A DNA stretch of 64,000 nt from Polyangiales bacterium. Its GTDB lineage: Bacteria > Myxococcota_A > Polyangia > Polyangiales > JBDIVX01. Below, piece after piece: positions 1 through 64,000 of this stretch. The notes beneath the pieces were generated by a model, which was given only the letters and a program-made list of their open reading frames with translations, was not told the origin of the DNA and searched no databases. Position 1 is the stretch's first letter. Every line of letters starts with the position of its first letter. A program made the position numbers and the translations under genes. The DNA lies in assembly GCA_039794305.1 (NCBI GenBank), contig JBDIVX010000011.1:2885-66884 (forward strand), in the 5' to 3' direction.

Positions 1-591
1 CTCGAGGCGAGCGGCGCGGCCACGGCCGCGCAGCGCGACGAGCTCGAGGGCCAGCTCGCGCAGGCCGAGGCACGCCGGCAGTCGATCGCCCAGAGGCTCC
101 GCGCCCTCGAGGAGGGCGCGCGCTCGCAGGAGGTCGCCGCCGCCGAGGCGCAGGTGTCCGCCGCGACCGTGGCCCTCGAGGCGCTCGACGAGCGGCTCGC
201 CCGGTACGTGCTCCGGGCCGGGCTCTCGGGGTCGGTGCTCGACGTGCACGTCGAGCCGGGCGAGGTCGTCGCGCCCGGCGCCCCGGTCGTCACCGTCGCG
301 GACGTCGCGCACCCGTACGTGGACCTCTTCGTTCCGCAGGGCGAGCTCGCCGGCGTCCGCATCGGCACGCCGGCGAGCGTGCGCGTGGACGCCGAGAGCG
401 AAGCCTACGCCGGGACCGTGGAGAACGTGTCGCGACGGACCGAGTTCACGCCGCGCTACCTGTTCAGCGAGCGCGAGCGGCCCAACCTGGTCGTACGCGT
501 CCGCGTGCGGATCGAGGATCCGGATCAGGCGCTGCACGCCGGCGTGCCCGCCTTCGCCACGCTCGAGCGCGGGCGGGGAGCAGCTCGGTGA
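1..591 (+). CDS. HlyD-family membrane-fusion/efflux adaptor protein, 5'-truncated by the window
   Basis: Frame is open from base 1. Coiled-coil segment, then 'LRAGLSGSVLDVHVEPGEVV' lipoyl-like half and 'EFTPRY...VVRVRVRI...LHAGVPA'. GTGA overlap with the ABC ATPase. Confidence 0.85.
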   Translation, partial: LEASGAATAAQRDELEGQLAQAEARRQSIAQRLRALEEGARSQEVAAAEAQVSAATVALEALDERLARYVLRAGLSGSVLDVHVEPGEVVAPGAPVVTVADVAHPYVDLFVPQGELAGVRIGTPASVRVDAESEAYAGTVENVSRRTEFTPRYLFSERERPNLVVRVRVRIEDPDQALHAGVPAFATLERGRGAAR

Positions 592-1553
592 CCGAGGCCG
601 TCATCGTGGCCGAGCACCTCTCGCGGCGCTTCGGCGATCTGGTGGCCGTCCGTGACGTGTCGCTCGAGGTCGATCGCGGCGAGATCTTCGGCGTGCTCGG
701 CCCGAACGGCGCCGGCAAGTCCACGACGATCCGGATGCTGTGCGGTCTGCTCGACCCGTCCGGCGGGCGCGCGCGCGTGGTGGGCTTCGACGTCGCGTCC
801 GAGACCGAGCTCGTCAAGGAGCGCATCGGGTACATGACCCAGCGCTTCAGCCTGTACGAGGACCTCACGGTCCTCGAGAACCTCCAGTTCTACGCGGCCA
901 TCTACGGCCTGTGGGGTCGGATGCGGCGGCAGCGCGTCGAGCGCGTGCTCGAGGTGACCGGGCTCCTCGAGCGCAGGAAGCAGATCGCCGGCACCCTGTC
1001 CGGCGGATGGAAGCAGCGTGTCGCGCTCGCGTGCTCGACCATCCACGAGCCGCCGCTCCTCTTCCTCGACGAGCCCACCGCGGGCGTCGACCCCGTGAGC
1101 CGCCGCCAGTTCTGGGAGCAGATCCACCGCATCTCGAGCGAGGGGACGACCGTCGTCGTCACGACGCACTACATGGACGAGGCGGAGCGTTGCCACCGGC
1201 TCGCGTTCATCTTCCGCGGCGAGGTCCTCGACGTCGGCACGCCGGAGGAGGTGCTCGCGCGCCGCGCCCTGCGCGTGGCGGAGCTCGAGGTCGTCGCCGA
1301 CGCTCGCGGCGCCGCCGATCTCCTGCGCGCCGAGGACGCGGTCGACGAGGTCGCCCACTACGGTCACGTGATCCGCCTGTCGACGCTGCGTGGTGTCGAC
1401 CCCGTTCGGCTCGCGAACGACGTCCTCGGCCCTGCCGGCCTCGAGATCCGCGTCGCCCGCGAGGCGCGCGCGAACGTCGAAGACGCCTTCGTCTCCATGG
1501 TGCGCGAGGATCTCTCGGCGCTCGCCTCCCCTCCTCCCCCGGCGTCGCCGTGA
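588..1553 (+). CDS. ABC transporter ATP-binding protein (ABC-2/YbhF-like)
   Basis: Walker A GPNGAGKS, signature LSGGWKQR, Walker B LLFLDEPT, H-loop TTHYMDEA. Confidence 0.95.
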   Translation: MTEAVIVAEHLSRRFGDLVAVRDVSLEVDRGEIFGVLGPNGAGKSTTIRMLCGLLDPSGGRARVVGFDVASETELVKERIGYMTQRFSLYEDLTVLENLQFYAAIYGLWGRMRRQRVERVLEVTGLLERRKQIAGTLSGGWKQRVALACSTIHEPPLLFLDEPTAGVDPVSRRQFWEQIHRISSEGTTVVVTTHYMDEAERCHRLAFIFRGEVLDVGTPEEVLARRALRVAELEVVADARGAADLLRAEDAVDEVAHYGHVIRLSTLRGVDPVRLANDVLGPAGLEIRVAREARANVEDAFVSMVREDLSALASPPPPASP

Positions 1554-2674
1554 ACCGCCTGCTCGCCATCGCCAGGAAGGAGCTCCTGCAGCTCAAGCGC
1601 GACCGCCTGACGCTCGCGATGATGGCCGCCCTGCCGGTCCTGCAGCTCCTGCTGTTCGGGTACGCGATCGACACCGACGTCCGGCACATCCCGACCGTCG
1701 TCTTCGACCAGGACGGCTCGGCCGACTCGCGCGACCTCGCCCGCAGTCTCGAGGCCACGGGGTTCTACGACGTCGTCGGCCACGTGCAGGGCTACGACGA
1801 GATCCAGCGTGCGCTCCGGAGCGGCCGCGCGCGGGTCGCGCTCGTCGTGCCGGCCGACTTCTCGACGGATCTCGGCGGCGGAAGGAGCGCGCAGGTTCAG
1901 CTCGTCGTCGACGGGAGCGATCCGCAGACCGTCGCCAGCGCGACCAACACGGCCGCGTCGCTCGTCGCCGCGCGCTCGGCGCAGATGATGGTGGGCACGC
2001 TGGCGCGCGCGGGCGCCGGGTGGGCGGCCGAGCCGATCCGGCTCGAGCCGACGACCTGGTACAACCCGGACCTGCGCACCGCGGTCTACGTCGTGCCGGG
2101 CCTCATCGGCGTGATCCTCACGATGACGATGGTGATGCTCACGGCCATGGCCATCGCGCGCGAGCGCGAGCGCGGCACGCTCGAGGCGCTCATCGTCTCG
2201 CCCGTCCGCAGGCTCGAGCTGATCGTCGGCAAGATCGCGCCCTACGTGCTCATCGGGTACGTGCAGATCACCCTGGTCCTGGTGGCCGGCAAGCTCGTCT
2301 TCGACGTGCCGCTCGTGGGCTCGCTCCTGCTCCTCTACGCGCTGGCCTTCGTCTTCATCGCCGCCAACCTGGCGCTCGGGCTCTTCTTCAGCACCCTCGC
2401 GCGCACGCAGCAGCAGGCGATGCAGATGTCGTTCTTCTTCCTCTTGCCGAACATCCTGCTCAGCGGGTTCGTCTTTCCCTGGGAGGGGATGCCCGAGCCC
2501 GCGCAGTGGCTCTCGCAGGTCCTCCCGCTGACGCACTTCCTCCGGATCGTGCGCGGGATCACGCTCAAGGGCAGCACGTTCGCGGACGTGTCGGGCGAGC
2601 TGCTCTGGCTCACGGGGATCCTGCTCTTGTTGGTGACGATCGCCAGCGCCAGGTTCCGGAAGAAGCTGGTATAG
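1550..2674 (+). CDS. ABC-2 type transporter permease (YbhS-like)
   Basis: GTG start overlapping the upstream TGA. 'NRLLAIARKELLQLKRD', 'ARERERGTLEALIVSP', several TM helices, 'PLTHFLRIVRG'. Confidence 0.92.
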   Translation: MNRLLAIARKELLQLKRDRLTLAMMAALPVLQLLLFGYAIDTDVRHIPTVVFDQDGSADSRDLARSLEATGFYDVVGHVQGYDEIQRALRSGRARVALVVPADFSTDLGGGRSAQVQLVVDGSDPQTVASATNTAASLVAARSAQMMVGTLARAGAGWAAEPIRLEPTTWYNPDLRTAVYVVPGLIGVILTMTMVMLTAMAIARERERGTLEALIVSPVRRLELIVGKIAPYVLIGYVQITLVLVAGKLVFDVPLVGSLLLLYALAFVFIAANLALGLFFSTLARTQQQAMQMSFFFLLPNILLSGFVFPWEGMPEPAQWLSQVLPLTHFLRIVRGITLKGSTFADVSGELLWLTGILLLLVTIASARFRKKLV

Positions 2675-2688
2675 GACTCGAACCGACG

Positions 2689-3321
2689 ATGGCTCGACCC
2701 CGAAGCGACATACGCCCCCGCATCATGCAGGCCGCCCGCGAGCGCTTCTTCCACGACGGCGTCGACGGCGCGTCGCTCCGGGGGATCGCGCAGGACGCCG
2801 GCACGTCCATCGGGATGATCTACTACTACTTCCCGACCAAGGACGACCTGTTCCTCGGCGTGGTCGAGGACGTCTACGCGGGGCTGCTCGCCGATCTCTC
2901 GGTCGCGCTGTCGGCCGACGCGCCGGTGGAGCAGCGCATCCGGAGCCTGTACGCGCGCGCCGGGGCGATGAGCGACGTGGAGCTGACGATCATCGGCATC
3001 ATCGTCCGCGAGGCGCTCGTCTCCTCCTCGCGGCTCGAGCGGCTCATGGAACGGTTCGCGCGCGGCCACCTGCCGCTCCTCGTCCAGACGATCCAGCAGG
3101 GGATGTCCGAAGGGGTGCTCGACGACCGGCATCCAGTGCCTCTGGTCCTCGCGGCGATCGGGGTGCTCGGGATCTTCCCTCAGGTCGTCCGCCGGCTCGT
3201 CGCGACGACGTCCCCGGTGGTCTTCGCCATGCTGCCGAGCCCCGACGAGATGGCGCCGATGCTGTCCGACATCGTCCTGAACGGAATCAGGGCGCGGTCG
3301 GGGACCGACAAAGACGAGTGA
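2689..3321 (+). CDS. TetR/AcrR-family transcriptional regulator
   Basis: N-terminal HTH 'IMQAARERFFHDGVDGASLRGIAQDAGTSIGMIYYYFPTKDDLF'. Last gene of the efflux operon. Confidence 0.92.
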   Translation: MARPRSDIRPRIMQAARERFFHDGVDGASLRGIAQDAGTSIGMIYYYFPTKDDLFLGVVEDVYAGLLADLSVALSADAPVEQRIRSLYARAGAMSDVELTIIGIIVREALVSSSRLERLMERFARGHLPLLVQTIQQGMSEGVLDDRHPVPLVLAAIGVLGIFPQVVRRLVATTSPVVFAMLPSPDEMAPMLSDIVLNGIRARSGTDKDE

Positions 3322-3436
3322 TTCCGTCCCTGCTTCGGCTGGCTCGGGCGAATTCGCGCGGGTCACTCCGCCTCGATCGCACCTCCCGCGAGGTGGGTGA
3401 ACGTCACAGGATGGGGTCAGTGTCACCACACGCCGG

Positions 3437-3471
3437 AGAGGCGCGTGAACGCGCTCTGTCGTAGTTTTTTT
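3437..3471 (+). terminator. Possible weak intrinsic terminator of the ABC/TetR operon
   Basis: AGA(G)GCGCG-TGAA-CGCGCTCT hairpin, followed after 7 nt by T7. The spacing is atypical. Confidence 0.3.
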
Positions 3472-3647
3472 GGAGCATACCACTAGGGATTGTACGGTTC
3501 ACGACGTGGCCCTACGTGACATCTCGTGTACTTTCGAGATTCGCAGGAGCGCAATCTCAGGACACCGATCGACGGTTTCCGTCGAGTGTTCAAGTGCCGG
3601 GAATTGCACTGCTTGTCGGAATTCGACAGGAGGGCTGCGATTCGCCC

Positions 3648-3676
3648 TTGACGGCCCCGAGGGCCGGCGGTACCCC
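3648..3676 (+). promoter_or_regulatory. Putative sigma70-type promoter of nrdJ
   Basis: TTGACG-17 nt-TACCCC immediately upstream of the paired NrdR-box-like sites. Confidence 0.4.
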
Positions 3677-3687
3677 AGTCGACCTCG

Positions 3688-3734
3688 CACAACGGATAGT
3701 GCTGGCACGTCGGGGAACAGCCCCATCCGTTGTG
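3688..3734. promoter_or_regulatory. Tandem NrdR-box-like operators
   Basis: CACAACGGATAGTG (3688-3701) and CCCCATCCGTTGTG (3721-3734) are inverted relative to each other and 33 bp apart start-to-start. Both resemble CaCwAtATaTwGtG and lie upstream of an RNR gene. Confidence 0.6.
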
Positions 3735-3814
3735 GACAGAGTGTGGATTCGGAGGGGAACCGTTGGGGGCAAACGGTGGATTGCGCCCGACGGATGGCCG
3801 GAGGTGTGCTGTGG

Positions 3815-3822
3815 CTCTAGAT

Positions 3823-3828
<6 letters not shown>
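3815..3828. promoter_or_regulatory. Third NrdR-box-like site overlapping the nrdJ start
   Basis: CTCTAGATATGGGT matches the CwA-ATAT-G core of the NrdR box. Confidence 0.5.
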
Positions 3829-7131
<3,303 letters not shown>

Positions 7132-7257
7132 TTGGTGCGACGGTTCTGAAAGAAGCCCCGGGAGGGGACGGGAAGAGCGAGACGGGGTGTGGCCCGAGCG
7201 GCCACGCCCCGTTTCCACTCGTGGGAGTGGACTCTACCGCCCCCGGGCCGCGCGCCT

Positions 7258-8688
7258 ATGGGCCATCGAGGCGCCATGGCAGAGCGAGGAAGGAGCTCCC
7301 TGTGGGCGCGCGCGATGCCGATCCTCGAGAACGTGGGATCGAGCTACTGGTTCGTGCCGGGGTTCATGAGCGCGCTGTCGGTCGCCTTGGCGTTCGTGAC
7401 GCTCGAGGTGGACCAGGCCTACGGCGACGCGCTGCGCTTGCCCGTGCTCCGCTGGGGAACGGCGTCCGGCGTGCGCGCCGTCCTCGAGACGATCGCGACG
7501 TCCATGATCACCGTGGCCGGCGTGGTCTTCTCGATCACGATCGTCGCGCTGTCGCTGGCGTCGCGTCAGTACGGGCCGATGCTGCTCCGGAACTTCATGG
7601 AGGACCGGCCGAACCAGGTCGTCCTCGGGACGTTCGTCTCCACGTATCTGTACTGCGTCCTGGTCATGCGGGCCGTCCGCGGCGACGAGGTCGATGGGGG
7701 GGCTTCCGTCCCGCAGATCTCCACCACCGTCGCGCTCGCGCTCGCGCTCGCGAGCCTCGCCGTCCTGATCTTCTTCATCCACCACATCGCGCGATCGATC
7801 CGCGTCGAGAGCGTGCTGTCGCGCATCGCCGAGATGCTCGACCGCGAGGCGGAGCGCCTCTACCCCGCGGAGATGGGGCGCGGCCCCGACGCCGGTCGCA
7901 CCGAAGGGCTGCCCGGCGACTTCGACGAGCGGACCGCCCGGGTACCGGCGCCCCACGACGGGTACGTGCACGGGTTCGAAGAGGAGCGTCTCTTGTCGAC
8001 CGCCCGCGAGCGGGACTTGCTCGTCGAGCTCTCGGTCGCCCCGAACGACTTCGTCGTTCGAGGATGCCTGCTCTTCCGGGTCTACCCGGCGGAGCGGTGC
8101 ACCAGAGAGCTCCTCGACGACCTCGGGGAGATGGTGGTGCTCGGGGCGGATCCTTCTCCCATGGGAGACGTTCGGTACGGAATCGATCAGCTCGTCCAGC
8201 TCGCGCTGCGGGCCCTCAGCCCGAGCCTCAACGATCCTCTCACCGCGATGGCGGTCATCGATCGGCTCCTGGCGATCCAGGGGCACGTCGCTCGTAAGGG
8301 CGTTCCGTCACGCTACCGGTACGACGGGGGCGGGAGGCTGCGGCTCGTCGCGCGACGACCGTCGTTCGAAGACCTGATCCACCGCGCGTTCGATCCGGTG
8401 AGGATCAACGTCGGTCGCCAGACCGCGGTCGCACGCCACCTGCTCGAGGGGCTCGCGAAGCTCGCGCCGAGCCTCGGCCCCGCGCACCGGCGGGACGTCC
8501 ACGCGTTCGCCGTGCGGCTGGGAGAGACGTCCCGGACCGACCTCTTGCCCGGTGACTGGGCCTCGCTCGAACCGCTCCACCGCCGGGTGCTGGCCGCGCT
8601 CGCCCGCGAGCCGGTCGAGGTCTCGGGCGTGCGCGTGCGCCCCGAGGCCCGTGCGGATCGAGATCGCGACGAGGGCGGCCGCGGCTAG
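7258..8688 (+). CDS. DUF2254-family predicted membrane protein
   Basis: 'SYWFVP', 'SMITVAGVVFSITIVALSLASRQYGPMLLRNF', 'ALRALSPSLNDPLTA'. Start uncertain (7258 or 7277-7315 region). Confidence 0.85.
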   Translation: MGHRGAMAERGRSSLWARAMPILENVGSSYWFVPGFMSALSVALAFVTLEVDQAYGDALRLPVLRWGTASGVRAVLETIATSMITVAGVVFSITIVALSLASRQYGPMLLRNFMEDRPNQVVLGTFVSTYLYCVLVMRAVRGDEVDGGASVPQISTTVALALALASLAVLIFFIHHIARSIRVESVLSRIAEMLDREAERLYPAEMGRGPDAGRTEGLPGDFDERTARVPAPHDGYVHGFEEERLLSTARERDLLVELSVAPNDFVVRGCLLFRVYPAERCTRELLDDLGEMVVLGADPSPMGDVRYGIDQLVQLALRALSPSLNDPLTAMAVIDRLLAIQGHVARKGVPSRYRYDGGGRLRLVARRPSFEDLIHRAFDPVRINVGRQTAVARHLLEGLAKLAPSLGPAHRRDVHAFAVRLGETSRTDLLPGDWASLEPLHRRVLAALAREPVEVSGVRVRPEARADRDRDEGGRG

Positions 8689-8720
8689 TGGTGACCCCGC
8701 CAGCGATGAGGTGGGCGAGG

Positions 8721-9767
8721 CTAGCAACCCTCGACGGGGAGCGCCTCGAATGCGTCGCGCGCGTCGGGATCCGCCTTGCTCACGCCGCCCACGACGAGCC
8801 CCTCGACCTCGCCGTGCAGGAAGCGGAGCGCGTCGCCGATGTCGGCGGCGTGGGGAGCCACGGCGGGCGGCAGCTCGTCGGTGAGGAGCTGCGTCGACAC
8901 CGTGTACGAGCCCCACTCGCCGTCGCTGCACGCATAGCAGGTCGCGCCCGTCCACTGGTGCTCCATGCGCACGATCCCGTTCGGCTCGAAGACCGGGCGG
9001 ACGCGCGTGCGGTGGACCTCGTCACCAAACAGGAGCGACTCCCCGTCGCTCTCGTCCGCGAGCGCCTGCTTCGCGGCGGGCTCCATGACCCGCTCGAGGG
9101 CGGCGCGCGCTCCGGCGTCGTAGAGCTCGACCGGCTCGCCCGTGCGCGCGTCCCAGACGAACGTTTCGTGCTCGGTCCCACCGTGCGCGCCGCAGTGGTA
9201 CGAGTAGGTCTCGCGCTCGACGAAGAGGTATGGGCCGAGCGAGCCGAGGAGGCGGACGGACTCGGTCCACTCGGCGCTCTCGCGTGCCTCGGCGGCCGCC
9301 GGAGCGAGGACCTCGCGCCGATCGCCGCCGTCCACGCGCTCGAGGAAGGCGCGCGCCCCGGTCCCCTCGCCCGTCCCCGGAACCGTCTCGAAGAGTTCGC
9401 AGTCGAGCTCGGTCGCGACGGGCTCCTCGTCCACGACCCAGTGGTGGAGCGCACCGTCGATGGCGACGACGACGCCGGTCGTGCCGACCACGTCCCATCC
9501 GCCCTCGCGCTCGCGCTCGACCCACCAGGTGTACGACAGGCCCTCGTCGTCACGACCCCAGACGAGCACGGGTCGCACGCGCTCCTCCGGCGCCTCGACC
9601 ACCGCGGGCGCCGGGGCTCCCTCGACCTCGGGCAGGGTCTCGGCCGGCTGCGAGGGCGGGGTCGCGTCGGGCTGCTCCGAGGCGGCTCGCGAGGGCGCGG
9701 GCGGCGCCGCAGGGTCGGCGCACGCGGCGAGCAGGAGCGAGGCGAGCAGAGGGATCGTGCGCGTCAT
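8721..9767 (-). CDS. Hypothetical lipoprotein, possible RsiV/PdaC-like (DUF3298/DUF4163) motif
   Basis: Lipobox 'LLLAAC', Pro/Ala linker, 'YSYHCGAHG...TFVWDARTGEPVEL'. Confidence 0.6.
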   Translation of the reverse strand: MTRTIPLLASLLLAACADPAAPPAPSRAASEQPDATPPSQPAETLPEVEGAPAPAVVEAPEERVRPVLVWGRDDEGLSYTWWVEREREGGWDVVGTTGVVVAIDGALHHWVVDEEPVATELDCELFETVPGTGEGTGARAFLERVDGGDRREVLAPAAAEARESAEWTESVRLLGSLGPYLFVERETYSYHCGAHGGTEHETFVWDARTGEPVELYDAGARAALERVMEPAAKQALADESDGESLLFGDEVHRTRVRPVFEPNGIVRMEHQWTGATCYACSDGEWGSYTVSTQLLTDELPPAVAPHAADIGDALRFLHGEVEGLVVGGVSKADPDARDAFEALPVEGC

Positions 9768-9891
9768 GCCCCGAGCGGATGCACTGGTCGTTCCAGGCTC
9801 GCGGCGTCCCGGTATCGCTGCCCTTTGCCGGGGATGGGCGCCACGCCCGTGGCATCGCACACACGCCCCCCGCGTCCGGCGGGACGCGTCG

Positions 9892-11643
9892 CTACTCGAT
9901 GAGGTTCCGGAGGTTCAGACCGGCGGGGTAGGCGAAGGACGTGTAGCTGCCGAGGCCGAACGCCACGAGCCCGAAGGGCGCCGCCGACCGCGCTCGGTGC
10001 GTGCCTCCGCCGACCGGAACCACGGCGAGCTCCTGGTCGCCGGCGCTCGCCCACGTCGCCTCGAGCTGCTCGCCGTCGAGCTCGATGGGCACGTCGGGCC
10101 GGCGCGAGACCAGCACGTAGCTCTGCCCGAACGGGTTGTCGGAGTACGAGGTCGGCGTCACGAAGACGTAGTCCGGCCGGAACTGCTCGGCGGGCACGAG
10201 GATCGTGAGCGCCGGATCGCCGCGGTCGCTCGGCGGGTCGGCAGCGAATTGGCCCATGAGGTACTGGGCGACCTGGATCGGTGCGTCCGCCTCGATGGCG
10301 ACGGGCGCGGCGACGCTGACCTCGACGTGCTCACCCGCGTCGAGCAGCACGCGCTCCCGGCCGTCGACCGGCGGGTCGAAGGTCACGGTCGTGTCGTCCC
10401 GAGCGGCGATGACGCGCAAGAGGTTCGGCACGTTCACGCCCGGGTCCCGCATCGGCGCCGTCGCGAGCTTGCGGCCCCAGGTGGTCACGGGCGCGAGCTG
10501 CGTCTCGAGATGGTCGCACATGCCGATGTCGTAGGGCACGAAGGCGCAGGCGTGGCCCGAGAAGACCGCCACCGGCCGGTCCGAACGCACGACCGATCCC
10601 GTGACGTCGTGGCCGTGCTCGCGGCAGAGCGGGTGGTCGCCCCCGGTGTAGCCGGGCCGCTCGGGACCGCACTCGGGCTGCACCGCGTTGGCGATCTGCG
10701 CGACCTCGCCGCGGGCCAGCGTGAAGCTGAAGGTGCCGCCCTCGGGCGTGCGGTCCCAGCGCCCTTCGGCGTCCGCCTCGATCTCTCCGGCCGCGACGAC
10801 CTCGACGGTCGTCGGCTCGGGGGAGACGCCGACCACCCCGATCCACCCTGGATAGCCGGGAAACGTCTCACCGCCGGTGCCGATCGGAACGTAGCTCGCC
10901 GCGAGGTGCTCGGTCCCGAGCGCGTGGACCGGCAAGAGGAGGGATGCGTCGTTCGAGTACGAGTAGTCCCAGTCTTCTCCGTACTCGAAGGGGTTGAACT
11001 GCGACACGATCACCGGCCGGCTCGCCACGATGCGGTAGGCGCCGTCGGGTACGACCGTGCTGGTCCAGGGGTCGGGGCCGAGCTCGAAGGAGAGTCGGTC
11101 CACCCAGGGCAGCGAGATGACGACGAGGTCGCCGGGGACCACCGTGTGTCGCGCCTCGATGTGCGGCCCCGCGTAGACCGTCACGTCGGCGGGGAGGGAG
11201 CTCGGGTTCGCGACGACGACGCGGAAGTCGAACACGCGCCGGTCGAGCTCGGGGGAATTCGCGAAGGGCGCCGCGTAGTACTCGCACCCGACGTACGAGC
11301 GCGTGGCCTCGGCCTCGGCGCAGTCGTCCTGGCAGTAGCCGCTGTCGTCGCACTCGACGCCCCAGTCCGCACAGTCCCGCCCGTGCAGCCATCGCGAGCC
11401 GTCGGTGGCGCAGACCATGGAGACCGTCCCGTCGCACCGCCGCACCCCCGGCGTGCAGGGCACGCAGCCCTCGGTGTCGCAGGTGGTCGCGTCGGGGCGC
11501 CCGGCGTCGGCGGCTCCGCCGTCGGCCTCTCCGGCGTCGCCGGCCGCCGCATCGGCGCCGCCGTCGCCCGGTGCCGCGGGATCGGGGCCCCCGCCGCAGC
11601 CTGCGAGCGCGATCAGGGAGAGGACTCGAACGATCAGTTCCAC
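9892..11643 (-). CDS. IgGFc-binding N-terminal domain lipoprotein with Cys-rich linker
   Basis: GTG start, lipobox 'LAGC', DAG repeats, 'SYVGCEYYA', 'SQFNP', 'SNDASLLLP', 'DHLE', 'GDPAL', 'SFAYPAG'. Confidence 0.85.
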   Translation of the reverse strand: MELIVRVLSLIALAGCGGGPDPAAPGDGGADAAAGDAGEADGGAADAGRPDATTCDTEGCVPCTPGVRRCDGTVSMVCATDGSRWLHGRDCADWGVECDDSGYCQDDCAEAEATRSYVGCEYYAAPFANSPELDRRVFDFRVVVANPSSLPADVTVYAGPHIEARHTVVPGDLVVISLPWVDRLSFELGPDPWTSTVVPDGAYRIVASRPVIVSQFNPFEYGEDWDYSYSNDASLLLPVHALGTEHLAASYVPIGTGGETFPGYPGWIGVVGVSPEPTTVEVVAAGEIEADAEGRWDRTPEGGTFSFTLARGEVAQIANAVQPECGPERPGYTGGDHPLCREHGHDVTGSVVRSDRPVAVFSGHACAFVPYDIGMCDHLETQLAPVTTWGRKLATAPMRDPGVNVPNLLRVIAARDDTTVTFDPPVDGRERVLLDAGEHVEVSVAAPVAIEADAPIQVAQYLMGQFAADPPSDRGDPALTILVPAEQFRPDYVFVTPTSYSDNPFGQSYVLVSRRPDVPIELDGEQLEATWASAGDQELAVVPVGGGTHRARSAAPFGLVAFGLGSYTSFAYPAGLNLRNLIE

Positions 11644-11653
11644 GGCACGCTCC

Positions 11654-13699
11654 TCAGACCGGCGGCTCGTATCCGCAGACGCCGAGGTTGCACTCGAGCC
11701 CGTCGCAGCAGTCCCCGACGGTCTCGCACGGCTCGCCCGCGCGATGGCAGCTCGACGGCGGCCGGCAGGTGAGCTCGTCGGGTCGGGACGGATCGGCGGC
11801 GGCGCACTCGCCCGAGCAGCACTCGCTCGACGCAGCACAGCTCTCGCCACGGCCGCGGCACGCAGTCGGCGCCCAGAGCGCCGCGATGTCTTCCGCCTCG
11901 GTGTCCTGGCCGGGCAGCCAGTACGGCGGGTAGCTCGGGTCGGCGCCGGCCTCGGCGAGCGCGGGATCGATCGCCATCACCCAGAGCTGGCGCCGGCCCG
12001 TGCCCCTGGTGCCGGCGTGTACGTTGCCGTAGTCCTGCCGCGAGTAGAACGCGAGCCAGTAGTGGACGGTGCCGTCCTCCTCCTGCGTGGCGAACGGGGA
12101 GAACACGGGCCAGAACGCGTCCACCGGGCCCTCGCGGCCCATGCCCCGCTCGAGGCGGATCGGCTCGCCCCCCGCCGCCGGCACGAGGTACAGGCTCGCC
12201 CGCGGCCGCCGTCCGTCGTCGCCGATCGACGAGATCGACCGCGTGCCGTGCGCGAACGCGACGAAGCGAGAGTCCGGCGAGAAGGTGGGTCGCGAGTCGG
12301 TCGCCCCGCCCTCGGGCGAGATCGAGAGGTCCGCGCCGTCGTGCAGGACGCGCGACCTGAAGGTGTCTCCCGCCTCGACGTCGGCGATCACGACGCGGGT
12401 CGGCGCGATCGTGCCTTCGGGCCCGTCGCCGCCGCCCTCCATCCACGCGACGCGCGCGCCATCGGGCGACCACGCGGGGTAGCCGGCGGGACCCGACGGA
12501 AGCCCGGCGGCGTCGACCTCTGCGCCGGTCGCGCCGTCGAGGAGCGTGAGCTCGGAGTCGGTCCCCGTCAGCCCGACCGGACGGCTCGCGAGGATCCGGC
12601 CGCCGCCCGGCCGAAAGGCGAGGGAGTTGAGAGAAGGGACCAGCGGGTCGAGCAGGCTCACGGGCGACCCGCCGGCGCTCGCGGCATCCACGACGGCCGT
12701 CGACCAGGGGACGATGTTGCCGCCCAGGGTGGCTGCGAGCCGGCGGCCGTCCTGCGAGAGGGCATGGCAGCCGACGCAGCGGCCGGTGTCGGGCGAGAAG
12801 ACCGACGCCCGCTCGGAGGTCGCCGCGTCCAGGCGGTAGATGTCGCTCCGCTCGGGACGCGCGCGCACCTGCCAGTAGTAGAGCGTGCCGAACACGCCGT
12901 CCTCGCTCAGCCAGACGCGGATCGGGTTGCCTCGCACCACGCGGTCCCGGCTCGCGGGCAGGCGGTCGACCCGCAGCTCGATCTCGCCCCCGCGCGCGCT
13001 GTCGGCCAACGCCCGAAAAGCGCTCGGGTCGAGGCGGTGGCGCCAGCCGAAGCCCGCGCCGTCGTGGTGCACGAACGCGCGCACCACGACGTGTGCCGCC
13101 GAGGCCGTGACCCGGTACGCGTCGCCCACGCCGCCCACCGGGCGCCACTGCAGGTCCGGCGCGCCCACGTTGTTGGGCATGCGGGCGCCGTCGAGCGGGT
13201 AGACGAGCGACGCCGAGGTGAACGGATCGTCGACCTCGGGCGCTTCGTCGAAACCGGTGCGCACGTCGGCTGGGAGAGACGGATCGGGTGGCACCGTGAG
13301 ATCCAGGCGCACGGTGACCGTGGCGCGCGCGACGAGCACCTCGCGGGCCCCCTGGACGGTCGCGATCGCCTCGACGGTGCCTCCGGCCCGCCCGCTCGCG
13401 GTGAAGGTCCCGTCCGCGTCGATGCTGCCGAGGCCTCCATGGCTCAGGTCCCAGCGCATGGGCTCGACCTCGAACCGCTCCCCCGACAGCGACCGGGCGA
13501 ACGCCTCGAAGGTCACGGAGGGCATCGAGCCGTCGACGCTCTCGAGCGTGACCTCGGAGGGCTCGAGGACGAGCCGCAGCGCCGCGGGCTCGGCGTCCTC
13601 GGCCGGGGCGCCCGCGTCGGGATCGCCGCCGGCACCCACGGTGCAGCCGTAGAGCGTCGAGAGCAGGATCGGCAGCAGATGGGCACGCGTCGCAGGCAT
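11654..13699 (-). CDS. Lipoprotein with Ig-like domain, TolB-like beta-propeller (PD40 repeats), CxxCH motif and Cys-rich tail
   Basis: Lipobox 'LYGC'. 'PAWSPDG', 'PTFSPDS', 'WPVFSPF', 'DPSYPPYWLPGQ', 'CVGCH'. Confidence 0.8.
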   Translation of the reverse strand: MPATRAHLLPILLSTLYGCTVGAGGDPDAGAPAEDAEPAALRLVLEPSEVTLESVDGSMPSVTFEAFARSLSGERFEVEPMRWDLSHGGLGSIDADGTFTASGRAGGTVEAIATVQGAREVLVARATVTVRLDLTVPPDPSLPADVRTGFDEAPEVDDPFTSASLVYPLDGARMPNNVGAPDLQWRPVGGVGDAYRVTASAAHVVVRAFVHHDGAGFGWRHRLDPSAFRALADSARGGEIELRVDRLPASRDRVVRGNPIRVWLSEDGVFGTLYYWQVRARPERSDIYRLDAATSERASVFSPDTGRCVGCHALSQDGRRLAATLGGNIVPWSTAVVDAASAGGSPVSLLDPLVPSLNSLAFRPGGGRILASRPVGLTGTDSELTLLDGATGAEVDAAGLPSGPAGYPAWSPDGARVAWMEGGGDGPEGTIAPTRVVIADVEAGDTFRSRVLHDGADLSISPEGGATDSRPTFSPDSRFVAFAHGTRSISSIGDDGRRPRASLYLVPAAGGEPIRLERGMGREGPVDAFWPVFSPFATQEEDGTVHYWLAFYSRQDYGNVHAGTRGTGRRQLWVMAIDPALAEAGADPSYPPYWLPGQDTEAEDIAALWAPTACRGRGESCAASSECCSGECAAADPSRPDELTCRPPSSCHRAGEPCETVGDCCDGLECNLGVCGYEPPV

Positions 13700-13885
13700 T
13701 CGGTTCCCACGATTCAGTGGGGTCCAAGTGCCCTTCGCGGCTCACCGATCTCGGGGTCGGGCGAGCTCTGCTGCCCCGCGTGACCCCAAAGGCCCCAGAG
13801 GACCGGGGTCACGGCCCCCTCGAGAGACCGAATTTCGATTGAGATTCCGGTCCTCGACGGGCGCCTCTGCTATGCTCGGGGGCCG

Positions 13886-15697
13886 ATGCCGAGTTTGAAG
13901 TGGATCGTCGCCGAGGGTCGCCCTCAGGTCTTCCCGATCTACAAGAAGATCACCTCGATCGGGCGCGCCGGCGGCAACGACGTGCCGATCGAGACGAAGA
14001 GCCTCCTCGACTACCACGCCCAGATCACGTTCGACGGGCGTGACTTCAAGGTGGACGGGCGGGGCGACATCCAGATCAACGGAAAGAAGAAGCGCGCCGG
14101 GAAGATCTTCCACAACGACCGGCTCACGCTCGGCGGCGACGTGGAGCTGGTGTTCAGCGTCTACGACGAGACCACGGGCGTGCAGCTCGAGGGCGAGGAG
14201 CCCTCGCCGAGCGCCGAGCTCGAGGGTATGCGGAGGCTCGCCGAGTTCAGCCAGCGGCTGAACGGGCTCGGCACCGTCCAGGAGCAGCTCGAGGCCCTGG
14301 TCGACGCGGTCGTCGAGGTGACGAACGCGGACAAGGGCTTCGTGATCCTCATCGAGAACGGCGACCCCAAGGTCACCGTTGCCCGGAACCTGCAGCAGAA
14401 GAGCCTCTCGGACGGCATCCGGCACCTGTCGGACAGCATCATCGCGAAGGTGATCGACACGCGGAAGCCGCTCATCGTGAGCGACGCCTTCCACGACAGC
14501 ATGTTCCGGGGCTCCGAGAGCGTGATGAACCTCAAGCTCTGCTCGGTCATGTGCGCGCCGCTGATCGCGCAGGGGCAGCTCCTCGGGATCATCTACGTCG
14601 GCAACGACAACGTCGTGAACCTGTTCGAGGAGTCGAGCCTCGACGTCCTCACCGTCTTCGCGACTCAGGGCGCGCTCATCCTGCAGAACGCCCTGCTCCG
14701 GGACGAGCTCCGCACCGACCGCGACGCGCTCGCCGAGAAGCTCGAGAGCAAGCGCTTCGGCGACATCATCGGGACCAACCCGGCCCTCATCGAGGTCTTC
14801 AAGAAGGTCGAGAAGGTCGCGGGCACGGACATCAGCGTGCTCATCACCGGCGAGACCGGGACCGGCAAGGAGCTCATCGCCAGCGAGATCCACCGGCGCT
14901 CGAACCGGGCCAAGGGCGCGTTCGTGGTCGTCAACTGCGGCGCCATCCCCGAGAACCTGATGGAGTCGGAGCTGTTCGGGCACGTACGCGGCGCCTTCAC
15001 GGGCGCGGTCGCGACGAGGCAGGGCAAGTTCCAGGCGGCCGACGGCGGGACGCTGTTCCTCGACGAGATCGGCGAGCTGCCGCTCCAGCTCCAGGTGAAG
15101 CTCCTGCGTGCGCTGCAGGAGAAGGTCGTCATGAAAGTCGGCGACACCAAGCCGGAGTCGGTGGACATCCGGGTGGTGGCCGCGACCAACCGCGATCTCG
15201 AGGAGGAGATCAAGCAGGGGTCGTTCCGCGAGGACCTCTTCTACCGGCTCAACGTCGTGAACCTGCACCTGCCGCCGCTCCGGGAGCGCGGGGACGACGT
15301 GGTCGTCATCGCCAAGTACCTGCTCCAGAAGTACGCCGAGGAGTACGGCGTCAAGGTCAAGGGCTTCACGCCGAACGCGCTCATCGCGATGCGCAAGTAC
15401 GACTGGCCCGGCAACGTGCGCCAGCTCGAGAACCGCATCAAAAAGGCGCTCGTCCTGTGCGACAAGACGCTCGTCGGCCCCGAGGATCTGGACCTCTTCC
15501 CGGAGGCGCTCCAACCGGTCGCGCCGCTCGGCGAGGCGCGCGAGGAGTTCACCCGGCGCTATATCCTCGAGGTCCTCGACCGCAACGGCGGAAACCGCAC
15601 CAAGACGGCGCGCGACCTCGGCGTCGATCCGCGGACCATCTTCCGCTACCTCGAGCGTGAGCCGGACGCACCGGACCCCGGCGGCGGCGCCGGGTAG
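13886..15697 (+). CDS. Sigma-54-dependent enhancer-binding protein (FHA-GAF-AAA+-Fis HTH)
   Basis: N-terminal FHA-like 'SIGRAGGND', GAF 'SVMCAPL...LLGIIYV', 'GETGTGKE', 'GAFTGA', 'LFLDEIGE', 'WPGNVRQL', HTH 'NRTKTARDLGV'. Confidence 0.95.
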   Translation: MPSLKWIVAEGRPQVFPIYKKITSIGRAGGNDVPIETKSLLDYHAQITFDGRDFKVDGRGDIQINGKKKRAGKIFHNDRLTLGGDVELVFSVYDETTGVQLEGEEPSPSAELEGMRRLAEFSQRLNGLGTVQEQLEALVDAVVEVTNADKGFVILIENGDPKVTVARNLQQKSLSDGIRHLSDSIIAKVIDTRKPLIVSDAFHDSMFRGSESVMNLKLCSVMCAPLIAQGQLLGIIYVGNDNVVNLFEESSLDVLTVFATQGALILQNALLRDELRTDRDALAEKLESKRFGDIIGTNPALIEVFKKVEKVAGTDISVLITGETGTGKELIASEIHRRSNRAKGAFVVVNCGAIPENLMESELFGHVRGAFTGAVATRQGKFQAADGGTLFLDEIGELPLQLQVKLLRALQEKVVMKVGDTKPESVDIRVVAATNRDLEEEIKQGSFREDLFYRLNVVNLHLPPLRERGDDVVVIAKYLLQKYAEEYGVKVKGFTPNALIAMRKYDWPGNVRQLENRIKKALVLCDKTLVGPEDLDLFPEALQPVAPLGEAREEFTRRYILEVLDRNGGNRTKTARDLGVDPRTIFRYLEREPDAPDPGGGAG

Positions 15698-15840
15698 CCG
15701 GCGATCTGACAGTCGGGTCCACCTGTGGGTAGACTGCGGCGAGCCTGACAGGAATGTCGTGGATCGGTCCCGCGACGCGCCTGGCACGTCCGACGAATTC
15801 GAGGAATTGTGGGCAGATGAGCCGCTCCAGGCAGCGTGGC

Positions 15841-16383
15841 ATGTGGGTTGCTCCGGCGTGGGGAGTGCGCGCGATCGGCGCCGCCTGTCTGTTGCTGATG
15901 GGATGCCTGGTCACCGATGAGATCGAGATCCCGGAGGAGCCGTTCTGCCCTCCCTCGATCGTGAGCCCACCCGCCGCGGACAACCCGCTCGACGAGATCG
16001 TGCGCGTGAACCTCGGCGCGGGCGAGGTCGACGCCGGTACGCCCGAGGAGACCTTCGAGGTGACCGTCCGCGACTGCAACCACGGTGAGACGCTGACGGC
16101 GCACGTCTTCCTCGACGCCCGCCCCGACTTCGGAGTTCCGGGCTTGGTGGACATCGAGCCCATCGAACCGACCGGCGGGCTCGAGCGCACGTACGAGTTC
16201 CGCATCGGCCACAACCAGTTCGTGGCGCTCGGGGGCGCCACGTGCCACAAGGTCGAGCTGCTCGTCTCGGGCGAATTCTCGGGCCTGCGCGAGCCCGAAC
16301 GCCCGGGCGACATCGCCACCGCCGTGTGGTGGGCCTCGGTCACCGACGACGGCAACGAGCCGAGCCTCGCGAGCTGTCCATGA
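15841..16383 (+). CDS. Hypothetical lipoprotein
   Basis: Lipobox 'LLMGC', beta-rich body, ATGA overlap with the next gene. Confidence 0.65.
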   Translation: MWVAPAWGVRAIGAACLLLMGCLVTDEIEIPEEPFCPPSIVSPPAADNPLDEIVRVNLGAGEVDAGTPEETFEVTVRDCNHGETLTAHVFLDARPDFGVPGLVDIEPIEPTGGLERTYEFRIGHNQFVALGGATCHKVELLVSGEFSGLREPERPGDIATAVWWASVTDDGNEPSLASCP

Positions 16384-18098
16384 GCGCCTCCCGTCTCGAG
16401 ATGCGCGCGCTGATCGCGGGGCTGTTGGCCCTGGCGGGGGCGTGCAGCTTCTCCGAGCCCGAGGCCGAGCTCGTCGAGAACCGCTGCAGCGCGGACGCGG
16501 ACTGCGGGGGCGCCATCTGCGACCGCGCGGTCGGGATGTGCGTGACGCCCAGCACGCCGACCCTGCGCCTCGCCGTCGAGGTGACGCCCGCCAGCGATCC
16601 GACCGGCGGGACGCCGACGACGCGGGTCCTCGGCCCGTTCGAGATCGAGGGGCCGGGCCAGCAGGACCTGACCCTCGCACCGTCGATCAACGTCATCGGA
16701 GACGTGCGCTGGGCGGGCCTCGACGAGGCCATCCAGGCCACGGTCCGCTTCACGCGCAGGCCCGAGATCGAGGCCGCGCCGCGCGTCACCAAGGAGACCA
16801 CCACGGTGCCGGTCCCGGTCGAGGCCGCCGACGGCATGCCGGCCGACTACGCCGTTCGGGTGCTCGCGGACCGCGAATACGACATCGTCGTCGAGCCGAC
16901 CGGCGAGCACGCGGCGCTGCTCCCACCGCTGCGCCTCTCCCGGCCCGTCCCCGGGGGCGGTGACTTCGTGCGGATCCCGCTCACGTACCCGGATACGTTC
17001 CCCGCGCTGCGCGGGGTCGTCGTCGGGCCGGACGAGGAGGCCGTCTCCGGGCTCCAGGTCCAGGCCGTGGAAGTGGAGAGCGGCCGGGTCGTCTCCTCGA
17101 CGGCGGTCACCGCGCCGGCGTCGAGCGAGACGCCGGGCGAGTTCGAGGTGCACCTCGACCCGGGCGCGGCCTCCTTCGTGCTGCGCATCAGCGGCGGCCC
17201 GGACGAGCCGCTGTACCCGACGCTGCTCGCCGACCCCGCCTATTTCTTCCCGGACGAGACGGGATACGCCCGCATCCTCGTCCCCATGCTGTCGCGGATC
17301 ACCTACCGCGGCCGCGTCACGCCGAAGGACGACGCGACCGGCGTCCCGAACGCGGTGCTCGCCTTCCGCTCGGTGGACGTGTACGACGACACGACCGGCG
17401 TCACCAGCAGCTTCCGGACGACGGTCACCACGGGGCCGTCGGGGACGTTCGAGGCCGAGATCTACCCGGGCACCTACGACATCGTCGTCACCCCGCCCCC
17501 CGAGATGCGGGACGCGTCGGGGGACGAGCCGGTCGCCTCGACCCTGGGCGTCCTGTTCGAGACGCTGCGCATCCTGCCCCCGGCCATGGGCGACGAGCTG
17601 GTCGGGCAGACCTTCGAGCTGCCGCAGCGCGCCAGGCTCGGGGGCACGGTGCAGACCTCCGACGGCCGGCAGGTCCCGGGCACGACCGTACAGGCGGTCG
17701 CCCTGAACCGCCCGGGCGAGGTGCCGGCTGCGCCCTACAACCGGTCGAGCGACGCGGTCACCGACGCGACCGGTCAGTTCACGCTGCCGCTCGACCTCGG
17801 CAGCTACGACGTCACGGTCAAGCCGCCCGCCGAGAGCGGCTTCCCTTGGCGCATCGCGCCGGCCATGAGCTTCGGGTCGAGCACCGTCATCCAGAACACC
17901 TTCGAGATCGAGGCGCCCGTCCCGCTGAGCGGCACCGTGATCGGGCCCGGCGACGAGGCCCCGGCCCTCGCGGGAGCCGAGATCCGGGCGTGGGTGATCT
18001 TCGAGGAGGACGGCGGCGCGGTGAGGGCCCTCCCGGTCGCGCGCACCACGAGCCGCGAGGACGGCAGCTACACGCTGCTACTCCCATCCCGCTTCTGA
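16380..18098 (+). CDS. Lipoprotein with Cys-rich motif and repeated carboxypeptidase-regulatory-like beta-sandwich domains
   Basis: Lipobox 'LAGAC', 'CSADADCGGAIC', repeats 'TD..GQFTL.L..GSYDVTVKPP' and 'T..SGTF...IYPGTYDIVVTPP'. Confidence 0.75.
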   Translation: MSASRLEMRALIAGLLALAGACSFSEPEAELVENRCSADADCGGAICDRAVGMCVTPSTPTLRLAVEVTPASDPTGGTPTTRVLGPFEIEGPGQQDLTLAPSINVIGDVRWAGLDEAIQATVRFTRRPEIEAAPRVTKETTTVPVPVEAADGMPADYAVRVLADREYDIVVEPTGEHAALLPPLRLSRPVPGGGDFVRIPLTYPDTFPALRGVVVGPDEEAVSGLQVQAVEVESGRVVSSTAVTAPASSETPGEFEVHLDPGAASFVLRISGGPDEPLYPTLLADPAYFFPDETGYARILVPMLSRITYRGRVTPKDDATGVPNAVLAFRSVDVYDDTTGVTSSFRTTVTTGPSGTFEAEIYPGTYDIVVTPPPEMRDASGDEPVASTLGVLFETLRILPPAMGDELVGQTFELPQRARLGGTVQTSDGRQVPGTTVQAVALNRPGEVPAAPYNRSSDAVTDATGQFTLPLDLGSYDVTVKPPAESGFPWRIAPAMSFGSSTVIQNTFEIEAPVPLSGTVIGPGDEAPALAGAEIRAWVIFEEDGGAVRALPVARTTSREDGSYTLLLPSRF

Positions 18099-19615
18099 CG
18101 CCAGAACGCCAGGATCAGGATGCCGGCGAGGGCCAGGTAGCCGGGCCAGTTGCCGAGCGTCCGGTAGACCGTCCCGCCGTCCATCATGCGGATCTCCGCG
18201 TGCAGGTTGCCACGGTCGAAGACGCCGATCTCGCCGACCACGCGGCCCACCGGATCGACGATGGCGCTCACGCCGCTGTTGGTCGAGCGCACCAGGTACT
18301 TGTGGTGCTCGACCGCGCGCAGCTTGGCGAGCGCGAGGTGCTGCCACGGCTCGCTCGTGTCGCCGAACCACGCATCGTTCGTCATGTTCACGAGCAGGTG
18401 TGGGTCGCCCTCGACGACCGCCCGCCGTACGAACGACGGGAGGATGTCCTCGTAGCAGACGAGGGCGGCGATCCGGTAGCCGTCGAGCTCGAGCGGGCGG
18501 ACGTGGTCGCCCGGCGTGAAGCGCCCGCTCCGGGGCGACCAGTCGTAGAGCACCGGGAACACGTCGCCGAAGGGCAGGTACTCGCCGAAGGCGAGCAGGT
18601 AGGTCTTGTCGTAGGTGCCGCGGACGTTCCCCTCGCCGTCGACCAGGAACGCCGTGTTGTAGTGACGTTCCTCGCCGCCCACGCGCCGGCGCGCGAGCCC
18701 GCCGAAGAGGAGCGGCGTCGTGACCGGCCCCGTCACCCAGCGTCGCACGTTGGTCTCGCCCTCGGGCAGGAAGTAGGTGAACGCCGACTCGGGCCACACC
18801 ACGAGGTCGGGCTGCGCCTCGGCTTCGAGCTCGAGGGTCTGCTCCACGTGGCGGCGCCGGCCCTCGTCCGGATCCTCGCGCTTGGCGAAGATCCCCATGT
18901 TCGTCTGCACGAGCCCCACCGTGAACGACGGCGACTCGGCCGCGAGCGCGTCCACCTGCGGCACCCGGACCGCTCCGTACGCGACGGTCGCCACGAGCGC
19001 GAAGCCCGCGACGGCCGGTCGCACCCAGGCCACGCGCTCCTTGCGCACGAGCGCGCGGCCGACCTCGTAGAGCGCGGCGTTCACCGCGACGGCGATCATG
19101 GTGAGCAGGATGGGCCCCCCCAGGTCGACCACCTGGACGAGCGCGGGCACGTCGTGGAAGTGCGCCGCGTAGTAGCTCTCGAAGAGCAGAGGGTAGACGA
19201 GCTCTGCGGCCCCGAAGGCGAGCGGCGCGACGAGCACCGGCCAGAACCCGCGACCGCGGGCCCGGAAGTAGAGCCACGCGAAGAGCGCGAGGAGCCCGCC
19301 CTGGTACGCACACAGGATCGACGCGAAGAGGATGCACAACGGGAGCGGGAAGCCGCTGAAGTCCTGGAGCATCCCGACGAGCCAGTAGTAGCCGCCCAGG
19401 TTCGTGACGAGCCCGAACACGATCCCGATCAGGATCACGCGCCGCGTCGTGTGGCGCGGCTCCACGTCGAGCGCCGCGAAGAGCGGGATCAGCGCCACGA
19501 ACGCGAGCGGCCAGACGTCGATGCCCGGGAAGGCGACGAAGTAGAGGACGCCGGACAGCGTGGCGAGCCCGAGCGAGAGCAGAAGAGATCGGCGGGCCGA
19601 GGCACGCTCGGCCAC
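18068..19615 (-). CDS. lnt: Apolipoprotein N-acyltransferase
   Basis: TM N-terminus. Nitrilase triad motifs 'VWPESA', 'YDKTYLLAFGEY', 'LVCYED', plus 'NDAWFG' and 'RSTNSGVS'. GTG start after GAGGAG chosen. Confidence 0.95.
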   Translation of the reverse strand: MAERASARRSLLLSLGLATLSGVLYFVAFPGIDVWPLAFVALIPLFAALDVEPRHTTRRVILIGIVFGLVTNLGGYYWLVGMLQDFSGFPLPLCILFASILCAYQGGLLALFAWLYFRARGRGFWPVLVAPLAFGAAELVYPLLFESYYAAHFHDVPALVQVVDLGGPILLTMIAVAVNAALYEVGRALVRKERVAWVRPAVAGFALVATVAYGAVRVPQVDALAAESPSFTVGLVQTNMGIFAKREDPDEGRRRHVEQTLELEAEAQPDLVVWPESAFTYFLPEGETNVRRWVTGPVTTPLLFGGLARRRVGGEERHYNTAFLVDGEGNVRGTYDKTYLLAFGEYLPFGDVFPVLYDWSPRSGRFTPGDHVRPLELDGYRIAALVCYEDILPSFVRRAVVEGDPHLLVNMTNDAWFGDTSEPWQHLALAKLRAVEHHKYLVRSTNSGVSAIVDPVGRVVGEIGVFDRGNLHAEIRMMDGGTVYRTLGNWPGYLALAGILILAFWRQKRDGSSSV

Positions 19616-19661
19616 CGGCTCCTCGGGCTTCGCCCGATCGGGGCCCTTCCGCTTGCGCCGC

Positions 19662-20054
19662 TCAGATGCCGAGCGCCCTCTTAACCTTCTCAAGGAGCTC
19701 CTGCTGCTTGAAGGGTTTGGTGACGTAGTGTCGGGCGCCGGCGTTGATGCCGGCGATGACGTCCTTCGGTGTGTTCTTCGCGGTCAGCATCAGGACGGGG
19801 ATGCGCGCGAGCCGCGGGTGGCTCTTCATCCGCTTCGACAGGGTGAGGCCGTCCATCTCGGGCATCATCAGATCGGTCACGACCAGATCGAAGCTCGGGT
19901 CCCTCTCGAGGTGCGAGAGCGCCTCGACGCCGTCCGCGGCCGGTACGACCTGGCCCAGTGAGACCAGCATGTGCTGGAGCATGCGCCGGACGTCCGCGTC
20001 GTCCTCCACGACGAGGATCCGCTTGGGCACCGCGCTGTGCGGGACGGGGCTCAC
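19662..20054 (-). CDS. Single-domain response regulator receiver protein
   Basis: 'RILVVEDD', phosphoacceptor 'VVTDLMMPEMDG', 'MLTA', 'YVTKPF'. Confidence 0.92.
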   Translation of the reverse strand: MSPVPHSAVPKRILVVEDDADVRRMLQHMLVSLGQVVPAADGVEALSHLERDPSFDLVVTDLMMPEMDGLTLSKRMKSHPRLARIPVLMLTAKNTPKDVIAGINAGARHYVTKPFKQQELLEKVKRALGI

Positions 20055-20061
20055 CGTCGGG

Positions 20062-21381
20062 TCATGTAGCAGGCTCGGCGCCGGCGAGCACCTCCTCGAC
20101 GGATGCGTGGAGCACGTCGCAGAGCTGCCCGAGCTCGGCGGTGGGGACGGTGAGCGGCGGGCAGAGGTAGACCGTGTTGCCGAGCGGGCGCACGTACGCG
20201 CCCCGGCGGCGGGCCGCCTCGTGGACGCGCCAGCCCACCGGGCCGAAGTACCCGGGCTCGCCGAGATCGACGGCGCCGACCATCCCGACCGCCCGCGGGC
20301 GGCGGACGCCGGGGATCGCCGCCATCCGCTCGAACGCGCTCCGGAGCACGGGGGCCTTGTCGCGGACCTGCCCGAGGACGTCCTCGTCGCGGTAGATGGC
20401 GAGCACCTCGCGGGCCACCGCGGCGCCGAGCGGGTTTCCGCAGAAGGTGTGGCCGTGCATGAGCGCCCGGTCCTTGCCGCCCCGGAACCCGTCGTAGACG
20501 CGCGCGGTCGCGAGCGTGGCGGCGAAGGGGAGCACGCCCCCCGACAGGCCCTTGGCGGTGCACAGCAGGTCGGGGGCGACGCCGGCGTGCGCGCAGGCCC
20601 ACATCGGGCCGGTCCGCCCGAAGCCGCTGAAGACCTCGTCGGCGATGAGGAACGTGTCCGCCCGCCGCGTCGCGTCGCGCAACCGGCCGAGCAGCTCGGC
20701 GGGCCACACGCGCATCCCCGCGGCGCCCTGGACCACGGGCTCGACGAGGACCCCGGCGATCTCGTCCGCGCGGTCCCGCAGCATCGCCTCGATCCGCTCG
20801 ACCGCGCGCTCCCAGCCGCGGTCACCGTCACCAGGGTCGGGCGGGCGCAGGACGTCGAAGAGCAGTGGACCGAAGGCCGCGCAGAGCTCCTCCACGCCGC
20901 CCACGCTCACTGCGCCGAGCGTGTCCCCGTGGAACGCGCCCGCGAGCGCGACGAAGCGCGTCCGCTCGGGGCGGCCGTTCTGTCGCCAGTGCTGGAACGC
21001 CATCTTCAGCGCGACCTCGACGGCCGTCGATCCGTCGTCGCTGTAGAACACGCGCTCGAGCCCCGCCGGCGCGACCGCCACCAGCTCCTCGGCGAGCAGC
21101 GCCGCCTGCTCGTGCGTGGTGCCCGCCATCGAGCAGTGGAAGAGCGTCTCGGCCTGCCGCGCGACCACCTGCCGGAGCCGCGGGTGCCGATGGCCCACGT
21201 TGCACGTCCACCAGGACGCGTTCCCGTCCAGGTAGCGGCGGCCGTCCGCGTCGATCAGCCACGCACCCTCGGCGCTCGCGATCACGAACGGGTCCATCCG
21301 CTCGTGGTCCTCACTCGACGTGTACGGCCGCCAGACGTGGCGCCGGTCGAGCTCCACGATCCTCTCGCGGGTCGTCACCAT
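20062..21381 (-). CDS. bioA: Adenosylmethionine-8-amino-7-oxononanoate aminotransferase
   Basis: 'HVWRPYT', 'SWW', 'DDGSTAVEVALKMA', 'FHGDT', 'DEVFSGFGRTG', 'AKGLSGG', 'HGHTFCGNPL'. Confidence 0.93.
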   Translation of the reverse strand: MVTTRERIVELDRRHVWRPYTSSEDHERMDPFVIASAEGAWLIDADGRRYLDGNASWWTCNVGHRHPRLRQVVARQAETLFHCSMAGTTHEQAALLAEELVAVAPAGLERVFYSDDGSTAVEVALKMAFQHWRQNGRPERTRFVALAGAFHGDTLGAVSVGGVEELCAAFGPLLFDVLRPPDPGDGDRGWERAVERIEAMLRDRADEIAGVLVEPVVQGAAGMRVWPAELLGRLRDATRRADTFLIADEVFSGFGRTGPMWACAHAGVAPDLLCTAKGLSGGVLPFAATLATARVYDGFRGGKDRALMHGHTFCGNPLGAAVAREVLAIYRDEDVLGQVRDKAPVLRSAFERMAAIPGVRRPRAVGMVGAVDLGEPGYFGPVGWRVHEAARRRGAYVRPLGNTVYLCPPLTVPTAELGQLCDVLHASVEEVLAGAEPAT

Positions 21382-21422
21382 GGCCGGGAGTCTTGCACCG
21401 GGGAGGCGCCCCGGCGCAACCG

Positions 21423-30188: not shown

Positions 30189-31603
30189 AGGTAGTCGCCC
30201 TCGCAGAGCTGCACCGGGCCGCGCGGCGCCAGCAGGTCCGGGCCGCGCACGAGCAGCATGGCGGTGGCGCCCGGGGGGAAGTCGAGATCGGCGATGCGGC
30301 GCCCGATCACGGCCGAGCGCTCGTCGACGTAGAAGGTCATGATCTCGCTCGTCAGCGGGAACGTGGACGCGATCTCCACGCTCGCGGGCGGCGAGGGCGG
30401 CGCGACGGTCTGCAGGCCGAGCACCCGCGTGATGGCCCGGACGCTCCATCCCTGCGCGGTCACGCTCACGACCACCACGAAGAAGACGATGTCGAAGATC
30501 CGCGGTGCCGCTTCGATCCCGGCCATCATCGGGAACGTCGCGAGGATGATCGGCACCGCGCCCCGGAGCCCGACCCACCCGACATACGCGATCTCCCGCG
30601 GTTCGTACCGGAATGGCAGGAGGCAGACCAGCACGCTGAGCGGCCGAGCGACGAGCGCGAGGGCAGCGGCGATGGCGATCGCCGGCCCGAACACGTCCAG
30701 GAGCCGCGACGGGAAGGCGAGCAGACCGAGCGCGAGGAACATCACGATTTGCGCGAACCACGCCACGAAGTCGTGGACGCGGAGAATGCCCGCGCGATAG
30801 GGGAGCGGGCCGTTTCCGAGGACGAGCCCGGCGACGTACACGGCCAAGAACCCGCTGCCGTACATCAGGGTGGGCAAGGCGAAGGCGATCGCGCTCATCG
30901 CGAGCGTCAGTGACGGATAGAGCCCGCCCGCGAGGAGCGGCAACCGGAGCACCCAGCGGCAGGCGTGGCCGATGGCGAACCCGGAGACGGCGCCGACCAA
31001 GAGCTGCAGCACCGTCATCCCGAGCAGTCCGATCGAGAGCGGAGCGTCCGCGACGAGCGCCGACGTGAGCCCGATCGTCAGGATGACGGCCATCGGATCG
31101 TTGAGCCCCGACTCGGCCTCGAGCGTGGCCGCCACACGCTGGCGGAGGTGGACCCCGCTGCCTCGGAGAACGGAGAAGACGGCGGCGGCGTCGGTCGAGG
31201 ACACGACCGCGCCGAGGAGCAGCGCCTCGGTCCATCCGAGCCCGAGCAGCCAGCCAGCGCCCCCCACGAGCCCGGCCGTCAGCGCGACGCCGACGGTCGC
31301 CAGGACGGTGGCCGGCGCGAGCACGGGGCGCATCGCCGCGTAGGACGTCTGCAAGCCGCCGTCGAAGAGGATGACGACCAGGGCGACCGTGCCGAGCCGG
31401 AAGGTGAGCTCGTAGTCCTCGAAGTGGATCCCGCCGAGGCCCTCGGAGCCAGCCACCATGCCGAGCACCAGGAAGAGCAGGACCACCGGCAGACCGCGGC
31501 GGCCGATCGCCCGGCTGAGGAGCACGGCCAGCGCCACGAGCGTCCCCACGATCGCGAGGGCCACGGCCGTCGCGGTCGGCTCGTTGGGTATGCTCGGCGG
31601 CAT
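30113..31603 (-). CDS. cvrA: K+/H+ antiporter CvrA/NhaP2 with C-terminal TrkA-C domain
   Basis: 'GSEGLGGI', 'SSTDAAAVFSVLR', 'EAESGLNDPMA', 'WVGLRGAVPIILA'. Confidence 0.92.
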   Translation of the reverse strand: MPPSIPNEPTATAVALAIVGTLVALAVLLSRAIGRRGLPVVLLFLVLGMVAGSEGLGGIHFEDYELTFRLGTVALVVILFDGGLQTSYAAMRPVLAPATVLATVGVALTAGLVGGAGWLLGLGWTEALLLGAVVSSTDAAAVFSVLRGSGVHLRQRVAATLEAESGLNDPMAVILTIGLTSALVADAPLSIGLLGMTVLQLLVGAVSGFAIGHACRWVLRLPLLAGGLYPSLTLAMSAIAFALPTLMYGSGFLAVYVAGLVLGNGPLPYRAGILRVHDFVAWFAQIVMFLALGLLAFPSRLLDVFGPAIAIAAALALVARPLSVLVCLLPFRYEPREIAYVGWVGLRGAVPIILATFPMMAGIEAAPRIFDIVFFVVVVSVTAQGWSVRAITRVLGLQTVAPPSPPASVEIASTFPLTSEIMTFYVDERSAVIGRRIADLDFPPGATAMLLVRGPDLLAPRGPVQLCEGDYLYVFARPEDRERMLDVFSRREEPPR

Positions 31604-31692
31604 CGGCGCGGCCTACCCCTAAGCGCGGCCGACGCGCCTGTCACCCTGGCGGCGTTCATCCTCGCGCGCTCGTGTGCCATAGTCCCCGCGCC

Positions 31693-33720
31693 ATGGGACA
31701 CGTCCCGCTCCTGCCCGAGCTCGTCGTCATCGTGCTGGTGGGCGTCCTGGCCTCGCTGCTCCTCGCGAGGCTGCGGCTCCCCTCGGCCGCGGGTCTCCTG
31801 CTCGCGGGGGCCGTGCTCGGCCCCTCGGGCGTCGGCCTCGTGCACGAGTCGGAGGCCATCGAGGTGCTCGCCGAGGTCGGCGTGGTGCTCCTCCTCTTCA
31901 CCATCGGCCTCGAGTTCTCCCTCGAGCGCTTCGTCCGCATCGCCCGGCTCGTCGTCGTGGGCGGCGCGCTCCAGGTCGGGCTCACGGGCGCCGCGGCCGC
32001 CGGCGTCGCCCTCGCCCTCGGCTTCACCGTCGCCGAGGCGGTGTTCTTCGCCTTCGTCTTCGCGCTCTCGAGCACCGCGATCGTCTTGCGGGGCCTCTCG
32101 GAGCGCGGCGAGACGGACGCCCCCCACGGCCGGTTCATCGTCGGCGTGCTGATCTTCCAGGACCTGTGCGTCGTCCCGATGGTGTTGATCGTGCCGATCC
32201 TCGCGGGCGGCGACGAGGGAGGGGTCGCCGTACCCCTCGCCATCGCGCTCGGGAAGGCGGCCGCGGTCGTGACCGGCACCCTCCTGGTCTCGCGCGTCCT
32301 CGTCCCTCGCTTCTTCGCGGTCGTCGACGCGGCACGCAGCCGGGAGGTCTTCCTCCTGGCGGTGCTCGGCGTCTGCATCGGCACCGCCTGGCTCACGTCC
32401 CTCGCCGGCCTGTCCCTCGCGCTCGGCGCCTTCCTCGGCGGCATGGTGGTCGCCGGCACCCAGTTCGGCCACCGCGCCATGGGCGAGATCCTCCCCCTGC
32501 GCGACGTCTTCACGGCCGTCTTCTTCGTCTCCATGGGGATGCTCTTCGACGGCGAGGTCGCCGTGGAGCACCCGCTCCTGGTCCTCGCGCTGACCCTCGC
32601 CTTCGTCGGCGGCAAGGCCCTGCTGGCGATCCTCGCGGCCATGGCCATGCGCTTCCCGGCCCGCGTCGCGCTGCTCGCCGGCGTCGGGGTCGCCCAGTTC
32701 GGCGAGTTCGGCTTCGTGCTCGCCCAGGTGGCCGACCGCGCCGGCCTGATCTCGACCGACGAGATCCAGCCGCTGATCGCCGCCGGCATCCTCTCCATGT
32801 TCCTCACGCCGGTCCTCGTCCGGCTCTCGCCGCACATCACGGCCGGAGAGCGGCTCCTTCGGCCGCTCGAGCGCCTCCTCGGCGCGCGCGGCGCGGACGA
32901 GGCCGTGGAGCACGAGGGCCACCTCCGCGACCACGTGATCGTCGTGGGGTACGGGGTCGGGGGCCAGCTCCTCACGCGCGCGCTCGCCGCGAGCCACATC
33001 CCGTACGTCATCGTCGAGCTGAACGCCGAGACGGTGCGGAGGGTCTCGGCCCAGGGCGAGCACATTTACTACGGCGACGTGTCGAGCGCCGAGGCCCTGC
33101 TGCACGTCGGCCTGCACCAGGCGCGGGCGGTCGTCCTGCTCATCAACGACCCGCAGGCCGCCCGGCGCGGCGCCGCCACGATCCGGGACGCGGCCCCCGA
33201 CGTCCCGGTGCTCCTGCGCACGCGTTACCTGCGGGAGCAGGAGATCCTGGAGGGCCTCGCCGCGGACGTCGTCTTCGAGGAGATCGAGGCGGGCGTGGAG
33301 ATGCTCGCCCGCGTGCTTCGCCGCTTCGACGTCCCGCGCAACGTGATCCGAGAGCGCCTGGACGAGGCGCGCCAGACCACGCAGGAGAGCGCGCGCCCCA
33401 CCATCGTGCCACGCCGCCGGCTCGGCGAGATGCACGAGCTCGAGGATCTCAAGATCGAGAAGGTCCTGCTCCGCCCGGACGCGCACGCCGTGGGGAGAAG
33501 CCCGCGCGAGCTCGGCGTGCGAGCCATGACGGGTGCGCTGGTGGTCGCGGTCCGTAGCGGCGGGAAGCTCGTCGACTCTCCGGATCCGGACACAACGTTC
33601 AGAGCCGGCGACATCGTCTATCTGGTGGGTGGCACCGACTCGGTGCGGCGCGCGGGGGACCTCCTCGAAGAGGGATGCCGCCCGAGCCTCGCCCCCGACC
33701 TCGCCGAGCGGAAGGCCTGA
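31693..33720 (+). CDS. CPA2-family (Kef-like) cation:proton antiporter with TrkA-N and TrkA-C domains
   Basis: 'GVVLLLFTIGLEFS', 'LSSTAIV', 'LIFQDL', 'QFGEFGF', Rossmann 'VVGYGVGG', 'YYGD'. Confidence 0.92.
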   Translation: MGHVPLLPELVVIVLVGVLASLLLARLRLPSAAGLLLAGAVLGPSGVGLVHESEAIEVLAEVGVVLLLFTIGLEFSLERFVRIARLVVVGGALQVGLTGAAAAGVALALGFTVAEAVFFAFVFALSSTAIVLRGLSERGETDAPHGRFIVGVLIFQDLCVVPMVLIVPILAGGDEGGVAVPLAIALGKAAAVVTGTLLVSRVLVPRFFAVVDAARSREVFLLAVLGVCIGTAWLTSLAGLSLALGAFLGGMVVAGTQFGHRAMGEILPLRDVFTAVFFVSMGMLFDGEVAVEHPLLVLALTLAFVGGKALLAILAAMAMRFPARVALLAGVGVAQFGEFGFVLAQVADRAGLISTDEIQPLIAAGILSMFLTPVLVRLSPHITAGERLLRPLERLLGARGADEAVEHEGHLRDHVIVVGYGVGGQLLTRALAASHIPYVIVELNAETVRRVSAQGEHIYYGDVSSAEALLHVGLHQARAVVLLINDPQAARRGAATIRDAAPDVPVLLRTRYLREQEILEGLAADVVFEEIEAGVEMLARVLRRFDVPRNVIRERLDEARQTTQESARPTIVPRRRLGEMHELEDLKIEKVLLRPDAHAVGRSPRELGVRAMTGALVVAVRSGGKLVDSPDPDTTFRAGDIVYLVGGTDSVRRAGDLLEEGCRPSLAPDLAERKA

Positions 33721-33765
33721 CGCGATCGGGCTGGACGCACAGGCGCCCGGGCATACGTCGAGACC

Positions 33766-35061
33766 ATGACCGTGGTCTTCGGCGCGACCCTGCGACCGAG
33801 CGGCGAGCCGCTGGCGGATCTCGCGGGGCTCCTGGCCCACCGGCTGTCGGTGCCGCTCCGGCTCGTGCACGTGTCCGAGGATCCGCGCGCGGCCATCGTG
33901 CTCGGCACCGACGAGGAGTCGATCCTGGGCGGCGTCCGCGACGACCTCGCGCGTGAGGCGCGGCGCATCGGATCCGTCACCGGCGCGACCGTCCACCCGC
34001 ACCTCGCCGCCGGCCCCGTCGTCGAGGCGCTCGTGTCCATCGCGGAGTGGGAGGTCGCCGAGGTGCTGCTGATCGGCACCGCCCCCCGCCCCTCCCTGAA
34101 CCCCATGGGCAGGCGGTCCGAGCGGATCGCGAAGCGCAGCCGGACCCCCGTGCTCGTCGCGCGGAGCCCGGAGCGCCTGCTTCGCTGGCTTCGCGGCGAG
34201 GATACGCTCCGGGTGCTCGTGGGCTGCGACCTCGGGGGAGCCTCCCGGGCCGCGCGCGCCTTCGCCGCGACGCTGTGCAAGGCGGGCCCCTGCGAGGTGG
34301 AGGTCACCTACGTGGCGTCGCCGGAGGAGATCCACGCGCGCCTGGGGCTCGATCCGCCGGATGGGCCCGCCCTGTCGGAGGAGGCCGAGGCCGCGGTCCT
34401 GCGCGAGCTCGAGGGGGCGGCCCCCGCCGAGGAGAGCGCCTCGATCCGAGTGCTCGCCGCCCATGGCAGCGCGGACGCCCACCTGGTGGCGCGCGCGGAC
34501 CAGGGCGCCTTCGACCTCCTGGTCGTGGGCCAGCGCCGCCGCTCGGCCGCCGAGCGCCTCTGGCACGACTCGGTCGCCCGAGGCGTGCTGCGCGCCGCGC
34601 CGACGAACGTCGTGAGCGTGCCGGCGCCGCGCCCGGAGCCGGCGACGTCCTTCACCGTGCCGCGGGTGGTCCTCGTCGGGACGGACCTCGGCGACGCCGG
34701 GAGCGGCGCGCTGGCGCAGGCGCTCTCACTCGTCCCGGCGGCAGGAACGGTGCACGTCGCGCACGTCCTGCCGCTCGCGCCGAGCTCCGTCGAGGCGCGA
34801 AGGGCGCAGGAGGACGCCTGGTACCGGCTCGGCCGGAGCACCCTCGACGCAGACCCCGAGCGTCGGATCGAGCGGCACGTCCTCGAGGGCGACCCCGCCG
34901 AGCAGCTCTGCGCGCTCGCGCAGCGCGTCGGCGCCGAGGTCCTGATCACCGGCGTCCGCCGCCGCGGCGCGGTGAGCCGCCTGCTCACCGGCTCGGTGGC
35001 GCACCGGCTCGTCGACGAGTCGCCCGTCCCCGTCCTGCTCGTCCCCCTTCGCGAGAGCTGA
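33766..35061 (+). CDS. Multi-domain universal stress protein (about 3 USP domains)
   Basis: Repeated USP motifs: 'LRLVHV', 'DLLVVG', 'SVARGVLRAAP', 'LLTGSVAHRLV...PVPVLLV'. Confidence 0.88.
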   Translation: MTVVFGATLRPSGEPLADLAGLLAHRLSVPLRLVHVSEDPRAAIVLGTDEESILGGVRDDLAREARRIGSVTGATVHPHLAAGPVVEALVSIAEWEVAEVLLIGTAPRPSLNPMGRRSERIAKRSRTPVLVARSPERLLRWLRGEDTLRVLVGCDLGGASRAARAFAATLCKAGPCEVEVTYVASPEEIHARLGLDPPDGPALSEEAEAAVLRELEGAAPAEESASIRVLAAHGSADAHLVARADQGAFDLLVVGQRRRSAAERLWHDSVARGVLRAAPTNVVSVPAPRPEPATSFTVPRVVLVGTDLGDAGSGALAQALSLVPAAGTVHVAHVLPLAPSSVEARRAQEDAWYRLGRSTLDADPERRIERHVLEGDPAEQLCALAQRVGAEVLITGVRRRGAVSRLLTGSVAHRLVDESPVPVLLVPLRES

Positions 35062-35063
35062 AT

Positions 35064-37541
35064 TCAGAGCGCCTGCACGAGCACCTCGCGGCGGCCGCCC
35101 GCCTTGCCGCTCGGCGGGCCGACCACGCCCTCCTGCTCCATGCGCTCCACCAGCTTCGCGGCCTTGTTGTAGCCGACCGAGAGCTGCCGCTGGATGTGGC
35201 TGATCGAGCAGTAGCCGGCCTGCGCGACCACGGCGACGGCCTTGTCGTAGAGGGGGTCGTCGCTGGCCTGCCCGCCCCCGAGCTCGCCGCCGTCCTCGTC
35301 CTCGCGCGGCGCGAGGATCTGCTCGTCGTACACGGGCTTGCCCTGCACGCGCAGGAAGTCGCAGACCGCCTTCACCTCCTCCTCGCTGATATACGCCGAG
35401 TGGACGCGCTTGAGGTCGCTCGAGCCGGGCGGGATCATCAGCATGTCGCCCATCCCGAGCAGGTGCTCGGCGCCCATGCGCCCGAGGATGGTCTTCGAGT
35501 CCTCGCGCTGCGACACCTTGAAGGCGATGCGCGCCGGGAAGTTCGCCTTGATCATGCCGGTGATGACGTCGACGCTCGGACGCTGCGTCGCGAGGATCAC
35601 GTGGATTCCCGCGGCGCGCGCCTTCTGCGCGAGCCGGGCGATGGCCGCCTCCACGTCCTTCGCGGCGACCATCATCAGGTCGGCGAACTCGTCGACCACC
35701 ACCACGACGTAGGGGAGCTTCTGCGGATCGGGCGGGACCGCGTCCGGCGTCTCGCCGTCCGTCGGGTCACACAGGACCTCCTCGCCGTTGGGCCCCTGCG
35801 CCCGCACCTTGCCGGCCCGCCGCGGGCAGAGCTTCTCCGGCGCCATCTCGCCGTCGAGCACCTTCTGCACGCGCTGGTTGTAGCTGGCGACGTTCCGTGC
35901 GCCGGCGTCGGCAAAGAGCTGGTAGCGCCGCTCCATCTCGTCGACGGCCCACTTGAGCGCGAGGGCCGCCTTCTTCATGTCGGTCACGACGGGCAGGAGC
36001 ATGTGGGGGATCCCGTCGAAGACCGCGAGCTCGACCACCTTCGGATCGATCATCAACAGGCGCACGTCCTCGGGCGTCTTTTTCGCGAGCAGCGAGGCGA
36101 GCATGACGTTGAGGCCGACGCTCTTGCCCGCGCCGGTCGCGCCCGCCACGAGCAGGTGCGGCATCTTGGCGAGGTCGCCGTACACCGGCTGGCCGGCGAT
36201 GTCCTTGCCGAGCGCGATGGGGAGCGCCGCCTTCGTCTTGTCCCAGCGGTCGTCCTCGAGGATCTCGCGCAGATAGACGGTCTGGCGCACCTCGTTCGGC
36301 AGCTCGAACCCCACGCGCGCCTTGCCCGGGATGGGCGCGACGATGCGCACCTTCTGCGCCGCGAGCGCCATGGCCAGGTCGTCCGCGAGCCCGGCGATCT
36401 TCGACACCTTGGTGCCGCTCTGCGGCTCGAACTCGTACATGGTGACCACGGGGCCCGGATGGATCTCGTCGACGCGCCCCTTCACACCGTAGGCCTCGAG
36501 CTTGTCGACGAGCCGCGCCGCGTTGTCGCGCAGGGTCGCCGCGTCGATGCGCACGTGACTGTCGCCGGCCTCGTCGAGCAGCGTGGTCGGCGGCAGCACG
36601 AACTCCTTGCCGATCGACGGCATCGGGATCCCGTCGGACACCGGCGGCGGCGACGACTTGCGTGCCGTCGCCACGGGCGCGACGATCCGCGGGCCCTCGG
36701 GCTTCTTGGACCGCCGCTTCGGAGGCTCGGGCTCGTCCGGCTCGTCCGCCTCGTCTGCGGTGTCGTCCACGACCTCCGCCTCGTCCACGTCGACGAGCGT
36801 CGTCTCGGCGTCGAGCGAGACGCCGTCCTCGTCCGCGTCCTCCTCCTCGTCGTCGTACGCGTCCTCGTCCTCGTCGACGTCGTCCCCGACGATCTTGGGC
36901 ACGGCCGCGCGGGCGGCCGCCTCGCGCTCGGCGCGGTCGAGCTCGCGCGCCTCCCGCCACGCCGCCCAGAGCGCGCGCAGGCCGTTCCACGCCGCGACGG
37001 CGCCGCGCGACGCCGCCTCCGCCGCCCGCCGGACGACGTGGACGACGGAGACCGGCGTCCGAAGGACGAGCGTGATCAGGATGACGCAGATGCCGACGAC
37101 GAAGGCGCCCGCGAGGCCCAGCAGCGATCGGAGCACCTCGCCGAGGACCTCGCCGAGGACACCGCCGGACAGGTGCCCTCCGAAGACGTGTCTGCCGTCG
37201 AGCGCCAGGTGCAGCATCGCGCATCCGACCAGCACGAGGACCAGCGTCGAGGCGAGCGTCGCGAGGCCGAGCAGCGATCGGCTGCGCCGGAACAGGCGAA
37301 CGGTCGCGAAGCCGAGCTCGAACGGGAGCACCCAGGCCGCGACGCCGAAGGCCGTCGCCAGGAGCGACGCGGCGCCGGCGCCGACCGGGCCGATCCAGTT
37401 CTCGCCTCCGCGGGCGTCGTACGACCACAGCGCCAGCGCCAGGAGCGCGGTCGCGGCCGCCGTAATGATCCCCAGCACTTCGTGCCGGCGTCCCTCGGAA
37501 TGATCCAGCTCCCCCGCGGATGTCGTACGGAGTGCGCCCAA
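35064..37541 (-). CDS. ftsK: DNA translocase FtsK (4TM N-terminus, acidic linker, motor, gamma domain)
   Basis: 'NWIGPVGA', 'PHLLVAGATGAGKSV', 'IDPKVVEL', 'DEFADLM', 'LATQRPSVDVITG', 'QRQLSVGYNKAA'. TTG start after AAGGAG chosen; GTG 37559 is the alternative. Confidence 0.97.
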   Translation of the reverse strand: MGALRTTSAGELDHSEGRRHEVLGIITAAATALLALALWSYDARGGENWIGPVGAGAASLLATAFGVAAWVLPFELGFATVRLFRRSRSLLGLATLASTLVLVLVGCAMLHLALDGRHVFGGHLSGGVLGEVLGEVLRSLLGLAGAFVVGICVILITLVLRTPVSVVHVVRRAAEAASRGAVAAWNGLRALWAAWREARELDRAEREAAARAAVPKIVGDDVDEDEDAYDDEEEDADEDGVSLDAETTLVDVDEAEVVDDTADEADEPDEPEPPKRRSKKPEGPRIVAPVATARKSSPPPVSDGIPMPSIGKEFVLPPTTLLDEAGDSHVRIDAATLRDNAARLVDKLEAYGVKGRVDEIHPGPVVTMYEFEPQSGTKVSKIAGLADDLAMALAAQKVRIVAPIPGKARVGFELPNEVRQTVYLREILEDDRWDKTKAALPIALGKDIAGQPVYGDLAKMPHLLVAGATGAGKSVGLNVMLASLLAKKTPEDVRLLMIDPKVVELAVFDGIPHMLLPVVTDMKKAALALKWAVDEMERRYQLFADAGARNVASYNQRVQKVLDGEMAPEKLCPRRAGKVRAQGPNGEEVLCDPTDGETPDAVPPDPQKLPYVVVVVDEFADLMMVAAKDVEAAIARLAQKARAAGIHVILATQRPSVDVITGMIKANFPARIAFKVSQREDSKTILGRMGAEHLLGMGDMLMIPPGSSDLKRVHSAYISEEEVKAVCDFLRVQGKPVYDEQILAPREDEDGGELGGGQASDDPLYDKAVAVVAQAGYCSISHIQRQLSVGYNKAAKLVERMEQEGVVGPPSGKAGGRREVLVQAL

Positions 37542-37655
37542 GTGTGCTCCTTCCCACACTGAGGCTAGGTCGCTCGGAGGCGAGGGGTCAAGAAAACGGG
37601 GCTCGCAAGTCCGCGGGATCGCCGCGGGGGCCCGAGCCCGGGGCGACCCTCACTC

Positions 37656-37683
37656 TTGATTGAGCGGCCGGATCCTCTACTAT
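37656..37683 (+). promoter_or_regulatory. Putative sigma70 promoter divergent from ftsK
   Basis: TTGATT-16 nt-TACTAT about 100 bp upstream of ATG 37782. Confidence 0.45.
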
Positions 37684-37781
37684 CGTCACCCACCTTCCGG
37701 AGGAGGCGCGTCCGGGTGCACCGGATGGCCGAATCCCTCGGAATCGGGGCGTGTTTTCGGCATCGGCCCCACGAGAAGCCA

Positions 37782-39335
37782 ATGCGACTTCAGCCAACGC
37801 TGCGAACGAAGATTCTGCTCGCGTGCGCTCTCGCGGCCTGCGCCACCGGGTGCAAGGTCACCGGCGCGGACATCGAGTACTGGAAGGGCACGGTCAAGGG
37901 TCCGGGGAAGATCGTCGCCGTCATGCTGAGCGACAACTACCCCATGGAGCTCCGGACGCAGTCCGCGCTGGCGCTCGTGGAGATGGAGCGCCAGGACGTC
38001 GACGGGGTGGCCGAGCTGCAGCGGGCCATCCAGCGCCTGCCCGAGCAGAAGCGACACGAGATCATCGCCGGGATGGTCTCGGGCCTCGCGGGCCTCATGC
38101 GGGGCGGCGACACGGCCGCCTCGGACGCGAACGGTCCTCCGCCCCTGCAGGTCCGCGCCAAGGACGCGGCCTATCTCCTGATCACCCACGCCCAGGGGCA
38201 GGCCCGGGACCAGCTCGTCGACGCGGTCGTCGGCTGGTACGTGGTGGACTTCAACGGCCGCAGCCTCGCCGGCAACTACAGCGCCGAGCAGGTGGTCCGT
38301 TCGCTCGGCTCCCGTGCCGCCACGATGCTCGTCGAGGCGCTCAACGCCGAGATGCCGCCGCAGGCGGTCGTGAAGCTCGCGGAGATCATCTCGCAGGTGG
38401 GTGACGACCAGGCGAAGCAGCGCGCGGCCGAGCGCCTCGTGGAGATCGAGCGCCGCATGGAGAGCGACGAGTACCTCGAGTGGCTCAAGGGCAAGGTGCG
38501 CGACCAGATCCGCGAGCAGTCGCCCGACGCCGAGATCGACGAGAACAGGGTGTCGGCCATCGCTGCGCTCAACCGGGAGAACTTCGTCACGCAGGGCGCG
38601 CTCCCCGCGATGAAGCACCTGTCGAGCCAGCAGGTCGTGGCCGAGCGCCTGCTCGAGGTCGCCTCGCTCGAGTCGACGAACGAGATCATCGTGCAGCGTC
38701 GCGTCAAGGCCCTTCAGGCGCTCGAGGGCGGCGCGAAGCGCGAGCACCTGCAGCGTCTGCTCGCGCTCGCCCTGAACAGCGAAGTGCCGGAGGCGGTGCG
38801 CGACTACGCCTTCGACCGCGTGGGCGACATCCGCAGCCCCGAGGCCATCCCGCCCATGTGGCCGCTGGTGCAGGACGGCGAGAAGCAGCGGCTCCGATGG
38901 CGCGCGGGCGAGATGGTCCTGGTCATCGGCGGCCCGGGCGTCGTGGCGGAGTTCTTCACCAAGCTGCCGAGCGGCAGCGACGTCAAGTTCGAGCCGGAGG
39001 AGCTCGAGGGCTACGCCACGCGCATGAGCCAGATGTCGCCGCCGCCCACCGATCTGGTGCGCGAGCAGCTTCGCTCCTCGGATTGGTGGGACCGCGTCAT
39101 CGCCCTGCGCTACTACGAACGAAAGGGCACCGAGGCGGACATCCCTGCCATGCAGCGCCTCGCCTCGGACCGGGCCGAGGTGAAGGGCGAGCACTGGGAG
39201 AACCTCGAGATCACCACCGTAGGACAGGTCGCCGAGGCGGCCATCACGGGCTTGCGCGAGCGCCTGTCGGGGGGCGCCGAGGCGGAGGGCCAGCAGGGCC
39301 CCGAGCAACAGCAGGGCGAGGAGTCGGGAGAGTGA
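37782..39335 (+). CDS. All-helical (HEAT-like) lipoprotein of unknown function
   Basis: Lipobox 'ATGC', helical repeats such as 'VRDYAFDRVGDI' and 'LRWRAGEMVL'. Strong codon bias. Confidence 0.75.
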   Translation: MRLQPTLRTKILLACALAACATGCKVTGADIEYWKGTVKGPGKIVAVMLSDNYPMELRTQSALALVEMERQDVDGVAELQRAIQRLPEQKRHEIIAGMVSGLAGLMRGGDTAASDANGPPPLQVRAKDAAYLLITHAQGQARDQLVDAVVGWYVVDFNGRSLAGNYSAEQVVRSLGSRAATMLVEALNAEMPPQAVVKLAEIISQVGDDQAKQRAAERLVEIERRMESDEYLEWLKGKVRDQIREQSPDAEIDENRVSAIAALNRENFVTQGALPAMKHLSSQQVVAERLLEVASLESTNEIIVQRRVKALQALEGGAKREHLQRLLALALNSEVPEAVRDYAFDRVGDIRSPEAIPPMWPLVQDGEKQRLRWRAGEMVLVIGGPGVVAEFFTKLPSGSDVKFEPEELEGYATRMSQMSPPPTDLVREQLRSSDWWDRVIALRYYERKGTEADIPAMQRLASDRAEVKGEHWENLEITTVGQVAEAAITGLRERLSGGAEAEGQQGPEQQQGEESGE

Positions 39336-40159
39336 CCCACGATCAGAACAAGAAGACCCTGCGCCACTTCCAGTGTCGCGACTACCTCTGGGACATCTTC
39401 GAGCAGATGAGCCAGGAGCTCGAATGCTCGACCGACTACCTCATCAACGAAGCGATGCGGCAGTACGCCCGCTCCCGCAACTACGGGACGCGGCCGCCTT
39501 CGCAGTCCGGGATGTCGCGTCCGGTCGCCCCGAGCCGCCCGGACAACCCGACCCCCGGCGCGATCCCGTCGCTCCGCTCGTCGGGCGGCATGGGTAGGCC
39601 CTCGATCCCGTCGGCCCCGCCGCCACCGCCCCAGCGCTCCTATCCCGGCTCCTACGGAAGTCCGCCGACACCGGGCCAGGGCTACGCCTCGGGTGGGCAC
39701 TACCCGCAGTCCGAGGGCTTCGGCCAGCCGGGCGGTGGCTACGGATCGCGGCCGCCGCCACCGCCCGGGCAGTCTTCGTTCCCGCCCGGGCCGACCAATC
39801 GGCCGCCACCCTACGGCAGCCCCGGCGCACCGCCGCCGCTCCCCGGACAGCAGCGCGCGCCGGTGGTCTCGGCCCAGCCGCCGTCGCTGTTCGTCGTCTT
39901 CAACGGGCAGAAGATCCCCATCAACAAGCCGGAGTTCGTCATCGGCCGCGGCTCGAAGACGGCCGACCTGCCGATCAAGGACGGCAACATCTCGCGGCGC
40001 CACGCCGCGGTCGTCTGGGAGAGCGGGGCCTTCTGGATGAAGGACCTCGGCAGCACCAACGGCGTGGAGTACGCCGGGCAGCGCATCGAGCAGAAGCAGA
40101 TCGGCGAGGGCGACCTCTTCCAGATCTGCGACTACGAGCTGCGCTTCACGTACCGGTAG
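39332..40159 (+). CDS. Ribbon-helix-helix + Pro/Gly-rich linker + FHA domain protein
   Basis: GTGA overlap. 'LRHFQCRDYLWDIFEQMSQELECSTDYLINEAMRQYA'. FHA 'IGRG...ISRRHA...DLGSTNG'. Confidence 0.85.
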   Translation: MTHDQNKKTLRHFQCRDYLWDIFEQMSQELECSTDYLINEAMRQYARSRNYGTRPPSQSGMSRPVAPSRPDNPTPGAIPSLRSSGGMGRPSIPSAPPPPPQRSYPGSYGSPPTPGQGYASGGHYPQSEGFGQPGGGYGSRPPPPPGQSSFPPGPTNRPPPYGSPGAPPPLPGQQRAPVVSAQPPSLFVVFNGQKIPINKPEFVIGRGSKTADLPIKDGNISRRHAAVVWESGAFWMKDLGSTNGVEYAGQRIEQKQIGEGDLFQICDYELRFTYR

Positions 40160-40849
40160 TCAACGCCGCCGCGCCCAGGGCTTGGGCACCAGGCGTCGGA
40201 TCTCGTCGGCGCATCCGCCGAGCGCGTATGCGTAGGCTCGGTGGCTCGTCTCGTCCCATGCCGCCGAGCCGACCGCGGGGACGTGGACGAGCGCCGTCTG
40301 GGGAAGCGCGCCGCGCTGCTCCTCGAGCGTCCGGACGACGCTGTCGCGCGCTTCCGTCCGGGCGCGGGCCGCGGGGACGCCCGCGAGGTAGCCGATGGCG
40401 AGGCCCGCCGTGCGCGAGCGGTGCTCGGCCTCGAGCGCCGGGTGGAGAGCCGCGATGAGCAGGTGGGAGGCGACCGACGGCTCGACGGAGTCGACCTCGG
40501 GCCCGAGCGCGTCCTTCATCGCATGGTGCCACTCGTTGGGGATGGGACCGCGCACGCCCGGCAGGAGCTGGCGCAGCGCGTCCTCGTTCATCTCGCCGCG
40601 ACCGAACGCGTCCGCGACGTGCAAGAGCCCCCGCCACGGCGGCTCGTCCTCGAGCTCCGGGACGAGGCCGCGCACGCACGCGACGATGGCGCGCGCGACG
40701 ACGCGGGGACGCACGCCGGTCTCGACGACCATGGCCATCATCCACCGGCCGTCGGGACAACGATCCCACGCCGAGTCGAGGCTCTCGCCCGGCTCGGGGT
40801 TCCACGGCTCGGTCCAGCCCGGGAGACGCTGAAAGAGATCTTTGCTCAC
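40160..40849 (-). CDS. Hypothetical helical protein, possibly Imm-5-like
   Basis: 'AWDRCPDGRWM', 'AIVACVRGLV', 'FGRGE', 'CADEIRRLVP'. Lies 5 bp downstream of the preceding gene. Confidence 0.5.
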   Translation of the reverse strand: MSKDLFQRLPGWTEPWNPEPGESLDSAWDRCPDGRWMMAMVVETGVRPRVVARAIVACVRGLVPELEDEPPWRGLLHVADAFGRGEMNEDALRQLLPGVRGPIPNEWHHAMKDALGPEVDSVEPSVASHLLIAALHPALEAEHRSRTAGLAIGYLAGVPAARARTEARDSVVRTLEEQRGALPQTALVHVPAVGSAAWDETSHRAYAYALGGCADEIRRLVPKPWARRR

Positions 40850-40854
40850 ACGAG

Positions 40855-43800
40855 TTACAGGTCGATGGCGGTTTCGCGCGCCTCGGCCTGGTCCACCGCG
40901 CGGCAGAAGCGCGCGAAGACAGCATACTCCGTGGGAGCCACTCTCATCACGGGCAATCGTACCGATCGTCGCAGCGTGAACGCCTGCCCCTCGCGCTCAC
41001 CCTCCATCCGGAAGCGGGCACCGTTCGGCCCGGAGAGCTCCACCGCGCGGGGCGGTTCGGGGACGGACACGCTCGCGGGCAGGTGCACCGTGACCCGCGC
41101 CTCCACGTCGATCGGGGGCGCCACGAGCTGCGTCGTGGTGCGCTGACCCAAGCCGGCGTAGGTCGGGGCGAGGTGGGTCGGGAACAGGCCGGGCACGATC
41201 CACCGTTCGCCCTGCCTGCGCCCGAGACTGCGGACCTCGAAGGCGTACTCGAGCACGAGCGGGCGCTCCGGATCCTCGCGGCCGACGATGCGCAGCCGCG
41301 TCATCTCGGCGCCCGGGACGAGGCGCGCCACGTACGCCTCACCGAACCTCGACTCCAGCGTGGCGTCGGGCACCCCTTCGAGGTCGTTGCGCCAGCCGAT
41401 GGCGTTCGCGCCGTGGAAGGTCTCGACTACCTCGACGACGGCCGACCCGTCGTCGCGCAAGTGCGCGTCGACCTCGACCTCGCGCCGATCGGCGTCGTCA
41501 GCTCCGGCGGGGATGCGGACTCGCGGCGCACCGCGATCGAGGACGACCGCCTCCTGGCCGCGGAGCAGCGGTGGGACGTACGAGAAGGGCGCCCCGCGCT
41601 CGGCCGTCGACAGGAACCGGCCGTCGCCGAGGGCGACGAGCAAGTGCTCGTACGTCTCGCCGTCCGGAAGGAGCGGCCGGTTCGCGTCGGCGGCGGCGCT
41701 CCGCGCGAGGACGAGCTTCGACTGCACGCCCACGAGGCCGAGCATGTAACGGAGCACCCGCGCCCGGTTGCCCGTGCGATCGAAGAGCATGGCGGGCGCG
41801 AGCCCGAAGGCGTCATTGCTCTCCTCGATGTTCGCGAGCACCCACGCGTAGAGGCGACGCGCCTTGGCTTCGTCGCTGCCGTCGATCGCTTCTCCGACGA
41901 CCCGCTCGGCCAAACGGCGCGCGGCCGGGTCGTGCACGTCGCGGTCCGCGAGCGCGTCGAGCAGGCTGTCGACGAAGCGCTCCCACGTCGCGTTCACACC
42001 GACGTTGACCGACGGGATGTACTCGCGGGGAGCGACGCTCATCGGCTCGGGGACCAGCGGGCGGCTCTCTCGGACGCTCCAGCGCAGGACCTGCACGCCG
42101 CCCGGTCCCTCGCGCCGCTCCGTCTCGGGAGCGGGCCCGCGCGGGTCGATCACCGGCTCGACCGACGGCGGGAGCACCAGCACCAGCTCGCTCCGGTCGA
42201 AGGGCGTCTCGAAGCTGCGGAAGAAGAAGCGGTCGCCCAGGTAGCCGCCCGGGAACCCGGCCGGCGGCTCTCCCAGCCGGACGTACTCGTACTCGACGTA
42301 GTCGCCCGGCGCGAGGTTCGGGAGGCTGATCGTGTCCTTGCCCTCGATCGCGTCCGGCTCGATGCGCCGGCCGGTGTCGCCCTTGATCGTGTGGAGCTTC
42401 AAGATCCGCGCCCCCTCGGGCAGCCGGAGCTCACCCCGCTCGTCGAGCGCCTCCTCGCTCTGCACGCGCCAGATGTTGTGCGTGAGCTCGAGCGTCGAGC
42501 CGTCCTCGAAGAGACGCACGACCGTGTAGTCGAGGACGAGCACCTCGGGCTCCTCGTACGTGCGCCCCGAGGCCTCGAGCTCCCGCAGGACCTCCGCTCC
42601 GTCGAGCCGGTACGGCGTGAGATCGAAGTCACCCGTGATGGAGCGCCTGCTCAGGCGAAGCTCCGCGAGGGCGGTGGGCTCGGCCGCGACCGCCTCCGCG
42701 AGGACGCGCGCTGCCTGCTCGGGCTCGCCGCGGGCGAGCTGTCGGTCCGCCCGCGCGATCGGAGTGAGCACGCTCTGTGGCTGATCGGCGGCGATCTCGG
42801 CGAGCAGCCGATCGATGATCGCCTCCTCGCCGCGCCCGCGCGCGATCTCGAGCCGGCCGACGAGGATGCCGTGGCGGCTCTGCGGCGGCTCGAACGTCGC
42901 GAGGCGGTCGAGCTCCTCGCTCGCGCCGTCCCAGTCCCGGCGCCGGAGGAGCTGCTCGTAGAGCGCGCTCGTGCGCGCGTCGCAGGCGACGAGCTGCCGC
43001 GCGAGCCGCTCCATCTCGGCCGTCTGGCTGCGCCGCTCGGCCTGCGAGAGCGCACCGCGGATCGGGCGGCAGGCTCCGGGAGCGATCTCGCGAGCCCGCG
43101 CGATCTGACGCTCGGCCTGGCCGTACCAACCGCGCCCGAGGTACAGGTCCGTGAGCGAGAGAGGAACGGCGACGATCTCGGGCCAGCGCGCGGCGGCCTC
43201 GCGCAGGCGCTCGATCGCCTGGAGCGCGCGCCCGTCGGCCGCGTCGAGGCGTGCGAGCTGGACCGGCGGATACCAGCTCTCAGGGTCGCGGCGGGCGGCG
43301 ACTCGAAGAAGGCGCCGCGCCTCGTCGCGGCTCATGTCGCCGGGCCGGTGCGGATCGCCGAGCGCGATGCCGCCGCGGAGCTGGAGCACGGCGGACGATG
43401 CGTCGTCGTCGGCGGTGTGGTGCCGGAGCGCCTCGCGGGCCGCCACGGTGTCGCCCCGCGACATCGCCACCGTCGCCGCCAGATAGGAAGCGAAGGGGCC
43501 GTCGGCCTCCGGGCGGCCCGGCACGTCGGGGGCGGGCAGGAGCGAGCCGACCAGGACGGGGTTCGGGTGGCCGGTCGCGATCTGCACCGTCACGACGTGG
43601 CGGCCGGGATCGAGCTCCACGCGGTGGAACGTGACGCGCGGTGTCGGCTCGACGCGCATGTCCAGCCGGGCGACGAGGCGTCCGTCGACGAAGAGCTTGG
43701 CCGCGTTCGGCGTCTCGAGTCGCAGCACCTGCGGCCCGCCACGTTCGACCGTGACGACGCCTTGCGCGAAGGTCGTCCCGCCTGCCGATACCGGTCCTCC

Positions 43801-44544
43801 CCCGAGGTGGACCGAGCAGCCGCGCGTCCCGTACGTGCGCGTATCCCGCGTGCCGCGGCCGGGGCCGAGGTCGTAACGGTCCTCGAGCGGGCGGCCTGGC
43901 GCGACCGCGAAGTCGCCGTCGAAGTCGAGCAGCGTGCGCGGACCGAAGGGCCCGGCGACGCGCCACTCGGAGATGCATCCCGCGTCGGCCCCGATGCGCG
44001 CGACGGCGTCCGTGTCGCCCCGGCGGAACGCGAGCTCGACGAGCGTCTCGGCGATCCGGTAGCGCGCCGCCGCACCGAGGTGGCCGGGGTCACGGGCAAG
44101 GGTCTCGAGCCGGGGCCGCACGGTCTCCGACCAGCGCGGCGCCGCATCTGCGAGCTCGTCGACCGCGACGAGCGCCGACTCGGCGACGTACGACGCGCCT
44201 GTGCGGGGCGAACGCTGCGCCGCTTCGACCGCGTCGAGGTAACGCGCGAGGGCCTCGCCCGGGTACCCGTGCAGGTTCCGCTCGAGCGCCGCCGCGAACA
44301 GGAGCCGCTCGTCGTCCGGCGCGAGCGCGAGAGCGCGCGCGACCTGTGCCTCGACGCGCGCCGCGTCACCTCCCTCCATCAGCAGCTCTGCGAGCGCCAG
44401 CTCGCGCTGGGCGTCCGGATCGCGGGGGTTCTGCGCGGCGTGCGCGCGCAGGTCCTCGATGGTCGGGGTGGACGGCAGAGCCGCCCGGGAGCCGCACGCC
44501 CCAAGGGCGAGCGCGACGAAGACGTGGACGACCAGCGCCCTCAT
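40855..44544 (-). CDS. TPR + DUF3857 + transglutaminase-like lipoprotein lacking the catalytic Cys
   Basis: Lipobox 'LGAC', 'WRVAGPF', TPRs, 'LPNLAPGDYVEYEY'. 'RTGNRARVL' sits at the position of G-D-C in the paralogue. Confidence 0.8.
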   Translation of the reverse strand: MRALVVHVFVALALGACGSRAALPSTPTIEDLRAHAAQNPRDPDAQRELALAELLMEGGDAARVEAQVARALALAPDDERLLFAAALERNLHGYPGEALARYLDAVEAAQRSPRTGASYVAESALVAVDELADAAPRWSETVRPRLETLARDPGHLGAAARYRIAETLVELAFRRGDTDAVARIGADAGCISEWRVAGPFGPRTLLDFDGDFAVAPGRPLEDRYDLGPGRGTRDTRTYGTRGCSVHLGGGPVSAGGTTFAQGVVTVERGGPQVLRLETPNAAKLFVDGRLVARLDMRVEPTPRVTFHRVELDPGRHVVTVQIATGHPNPVLVGSLLPAPDVPGRPEADGPFASYLAATVAMSRGDTVAAREALRHHTADDDASSAVLQLRGGIALGDPHRPGDMSRDEARRLLRVAARRDPESWYPPVQLARLDAADGRALQAIERLREAAARWPEIVAVPLSLTDLYLGRGWYGQAERQIARAREIAPGACRPIRGALSQAERRSQTAEMERLARQLVACDARTSALYEQLLRRRDWDGASEELDRLATFEPPQSRHGILVGRLEIARGRGEEAIIDRLLAEIAADQPQSVLTPIARADRQLARGEPEQAARVLAEAVAAEPTALAELRLSRRSITGDFDLTPYRLDGAEVLRELEASGRTYEEPEVLVLDYTVVRLFEDGSTLELTHNIWRVQSEEALDERGELRLPEGARILKLHTIKGDTGRRIEPDAIEGKDTISLPNLAPGDYVEYEYVRLGEPPAGFPGGYLGDRFFFRSFETPFDRSELVLVLPPSVEPVIDPRGPAPETERREGPGGVQVLRWSVRESRPLVPEPMSVAPREYIPSVNVGVNATWERFVDSLLDALADRDVHDPAARRLAERVVGEAIDGSDEAKARRLYAWVLANIEESNDAFGLAPAMLFDRTGNRARVLRYMLGLVGVQSKLVLARSAAADANRPLLPDGETYEHLLVALGDGRFLSTAERGAPFSYVPPLLRGQEAVVLDRGAPRVRIPAGADDADRREVEVDAHLRDDGSAVVEVVETFHGANAIGWRNDLEGVPDATLESRFGEAYVARLVPGAEMTRLRIVGREDPERPLVLEYAFEVRSLGRRQGERWIVPGLFPTHLAPTYAGLGQRTTTQLVAPPIDVEARVTVHLPASVSVPEPPRAVELSGPNGARFRMEGEREGQAFTLRRSVRLPVMRVAPTEYAVFARFCRAVDQAEARETAIDL

Positions 44545-47500
44545 CGGTCGGTCTCCGGCGCGAGCACGATCTGCTGTCGGAGGATGGCGTCGGCACGCTC
44601 CACCCACTGGCGGAACGCGGGGTAGCGATCGGGCGGGACGCGGTCGGCCCGGAGCTCGAGCTCGGTGCGCGTTCGGATCTGCCGTCCGTCGTTCTCCACG
44701 CGCATGCGCAGCAAGCCGAACTCGCTCTCCGCCTCACCTCCGTCGGGGAGCACCGCGGCACGGTGCCCGGAGGGCACGTGCACCGTCCGCTCTTCCACGT
44801 AGGCGCTGGTGCTGCCGAGCTCGAGCGGGTAGCGGCGCGCCGCACGAGGGGCGAGCCCACGCAAGAGATCCTCGAGCACCGTCGGCGGGACGCGCAACCC
44901 GCTTCCGTCGCGGCGGGCGAGCTGCGGCACGCGCGCCCGGTACTCCACCTCGATCGGCGACTCGAGGTCCTCGAGGTTCTGCATGGTCTGGGACTCGAGG
45001 ACGAGCCCCGGGAAGGTGGCGCGGAGCGCGCGCTCGAGGCGGTCGTGGCGGGTACCGCCCGACTGATAGACGTTCCGGTAGCGCGGCGCCTCGGCGCCCA
45101 CGATGCGCTCGGCGACCTCCACCTCGGCGGAGCCGTCGGCCGCGAGCCGGACATCCATCGAGCGCGTGCGCCGGTTGTGGTCGGGCGAGAGCACCGGAGT
45201 GCGGGTGAGCCGCGCGTCCTCGGGCCCGACGACGAGGACGGTCACCCCCTGGTCCATGGCCGGCAGCTCGGTCGTCCCGCTGTGCTCGGCCGTCCCGTCG
45301 AGGTAGAGATCGAGCTCGGGGACGTAGGCGATCGCGTGGTCGAAGACCGCGAGCGACGCCGGCAGATCGTCGATGGAGCCGTTGCGACGCGTACGCAAGA
45401 GGACGATGCGCGCATCGATCCCCGCCTCGCGGAACATCGTGTACAGGAGCGACGCCTTGTCCTTGCAGTCGCCGAAACCCCGCTGGACGATCAGCGGCAC
45501 GCGGTACGGCTTGTAGCCGTGGATGCCGAACTCGAGGCCCACGTACCGGGTGTTGCGCACGACCCACTCGTGGATCCGCTGCACCTTGGTGCGGAGGTCG
45601 GGCGCGTCGGCCACGAGCTCCCGCACGACGCTGCGCAGGTGATCGTCGGCCTGGAGCTGGTCCTGGACGAGCCCCCACCACCAGCGCCCGACGTCCTCCC
45701 ACGTCCGATAGGTCGACACGTGGAGGTACGGCGCGACCTCGGTCATGCCGGGCATTCCCTGCTCGCTCCGGATCGCCGGCACGTCCTCGGCGACGAAGTG
45801 GTGCACCTGCGTGTCGCCTCGCTCGGTCCGCTCGCGACGAAGCCCCTCGAGGGCGGGCTCGTTGAAGTAGAGCTGACGCGACTTCGGCGCGATGAGGACG
45901 TAGTCGAGGCGCTCGATGGGCGAGAATCCCTGGAGGAACGTCAGGTCTCCGTAGTAGTCGGCGAAGAGGTTGCGGTGCGCGACGTCGTCGACGCGGTACT
46001 GGATCTCGACCGTGTCGCCGGGCTCGAGGCTGGGGAACACGACCACGAGCGCGCGCGTGTCGTAGTAGATGCGGTACCAGGGCTCGCCGAGCTGCTGCTC
46101 GAAGGTCTCGGTGGCCTCGAGCACGCGTCCGTCCGCGCGGTACACCCGCGCCTGGCGGACGTCGACGCGCTGGGCATCGGGATCGAACTGGATGGAGTGG
46201 GTGCGCCATTGCCGGGCGCCCTCGTCGTCGTGGACCTGCACCGCGAGCTGCTTGAAGCTCGATCCGAGACCGTTTTGGTAGACGGTGTTGACGGTCAGGT
46301 CCTCGAGCACCGTGACCGGGTAGCCGGAGCGCTCGCTCCTGCGCGCGAGCAGCTCGCGTGGCGCGACCGCGTAAGCCTCGTCAGGGCGCTGCTCGGGCTC
46401 GATCTGCTCGAGCAGCTCCCGGGTGTCGGCGTCCTGCGGCCGGAGCGCGAGCGCCTCGCGGAGCGTGGCCGCGGCGGCGTCGCGCCGGCCGAGGCGGAGC
46501 AACAGGCGCCCGTGCGCGGCGGCCAGCGATGCCTCCTCGGGCGCCACGGCGCGTGCCCGGACGAGCGCCTCGAGCGCCGCGTCGTCATCGCCGATGCCCT
46601 CTTGGATCGCAGCCGCGTAGAGCGCGTTCTGGGCGCTCCCCGGAAGCAGCTCATCGAGCGCCGCGAGGTGCTCCCGCACCACGTCTTCGTCGCCGCGCCG
46701 GAGCGCATCGACGATCAGCGCCCGCCGGCTCGACACGTCGTCGTGGCGCGCAGCGACGGCTTCACGGCGGAGCTCGACCACGCGATCGGCCCGGGCCGCG
46801 GCGTCTGCGGCGAGCGCGCGCTGCTCGATCCACGCGGGGGCGCCCGGCGCGACCGCCGAGGCGTCGTCCACGACGCGCATCGCGCTCTCGGGGAAGTCCA
46901 GGTCCCGGAGGATGGCCGCGCGCAGGACCGCCGCCTGCATCGCGACCACGCCGCCTGGCGGGATCCGGTCGAGCACCGCGAGCGCCTCCACGGGATCGGG
47001 CCCGGTCGCGCGGACGCGCGCGTGTAGAAGGAGCGCGTCGGGGTCGGTCGGTGCGATCTCGATCGCGCGCGTGGCGAAGCGCTGCACCTCCCCGCGCTCG
47101 GCCGCGAGGGCCGCGGCGAGGGCGAGCCGCTGCACGATCGGATCCTGATCGGCGGCGCGCGCGGCGAGCTGGCGCGCCCGGTGCTCGGCCGGGTCGTCGG
47201 CGCCCGTCCAGGCGAGGAAGCGCGCCAGGTCGAAGAGCGCGCCCGCGCTCGGCCGCGAGCCGCCCGCCGCCTGCTCGAGGCTCGCGAGGTCGGTCCGCGG
47301 CGGACGCGGCAGCCGAACCGCGGCGTGGCCGGCGGTGACGTCCCGGTGCGCGCTCGCGTCGGCGCGAACGCCGCGCGCGGGTCCGCCCTGCGGATCGGCC
47401 ACGCGGAGGAAGAACCCCCAGGTGGTCTCCGCGACGCACGCCTTGACGAGGACCCGATTCCAACCCGCGTGCGCGCCCACGACCGCGACGTGCCGGTCCG

Positions 47501-48209
47501 GGTCGGGCTGGCGAGTCACCTCGTCGGAGAGGACCTGCTCGCCGTTCCACCACACCTTGACCGCGCCGCCGTTGCCGACCCACAGCCCGAGCGGCTGGGC
47601 GCGTTCGCTGTGCACGAACGTCTCGGCGTACCCGCACACGTTCGCGTTCGGTCGGAGCACCGCGTCGAGGTCGACGTAGCCGTAGTGCGAGACGTCCGGG
47701 TAGGCACGCCAGGCGACCGAGCGCTCGCGGCCCGGGAAACGCGCGTCGGCGTCCCAGGGACCGAGGCGATCGGACTCCACGGCGGTCTCCCGGTCGAAGC
47801 CCTGCTTGCCCTCGTTGTCGAAGGGACCGACGACGCGCCACGAACGGACGTACCCGAGCTCGTCGACGAGCCGGCGCGAGGCGTCCAGGTCTCCCGTGCG
47901 GAGCCGCGCGCGCGAGAGCAGCGCGCCCGCGTAGGCACGCCGCGCGGGCGACAGCCGACGGTCGGCGGCGAGGCGCTCGAGCTCCGCGGCCGTGGCCGAC
48001 GGCGTCGCCCAGTCCCAGTCACGCCACATCTCGAGCAGGGGCAGGATGCCCCTCGCCGAGCGCCCCTGGCGCACGGCCTCCTGTGCGCGCTCCCGCTGGC
48101 GCGCGTCGTACGGGTTGTCGGCGGCGGCGAGGGCCGGCGTGCCGGCGGAGACGGCCAGGGCCACGAGAACCGCAAAGGCCTGCAATTTCCGGAGGTGGAG
48201 GCGGGTCAT
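44541..48209 (-). CDS. TPR + DUF3857 + transglutaminase-like (Cys-His-Asp) exported protein
   Basis: Signal peptide, 'WRVVGPFDNEG', TPRs, 'FPSLEPGDTVEIQY', 'RYVGLEFG', 'GDCKDK', 'FDHAIAY', 'LDGT'. Confidence 0.88.
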   Translation of the reverse strand: MTRLHLRKLQAFAVLVALAVSAGTPALAAADNPYDARQRERAQEAVRQGRSARGILPLLEMWRDWDWATPSATAAELERLAADRRLSPARRAYAGALLSRARLRTGDLDASRRLVDELGYVRSWRVVGPFDNEGKQGFDRETAVESDRLGPWDADARFPGRERSVAWRAYPDVSHYGYVDLDAVLRPNANVCGYAETFVHSERAQPLGLWVGNGGAVKVWWNGEQVLSDEVTRQPDPDRHVAVVGAHAGWNRVLVKACVAETTWGFFLRVADPQGGPARGVRADASAHRDVTAGHAAVRLPRPPRTDLASLEQAAGGSRPSAGALFDLARFLAWTGADDPAEHRARQLAARAADQDPIVQRLALAAALAAERGEVQRFATRAIEIAPTDPDALLLHARVRATGPDPVEALAVLDRIPPGGVVAMQAAVLRAAILRDLDFPESAMRVVDDASAVAPGAPAWIEQRALAADAAARADRVVELRREAVAARHDDVSSRRALIVDALRRGDEDVVREHLAALDELLPGSAQNALYAAAIQEGIGDDDAALEALVRARAVAPEEASLAAAHGRLLLRLGRRDAAAATLREALALRPQDADTRELLEQIEPEQRPDEAYAVAPRELLARRSERSGYPVTVLEDLTVNTVYQNGLGSSFKQLAVQVHDDEGARQWRTHSIQFDPDAQRVDVRQARVYRADGRVLEATETFEQQLGEPWYRIYYDTRALVVVFPSLEPGDTVEIQYRVDDVAHRNLFADYYGDLTFLQGFSPIERLDYVLIAPKSRQLYFNEPALEGLRRERTERGDTQVHHFVAEDVPAIRSEQGMPGMTEVAPYLHVSTYRTWEDVGRWWWGLVQDQLQADDHLRSVVRELVADAPDLRTKVQRIHEWVVRNTRYVGLEFGIHGYKPYRVPLIVQRGFGDCKDKASLLYTMFREAGIDARIVLLRTRRNGSIDDLPASLAVFDHAIAYVPELDLYLDGTAEHSGTTELPAMDQGVTVLVVGPEDARLTRTPVLSPDHNRRTRSMDVRLAADGSAEVEVAERIVGAEAPRYRNVYQSGGTRHDRLERALRATFPGLVLESQTMQNLEDLESPIEVEYRARVPQLARRDGSGLRVPPTVLEDLLRGLAPRAARRYPLELGSTSAYVEERTVHVPSGHRAAVLPDGGEAESEFGLLRMRVENDGRQIRTRTELELRADRVPPDRYPAFRQWVERADAILRQQIVLAPETDR

Positions 48210-48332
48210 GAAGAGGAGCGGCAGGCTACCGGCGCGCGGATTGCTGGACAAGCGGGGCCCCCGCTTTGTTCCCGAGCGTTCGGACGAGCACGCTTCCGGA
48301 CCCGGGGACGAGCGCTGCTATATTCGCGCGCC

Positions 48333-49202
48333 ATGCTCCTCGGCCTGTTGCGCACGATGCGGCCGCATCAGTGGGTGAAGAACCTCTTCGTCCTGGCGCC
48401 GCTGGTGTTCGCCAAGGAGCTCCTGCACCTGCCCATGGCCCTGCGAAGCCTCGCCGCCTTCGCCCTGTTCTGCCTCGCGTCGAGCACGGTCTACATCCTC
48501 AACGATCTGGCGGACGTCGAGGCCGACCGCGCCCACCCCATCAAGCGCAACCGTCCGATCGCGGGCGGGGTCGTGCCCGAGCGCGCCGCCCGGACCGCGG
48601 CCCTCGTCCTCGCCGCCGTGTCCATCGGCGCGGGGCTCCTGCTGAGCCCGCTCTTCGCCGGCGCCCTGGCCGCCTACCTGATCCTGAACCTCGCCTACTC
48701 GGCCCGGCTCAAGCACATCGCCTACGTCGACGTCATGTGCATCACGGCCGGCTTCGAGCTGCGCGTGCTCGGCGGCGCCTTCGCGGCGATGGTCGACGCG
48801 AGCATGTACCTGATCGTGGTCACCTTCCTGCTCGCGACCTTCCTCGGGTTCGGCAAGCGGATGCACGAGCTCGCGCAGGGGGCGAAGGCCCAGGAACGGC
48901 GCAGCGCCCTGGTGAGCTACGACGAGCGCACGCTGACCGTCCTGCTCTACCTGACCGCCCTCGCCACCGTGGGCACCTACGCCGTCTACACCCTCGACGC
49001 CCACACCCGGCTGGCCTTCGGCACCGACTACCTCGTCGTCACCACGGCCATGCCCTTCTTCGGCGTCCTTCGGTTCCTCTACCTCGTCCGCCGGCGCCAC
49101 TCCGCCGAGAGCCCGACCGAGGACATGCTCCGCGACAAGCCCTTCCTGGCGAACCTCGCCATCTGGGTCGTCGCCGTTCTCGTGGTCATCTACCTGGGCT
49201 GA
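48333..49202 (+). CDS. UbiA-family prenyltransferase, decaprenyl-phosphate phosphoribosyltransferase type
   Basis: 'MRPHQWVKNLFV', 'YILNDLADVEADRAHPIKRNRPIAGG', 'LKHIAYVDV', 'GFGKR..EL', 'SPTE'. Confidence 0.9.
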   Translation: MLLGLLRTMRPHQWVKNLFVLAPLVFAKELLHLPMALRSLAAFALFCLASSTVYILNDLADVEADRAHPIKRNRPIAGGVVPERAARTAALVLAAVSIGAGLLLSPLFAGALAAYLILNLAYSARLKHIAYVDVMCITAGFELRVLGGAFAAMVDASMYLIVVTFLLATFLGFGKRMHELAQGAKAQERRSALVSYDERTLTVLLYLTALATVGTYAVYTLDAHTRLAFGTDYLVVTTAMPFFGVLRFLYLVRRRHSAESPTEDMLRDKPFLANLAIWVVAVLVVIYLG

Positions 49203-49210
49203 CCAGAGCC

Positions 49211-50290
49211 CTACCGGTCGACGGCGCCGTAGGAGAGGAAGACGACCTCGGCGGCGTCGGTGCCGTCGGTGGCGTCGACGACGCCTTCGGGGGACAGGCG
49301 GTCGCGGGGGACCTCGTGGCGAGCGAGCTCCTCGGCCACGGCGGTCGCGCGGGCGTCGGCCAGGCGCCGCGCGGCGCGGCCGTTGCCATAGGCGTTGACC
49401 TGGACGGGACCGTGCGGGTGGGCGAGCAGGAGCGCGGCGAGCTGCTCGAGCCGGCGACGCCCCGCAGGCGACGGTCGTCCGGCCTGGCCGCCGAACACAC
49501 CGTCGACACGCACGACGAGACCACGGTCGCGCTGTTCGACCGCGAAGCCCATCTGCTCGGCCGCCTCGCCGAGCGCGGCGGCCTCGTCCGGCACCGGTCC
49601 CTCCTGCGCAGCCCGCGCTTCACCGAGCGCGACGAGCGCGCCGCGGACCGCATCCTGAGCCCGCTGCATCCGTTCGGCGGGATCGCGGATACGTTCTGCC
49701 TCCTCCACCAGATCGGTCGCCTGCGAAAGGCGAGCCTCGGTCGCCCCGAGCGCGTGCGCAGCCGAGATCAGCAGCGCCGCACGGCGAAGCAGCACCTCGG
49801 CCGCCTCGCGGTACATCTGCGCGCGCTCGTCCGACCGGGCGCGGTAGCGGCGCGCCTCGTCCTCGGCCGCGCGCTCGAACGCCGCCGCCGCCTGCTGCGC
49901 CGCGACACGCGCCGAGACGCTCCGCCCCATCTCGGCCTGCAGCGCGAGCCGCGCGTGGACGTCGCGCGCGGCCTGTTCTTCGAGCGACCGCGCCTGCTCC
50001 TCGAGCGCGAGCCGCCGCTCCTCGAGCGCGAGCCGGTCCGACTCGGCGACGGCAGCGGACAGGAGCAGCCTCGCGCGGGTCGCGTGGTCCTGCGCGGCGC
50101 GCCCGTCGCCACCTCGCTGGGCACGGACCGCCTCCTGGTGCGCGCGCTCCGCCGCCCCGTACATGTCGGGGGCGCGATCGCGCGCCGCCCGCGCCTCCGG
50201 CGCGTCGAAGCGCTCCGCCGTCGTCTCCACCGGGCTCGGGCCGCCCGCGCCGCAGGCGGCGAGCACGAGCGCCCACGGCAGGATCCTCAC
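49211..50290 (-). CDS. Lipoprotein with DUF4398-like coiled coil and degenerate OmpA-like C-terminal domain
   Basis: Lipobox 'LAAC', long coiled coil, 'RGLVVRVDGVF', 'LADARATAVAEEL...VPRDRL'. Confidence 0.7.
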   Translation of the reverse strand: MRILPWALVLAACGAGGPSPVETTAERFDAPEARAARDRAPDMYGAAERAHQEAVRAQRGGDGRAAQDHATRARLLLSAAVAESDRLALEERRLALEEQARSLEEQAARDVHARLALQAEMGRSVSARVAAQQAAAAFERAAEDEARRYRARSDERAQMYREAAEVLLRRAALLISAAHALGATEARLSQATDLVEEAERIRDPAERMQRAQDAVRGALVALGEARAAQEGPVPDEAAALGEAAEQMGFAVEQRDRGLVVRVDGVFGGQAGRPSPAGRRRLEQLAALLLAHPHGPVQVNAYGNGRAARRLADARATAVAEELARHEVPRDRLSPEGVVDATDGTDAAEVVFLSYGAVDR

Positions 50291-50784
50291 TCGGGCTCCT
50301 CCTCGACCGGCTCCTCGTCCGGCGCCGTCTCCTCGTCCGGCGCCGGCGCCCGCAGCCGGTCGCGCTGCGCGATGGCGTGCTCGAGCGCCGCCCGGGCCTG
50401 CCTCGCCCGCTCGGTGGCCTGTCGCAGCCGCCGCGCCGCCGCACGGAGCGCCCGCCGCTCCTCTGCGAGCGCGATCTGCTTGGCCGCGAGCGAGGAGGCG
50501 GCCCAGGCGATCTGCCGCGCCCGCTGGGCGCCGGCCCGATCGCCGCGCGCCTCGAGCTCGTCGGCCCGCGCGAGCGCGAGCCGCGCGTGGTCGAGGGCCG
50601 CACCGGCGTGGTCTCGCGCCTCGGTGCGCTCCTCGAGCTCGTCGAGGCTCTCCCGGATCTGCTCGTGCGTCGGGCTCGGCGGAGGATCCTCCGCGATGGG
50701 TGCGGGCCCGGCCGCCTCTTGAGCGGCGGCGAGACCCGCGACGGCCAGGAGCACGGCGGCGACGGCGGGCGCGAGGGAGCGCAT
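50287..50784 (-). CDS. Exported coiled-coil hypothetical protein
   Basis: Signal peptide, Ala/Arg-rich helices, GTGA-coupled to the OmpA-like gene. Confidence 0.6.
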   Translation of the reverse strand: MRSLAPAVAAVLLAVAGLAAAQEAAGPAPIAEDPPPSPTHEQIRESLDELEERTEARDHAGAALDHARLALARADELEARGDRAGAQRARQIAWAASSLAAKQIALAEERRALRAAARRLRQATERARQARAALEHAIAQRDRLRAPAPDEETAPDEEPVEEEPE

Positions 50785-50942
50785 CGCGGTGATCCAAGCA
50801 CACCGACCGCCGGACGTCACGCCTCGACGACCGCGCCGTCGCCCCTCCGTGGCGATGTACCGCAGCCATCGGCCCGGGGGGGGGCCGAGAGCCGAGGGCG
50901 CGCCTGCCGGGTCACCGTGGCCCGTGATACCTTTCGCAGCCC

Positions 50943-52454
50943 GTGCTCGAGCGAGCTGCACTGCACCAGACGCGCTTTCGGACGCCGGGGGTCTCCCCCG
51001 ACGCGCGCGGCGTCGTGCTCGGGCACCGGGGCGTGGTGCTGTTCCCGTCGCTCGACCGCGTGGTCGCGTTCCTGCGCGCGTACGGCGACGAGGGGTCGCT
51101 CGACGAGCTCCTTCCGTCGCTCTCGATCCGGCGGCTGGTCACCCCGCTCAAGACACGCGAGATCATGCTGTCGGTGCAGGCGGAGTCGAGCTACCGGATG
51201 GACCGGATCGCGGGCGTGGCGAAGCTCGCGGGCGGCCTGGTCTTCACCGGCACCTCGCGGCATTTCGTGAAGTACCGCGACGCCGAGTCCCCGCTCGGCT
51301 ACGACGTCCAGCAGCTCCTCGACGAGCGCGCCGACGTCGTCCTCTACCACGACACCTTCCGGCAGGCATACTCGTACGAGCGCGAGCTCCCCTTCCGCGA
51401 CCTCGTCTTCAAGCTCGCGCCGTTCCGCATCCCGCACGGTGAGCGGGAGCTTCCGCGGCGCCTGTTCGCGACGGCCGAGCCCGGCATCGGGGGTGCTCTC
51501 GTCAGGTACCTCTTCCGGTGGCGTGTGGCCGCGCGCGCCGCCCTCGCCGAGTGGCCGAGCCGCTCGGCCTTCGAGGACGCTCCGCGCCGGCTCTACGTCT
51601 TCGACATGAACGAGGTGCCGCAGCGCATGGTCCAGCTCATGGCACAGCTCCCGGGCGTCCACGTCTTCGAGCCGCTCGGCAAGACGTTCGCGGTCGAGCT
51701 CGGCTACCGTCACCCCATCGCGCTCGAGTCGTGCGCCAGCCTCTTCGACGACGACACGCTCCACCTCTTCCGCGGGGACGGTGAAGTGGAGCTCGTCCAG
51801 CCCCTGCCGCCCTTCGCGCCGGTGCGCTCGCTCGTACGCGCCAACGTCTCGGTCGAAGAGACCGATCTGCCGCCGTCCGGGCGCGGCGTCGACGCCGACC
51901 TCGGCCTCTCGCTCCCGCTCGAGCTCGCCCCGAGCACCGACCCGTGGCGCGCCGTGGTGGCGACGGTCGTGCCGCTCGCGCAGCGACAGTGGCTCGCGCG
52001 CCTGCTCTACGCGCTGCCGCCGAACACGCTGGCGTCGCTCCGGATCGCGATCGGCACCGAGAACGTCTATCTGATCGATCCGTCGGGCATCGAGGGCGTG
52101 CCGCTCGGCACGTTCTACTCCGAGGTGGCGCCTCGGATCTTCGTCCCGGCCGGCCTGGCGATCGTGCCCGCCGTGTCACCGGCGGTGCTCACGGAGCTCG
52201 TCCGCGACCGCGGCGACGGGTACGTCTTCTTCGAGCCCGGCCGAGGCGCGCCGCAGGTGGTCCCCGCGTCGGCGTTCGGGACGGTTCCCCGGCGCGTCAT
52301 CCGCGAAGTGGCGGGCACGCCCGTCAGCGCGGACCGCCCGGACGACGACGAGCCTGAGCTGCCGCTGCTCCAGTACGACGAGGCGCGGCGGTTTCCGATG
52401 TGGGGCGTGCCGGGCAAGGAGCTCCCCGAGCGGGAGAAGGAGCCCGGCGAGTGA
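50943..52454 (+). CDS. Uncharacterised protein, first gene of the MoxR-vWA operon
   Basis: 503-aa ORF with good codon bias, preceded by TGaTACCTT extended -10. C-terminal 'GVPLGTFY...IFVPAG..IVPAV' motif. Confidence 0.75.
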   Translation: MLERAALHQTRFRTPGVSPDARGVVLGHRGVVLFPSLDRVVAFLRAYGDEGSLDELLPSLSIRRLVTPLKTREIMLSVQAESSYRMDRIAGVAKLAGGLVFTGTSRHFVKYRDAESPLGYDVQQLLDERADVVLYHDTFRQAYSYERELPFRDLVFKLAPFRIPHGERELPRRLFATAEPGIGGALVRYLFRWRVAARAALAEWPSRSAFEDAPRRLYVFDMNEVPQRMVQLMAQLPGVHVFEPLGKTFAVELGYRHPIALESCASLFDDDTLHLFRGDGEVELVQPLPPFAPVRSLVRANVSVEETDLPPSGRGVDADLGLSLPLELAPSTDPWRAVVATVVPLAQRQWLARLLYALPPNTLASLRIAIGTENVYLIDPSGIEGVPLGTFYSEVAPRIFVPAGLAIVPAVSPAVLTELVRDRGDGYVFFEPGRGAPQVVPASAFGTVPRRVIREVAGTPVSADRPDDDEPELPLLQYDEARRFPMWGVPGKELPEREKEPGE

Positions 52455-53602
52455 GCGGTGCCGGCGAGATCCAGGCGCGCTACGACGCCTTCGCGCGCGA
52501 GTTCCTCCGTCCACTGCTCACGGGCGGCGTGGTCGTCGCGGGCCGGCCGCTGTCCCCCGGGATGCTGGACTGCTTCGCCCTGTCACGGCCGGCCGATCCC
52601 GAGGTCGACGCCGCGATCTACGACGCGTTGCACGCGGCCGGCAGCGACATCGCCCCGGTGAGGGTGATCCCGTGGCCCGACCGTGGACTCGCCGCGGTCG
52701 CGATGGCGTGCCACGACCTCGTCGCCATCACCGACCCGATGCTCGACCGCTGGCTCGCCAGGAAGAGCCGCCCCGAGATGCTGGCGTGGGTCGACTGGCT
52801 CCTCGCGGAGGCCGGTCCCCCCCGCACCCGCGGCGCCGCTCTGGCGCGGCACGCGATCGTCGCCCGGACGCTCGAGGTCAGGCGCGAGGACGTCGTCGTG
52901 CGGAACTGGGCCTACACCTACCGCTTCTTCGGCCGTCCGGTCCCGCCTCGCGTCGTCGCCATGCCGAAGCTACGGATGGTGCGGCAGGACCGATCGACGC
53001 AGCACATCGCCGAGCTGTGGGACGCTCTCGACGCAGACCTGGCCGTCGCGCCGCGCCTCCGGACGCTCCTGTCGCGATCGCCGATCACCGAGCTCCTCCG
53101 CACCGATCGGCTTCCGGACCTGCGCTTCGGCACCGCGATGCTCGCGGTGCTCTCGGACGACCTCGTCCGCGGCGGCGTCGCGCGCGCCCTGGTCTCGCAG
53201 GGCAGTCGGGTGGCCGCTCCCCTCGGGCGGGCGCTCCGCGAGCTCTCCGGGGCGAGCCCTCCCCCGCGCATGCTGTACTACGCGCTCGCGCTCGTGTTCG
53301 AGGTGCACGTGATCGCCGCCCTCGAGGCCCGCGCCGGCGAGCCGCTTCTCTTCGGGCACCCCGCGGACGCCGATTCGCGCCTGTTCGCGGCGATTCTGCC
53401 CGCCATGCTCGGCGCGCCGGACGACCTCGGGGCGCTGCTCGACTTCGATCCGGACGACCTCGCGCGCCTCCGGATGTCCGCGCCCGAGCTCGACCGGGCC
53501 GCGGGCGACGACGCCTCGCGTTACGCGGTGGAGTTGATCGATCAGGCCATGCCGCCGCGGCTCGACCACGAGCGCGACGAGTACCAGAAGGTGGGGACGT
53601 GA
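52451..53602 (+). CDS. Uncharacterised helical protein of the MoxR-vWA operon
   Basis: GTGA overlaps at both ends, 383 aa. Confidence 0.75.
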   Translation: MSGAGEIQARYDAFAREFLRPLLTGGVVVAGRPLSPGMLDCFALSRPADPEVDAAIYDALHAAGSDIAPVRVIPWPDRGLAAVAMACHDLVAITDPMLDRWLARKSRPEMLAWVDWLLAEAGPPRTRGAALARHAIVARTLEVRREDVVVRNWAYTYRFFGRPVPPRVVAMPKLRMVRQDRSTQHIAELWDALDADLAVAPRLRTLLSRSPITELLRTDRLPDLRFGTAMLAVLSDDLVRGGVARALVSQGSRVAAPLGRALRELSGASPPPRMLYYALALVFEVHVIAALEARAGEPLLFGHPADADSRLFAAILPAMLGAPDDLGALLDFDPDDLARLRMSAPELDRAAGDDASRYAVELIDQAMPPRLDHERDEYQKVGT

Positions 53603-54771
53603 CGAAAGCGACGGAGACGGCGCAGCGCCTTCAGCAGGTGGCGCGCGCGCTCGAGACGACCTTCCTCGGGAAGAGCGAAGTGGTGAGGCTCATGCTGATC
53701 GCGGCCATCGCGGGCGAGCACATGGTGCTCGTGGGGCCGCCGGGGACCGCGAAGAGCGCGCTGGTGCGGCTCTTCTCGAAGCTCGTGCAGGCGCGCTACT
53801 TCGAGTACCTGCTCACGCGGTTCACCGAGCCGAACGAGCTCTTCGGCCCGATCGACATCCAGCGCTTCCGCGAGGGGCGGTACGAGCGGCGGATGGAGGG
53901 CATGCTGCCCGAGGCCGAGATCGCCTTCCTCGACGAGGTGTTCAAGGCGAACAGCGCCATCTTGAACTCGCTCCTCAGCGTGCTGAACGAGCGCGTCTAC
54001 ACGGTCGGCGGAGCACGCCACCGCGTGCCGCTCATCAGCGCCTTCGGCGCGTCGAACGAGGTCCCGAACGACGAAGACCTGATGGCCGTCTTCGACCGGT
54101 TCCTCCTTCGGGTGCACAGCGACAACCTCGACAGCTACCACTTCCACGACCTGCTCTTGAAGGGCATCGACCACGAGGTCAGCAAGATCTCCGGCGCGTA
54201 CGACCAGATCCGTCCGGTCCTGAGCGCGCAGGACCTGCACGCGCTGCACGCCGGCTTCGCGGAGCGGATGCGGTTCACCGAGGAGCTCCTGGCGGCGTAC
54301 AAGGGTCTGGTCTTCCAGATCCGCTCCGAAGGCGTCTCGCTCAGCGACCGCCGCGCCATCAAGCTGCTCAAGCTGTTTGCCGCGAGCGCGCTCCTCGACG
54401 GCCGTTCGACGGCCGACCCGAGCGACTTCTTCGTCCTGCGACACACCTGGAACAACCTCGACCAGGCCGAGATCCTCGAGGGCATCGTCGGCCCGGTGCT
54501 CGAGGCGTGGTACCGGGAGCACCCGGAGGCGCGACGCTTCGGCGCCGCCGACGTCGGGATGGACGCGCTCATCGAGGAGGTGAACCGGATCCGCGAGCTG
54601 CTCACCTCCGACCGTCCCATGAGCGACATCCAGCTCTTCAGCCACCTCAAGGCCCTGAACGAGATCAAGGCCGCGCTCCAGGCCATCGGCACGCAGCCGG
54701 CCCGCGAGGCGATCGGGCGGGTCGACCAGCTCCTCGGTCACGTGTTCCAGAGCGGCAAGTTCGCACAGTAG
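53599..54771 (+). CDS. MoxR-family AAA+ ATPase (RavA-like)
   Basis: Walker A 'GPPGTAKS', 'FEYLLTRFTEPNELFGP', Walker B 'FLDEVFKANSAILNSLL', 'ASNE', 'FDRFLLR', 'SDRR'. Confidence 0.93.
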   Translation: MTKATETAQRLQQVARALETTFLGKSEVVRLMLIAAIAGEHMVLVGPPGTAKSALVRLFSKLVQARYFEYLLTRFTEPNELFGPIDIQRFREGRYERRMEGMLPEAEIAFLDEVFKANSAILNSLLSVLNERVYTVGGARHRVPLISAFGASNEVPNDEDLMAVFDRFLLRVHSDNLDSYHFHDLLLKGIDHEVSKISGAYDQIRPVLSAQDLHALHAGFAERMRFTEELLAAYKGLVFQIRSEGVSLSDRRAIKLLKLFAASALLDGRSTADPSDFFVLRHTWNNLDQAEILEGIVGPVLEAWYREHPEARRFGAADVGMDALIEEVNRIRELLTSDRPMSDIQLFSHLKALNEIKAALQAIGTQPAREAIGRVDQLLGHVFQSGKFAQ

Positions 54772-54779
54772 GAGGCCGG

Positions 54780-56297
54780 GTGCCGATCGGGAGCCACCTC
54801 AGGAACACGGAGGCGGGGCGGGACATCGGCTCGCTCGCGCTGAGCGTGGTGCGCACGGACAACCCCATGGTCGAGCTGCGGGCGGCGCAGTGGCGGAACG
54901 CGCTCGGCCGCGTCGGGCTTCCGGTGCCCTTGTGGGCGGTGCACGACCTCGGGATGACGGCCGTGCTCGACCCCGGCTCGGTCCCCATCCAGCAGCGCAC
55001 GGCGGCGCTCGGTGGGCTGCCTCCGGAGCACGCTTCGGCGCTCGGGGTCTGGGTCGAGACGATCTCCGAGATCGCGGCGAGCGAGGTCATGGAGAAGGCG
55101 CGGTCCTGGCGGCTCTCGGACGAGCTCATCGCCGTCCTGCTCCTGCGCGTGCTCGGCCCGGTGTGGGAGCGCCACCTCGGCCCCGGCCGCCGGCCGGCCG
55201 CGCCCGTGCTCCCCCTCGATCCGGAGGTGTACCGTGACCTCGAGGCCGATCTCGGATCGCTCTTCGCGGCGAGCGACCGCTCCGACGACCTCGCCTTCCT
55301 GCAGCACCTCGCGCGCGAGCGCCTGCGGCTCCTCATCGCCATCGAGCAGGTGGACCTCGACACGCTCCGGCTCGTCGGGATGTTCGGCGCGGAGGCGGGC
55401 GCAGCGAACGCGCTGTCGATGCTGGATCTGTTGAACGTCTTCCAGAGCCCGGAGGCGAACGACGTCGTGAACTTCTCGCTCGATCTCCTCCCGAGCGTGC
55501 TCGAAACGAAACGCGCGAGCGGCCAGCAGATGTTCAGCATCGACGGCTACTCGGGCGTCGAGCGGCGCGGCACGATCGACTCGCTCATGCTGTCGGAGCT
55601 GGCCTACGACGCGGACCTCTTCGACAGGCGCTGGGTCGAGAACGAGCTCTTCTACTACGCCCACGAGAAGCAGCACGAGGAGGACCGGCGCCTCCACTAC
55701 ATCTGCGTGGACGCCAGCGCGTCGATGCGCGGCCAGCGGTCGGTCTTCGCGCGCGGGCTCGCGCTGACGCTCATCAAGAAGCTCACGCTGCGCGGCGAGG
55801 ACGTCTACATGCGGTTCTTCGACTCGCGGCTGTATGAGGCGCAGCACACGCGTCCCGGCCGGAGCGAGCACGGCGGCATCAGCGTCCCCTACGTCCTGTG
55901 CTTCAAGGGCGAGCACGGCCGGAACTACGCCAAGGTGTTCGGGATGCTGGCGAACGACCTCGAGCGCCTGGCGCGGCGGGAGCGGCGCACGCCCATCCTG
56001 TACGTGATCACCCATGCCGAGTGCCACGTGCCCCTCGACACGATCGAGCGGCTGCGAACCCTCGCGAGGCTCTACGGGGTGTTCATGCTGCCCTCGCAAG
56101 GGCAGCTCGAGCTCGACTACCTGCACCGGCTGCACACGGTGCAGGTGGTCGACGAGAACGCGCTCGGCCAGCGGGACGAGCGCGCCCGGCGCGCGCTCGA
56201 CATCGTCGAGGACGTGGCCCGAGAGGAGGAGGAAGCGGCGCCGGTCGAGCCCGACGGGCGGGACCAGCTCAGGGAGCGCGAGTCGTGGATCGGATGA
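54780..56297 (+). CDS. vWA-domain protein (ViaA-like partner of MoxR)
   Basis: GGAGG RBS + GTG. 'SLMLSELAY...F.RRWVENELFYY', MIDAS 'VDASASM', 'YVIT'. Confidence 0.85.
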   Translation: MPIGSHLRNTEAGRDIGSLALSVVRTDNPMVELRAAQWRNALGRVGLPVPLWAVHDLGMTAVLDPGSVPIQQRTAALGGLPPEHASALGVWVETISEIAASEVMEKARSWRLSDELIAVLLLRVLGPVWERHLGPGRRPAAPVLPLDPEVYRDLEADLGSLFAASDRSDDLAFLQHLARERLRLLIAIEQVDLDTLRLVGMFGAEAGAANALSMLDLLNVFQSPEANDVVNFSLDLLPSVLETKRASGQQMFSIDGYSGVERRGTIDSLMLSELAYDADLFDRRWVENELFYYAHEKQHEEDRRLHYICVDASASMRGQRSVFARGLALTLIKKLTLRGEDVYMRFFDSRLYEAQHTRPGRSEHGGISVPYVLCFKGEHGRNYAKVFGMLANDLERLARRERRTPILYVITHAECHVPLDTIERLRTLARLYGVFMLPSQGQLELDYLHRLHTVQVVDENALGQRDERARRALDIVEDVAREEEEAAPVEPDGRDQLRERESWIG

Positions 56298-56333
56298 GGG
56301 TCGGGCGGCGGCGAAGGCCGGGGGTCGAGGATC

Positions 56334-58118
56334 GTGGCGGCGATCGATAAGCGCGAAGCGTATCGGAAGGCGGCGCAGGCGCTCGAGGGCGGACGGCCGG
56401 CGCAGGCCCTCGCGCACCTTTGGTCGCTCGTCGATCGGTCCCACCTGATCGACGAGGAGCTCGCGAGCTACCTGCGGATGCTCTCGAAGGCGTACGTCAT
56501 GCTCGATCGCCGCCGCGCGGCCGCGACCATCGACCTCTTCCTCGGCGACGTCGACGCGGCGTTCCGGCTGTCGGAGGGCGAGCCGACCGATCAGGCGCGC
56601 TGCGCGGTCGCCGCCGACCGACCCGTTCACGCGGCGCGGTACTTCGAGCAGGCCGGCTGGCTCGGCCACGCGGCCATCCGGCTCGAGACCGCGGGCGACG
56701 ACCGCGCCGCGCGGGTCCTCTGGGAGCGCCTCGCGGACGACGGCCGGCTCCGGGACGACCTCTACACGCAGGGCCTCGTGCGCTTCAACCTGGGGCGCGC
56801 GTGCGAGCGCCTCGGCGATCGGGCGGCGGCGCGCCGGGCGACGGTCCAGAGCATGCACCTCCTCGAGGCGGCCGCCGACGGCTTCGAGACTCGGGGCCAG
56901 CGCGAGCGCGCCTTCGACTGCTACCAGGTGCTGCTCACCCTCGGGAGGGCCGGCGCCTTCGAGAACCTCGCCGAGGGCTACCTCAACTGCATCCGCATCC
57001 TGAAGGAGGACAACCTCAAGTACTACGTCCTCCAGTACTACGAGGACTTCCAGGAGCTGGCCCTCGAAGCCGGCGAGCTGCACGCCGCGGCGACTCTCTT
57101 CCGCGAGGCGGCCGAGTTCGCCCGGCGCCACAACCTCCCCTACGAGCGCCACTACCGATGGCGCGCGGCCGAGACGCACTCGGCGGCGGCCAGCGAGACC
57201 CTGCGGGACGGCGGGAGCCTGGAGCTCGCGGAGAACGCCTTCGCGGCGGCGATCGACGCCTACAACTCCCTCGGCGCCCACTCGAAGGTCTGCGAGATCT
57301 ACTCGACGCTGGCCGAGCTGCCGCTCGCCGACAAGCGGCGCGCGCGGTACGAGCGGCTTCGTTCGCGGCTCGCGGAGGAGCCCGACGAGGCCGGCCAGAC
57401 GGTCGCCTTCCCCGACTACCTCCGGATGGGCACGGCGTACCCCGAGATCTGGCGCCTCGACGTGATCGAGTGGGAGCAGGGGGGAGACGCGGCCGAGACG
57501 ATGGCCGAGGTCCTGCAGGACCCGAAGTGGCCCGACTTCACGCGGCGGCGCGCGCTCCTGTGCCGGCTGCACCAGCTCGGAAGCGGCGAGGCCGTGCCGT
57601 CACCCGAGACGCTCGAGGGGCTGGCGGTGCACCTCGGACGCGTCGAGATCTACGCCTCCCTCGCGCCGCTCGAGCACATGGTCACCCACGGCGAGCCGCG
57701 CGTGCGCGCCGCGGTCCTGCGCGCCGTGCGCCAGCTCTTCTTCAAGCGGTCCTTCGTCCTCGTCATCCGTGGGCTCGGCGACGACGACCCGGAGGTGCGC
57801 AAGCAGGCGCTCGCCGCGGTCTCCGCCTTGCACTTCGGGCACGCCTTCGACCCGCTCGCGCGCATCTACCGGGAGTCGGCCGATCCGGCCGTGCGCCGGG
57901 CGGCCCTCGATTCGATCGGCAAGATCCCGACCATCGAAGCCTCCGAGATGCTCATCGACGTGCTCCGCCACGGCGACGGCGCCGAGCGCGACCTCGCGCG
58001 CCAGCTCCTCGCCCGCGGCGACTACCCCGAGCTCGGCAGCCTCCTCCGCCGCGCCGCCGCCCACGAAACCGGCGCAGCCCGCGAGGCCATGGAGCAGATC
58101 CTCCAACTGCGCGGCTGA
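56334..58118 (+). CDS. TPR-like solenoid + C-terminal HEAT repeat protein
   Basis: 'AARYFEQAG', 'AATLFREAA'. HEAT 'DPEVRKQALAAV', 'DPAVRRAALDSIGKI'. No signal peptide. Confidence 0.8.
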   Translation: MAAIDKREAYRKAAQALEGGRPAQALAHLWSLVDRSHLIDEELASYLRMLSKAYVMLDRRRAAATIDLFLGDVDAAFRLSEGEPTDQARCAVAADRPVHAARYFEQAGWLGHAAIRLETAGDDRAARVLWERLADDGRLRDDLYTQGLVRFNLGRACERLGDRAAARRATVQSMHLLEAAADGFETRGQRERAFDCYQVLLTLGRAGAFENLAEGYLNCIRILKEDNLKYYVLQYYEDFQELALEAGELHAAATLFREAAEFARRHNLPYERHYRWRAAETHSAAASETLRDGGSLELAENAFAAAIDAYNSLGAHSKVCEIYSTLAELPLADKRRARYERLRSRLAEEPDEAGQTVAFPDYLRMGTAYPEIWRLDVIEWEQGGDAAETMAEVLQDPKWPDFTRRRALLCRLHQLGSGEAVPSPETLEGLAVHLGRVEIYASLAPLEHMVTHGEPRVRAAVLRAVRQLFFKRSFVLVIRGLGDDDPEVRKQALAAVSALHFGHAFDPLARIYRESADPAVRRAALDSIGKIPTIEASEMLIDVLRHGDGAERDLARQLLARGDYPELGSLLRRAAAHETGAAREAMEQILQLRG

Positions 58119-58131
58119 CCCCACCGGCGTC

Positions 58132-58228
58132 GACTTGCATTGGGGACAGGTCCCAATGCAAGTCCGTCCACCGACCGGAGAACGACTGCCTCCCCGACTT
58201 GCATTGGGACCTGTCCCCAATGCAAGTC
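58132..58228. repeat. Inverted pair of 33-bp palindromic units (REP/REPIN-like)
   Basis: GACTTGCATTGGG-GACAGGT-CCCAATGCAAGTC (58132-58164) and its exact reverse complement (58196-58228), 31-bp spacer, between convergent genes. Confidence 0.9.
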
Positions 58229-58232
58229 CGGA

Positions 58233-58745
58233 TCACTCCCAGCGGTGTTGGTCGCGCTCTAGGGCTTCGAGGTACTCGGCTTCGGTGGGCGGGTTCTCGG
58301 GGGCGGGGGGGATCTCGATGATCTCGACGCGGGTGCGGTCGCGGTCCATCGGCAGGATCGACACGTCCATGTGGACGACGCCGCCGCGGACCCCGCGCGG
58401 GGCGGCGTTGCGGTAGACGGCGCCGTCGCCCATGCGGTCCACCTGACCGGTGAGCAGCCTTTGCCCGAAGTACGACTGGAGCTTCCGGAGCGGCGCGCGC
58501 GAGTGGTAGACGTGCGAGCGCTCCTCGTCGAGCACCGTCTCGAGGCCTCGCGGCAACGCGAGCCCCGCGACCCGCTGGTCCGACTCGAGCAGCTCCCCGT
58601 CGGGGCCGAAGAGCTGCCGTTCGGCGCGCTGGCGGGCAGCCTCCTCGGCCTCGTCCGCCGCGCTCGGACGAGCCTCCCCGCGGGCACCGTCGTCCCCGCA
58701 CCCGAGGAGCCCGGCGAGGAGGAGCGCGATGGAGACCGTCCTCAT
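58233..58745 (-). CDS. Hypothetical lipoprotein
   Basis: Lipobox 'LLGC'. TAGGAT -10 lies 7 nt upstream of the ATG. Confidence 0.7.
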   Translation of the reverse strand: MRTVSIALLLAGLLGCGDDGARGEARPSAADEAEEAARQRAERQLFGPDGELLESDQRVAGLALPRGLETVLDEERSHVYHSRAPLRKLQSYFGQRLLTGQVDRMGDGAVYRNAAPRGVRGGVVHMDVSILPMDRDRTRVEIIEIPPAPENPPTEAEYLEALERDQHRWE

Positions 58746-58794
58746 GCCGCGCATCCTACCCGCGGGCACGCGCTCACGCACGCCCGCGCCCGCG

Positions 58795-64000: not shown

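Follow-up and report, generated by a model that had tools for sequence, protein, structure and literature searches.

What the five genes at positions 50943-58118 of the window do is the question raised by this locus; the window is the whole analysed stretch of 64,000 nucleotides from a Polyangiales bacterium. The genes encode a MoxR ATPase, a vWA protein, a solenoid and two further proteins (U1 and U2). Their nearest relatives belong to the FtsH-type and β-propeller MoxR-vWA ternary systems, which are subsystems 3 and 4 of Kaur, Burroughs, Iyer and Aravind 2020 (PMC7159879). The Pfam families of the FtsH type are fvmX1-7, ivWA and bpMoxR, and those of the β-propeller type are bpX0-6. Both are large, patchy systems known from prediction alone, and no function has been assigned to their accessory domains.

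Operon organization and start region

The operon was confirmed by re-reading the ORF coordinates from the sequence, with five ORFs in the same direction on the plus strand (Table 1). The genes are joined by two GTGA overlaps and then by gaps of 8 and 36 bp, with a GC3 of 0.93-0.96 and a GC content of 0.67-0.74 against 0.721 for the genome. A clear transmembrane segment was absent from all five proteins (19-residue hydropathy peaks of 1.2-1.9), and the most hydrophobic stretch, residues 399-417 of gene 1, is strand/helix in the folded model. The coordinates and hydropathy agree with the earlier note on this DNA, which had described a tight five-gene operon with these spacings, the P-loop and MIDAS positions and cytoplasmic products.

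Table 1. Coordinates of the features discussed, in positions of the window unless a contig is named.
Feature	Position	Strand	Remark
Extended -10-like element TG-n-TACCTT	50925..50933	+	ends 9 nt before gene 1 start
Gene 1 (U1)	50943..52454	+	503 aa
Gene 2 (U2)	52451..53602	+	383 aa
MoxR AAA+ ATPase, bpMoxR family	53599..54771	+	390 aa
vWA partner	54780..56297	+	505 aa
TPR-like/HEAT solenoid	56334..58118	+	594 aa
Two inverted copies of 33-nt palindromic element	58132..58228	.	directly after last stop codon
TPR-FHA and TPR-Ser/Thr kinase	G000:C65, about 17594-20021	-	other contig of source genome

Of 89 distinct relatives, 66 had a TAnnnT hexamer whose end lay 4-11 nt ahead of the start codon of gene 1 (shuffle control: mean 3.4, maximum 11 in 500 shuffles), and 8 had SD-like motifs. 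These counts back the leaderless start suggested earlier, and we infer that gene 1 has a conserved, leaderless, sigma-70-type start. A strict sigma-70 scan, which demands a -35 box, called zero promoters. The operon is probably made constitutively. Coverage by RNA run X1 took the form of contigs and was even across all 19 kb, on either strand and in the spacers, and therefore cannot show transcription. The palindromic element behind the operon (13-nt arm 42 times in the genome, full palindrome 3 times) is possibly a terminator or small repeat and is probably not specific to the system.

The MoxR ATPase and its vWA partner

The ATPase has an intact P-loop (GPPGTAKS, 53734-53757), Walker B motif (FLDE), sensor-1 and Arg-finger (DRF), and these motifs were invariant across 35 class-wide sequences. 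It matched bpMoxR (PF20030) with an E-value of 1.9e-78 and 262.7 bits against a cut-off of 27. RavA was the top NCBIfam match for the ATPase core; the RavA equivalog, however, reached 193 bits against a cut-off of 681, with ATPase residues 1-297 aligned to positions 1-298 of the 498 in the model. The protein has no LARA-sized region (390 vs 498 positions). The earlier description of a RavA-like ATPase lacking a LARA-sized insert therefore holds for the missing region, whereas the family is bpMoxR.

The vWA protein consists of a helical N-terminal region, a conserved linker and the vWA domain, in which DASAS lies at 55710-55724. Aligned to canonical vWA domains, its metal site keeps D311-S313-S315 and has R381 at the Thr position and H412 at the second Asp position. 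Among 41 vWA sequences, R381 and H412 were near-invariant and C415/H416 conserved. By this alignment, the MIDAS is altered (DxSxS..R..H) and half canonical; the ViaA-like MIDAS read earlier retains its DxSxS but not its Thr and second Asp. The ViaA equivalog scored 13.4 vs 500 bits, and Pfam ivWA scored 17.8 bits, under its cut-off of 35. Residues 15-307 matched an ivWA protein from a canonical FtsH-type system with an hhalign probability of 95.5. The protein stops about 30 residues past the vWA domain and has no propeller family, and no PDB sequence relatives of its profile were found.

U1, U2 and the solenoid

U1 has three alpha/beta domains (AF2 pLDDT 89.7) and an acidic, low-confidence tail that terminates in a conserved FPxWG motif. 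Residues ~233-450 are homologous to fvmX7, and the U1 family also matches bpX2 and bpX3. In Pfam searches of 95 family members at E<=0.05, bpX2 was matched by 58, fvmX7 by 30 (best E 1.9e-15) and bpX3 by 9, with zero fvmX7 match for the U1 protein of the window itself. Comparison with fvmX7 of a canonical FtsH system gave an hhalign probability of 95.6 (E 1e-8). These profile matches make U1 a distant relative of fvmX7/bpX2 that carries an additional N-terminal domain. Its secondary-structure pattern hints at a three-fold internal repeat, which we rejected on weak profile support (probability 26 for domains 2-3, none for domain 1).

U2 is largely helical with a single small beta-sheet (AF2 pLDDT 94.9, pTM 0.92). 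It shares an ARSP-T-LL motif with fvmX1, and both are located before MoxR. Only 1 of 72 family members matched fvmX1 in Pfam (E 0.0019), the hhalign probability was just 2-4, and the profile E-value was ~5e-4 in a small set. U2 is thus possibly a remote fvmX1 relative of weak resemblance; an assignment to fvmX6 was rejected by profile comparison. Of the resemblance to fvmX/bpX proposed earlier for both genes, that of gene 1 is borne out by Pfam and hhalign and that of gene 2 is weak. U2 is also the fastest-evolving component (6.4 times RpoB), with no local peak in its variability. Fold searches returned only ferredoxin-like matches for U1 (Z<=7.3) and a best match of Z 6.0 for U2, and ESM Atlas matches were all <=0.83; a clear match was lacking, from which novelty of the folds does not follow. 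No PDB sequence relatives of U2 were found.

The solenoid (HEAT_2, E 1.4e-11) has C-terminal HEAT (alphaRep-like) repeats, with PDB profile matches to alphaRep/HEAT at residues ~430-588. Its N-terminal helical repeats are related to those of a TPR-FHA protein (hhalign probability 80, E 1.4e-5). Its length is near-constant, it has neither membrane segment nor propeller, and in the class-wide comparison its variability, which bears on the sensor role suggested earlier, was not above that of the remaining parts. The idea that it is the detached tail of an fvmX7 protein was unsupported (probability 3.5).

Probable TPR-FHA and Ser/Thr kinase partners

In distant lineages, a gene for this TPR-FHA protein and then one for a TPR-Ser/Thr kinase lie divergently upstream of gene 1. 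Of the 80 loci that could be scored, 21 had the TPR-FHA gene divergent from U1, among them a locus in a genome from outside the class. The kinase gene came after TPR-FHA at 38 of 40 loci. The 39 adjacent kinases all grouped with the kinase on contig C65 of the source genome in one clade (support 0.75), which only one other of the 147 kinase domains in that genome joined. The kinase and FHA motifs are intact. TPR-FHA co-occurred with vWA in 94 of 95 genomes, both genomes outside the class with vWA also carried it, and the two genes tracked discordance inside families (f8 1/9, f17 7/11, f84 15/24). Two control genes, PilB (129/161 class genomes) and a neighbouring lipoprotein (149/161), did not track the system. 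Because TPR-FHA tracks vWA while the controls do not, the five operon genes, TPR-FHA and the kinase probably form one seven-gene unit. The lipoprotein, which lies 3' of the kinase and is ConA/DUF6250-like, was considered as a sensor and rejected as a specific part on its wide occurrence.

It is very unlikely that the system has just five genes and that the pair, an ancestral neighbour with no relation to it, was simply lost from the lineages that also lost the operon. Such a reading draws on the pair being located elsewhere, beside pilB, in the source genome and its order, on the lipoprotein of the same ancestral neighbourhood being clearly a bystander, and on losses being common to kin. It is opposed by the near-complete sharing across genomes, within-family discordances included, by the TPR-FHA genes outside the class, and by the homologous helical repeats of TPR-FHA and TPR-HEAT.

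Distribution, inheritance and neighbourhood

The system was found in 95 of 161 class genomes, essentially in single copy, and the vWA gene in at least 544 species-level genomes. Searched with profiles for U1, U2, vWA, TPR-HEAT and TPR-FHA, 88 of the class genomes had all five, 9 had some of them and 64 had none; these genomes are not independent, since losses are common to kin, and many negative genomes are small. Near-fixation was seen at family level (f28 24/24, f26 22/23, f27 11/12, f94 7/7), and two families lacked the system (f80 0/17, f86 0/8). In each gene tree, 9-11 of its 9-13 strong splits agreed with RpoB and 0-2 conflicted, with some exchange likely in f27 and f94. The system genes are dispersed over the chromosome in several families, so gene adjacency is only ancestral. 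Component lengths and gene order are constant, inserted genes vary by locus, and class-wide entropy is even along each protein, with no hypervariable patch.

The 662 ORFs located no more than 3 kb from a system gene held no recurring defence or mobile gene family, and no linked toxin or enzyme effector was found in the operon and its neighbourhoods. No client gene recurred in the neighbourhoods, and the analysis found neither an input signal nor a substrate nor an output gene; nor did a phosphatase, extracellular sensor, metalloenzyme or respiratory gene recur beside system genes. PADLOC gave zero matches for the five operon proteins. Literature searches, with Figure 1-source data 1 of Kaur 2020 (a possible member list) outside their coverage, found no description of the gene set. 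Phylogenetic profiling, which the earlier note had advised for telling core from patchy genes and for a defence-island link, thus gave a gene set near-fixed or missing by family, with mostly RpoB-like trees and no defence-island association. On these genomic data, the operon with its kinase pair is a stably inherited module in one myxobacterial branch, unlike a defence island.

Proposed function and alternatives

We propose, with a probability of roughly 0.45, that the system is a lineage-core, phosphorylation-gated cytoplasmic MoxR-vWA signalling switch for stress or threat, made of at least seven proteins. In known MoxR-vWA pairs, a MoxR hexamer engages the vWA protein, and an ATP-driven twist remodels what the vWA protein holds (PMC7159879; NorQD, PMC13036017). 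U1 and U2 would form a co-translated heterodimer and, with the solenoid, act as scaffold or client of the vWA protein. The kinase may phosphorylate a threonine in the assembly or in itself; TPR-FHA would read the phosphothreonine and dock via its helical repeats, and remodelling would switch the kinase/FHA output on or off. A parallel is Esr, the epibiont sensing system of Actinomycetota, which comprises MoxR, vWA, Ser/Thr kinase and FHA and signals threat by threonine phosphorylation (PMC13622651, bioRxiv 2026). By Esr-like logic, the output would most likely be a cell-wide response to stress or threat, not direct killing; the threat part draws on homology to predicted conflict systems and on the Esr analogy. 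We counted for the switch the co-inheritance, the controls that do not track, the kinase clade, the RpoB-like trees, the leaderless start, the conflict-system homology and the Esr parallel.

Its main rival, possible although we judge it rather doubtful, is a housekeeping remodeller in which the seven proteins build up or take apart a single cellular structure or complex specific to the lineage (development, motility control or envelope), the kinase only sets the timing and conflict has no role. Single copy, near-fixation in families, mostly vertical inheritance, constant lengths and the absent effector all suit such a role, as do the head-to-head arrangement of TPR-FHA with pilB in 8/8 same-order loci examined and the PilY1 cluster that adjoins the operon in many close relatives. 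However, PilB occurs in families without the system (f80 14/17, f86 8/8) and is scarce in system-bearing f27 (2/12), the PilY1 link is absent from more distant class loci, no client gene recurs, and the parts have their nearest relatives in predicted conflict systems. An obligatory type IV pilus link, considered for the adjacent PilY1, pilB and pilT-like genes, was rejected because PilB does not co-distribute.

Stand-alone anti-phage defence, in which the solenoid would sense an invader protein and MoxR-vWA remodelling would trigger containment or cell death, is unlikely. The bpMoxR, ivWA-like and fvmX7-like parts are common to predicted conflict systems, in which solenoids often act as sensors (PMC7159879). 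Nevertheless, the operon shows none of the three hallmarks that Kaur et al. give for conflict systems: effector exchange and a hypervariable patch are absent, and distribution goes by family and not by strain, with mostly vertical trees. GC is genome-like, PADLOC was blank for the five proteins, and no defence or mobile family recurs among the neighbouring ORFs. The anti-phage role suggested in the earlier note is disfavoured by largely vertical conservation, the pattern that the note itself had named against a conflict role, though no housekeeping client was found. Equally improbable is a maturation chaperone like RavA-ViaA or NorQD, acting in metal insertion or in the maturation of a respiratory or metabolic enzyme, with the His-substituted vWA site tuned for a transition metal. 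The motor/adaptor architecture equals that of NorQD, H412, C415 and H416 are retained beside DxSxS, and the distribution is core-like; yet metalloenzyme and respiratory genes do not recur nearby, the RavA and ViaA equivalog scores are far under cut-off, and these chaperones lack the five additional partners of solenoid, kinase and fvmX-like kind.

Returning to the switch, we put forward, more tentatively still, that it is a core signalling pathway, so far undescribed, of the Polyangia-type myxobacteria at class level. A conflict motor (bpMoxR-ivWA with fvmX7/fvmX1-like partners), domesticated or ancestral, would be connected to a Ser/Thr kinase and FHA-solenoid of its own as a permanent checkpoint inside the cell, for surveillance or development, parallel to Esr, and might represent the stock of the FtsH and β-propeller systems. 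The system offers a compact, single-copy, lineage-core relative of those systems with a defined kinase/FHA arm, and with its seven soluble proteins one could test MoxR-vWA remodelling, the His-substituted vWA site and the fvmX7-like domain. The myxobacterial branch concerned is large, of ecological importance and little studied, and the system indicates a conserved pathway within it; it also shows that a 'conflict' module can pass down like a housekeeping gene.

Comparison with known systems

RavA-ViaA and NorQ-NorD also combine a MoxR hexamer with a vWA partner of N-terminal domain, linker and vWA domain. The system described here differs in lacking a LARA-sized region, in scoring far under the equivalog cut-offs, in its non-canonical MIDAS, and in having five additional dedicated proteins and no linked enzyme client.

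With the FtsH type, which also occurs in myxobacteria, the operon shares a MoxR of the same family with a GxxxTAKS P-loop, a divergent vWA protein in which a helical N-terminal region and a common linker precede the vWA domain, an altered MIDAS (often degraded in that type), the fvmX7-homologous region of gene 1 and, perhaps, a remote fvmX1 in gene 2. In contrast, an FtsH double AAA+ protein is absent from the operon and from the recurring families of the 662 ORFs, and a ubiquitin-like module, caspase, NEFF1 or radical SAM does not recur in the operon neighbourhoods. Gene 1 here has an additional N-terminal domain and no fused solenoid, and the TPR-FHA/kinase pair, single copy and family-core status are peculiar to the present system. 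Canonical FtsH-type systems exist separately in two relatives (L030 and L119).

The β-propeller type likewise has a bpMoxR ATPase, a TPR-containing component and no conventional effector, and bpX2 and bpX3 are matched by the gene 1 family. However, the vWA protein here has no C-terminal propeller, and the operon lacks the third component of that type, which combines TPR and propeller with a membrane segment and an N-terminus that varies; a bpX5/bpX6-bearing system exists separately in another relative (L029). Because no FtsH, propeller or effector is linked, the operon falls outside both ternary systems. The homology of its parts supports its placement as a distinct, effector-less relative of them, in line with the variant that the earlier note had envisaged.

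Esr has a secreted filamentous β-propeller sensor, a transglutaminase, a phosphatase and an Esx secretion tie, none of which recurs here; transglutaminase-like genes were near the system solely in the source genome and two relatives (L018 and L020). MoxR, vWA, Ser/Thr kinase and FHA are present in both, a likeness of domain names only and thus an analogy. Esr is also alike in having signalling instead of toxin output and a wide spread within a lineage.

Gene content and start signal of the operon

The five open reading frames, their overlaps and gaps, and the P-loop and MIDAS motifs were re-checked on the sequence and are as the earlier note described them. The codon use and GC content of the operon agree with the rest of the 8.2-Mb genome, which contains U1, U2, vWA and TPR-HEAT once each, along with a single bpMoxR of the operon type.

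The ATPase belongs to the bpMoxR family (E 1.9e-78), and its Walker A, Walker B, sensor-1 and DRF arginine finger were invariant in 35 class-wide sequences. The helical N-terminus and linker of the vWA protein align to ivWA from a canonical FtsH system (probability 95.5). When the protein was aligned with 23 canonical vWA domains from the studied genome, R381 fell at the MIDAS Thr and H412 at the second Asp; since these residues are conserved in 41/41 and 40/41 sequences, respectively, the metal site is remodelled, not decayed.

For gene 1 (U1), 436 relatives were found at 50% clustering. The full-length members (n = 95) matched bpX2 (58), fvmX7 (30) and bpX3 (9) at E<=0.05, and residues 233-450 of U1 align to fvmX7 with a probability of 95.6, bearing out for U1 the likeness to fvmX/bpX families suggested in the earlier note. 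U1 is confidently predicted to fold into three alpha/beta domains, for which a fold search returned generic ferredoxin-like matches only, and U2 is confidently predicted to be mainly helical, its fold search giving no clear match. Two fvmX1 genes occupy the position of U2 ahead of MoxR and share an ARSP-T-LL motif with it, but fvmX1-U2 scores were weak, so that U2 is at most a possible fvmX1 homologue. Gene 5 ends in C-terminal HEAT repeats. Several genes in loci L013, L020, L059 and L017 look frameshifted, as do neighbours such as PilY1 in L020, and these are probably assembly errors rather than pseudogenes.

Of 89 distinct relatives, 66 carry a TAnnnT hexamer that ends 4-11 nt before the start of gene 1, frequently with TG just ahead of it; shuffles gave a mean of 3.4 and a maximum of 11. 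Shine-Dalgarno (SD)-like motifs occur there in 8 of the 89. The opposite pattern is seen at the TPR-HEAT gene (hexamer 1/82, SD-like motif 44/82). The vWA gene has its own hexamer in 22/68 cases when apart from MoxR versus 5/55 otherwise, counts that include non-independent kin. Judging from these upstream motifs, transcription of the operon is probably sigma-70-type, leaderless and constitutive.

The pilus tip cluster next to the operon is conserved in closer relatives only, and DUF3857/transglutaminase-like genes lie close to the operon elsewhere only in L018 and L020.

Features in the window and in fetched loci
Feature	Coordinates	Strand	Remarks
Two large tandem TPR-rich DUF3857/transglutaminase-like genes	window:40855-48251		2.7 kb upstream of operon
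Five-gene operon	window:50943-58118	plus	U1, U2, MoxR, vWA, TPR-HEAT
33-nt palindrome, two inverted copies	window:58132-58228		Arm 42x in genome; resembles small REP-type repeat
Small lipoprotein-like gene	window:~58233-58751		Beside pilus tip cluster
Type IV pilus tip cluster (PilY1-like and minor-pilin-like genes)	window:58795-63970		Convergent with operon
TPR-FHA and TPR-Ser/Thr kinase	L233:7595-10022 (contig C65, same genome)	minus	Head-to-head with pilB
ConA-like lipoprotein	L130:9552-10211; L255:6388-7062		Highly conserved, single-copy; weak DUF6250
Stand-alone receiver-domain gene	L136:10099-10476		Separates MoxR from vWA in several families; also L128, L141, L144, L156

Distribution and inheritance

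A vWA relative is encoded by 544 of 574 pattern matches in a species-level genome collection; the best named relatives were Sandaracinaceae, Polyangiales and Polyangia records. Among 41 genomes of the order, vWA and U1 occur in an identical set of 19, plus one marginal U1 match. In a class sample of 161 genomes (completeness 90% or more), we found vWA in 95, U1 in 94, U2 in 92 and TPR-HEAT in 95, each in single copy apart from two copies in one genome and some split matches; MoxR was scored in fetched loci alone. A full-length orthologue was present in only 2 of ~240 genomes outside the class (301-genome phylum sample). These are samples, in which missing matches do not prove absence. Families were near-fixed (f28 24/24, f26 22/23, f27 11/12, f94 7/7), empty or nearly so (f80 0/17, f86 0/8, f8 1/9) or mixed (f17 7/11, f84 15/24).

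Gene order is retained across the class, and the operon breaks often. In scoreable cases, with contig-edge cases dropped and one split possibly counted from both sides, adjacency was 86/94 for U1-U2, the most tightly linked pair, 76/91 for U2-MoxR, 60/126 for MoxR-vWA and 74/116 for vWA-TPR-HEAT; the inserted genes vary between loci. Gene trees of 19-26 genomes, excluding sequences below set length limits, shared most strong splits with RpoB (U1 11/13, U2 9/11, MoxR 9/9, vWA 10/13, TPR-HEAT 9/11), with 0-2 conflicting per tree and moderate distance correlations (0.44-0.77). Families f27 and f94 are non-monophyletic in several trees, and therefore some gene exchange in them is likely. Locus L125, outside the class, has the order U1, TPR-HEAT, U2, MoxR, vWA; its TPR-FHA/kinase pair is divergent, and a gene for a PilB-like ATPase lies downstream.

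A recurring TPR-FHA and kinase pair

Clustering of 662 ORFs near the system genes gave a single partner recurring across families: a gene pair divergent from gene 1, with TPR-FHA first and a TPR-Ser/Thr kinase next. This layout was found in 21 of 80 scoreable loci, mostly in distant families and in one genome outside the class, which suggests that it is ancestral. In the genome under study, a TAnnnT hexamer likewise lies 7 nt ahead of the TPR-FHA start. Among same-order loci, TPR-FHA adjoins pilB in 8/8 examined.

TPR-FHA was identified in 95 of the 161 class genomes, 94 of them shared with vWA, and outside the class in G252, which has vWA; it was not found in four outside-class genomes without a full-length orthologue. 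All five profiles matched in 88 class genomes, none in 64 and some in 9, while the controls PilB (129/161) and a lipoprotein often 3' of the kinase (149/161) were not co-distributed with the system. The kinase comes next after TPR-FHA in 38 of 40 loci, and, of the genome's 147 kinase domains, just the C65 kinase and one other cluster with the 39 adjacent kinases. Both the catalytic motifs of the kinase and the GR..SxxH residues of the FHA domain are retained. TPR-FHA helical repeats are similar to those of TPR-HEAT (probability 80), and both proteins have a short aromatic/basic N-terminal stretch (SFWRRVF, SLWRKLLG), presumably resembling membrane-binding amphipathic helices.

The lipoprotein of these 149 genomes, ConA-like and with no family above cut-off, is a class-core protein; it often lies directly 3' of the system's kinase, and a second kinase then follows.

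Possible function

In MoxR-vWA pairs, the vWA partner captures a substrate that the ATPase remodels (PMC7159879); in NorQD (PMC13036017), a vWA-protein finger inserts in the hexamer pore and rotation stretches the linker between two leverage points. The operon MoxR and vWA may form a motor of this kind, which would act on an assembly of U1-U2 and TPR-HEAT, and the kinase and TPR-FHA could gate or read out the remodelling by way of threonine phosphorylation. No toxin, nuclease or enzyme client is linked, which makes a signal the simplest output. We favour, at a probability of 0.45, a core switch for stress or threat signalling. Maturation of an enzyme, the task suggested by the NorQD likeness, is improbable beside the missing client. 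That the kinase pair, lying on another contig here, is unrelated to the operon is very improbable given its shared distribution.

The earlier note proposed anti-phage sensing or complex disassembly by a distinct variant of the conflict systems. The defence-island reading was not borne out: families are mostly near-fixed or empty (e.g., f28 and f80, respectively), trees mostly match RpoB, and none of the three hallmarks of conflict systems defined by Kaur et al. (PMC7159879), namely effector exchange, a hypervariable patch and kin-level patchiness, was seen in the gene set. PADLOC models matched none of the five operon proteins. Stand-alone anti-phage defence is thus unlikely, despite the kinship with conflict systems. 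Vertical inheritance rules out only the usual defence-island reading, not surveillance, with which it is compatible since the lineage-wide MoxR-vWA-kinase-FHA set of actinobacterial Esr can relay threat detection (PMC13622651). Housekeeping assembly control, with which the mostly vertical inheritance also agrees, is the main rival and a weaker candidate than the signalling switch.

Comparison with known systems

The operon ATPase is of a different type from RavA and shares with FtsH and propeller systems the GxxxTAKS P-loop described for them by Kaur et al. (PMC7159879). The operon is alike to these ternary systems at the motor and adaptor level and has shared ancestry with them, whereas their defining FtsH, propeller and effectors are missing from it. 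Both canonical types coexist with the module in relatives, at separate loci; L030, L119 and L029 hold FtsH-type (fvmX6, fvmX5, FtsH, fvmX7, bpMoxR, ivWA) and bpX5/bpX6-type systems in genomes also carrying the module. Outside the class, the fetched stretches L123 and L124 contain a further variant, made up of fvmX1, bpMoxR, a short TPR protein and a U1/fvmX7-like protein, with a WD40-vWA protein in L123. A published description of the gene set was not found in the literature searched; Figure 1-source data 1 of Kaur 2020 may list members, which would lower the novelty of the set, and Kaur 2021 (PMC8195603) reports two new MoxR-vWA types, iSTAND2 and TERNS3, considered here by description only. 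The gene set is a variant within the known MoxR-vWA kind, related to the FtsH and propeller systems.
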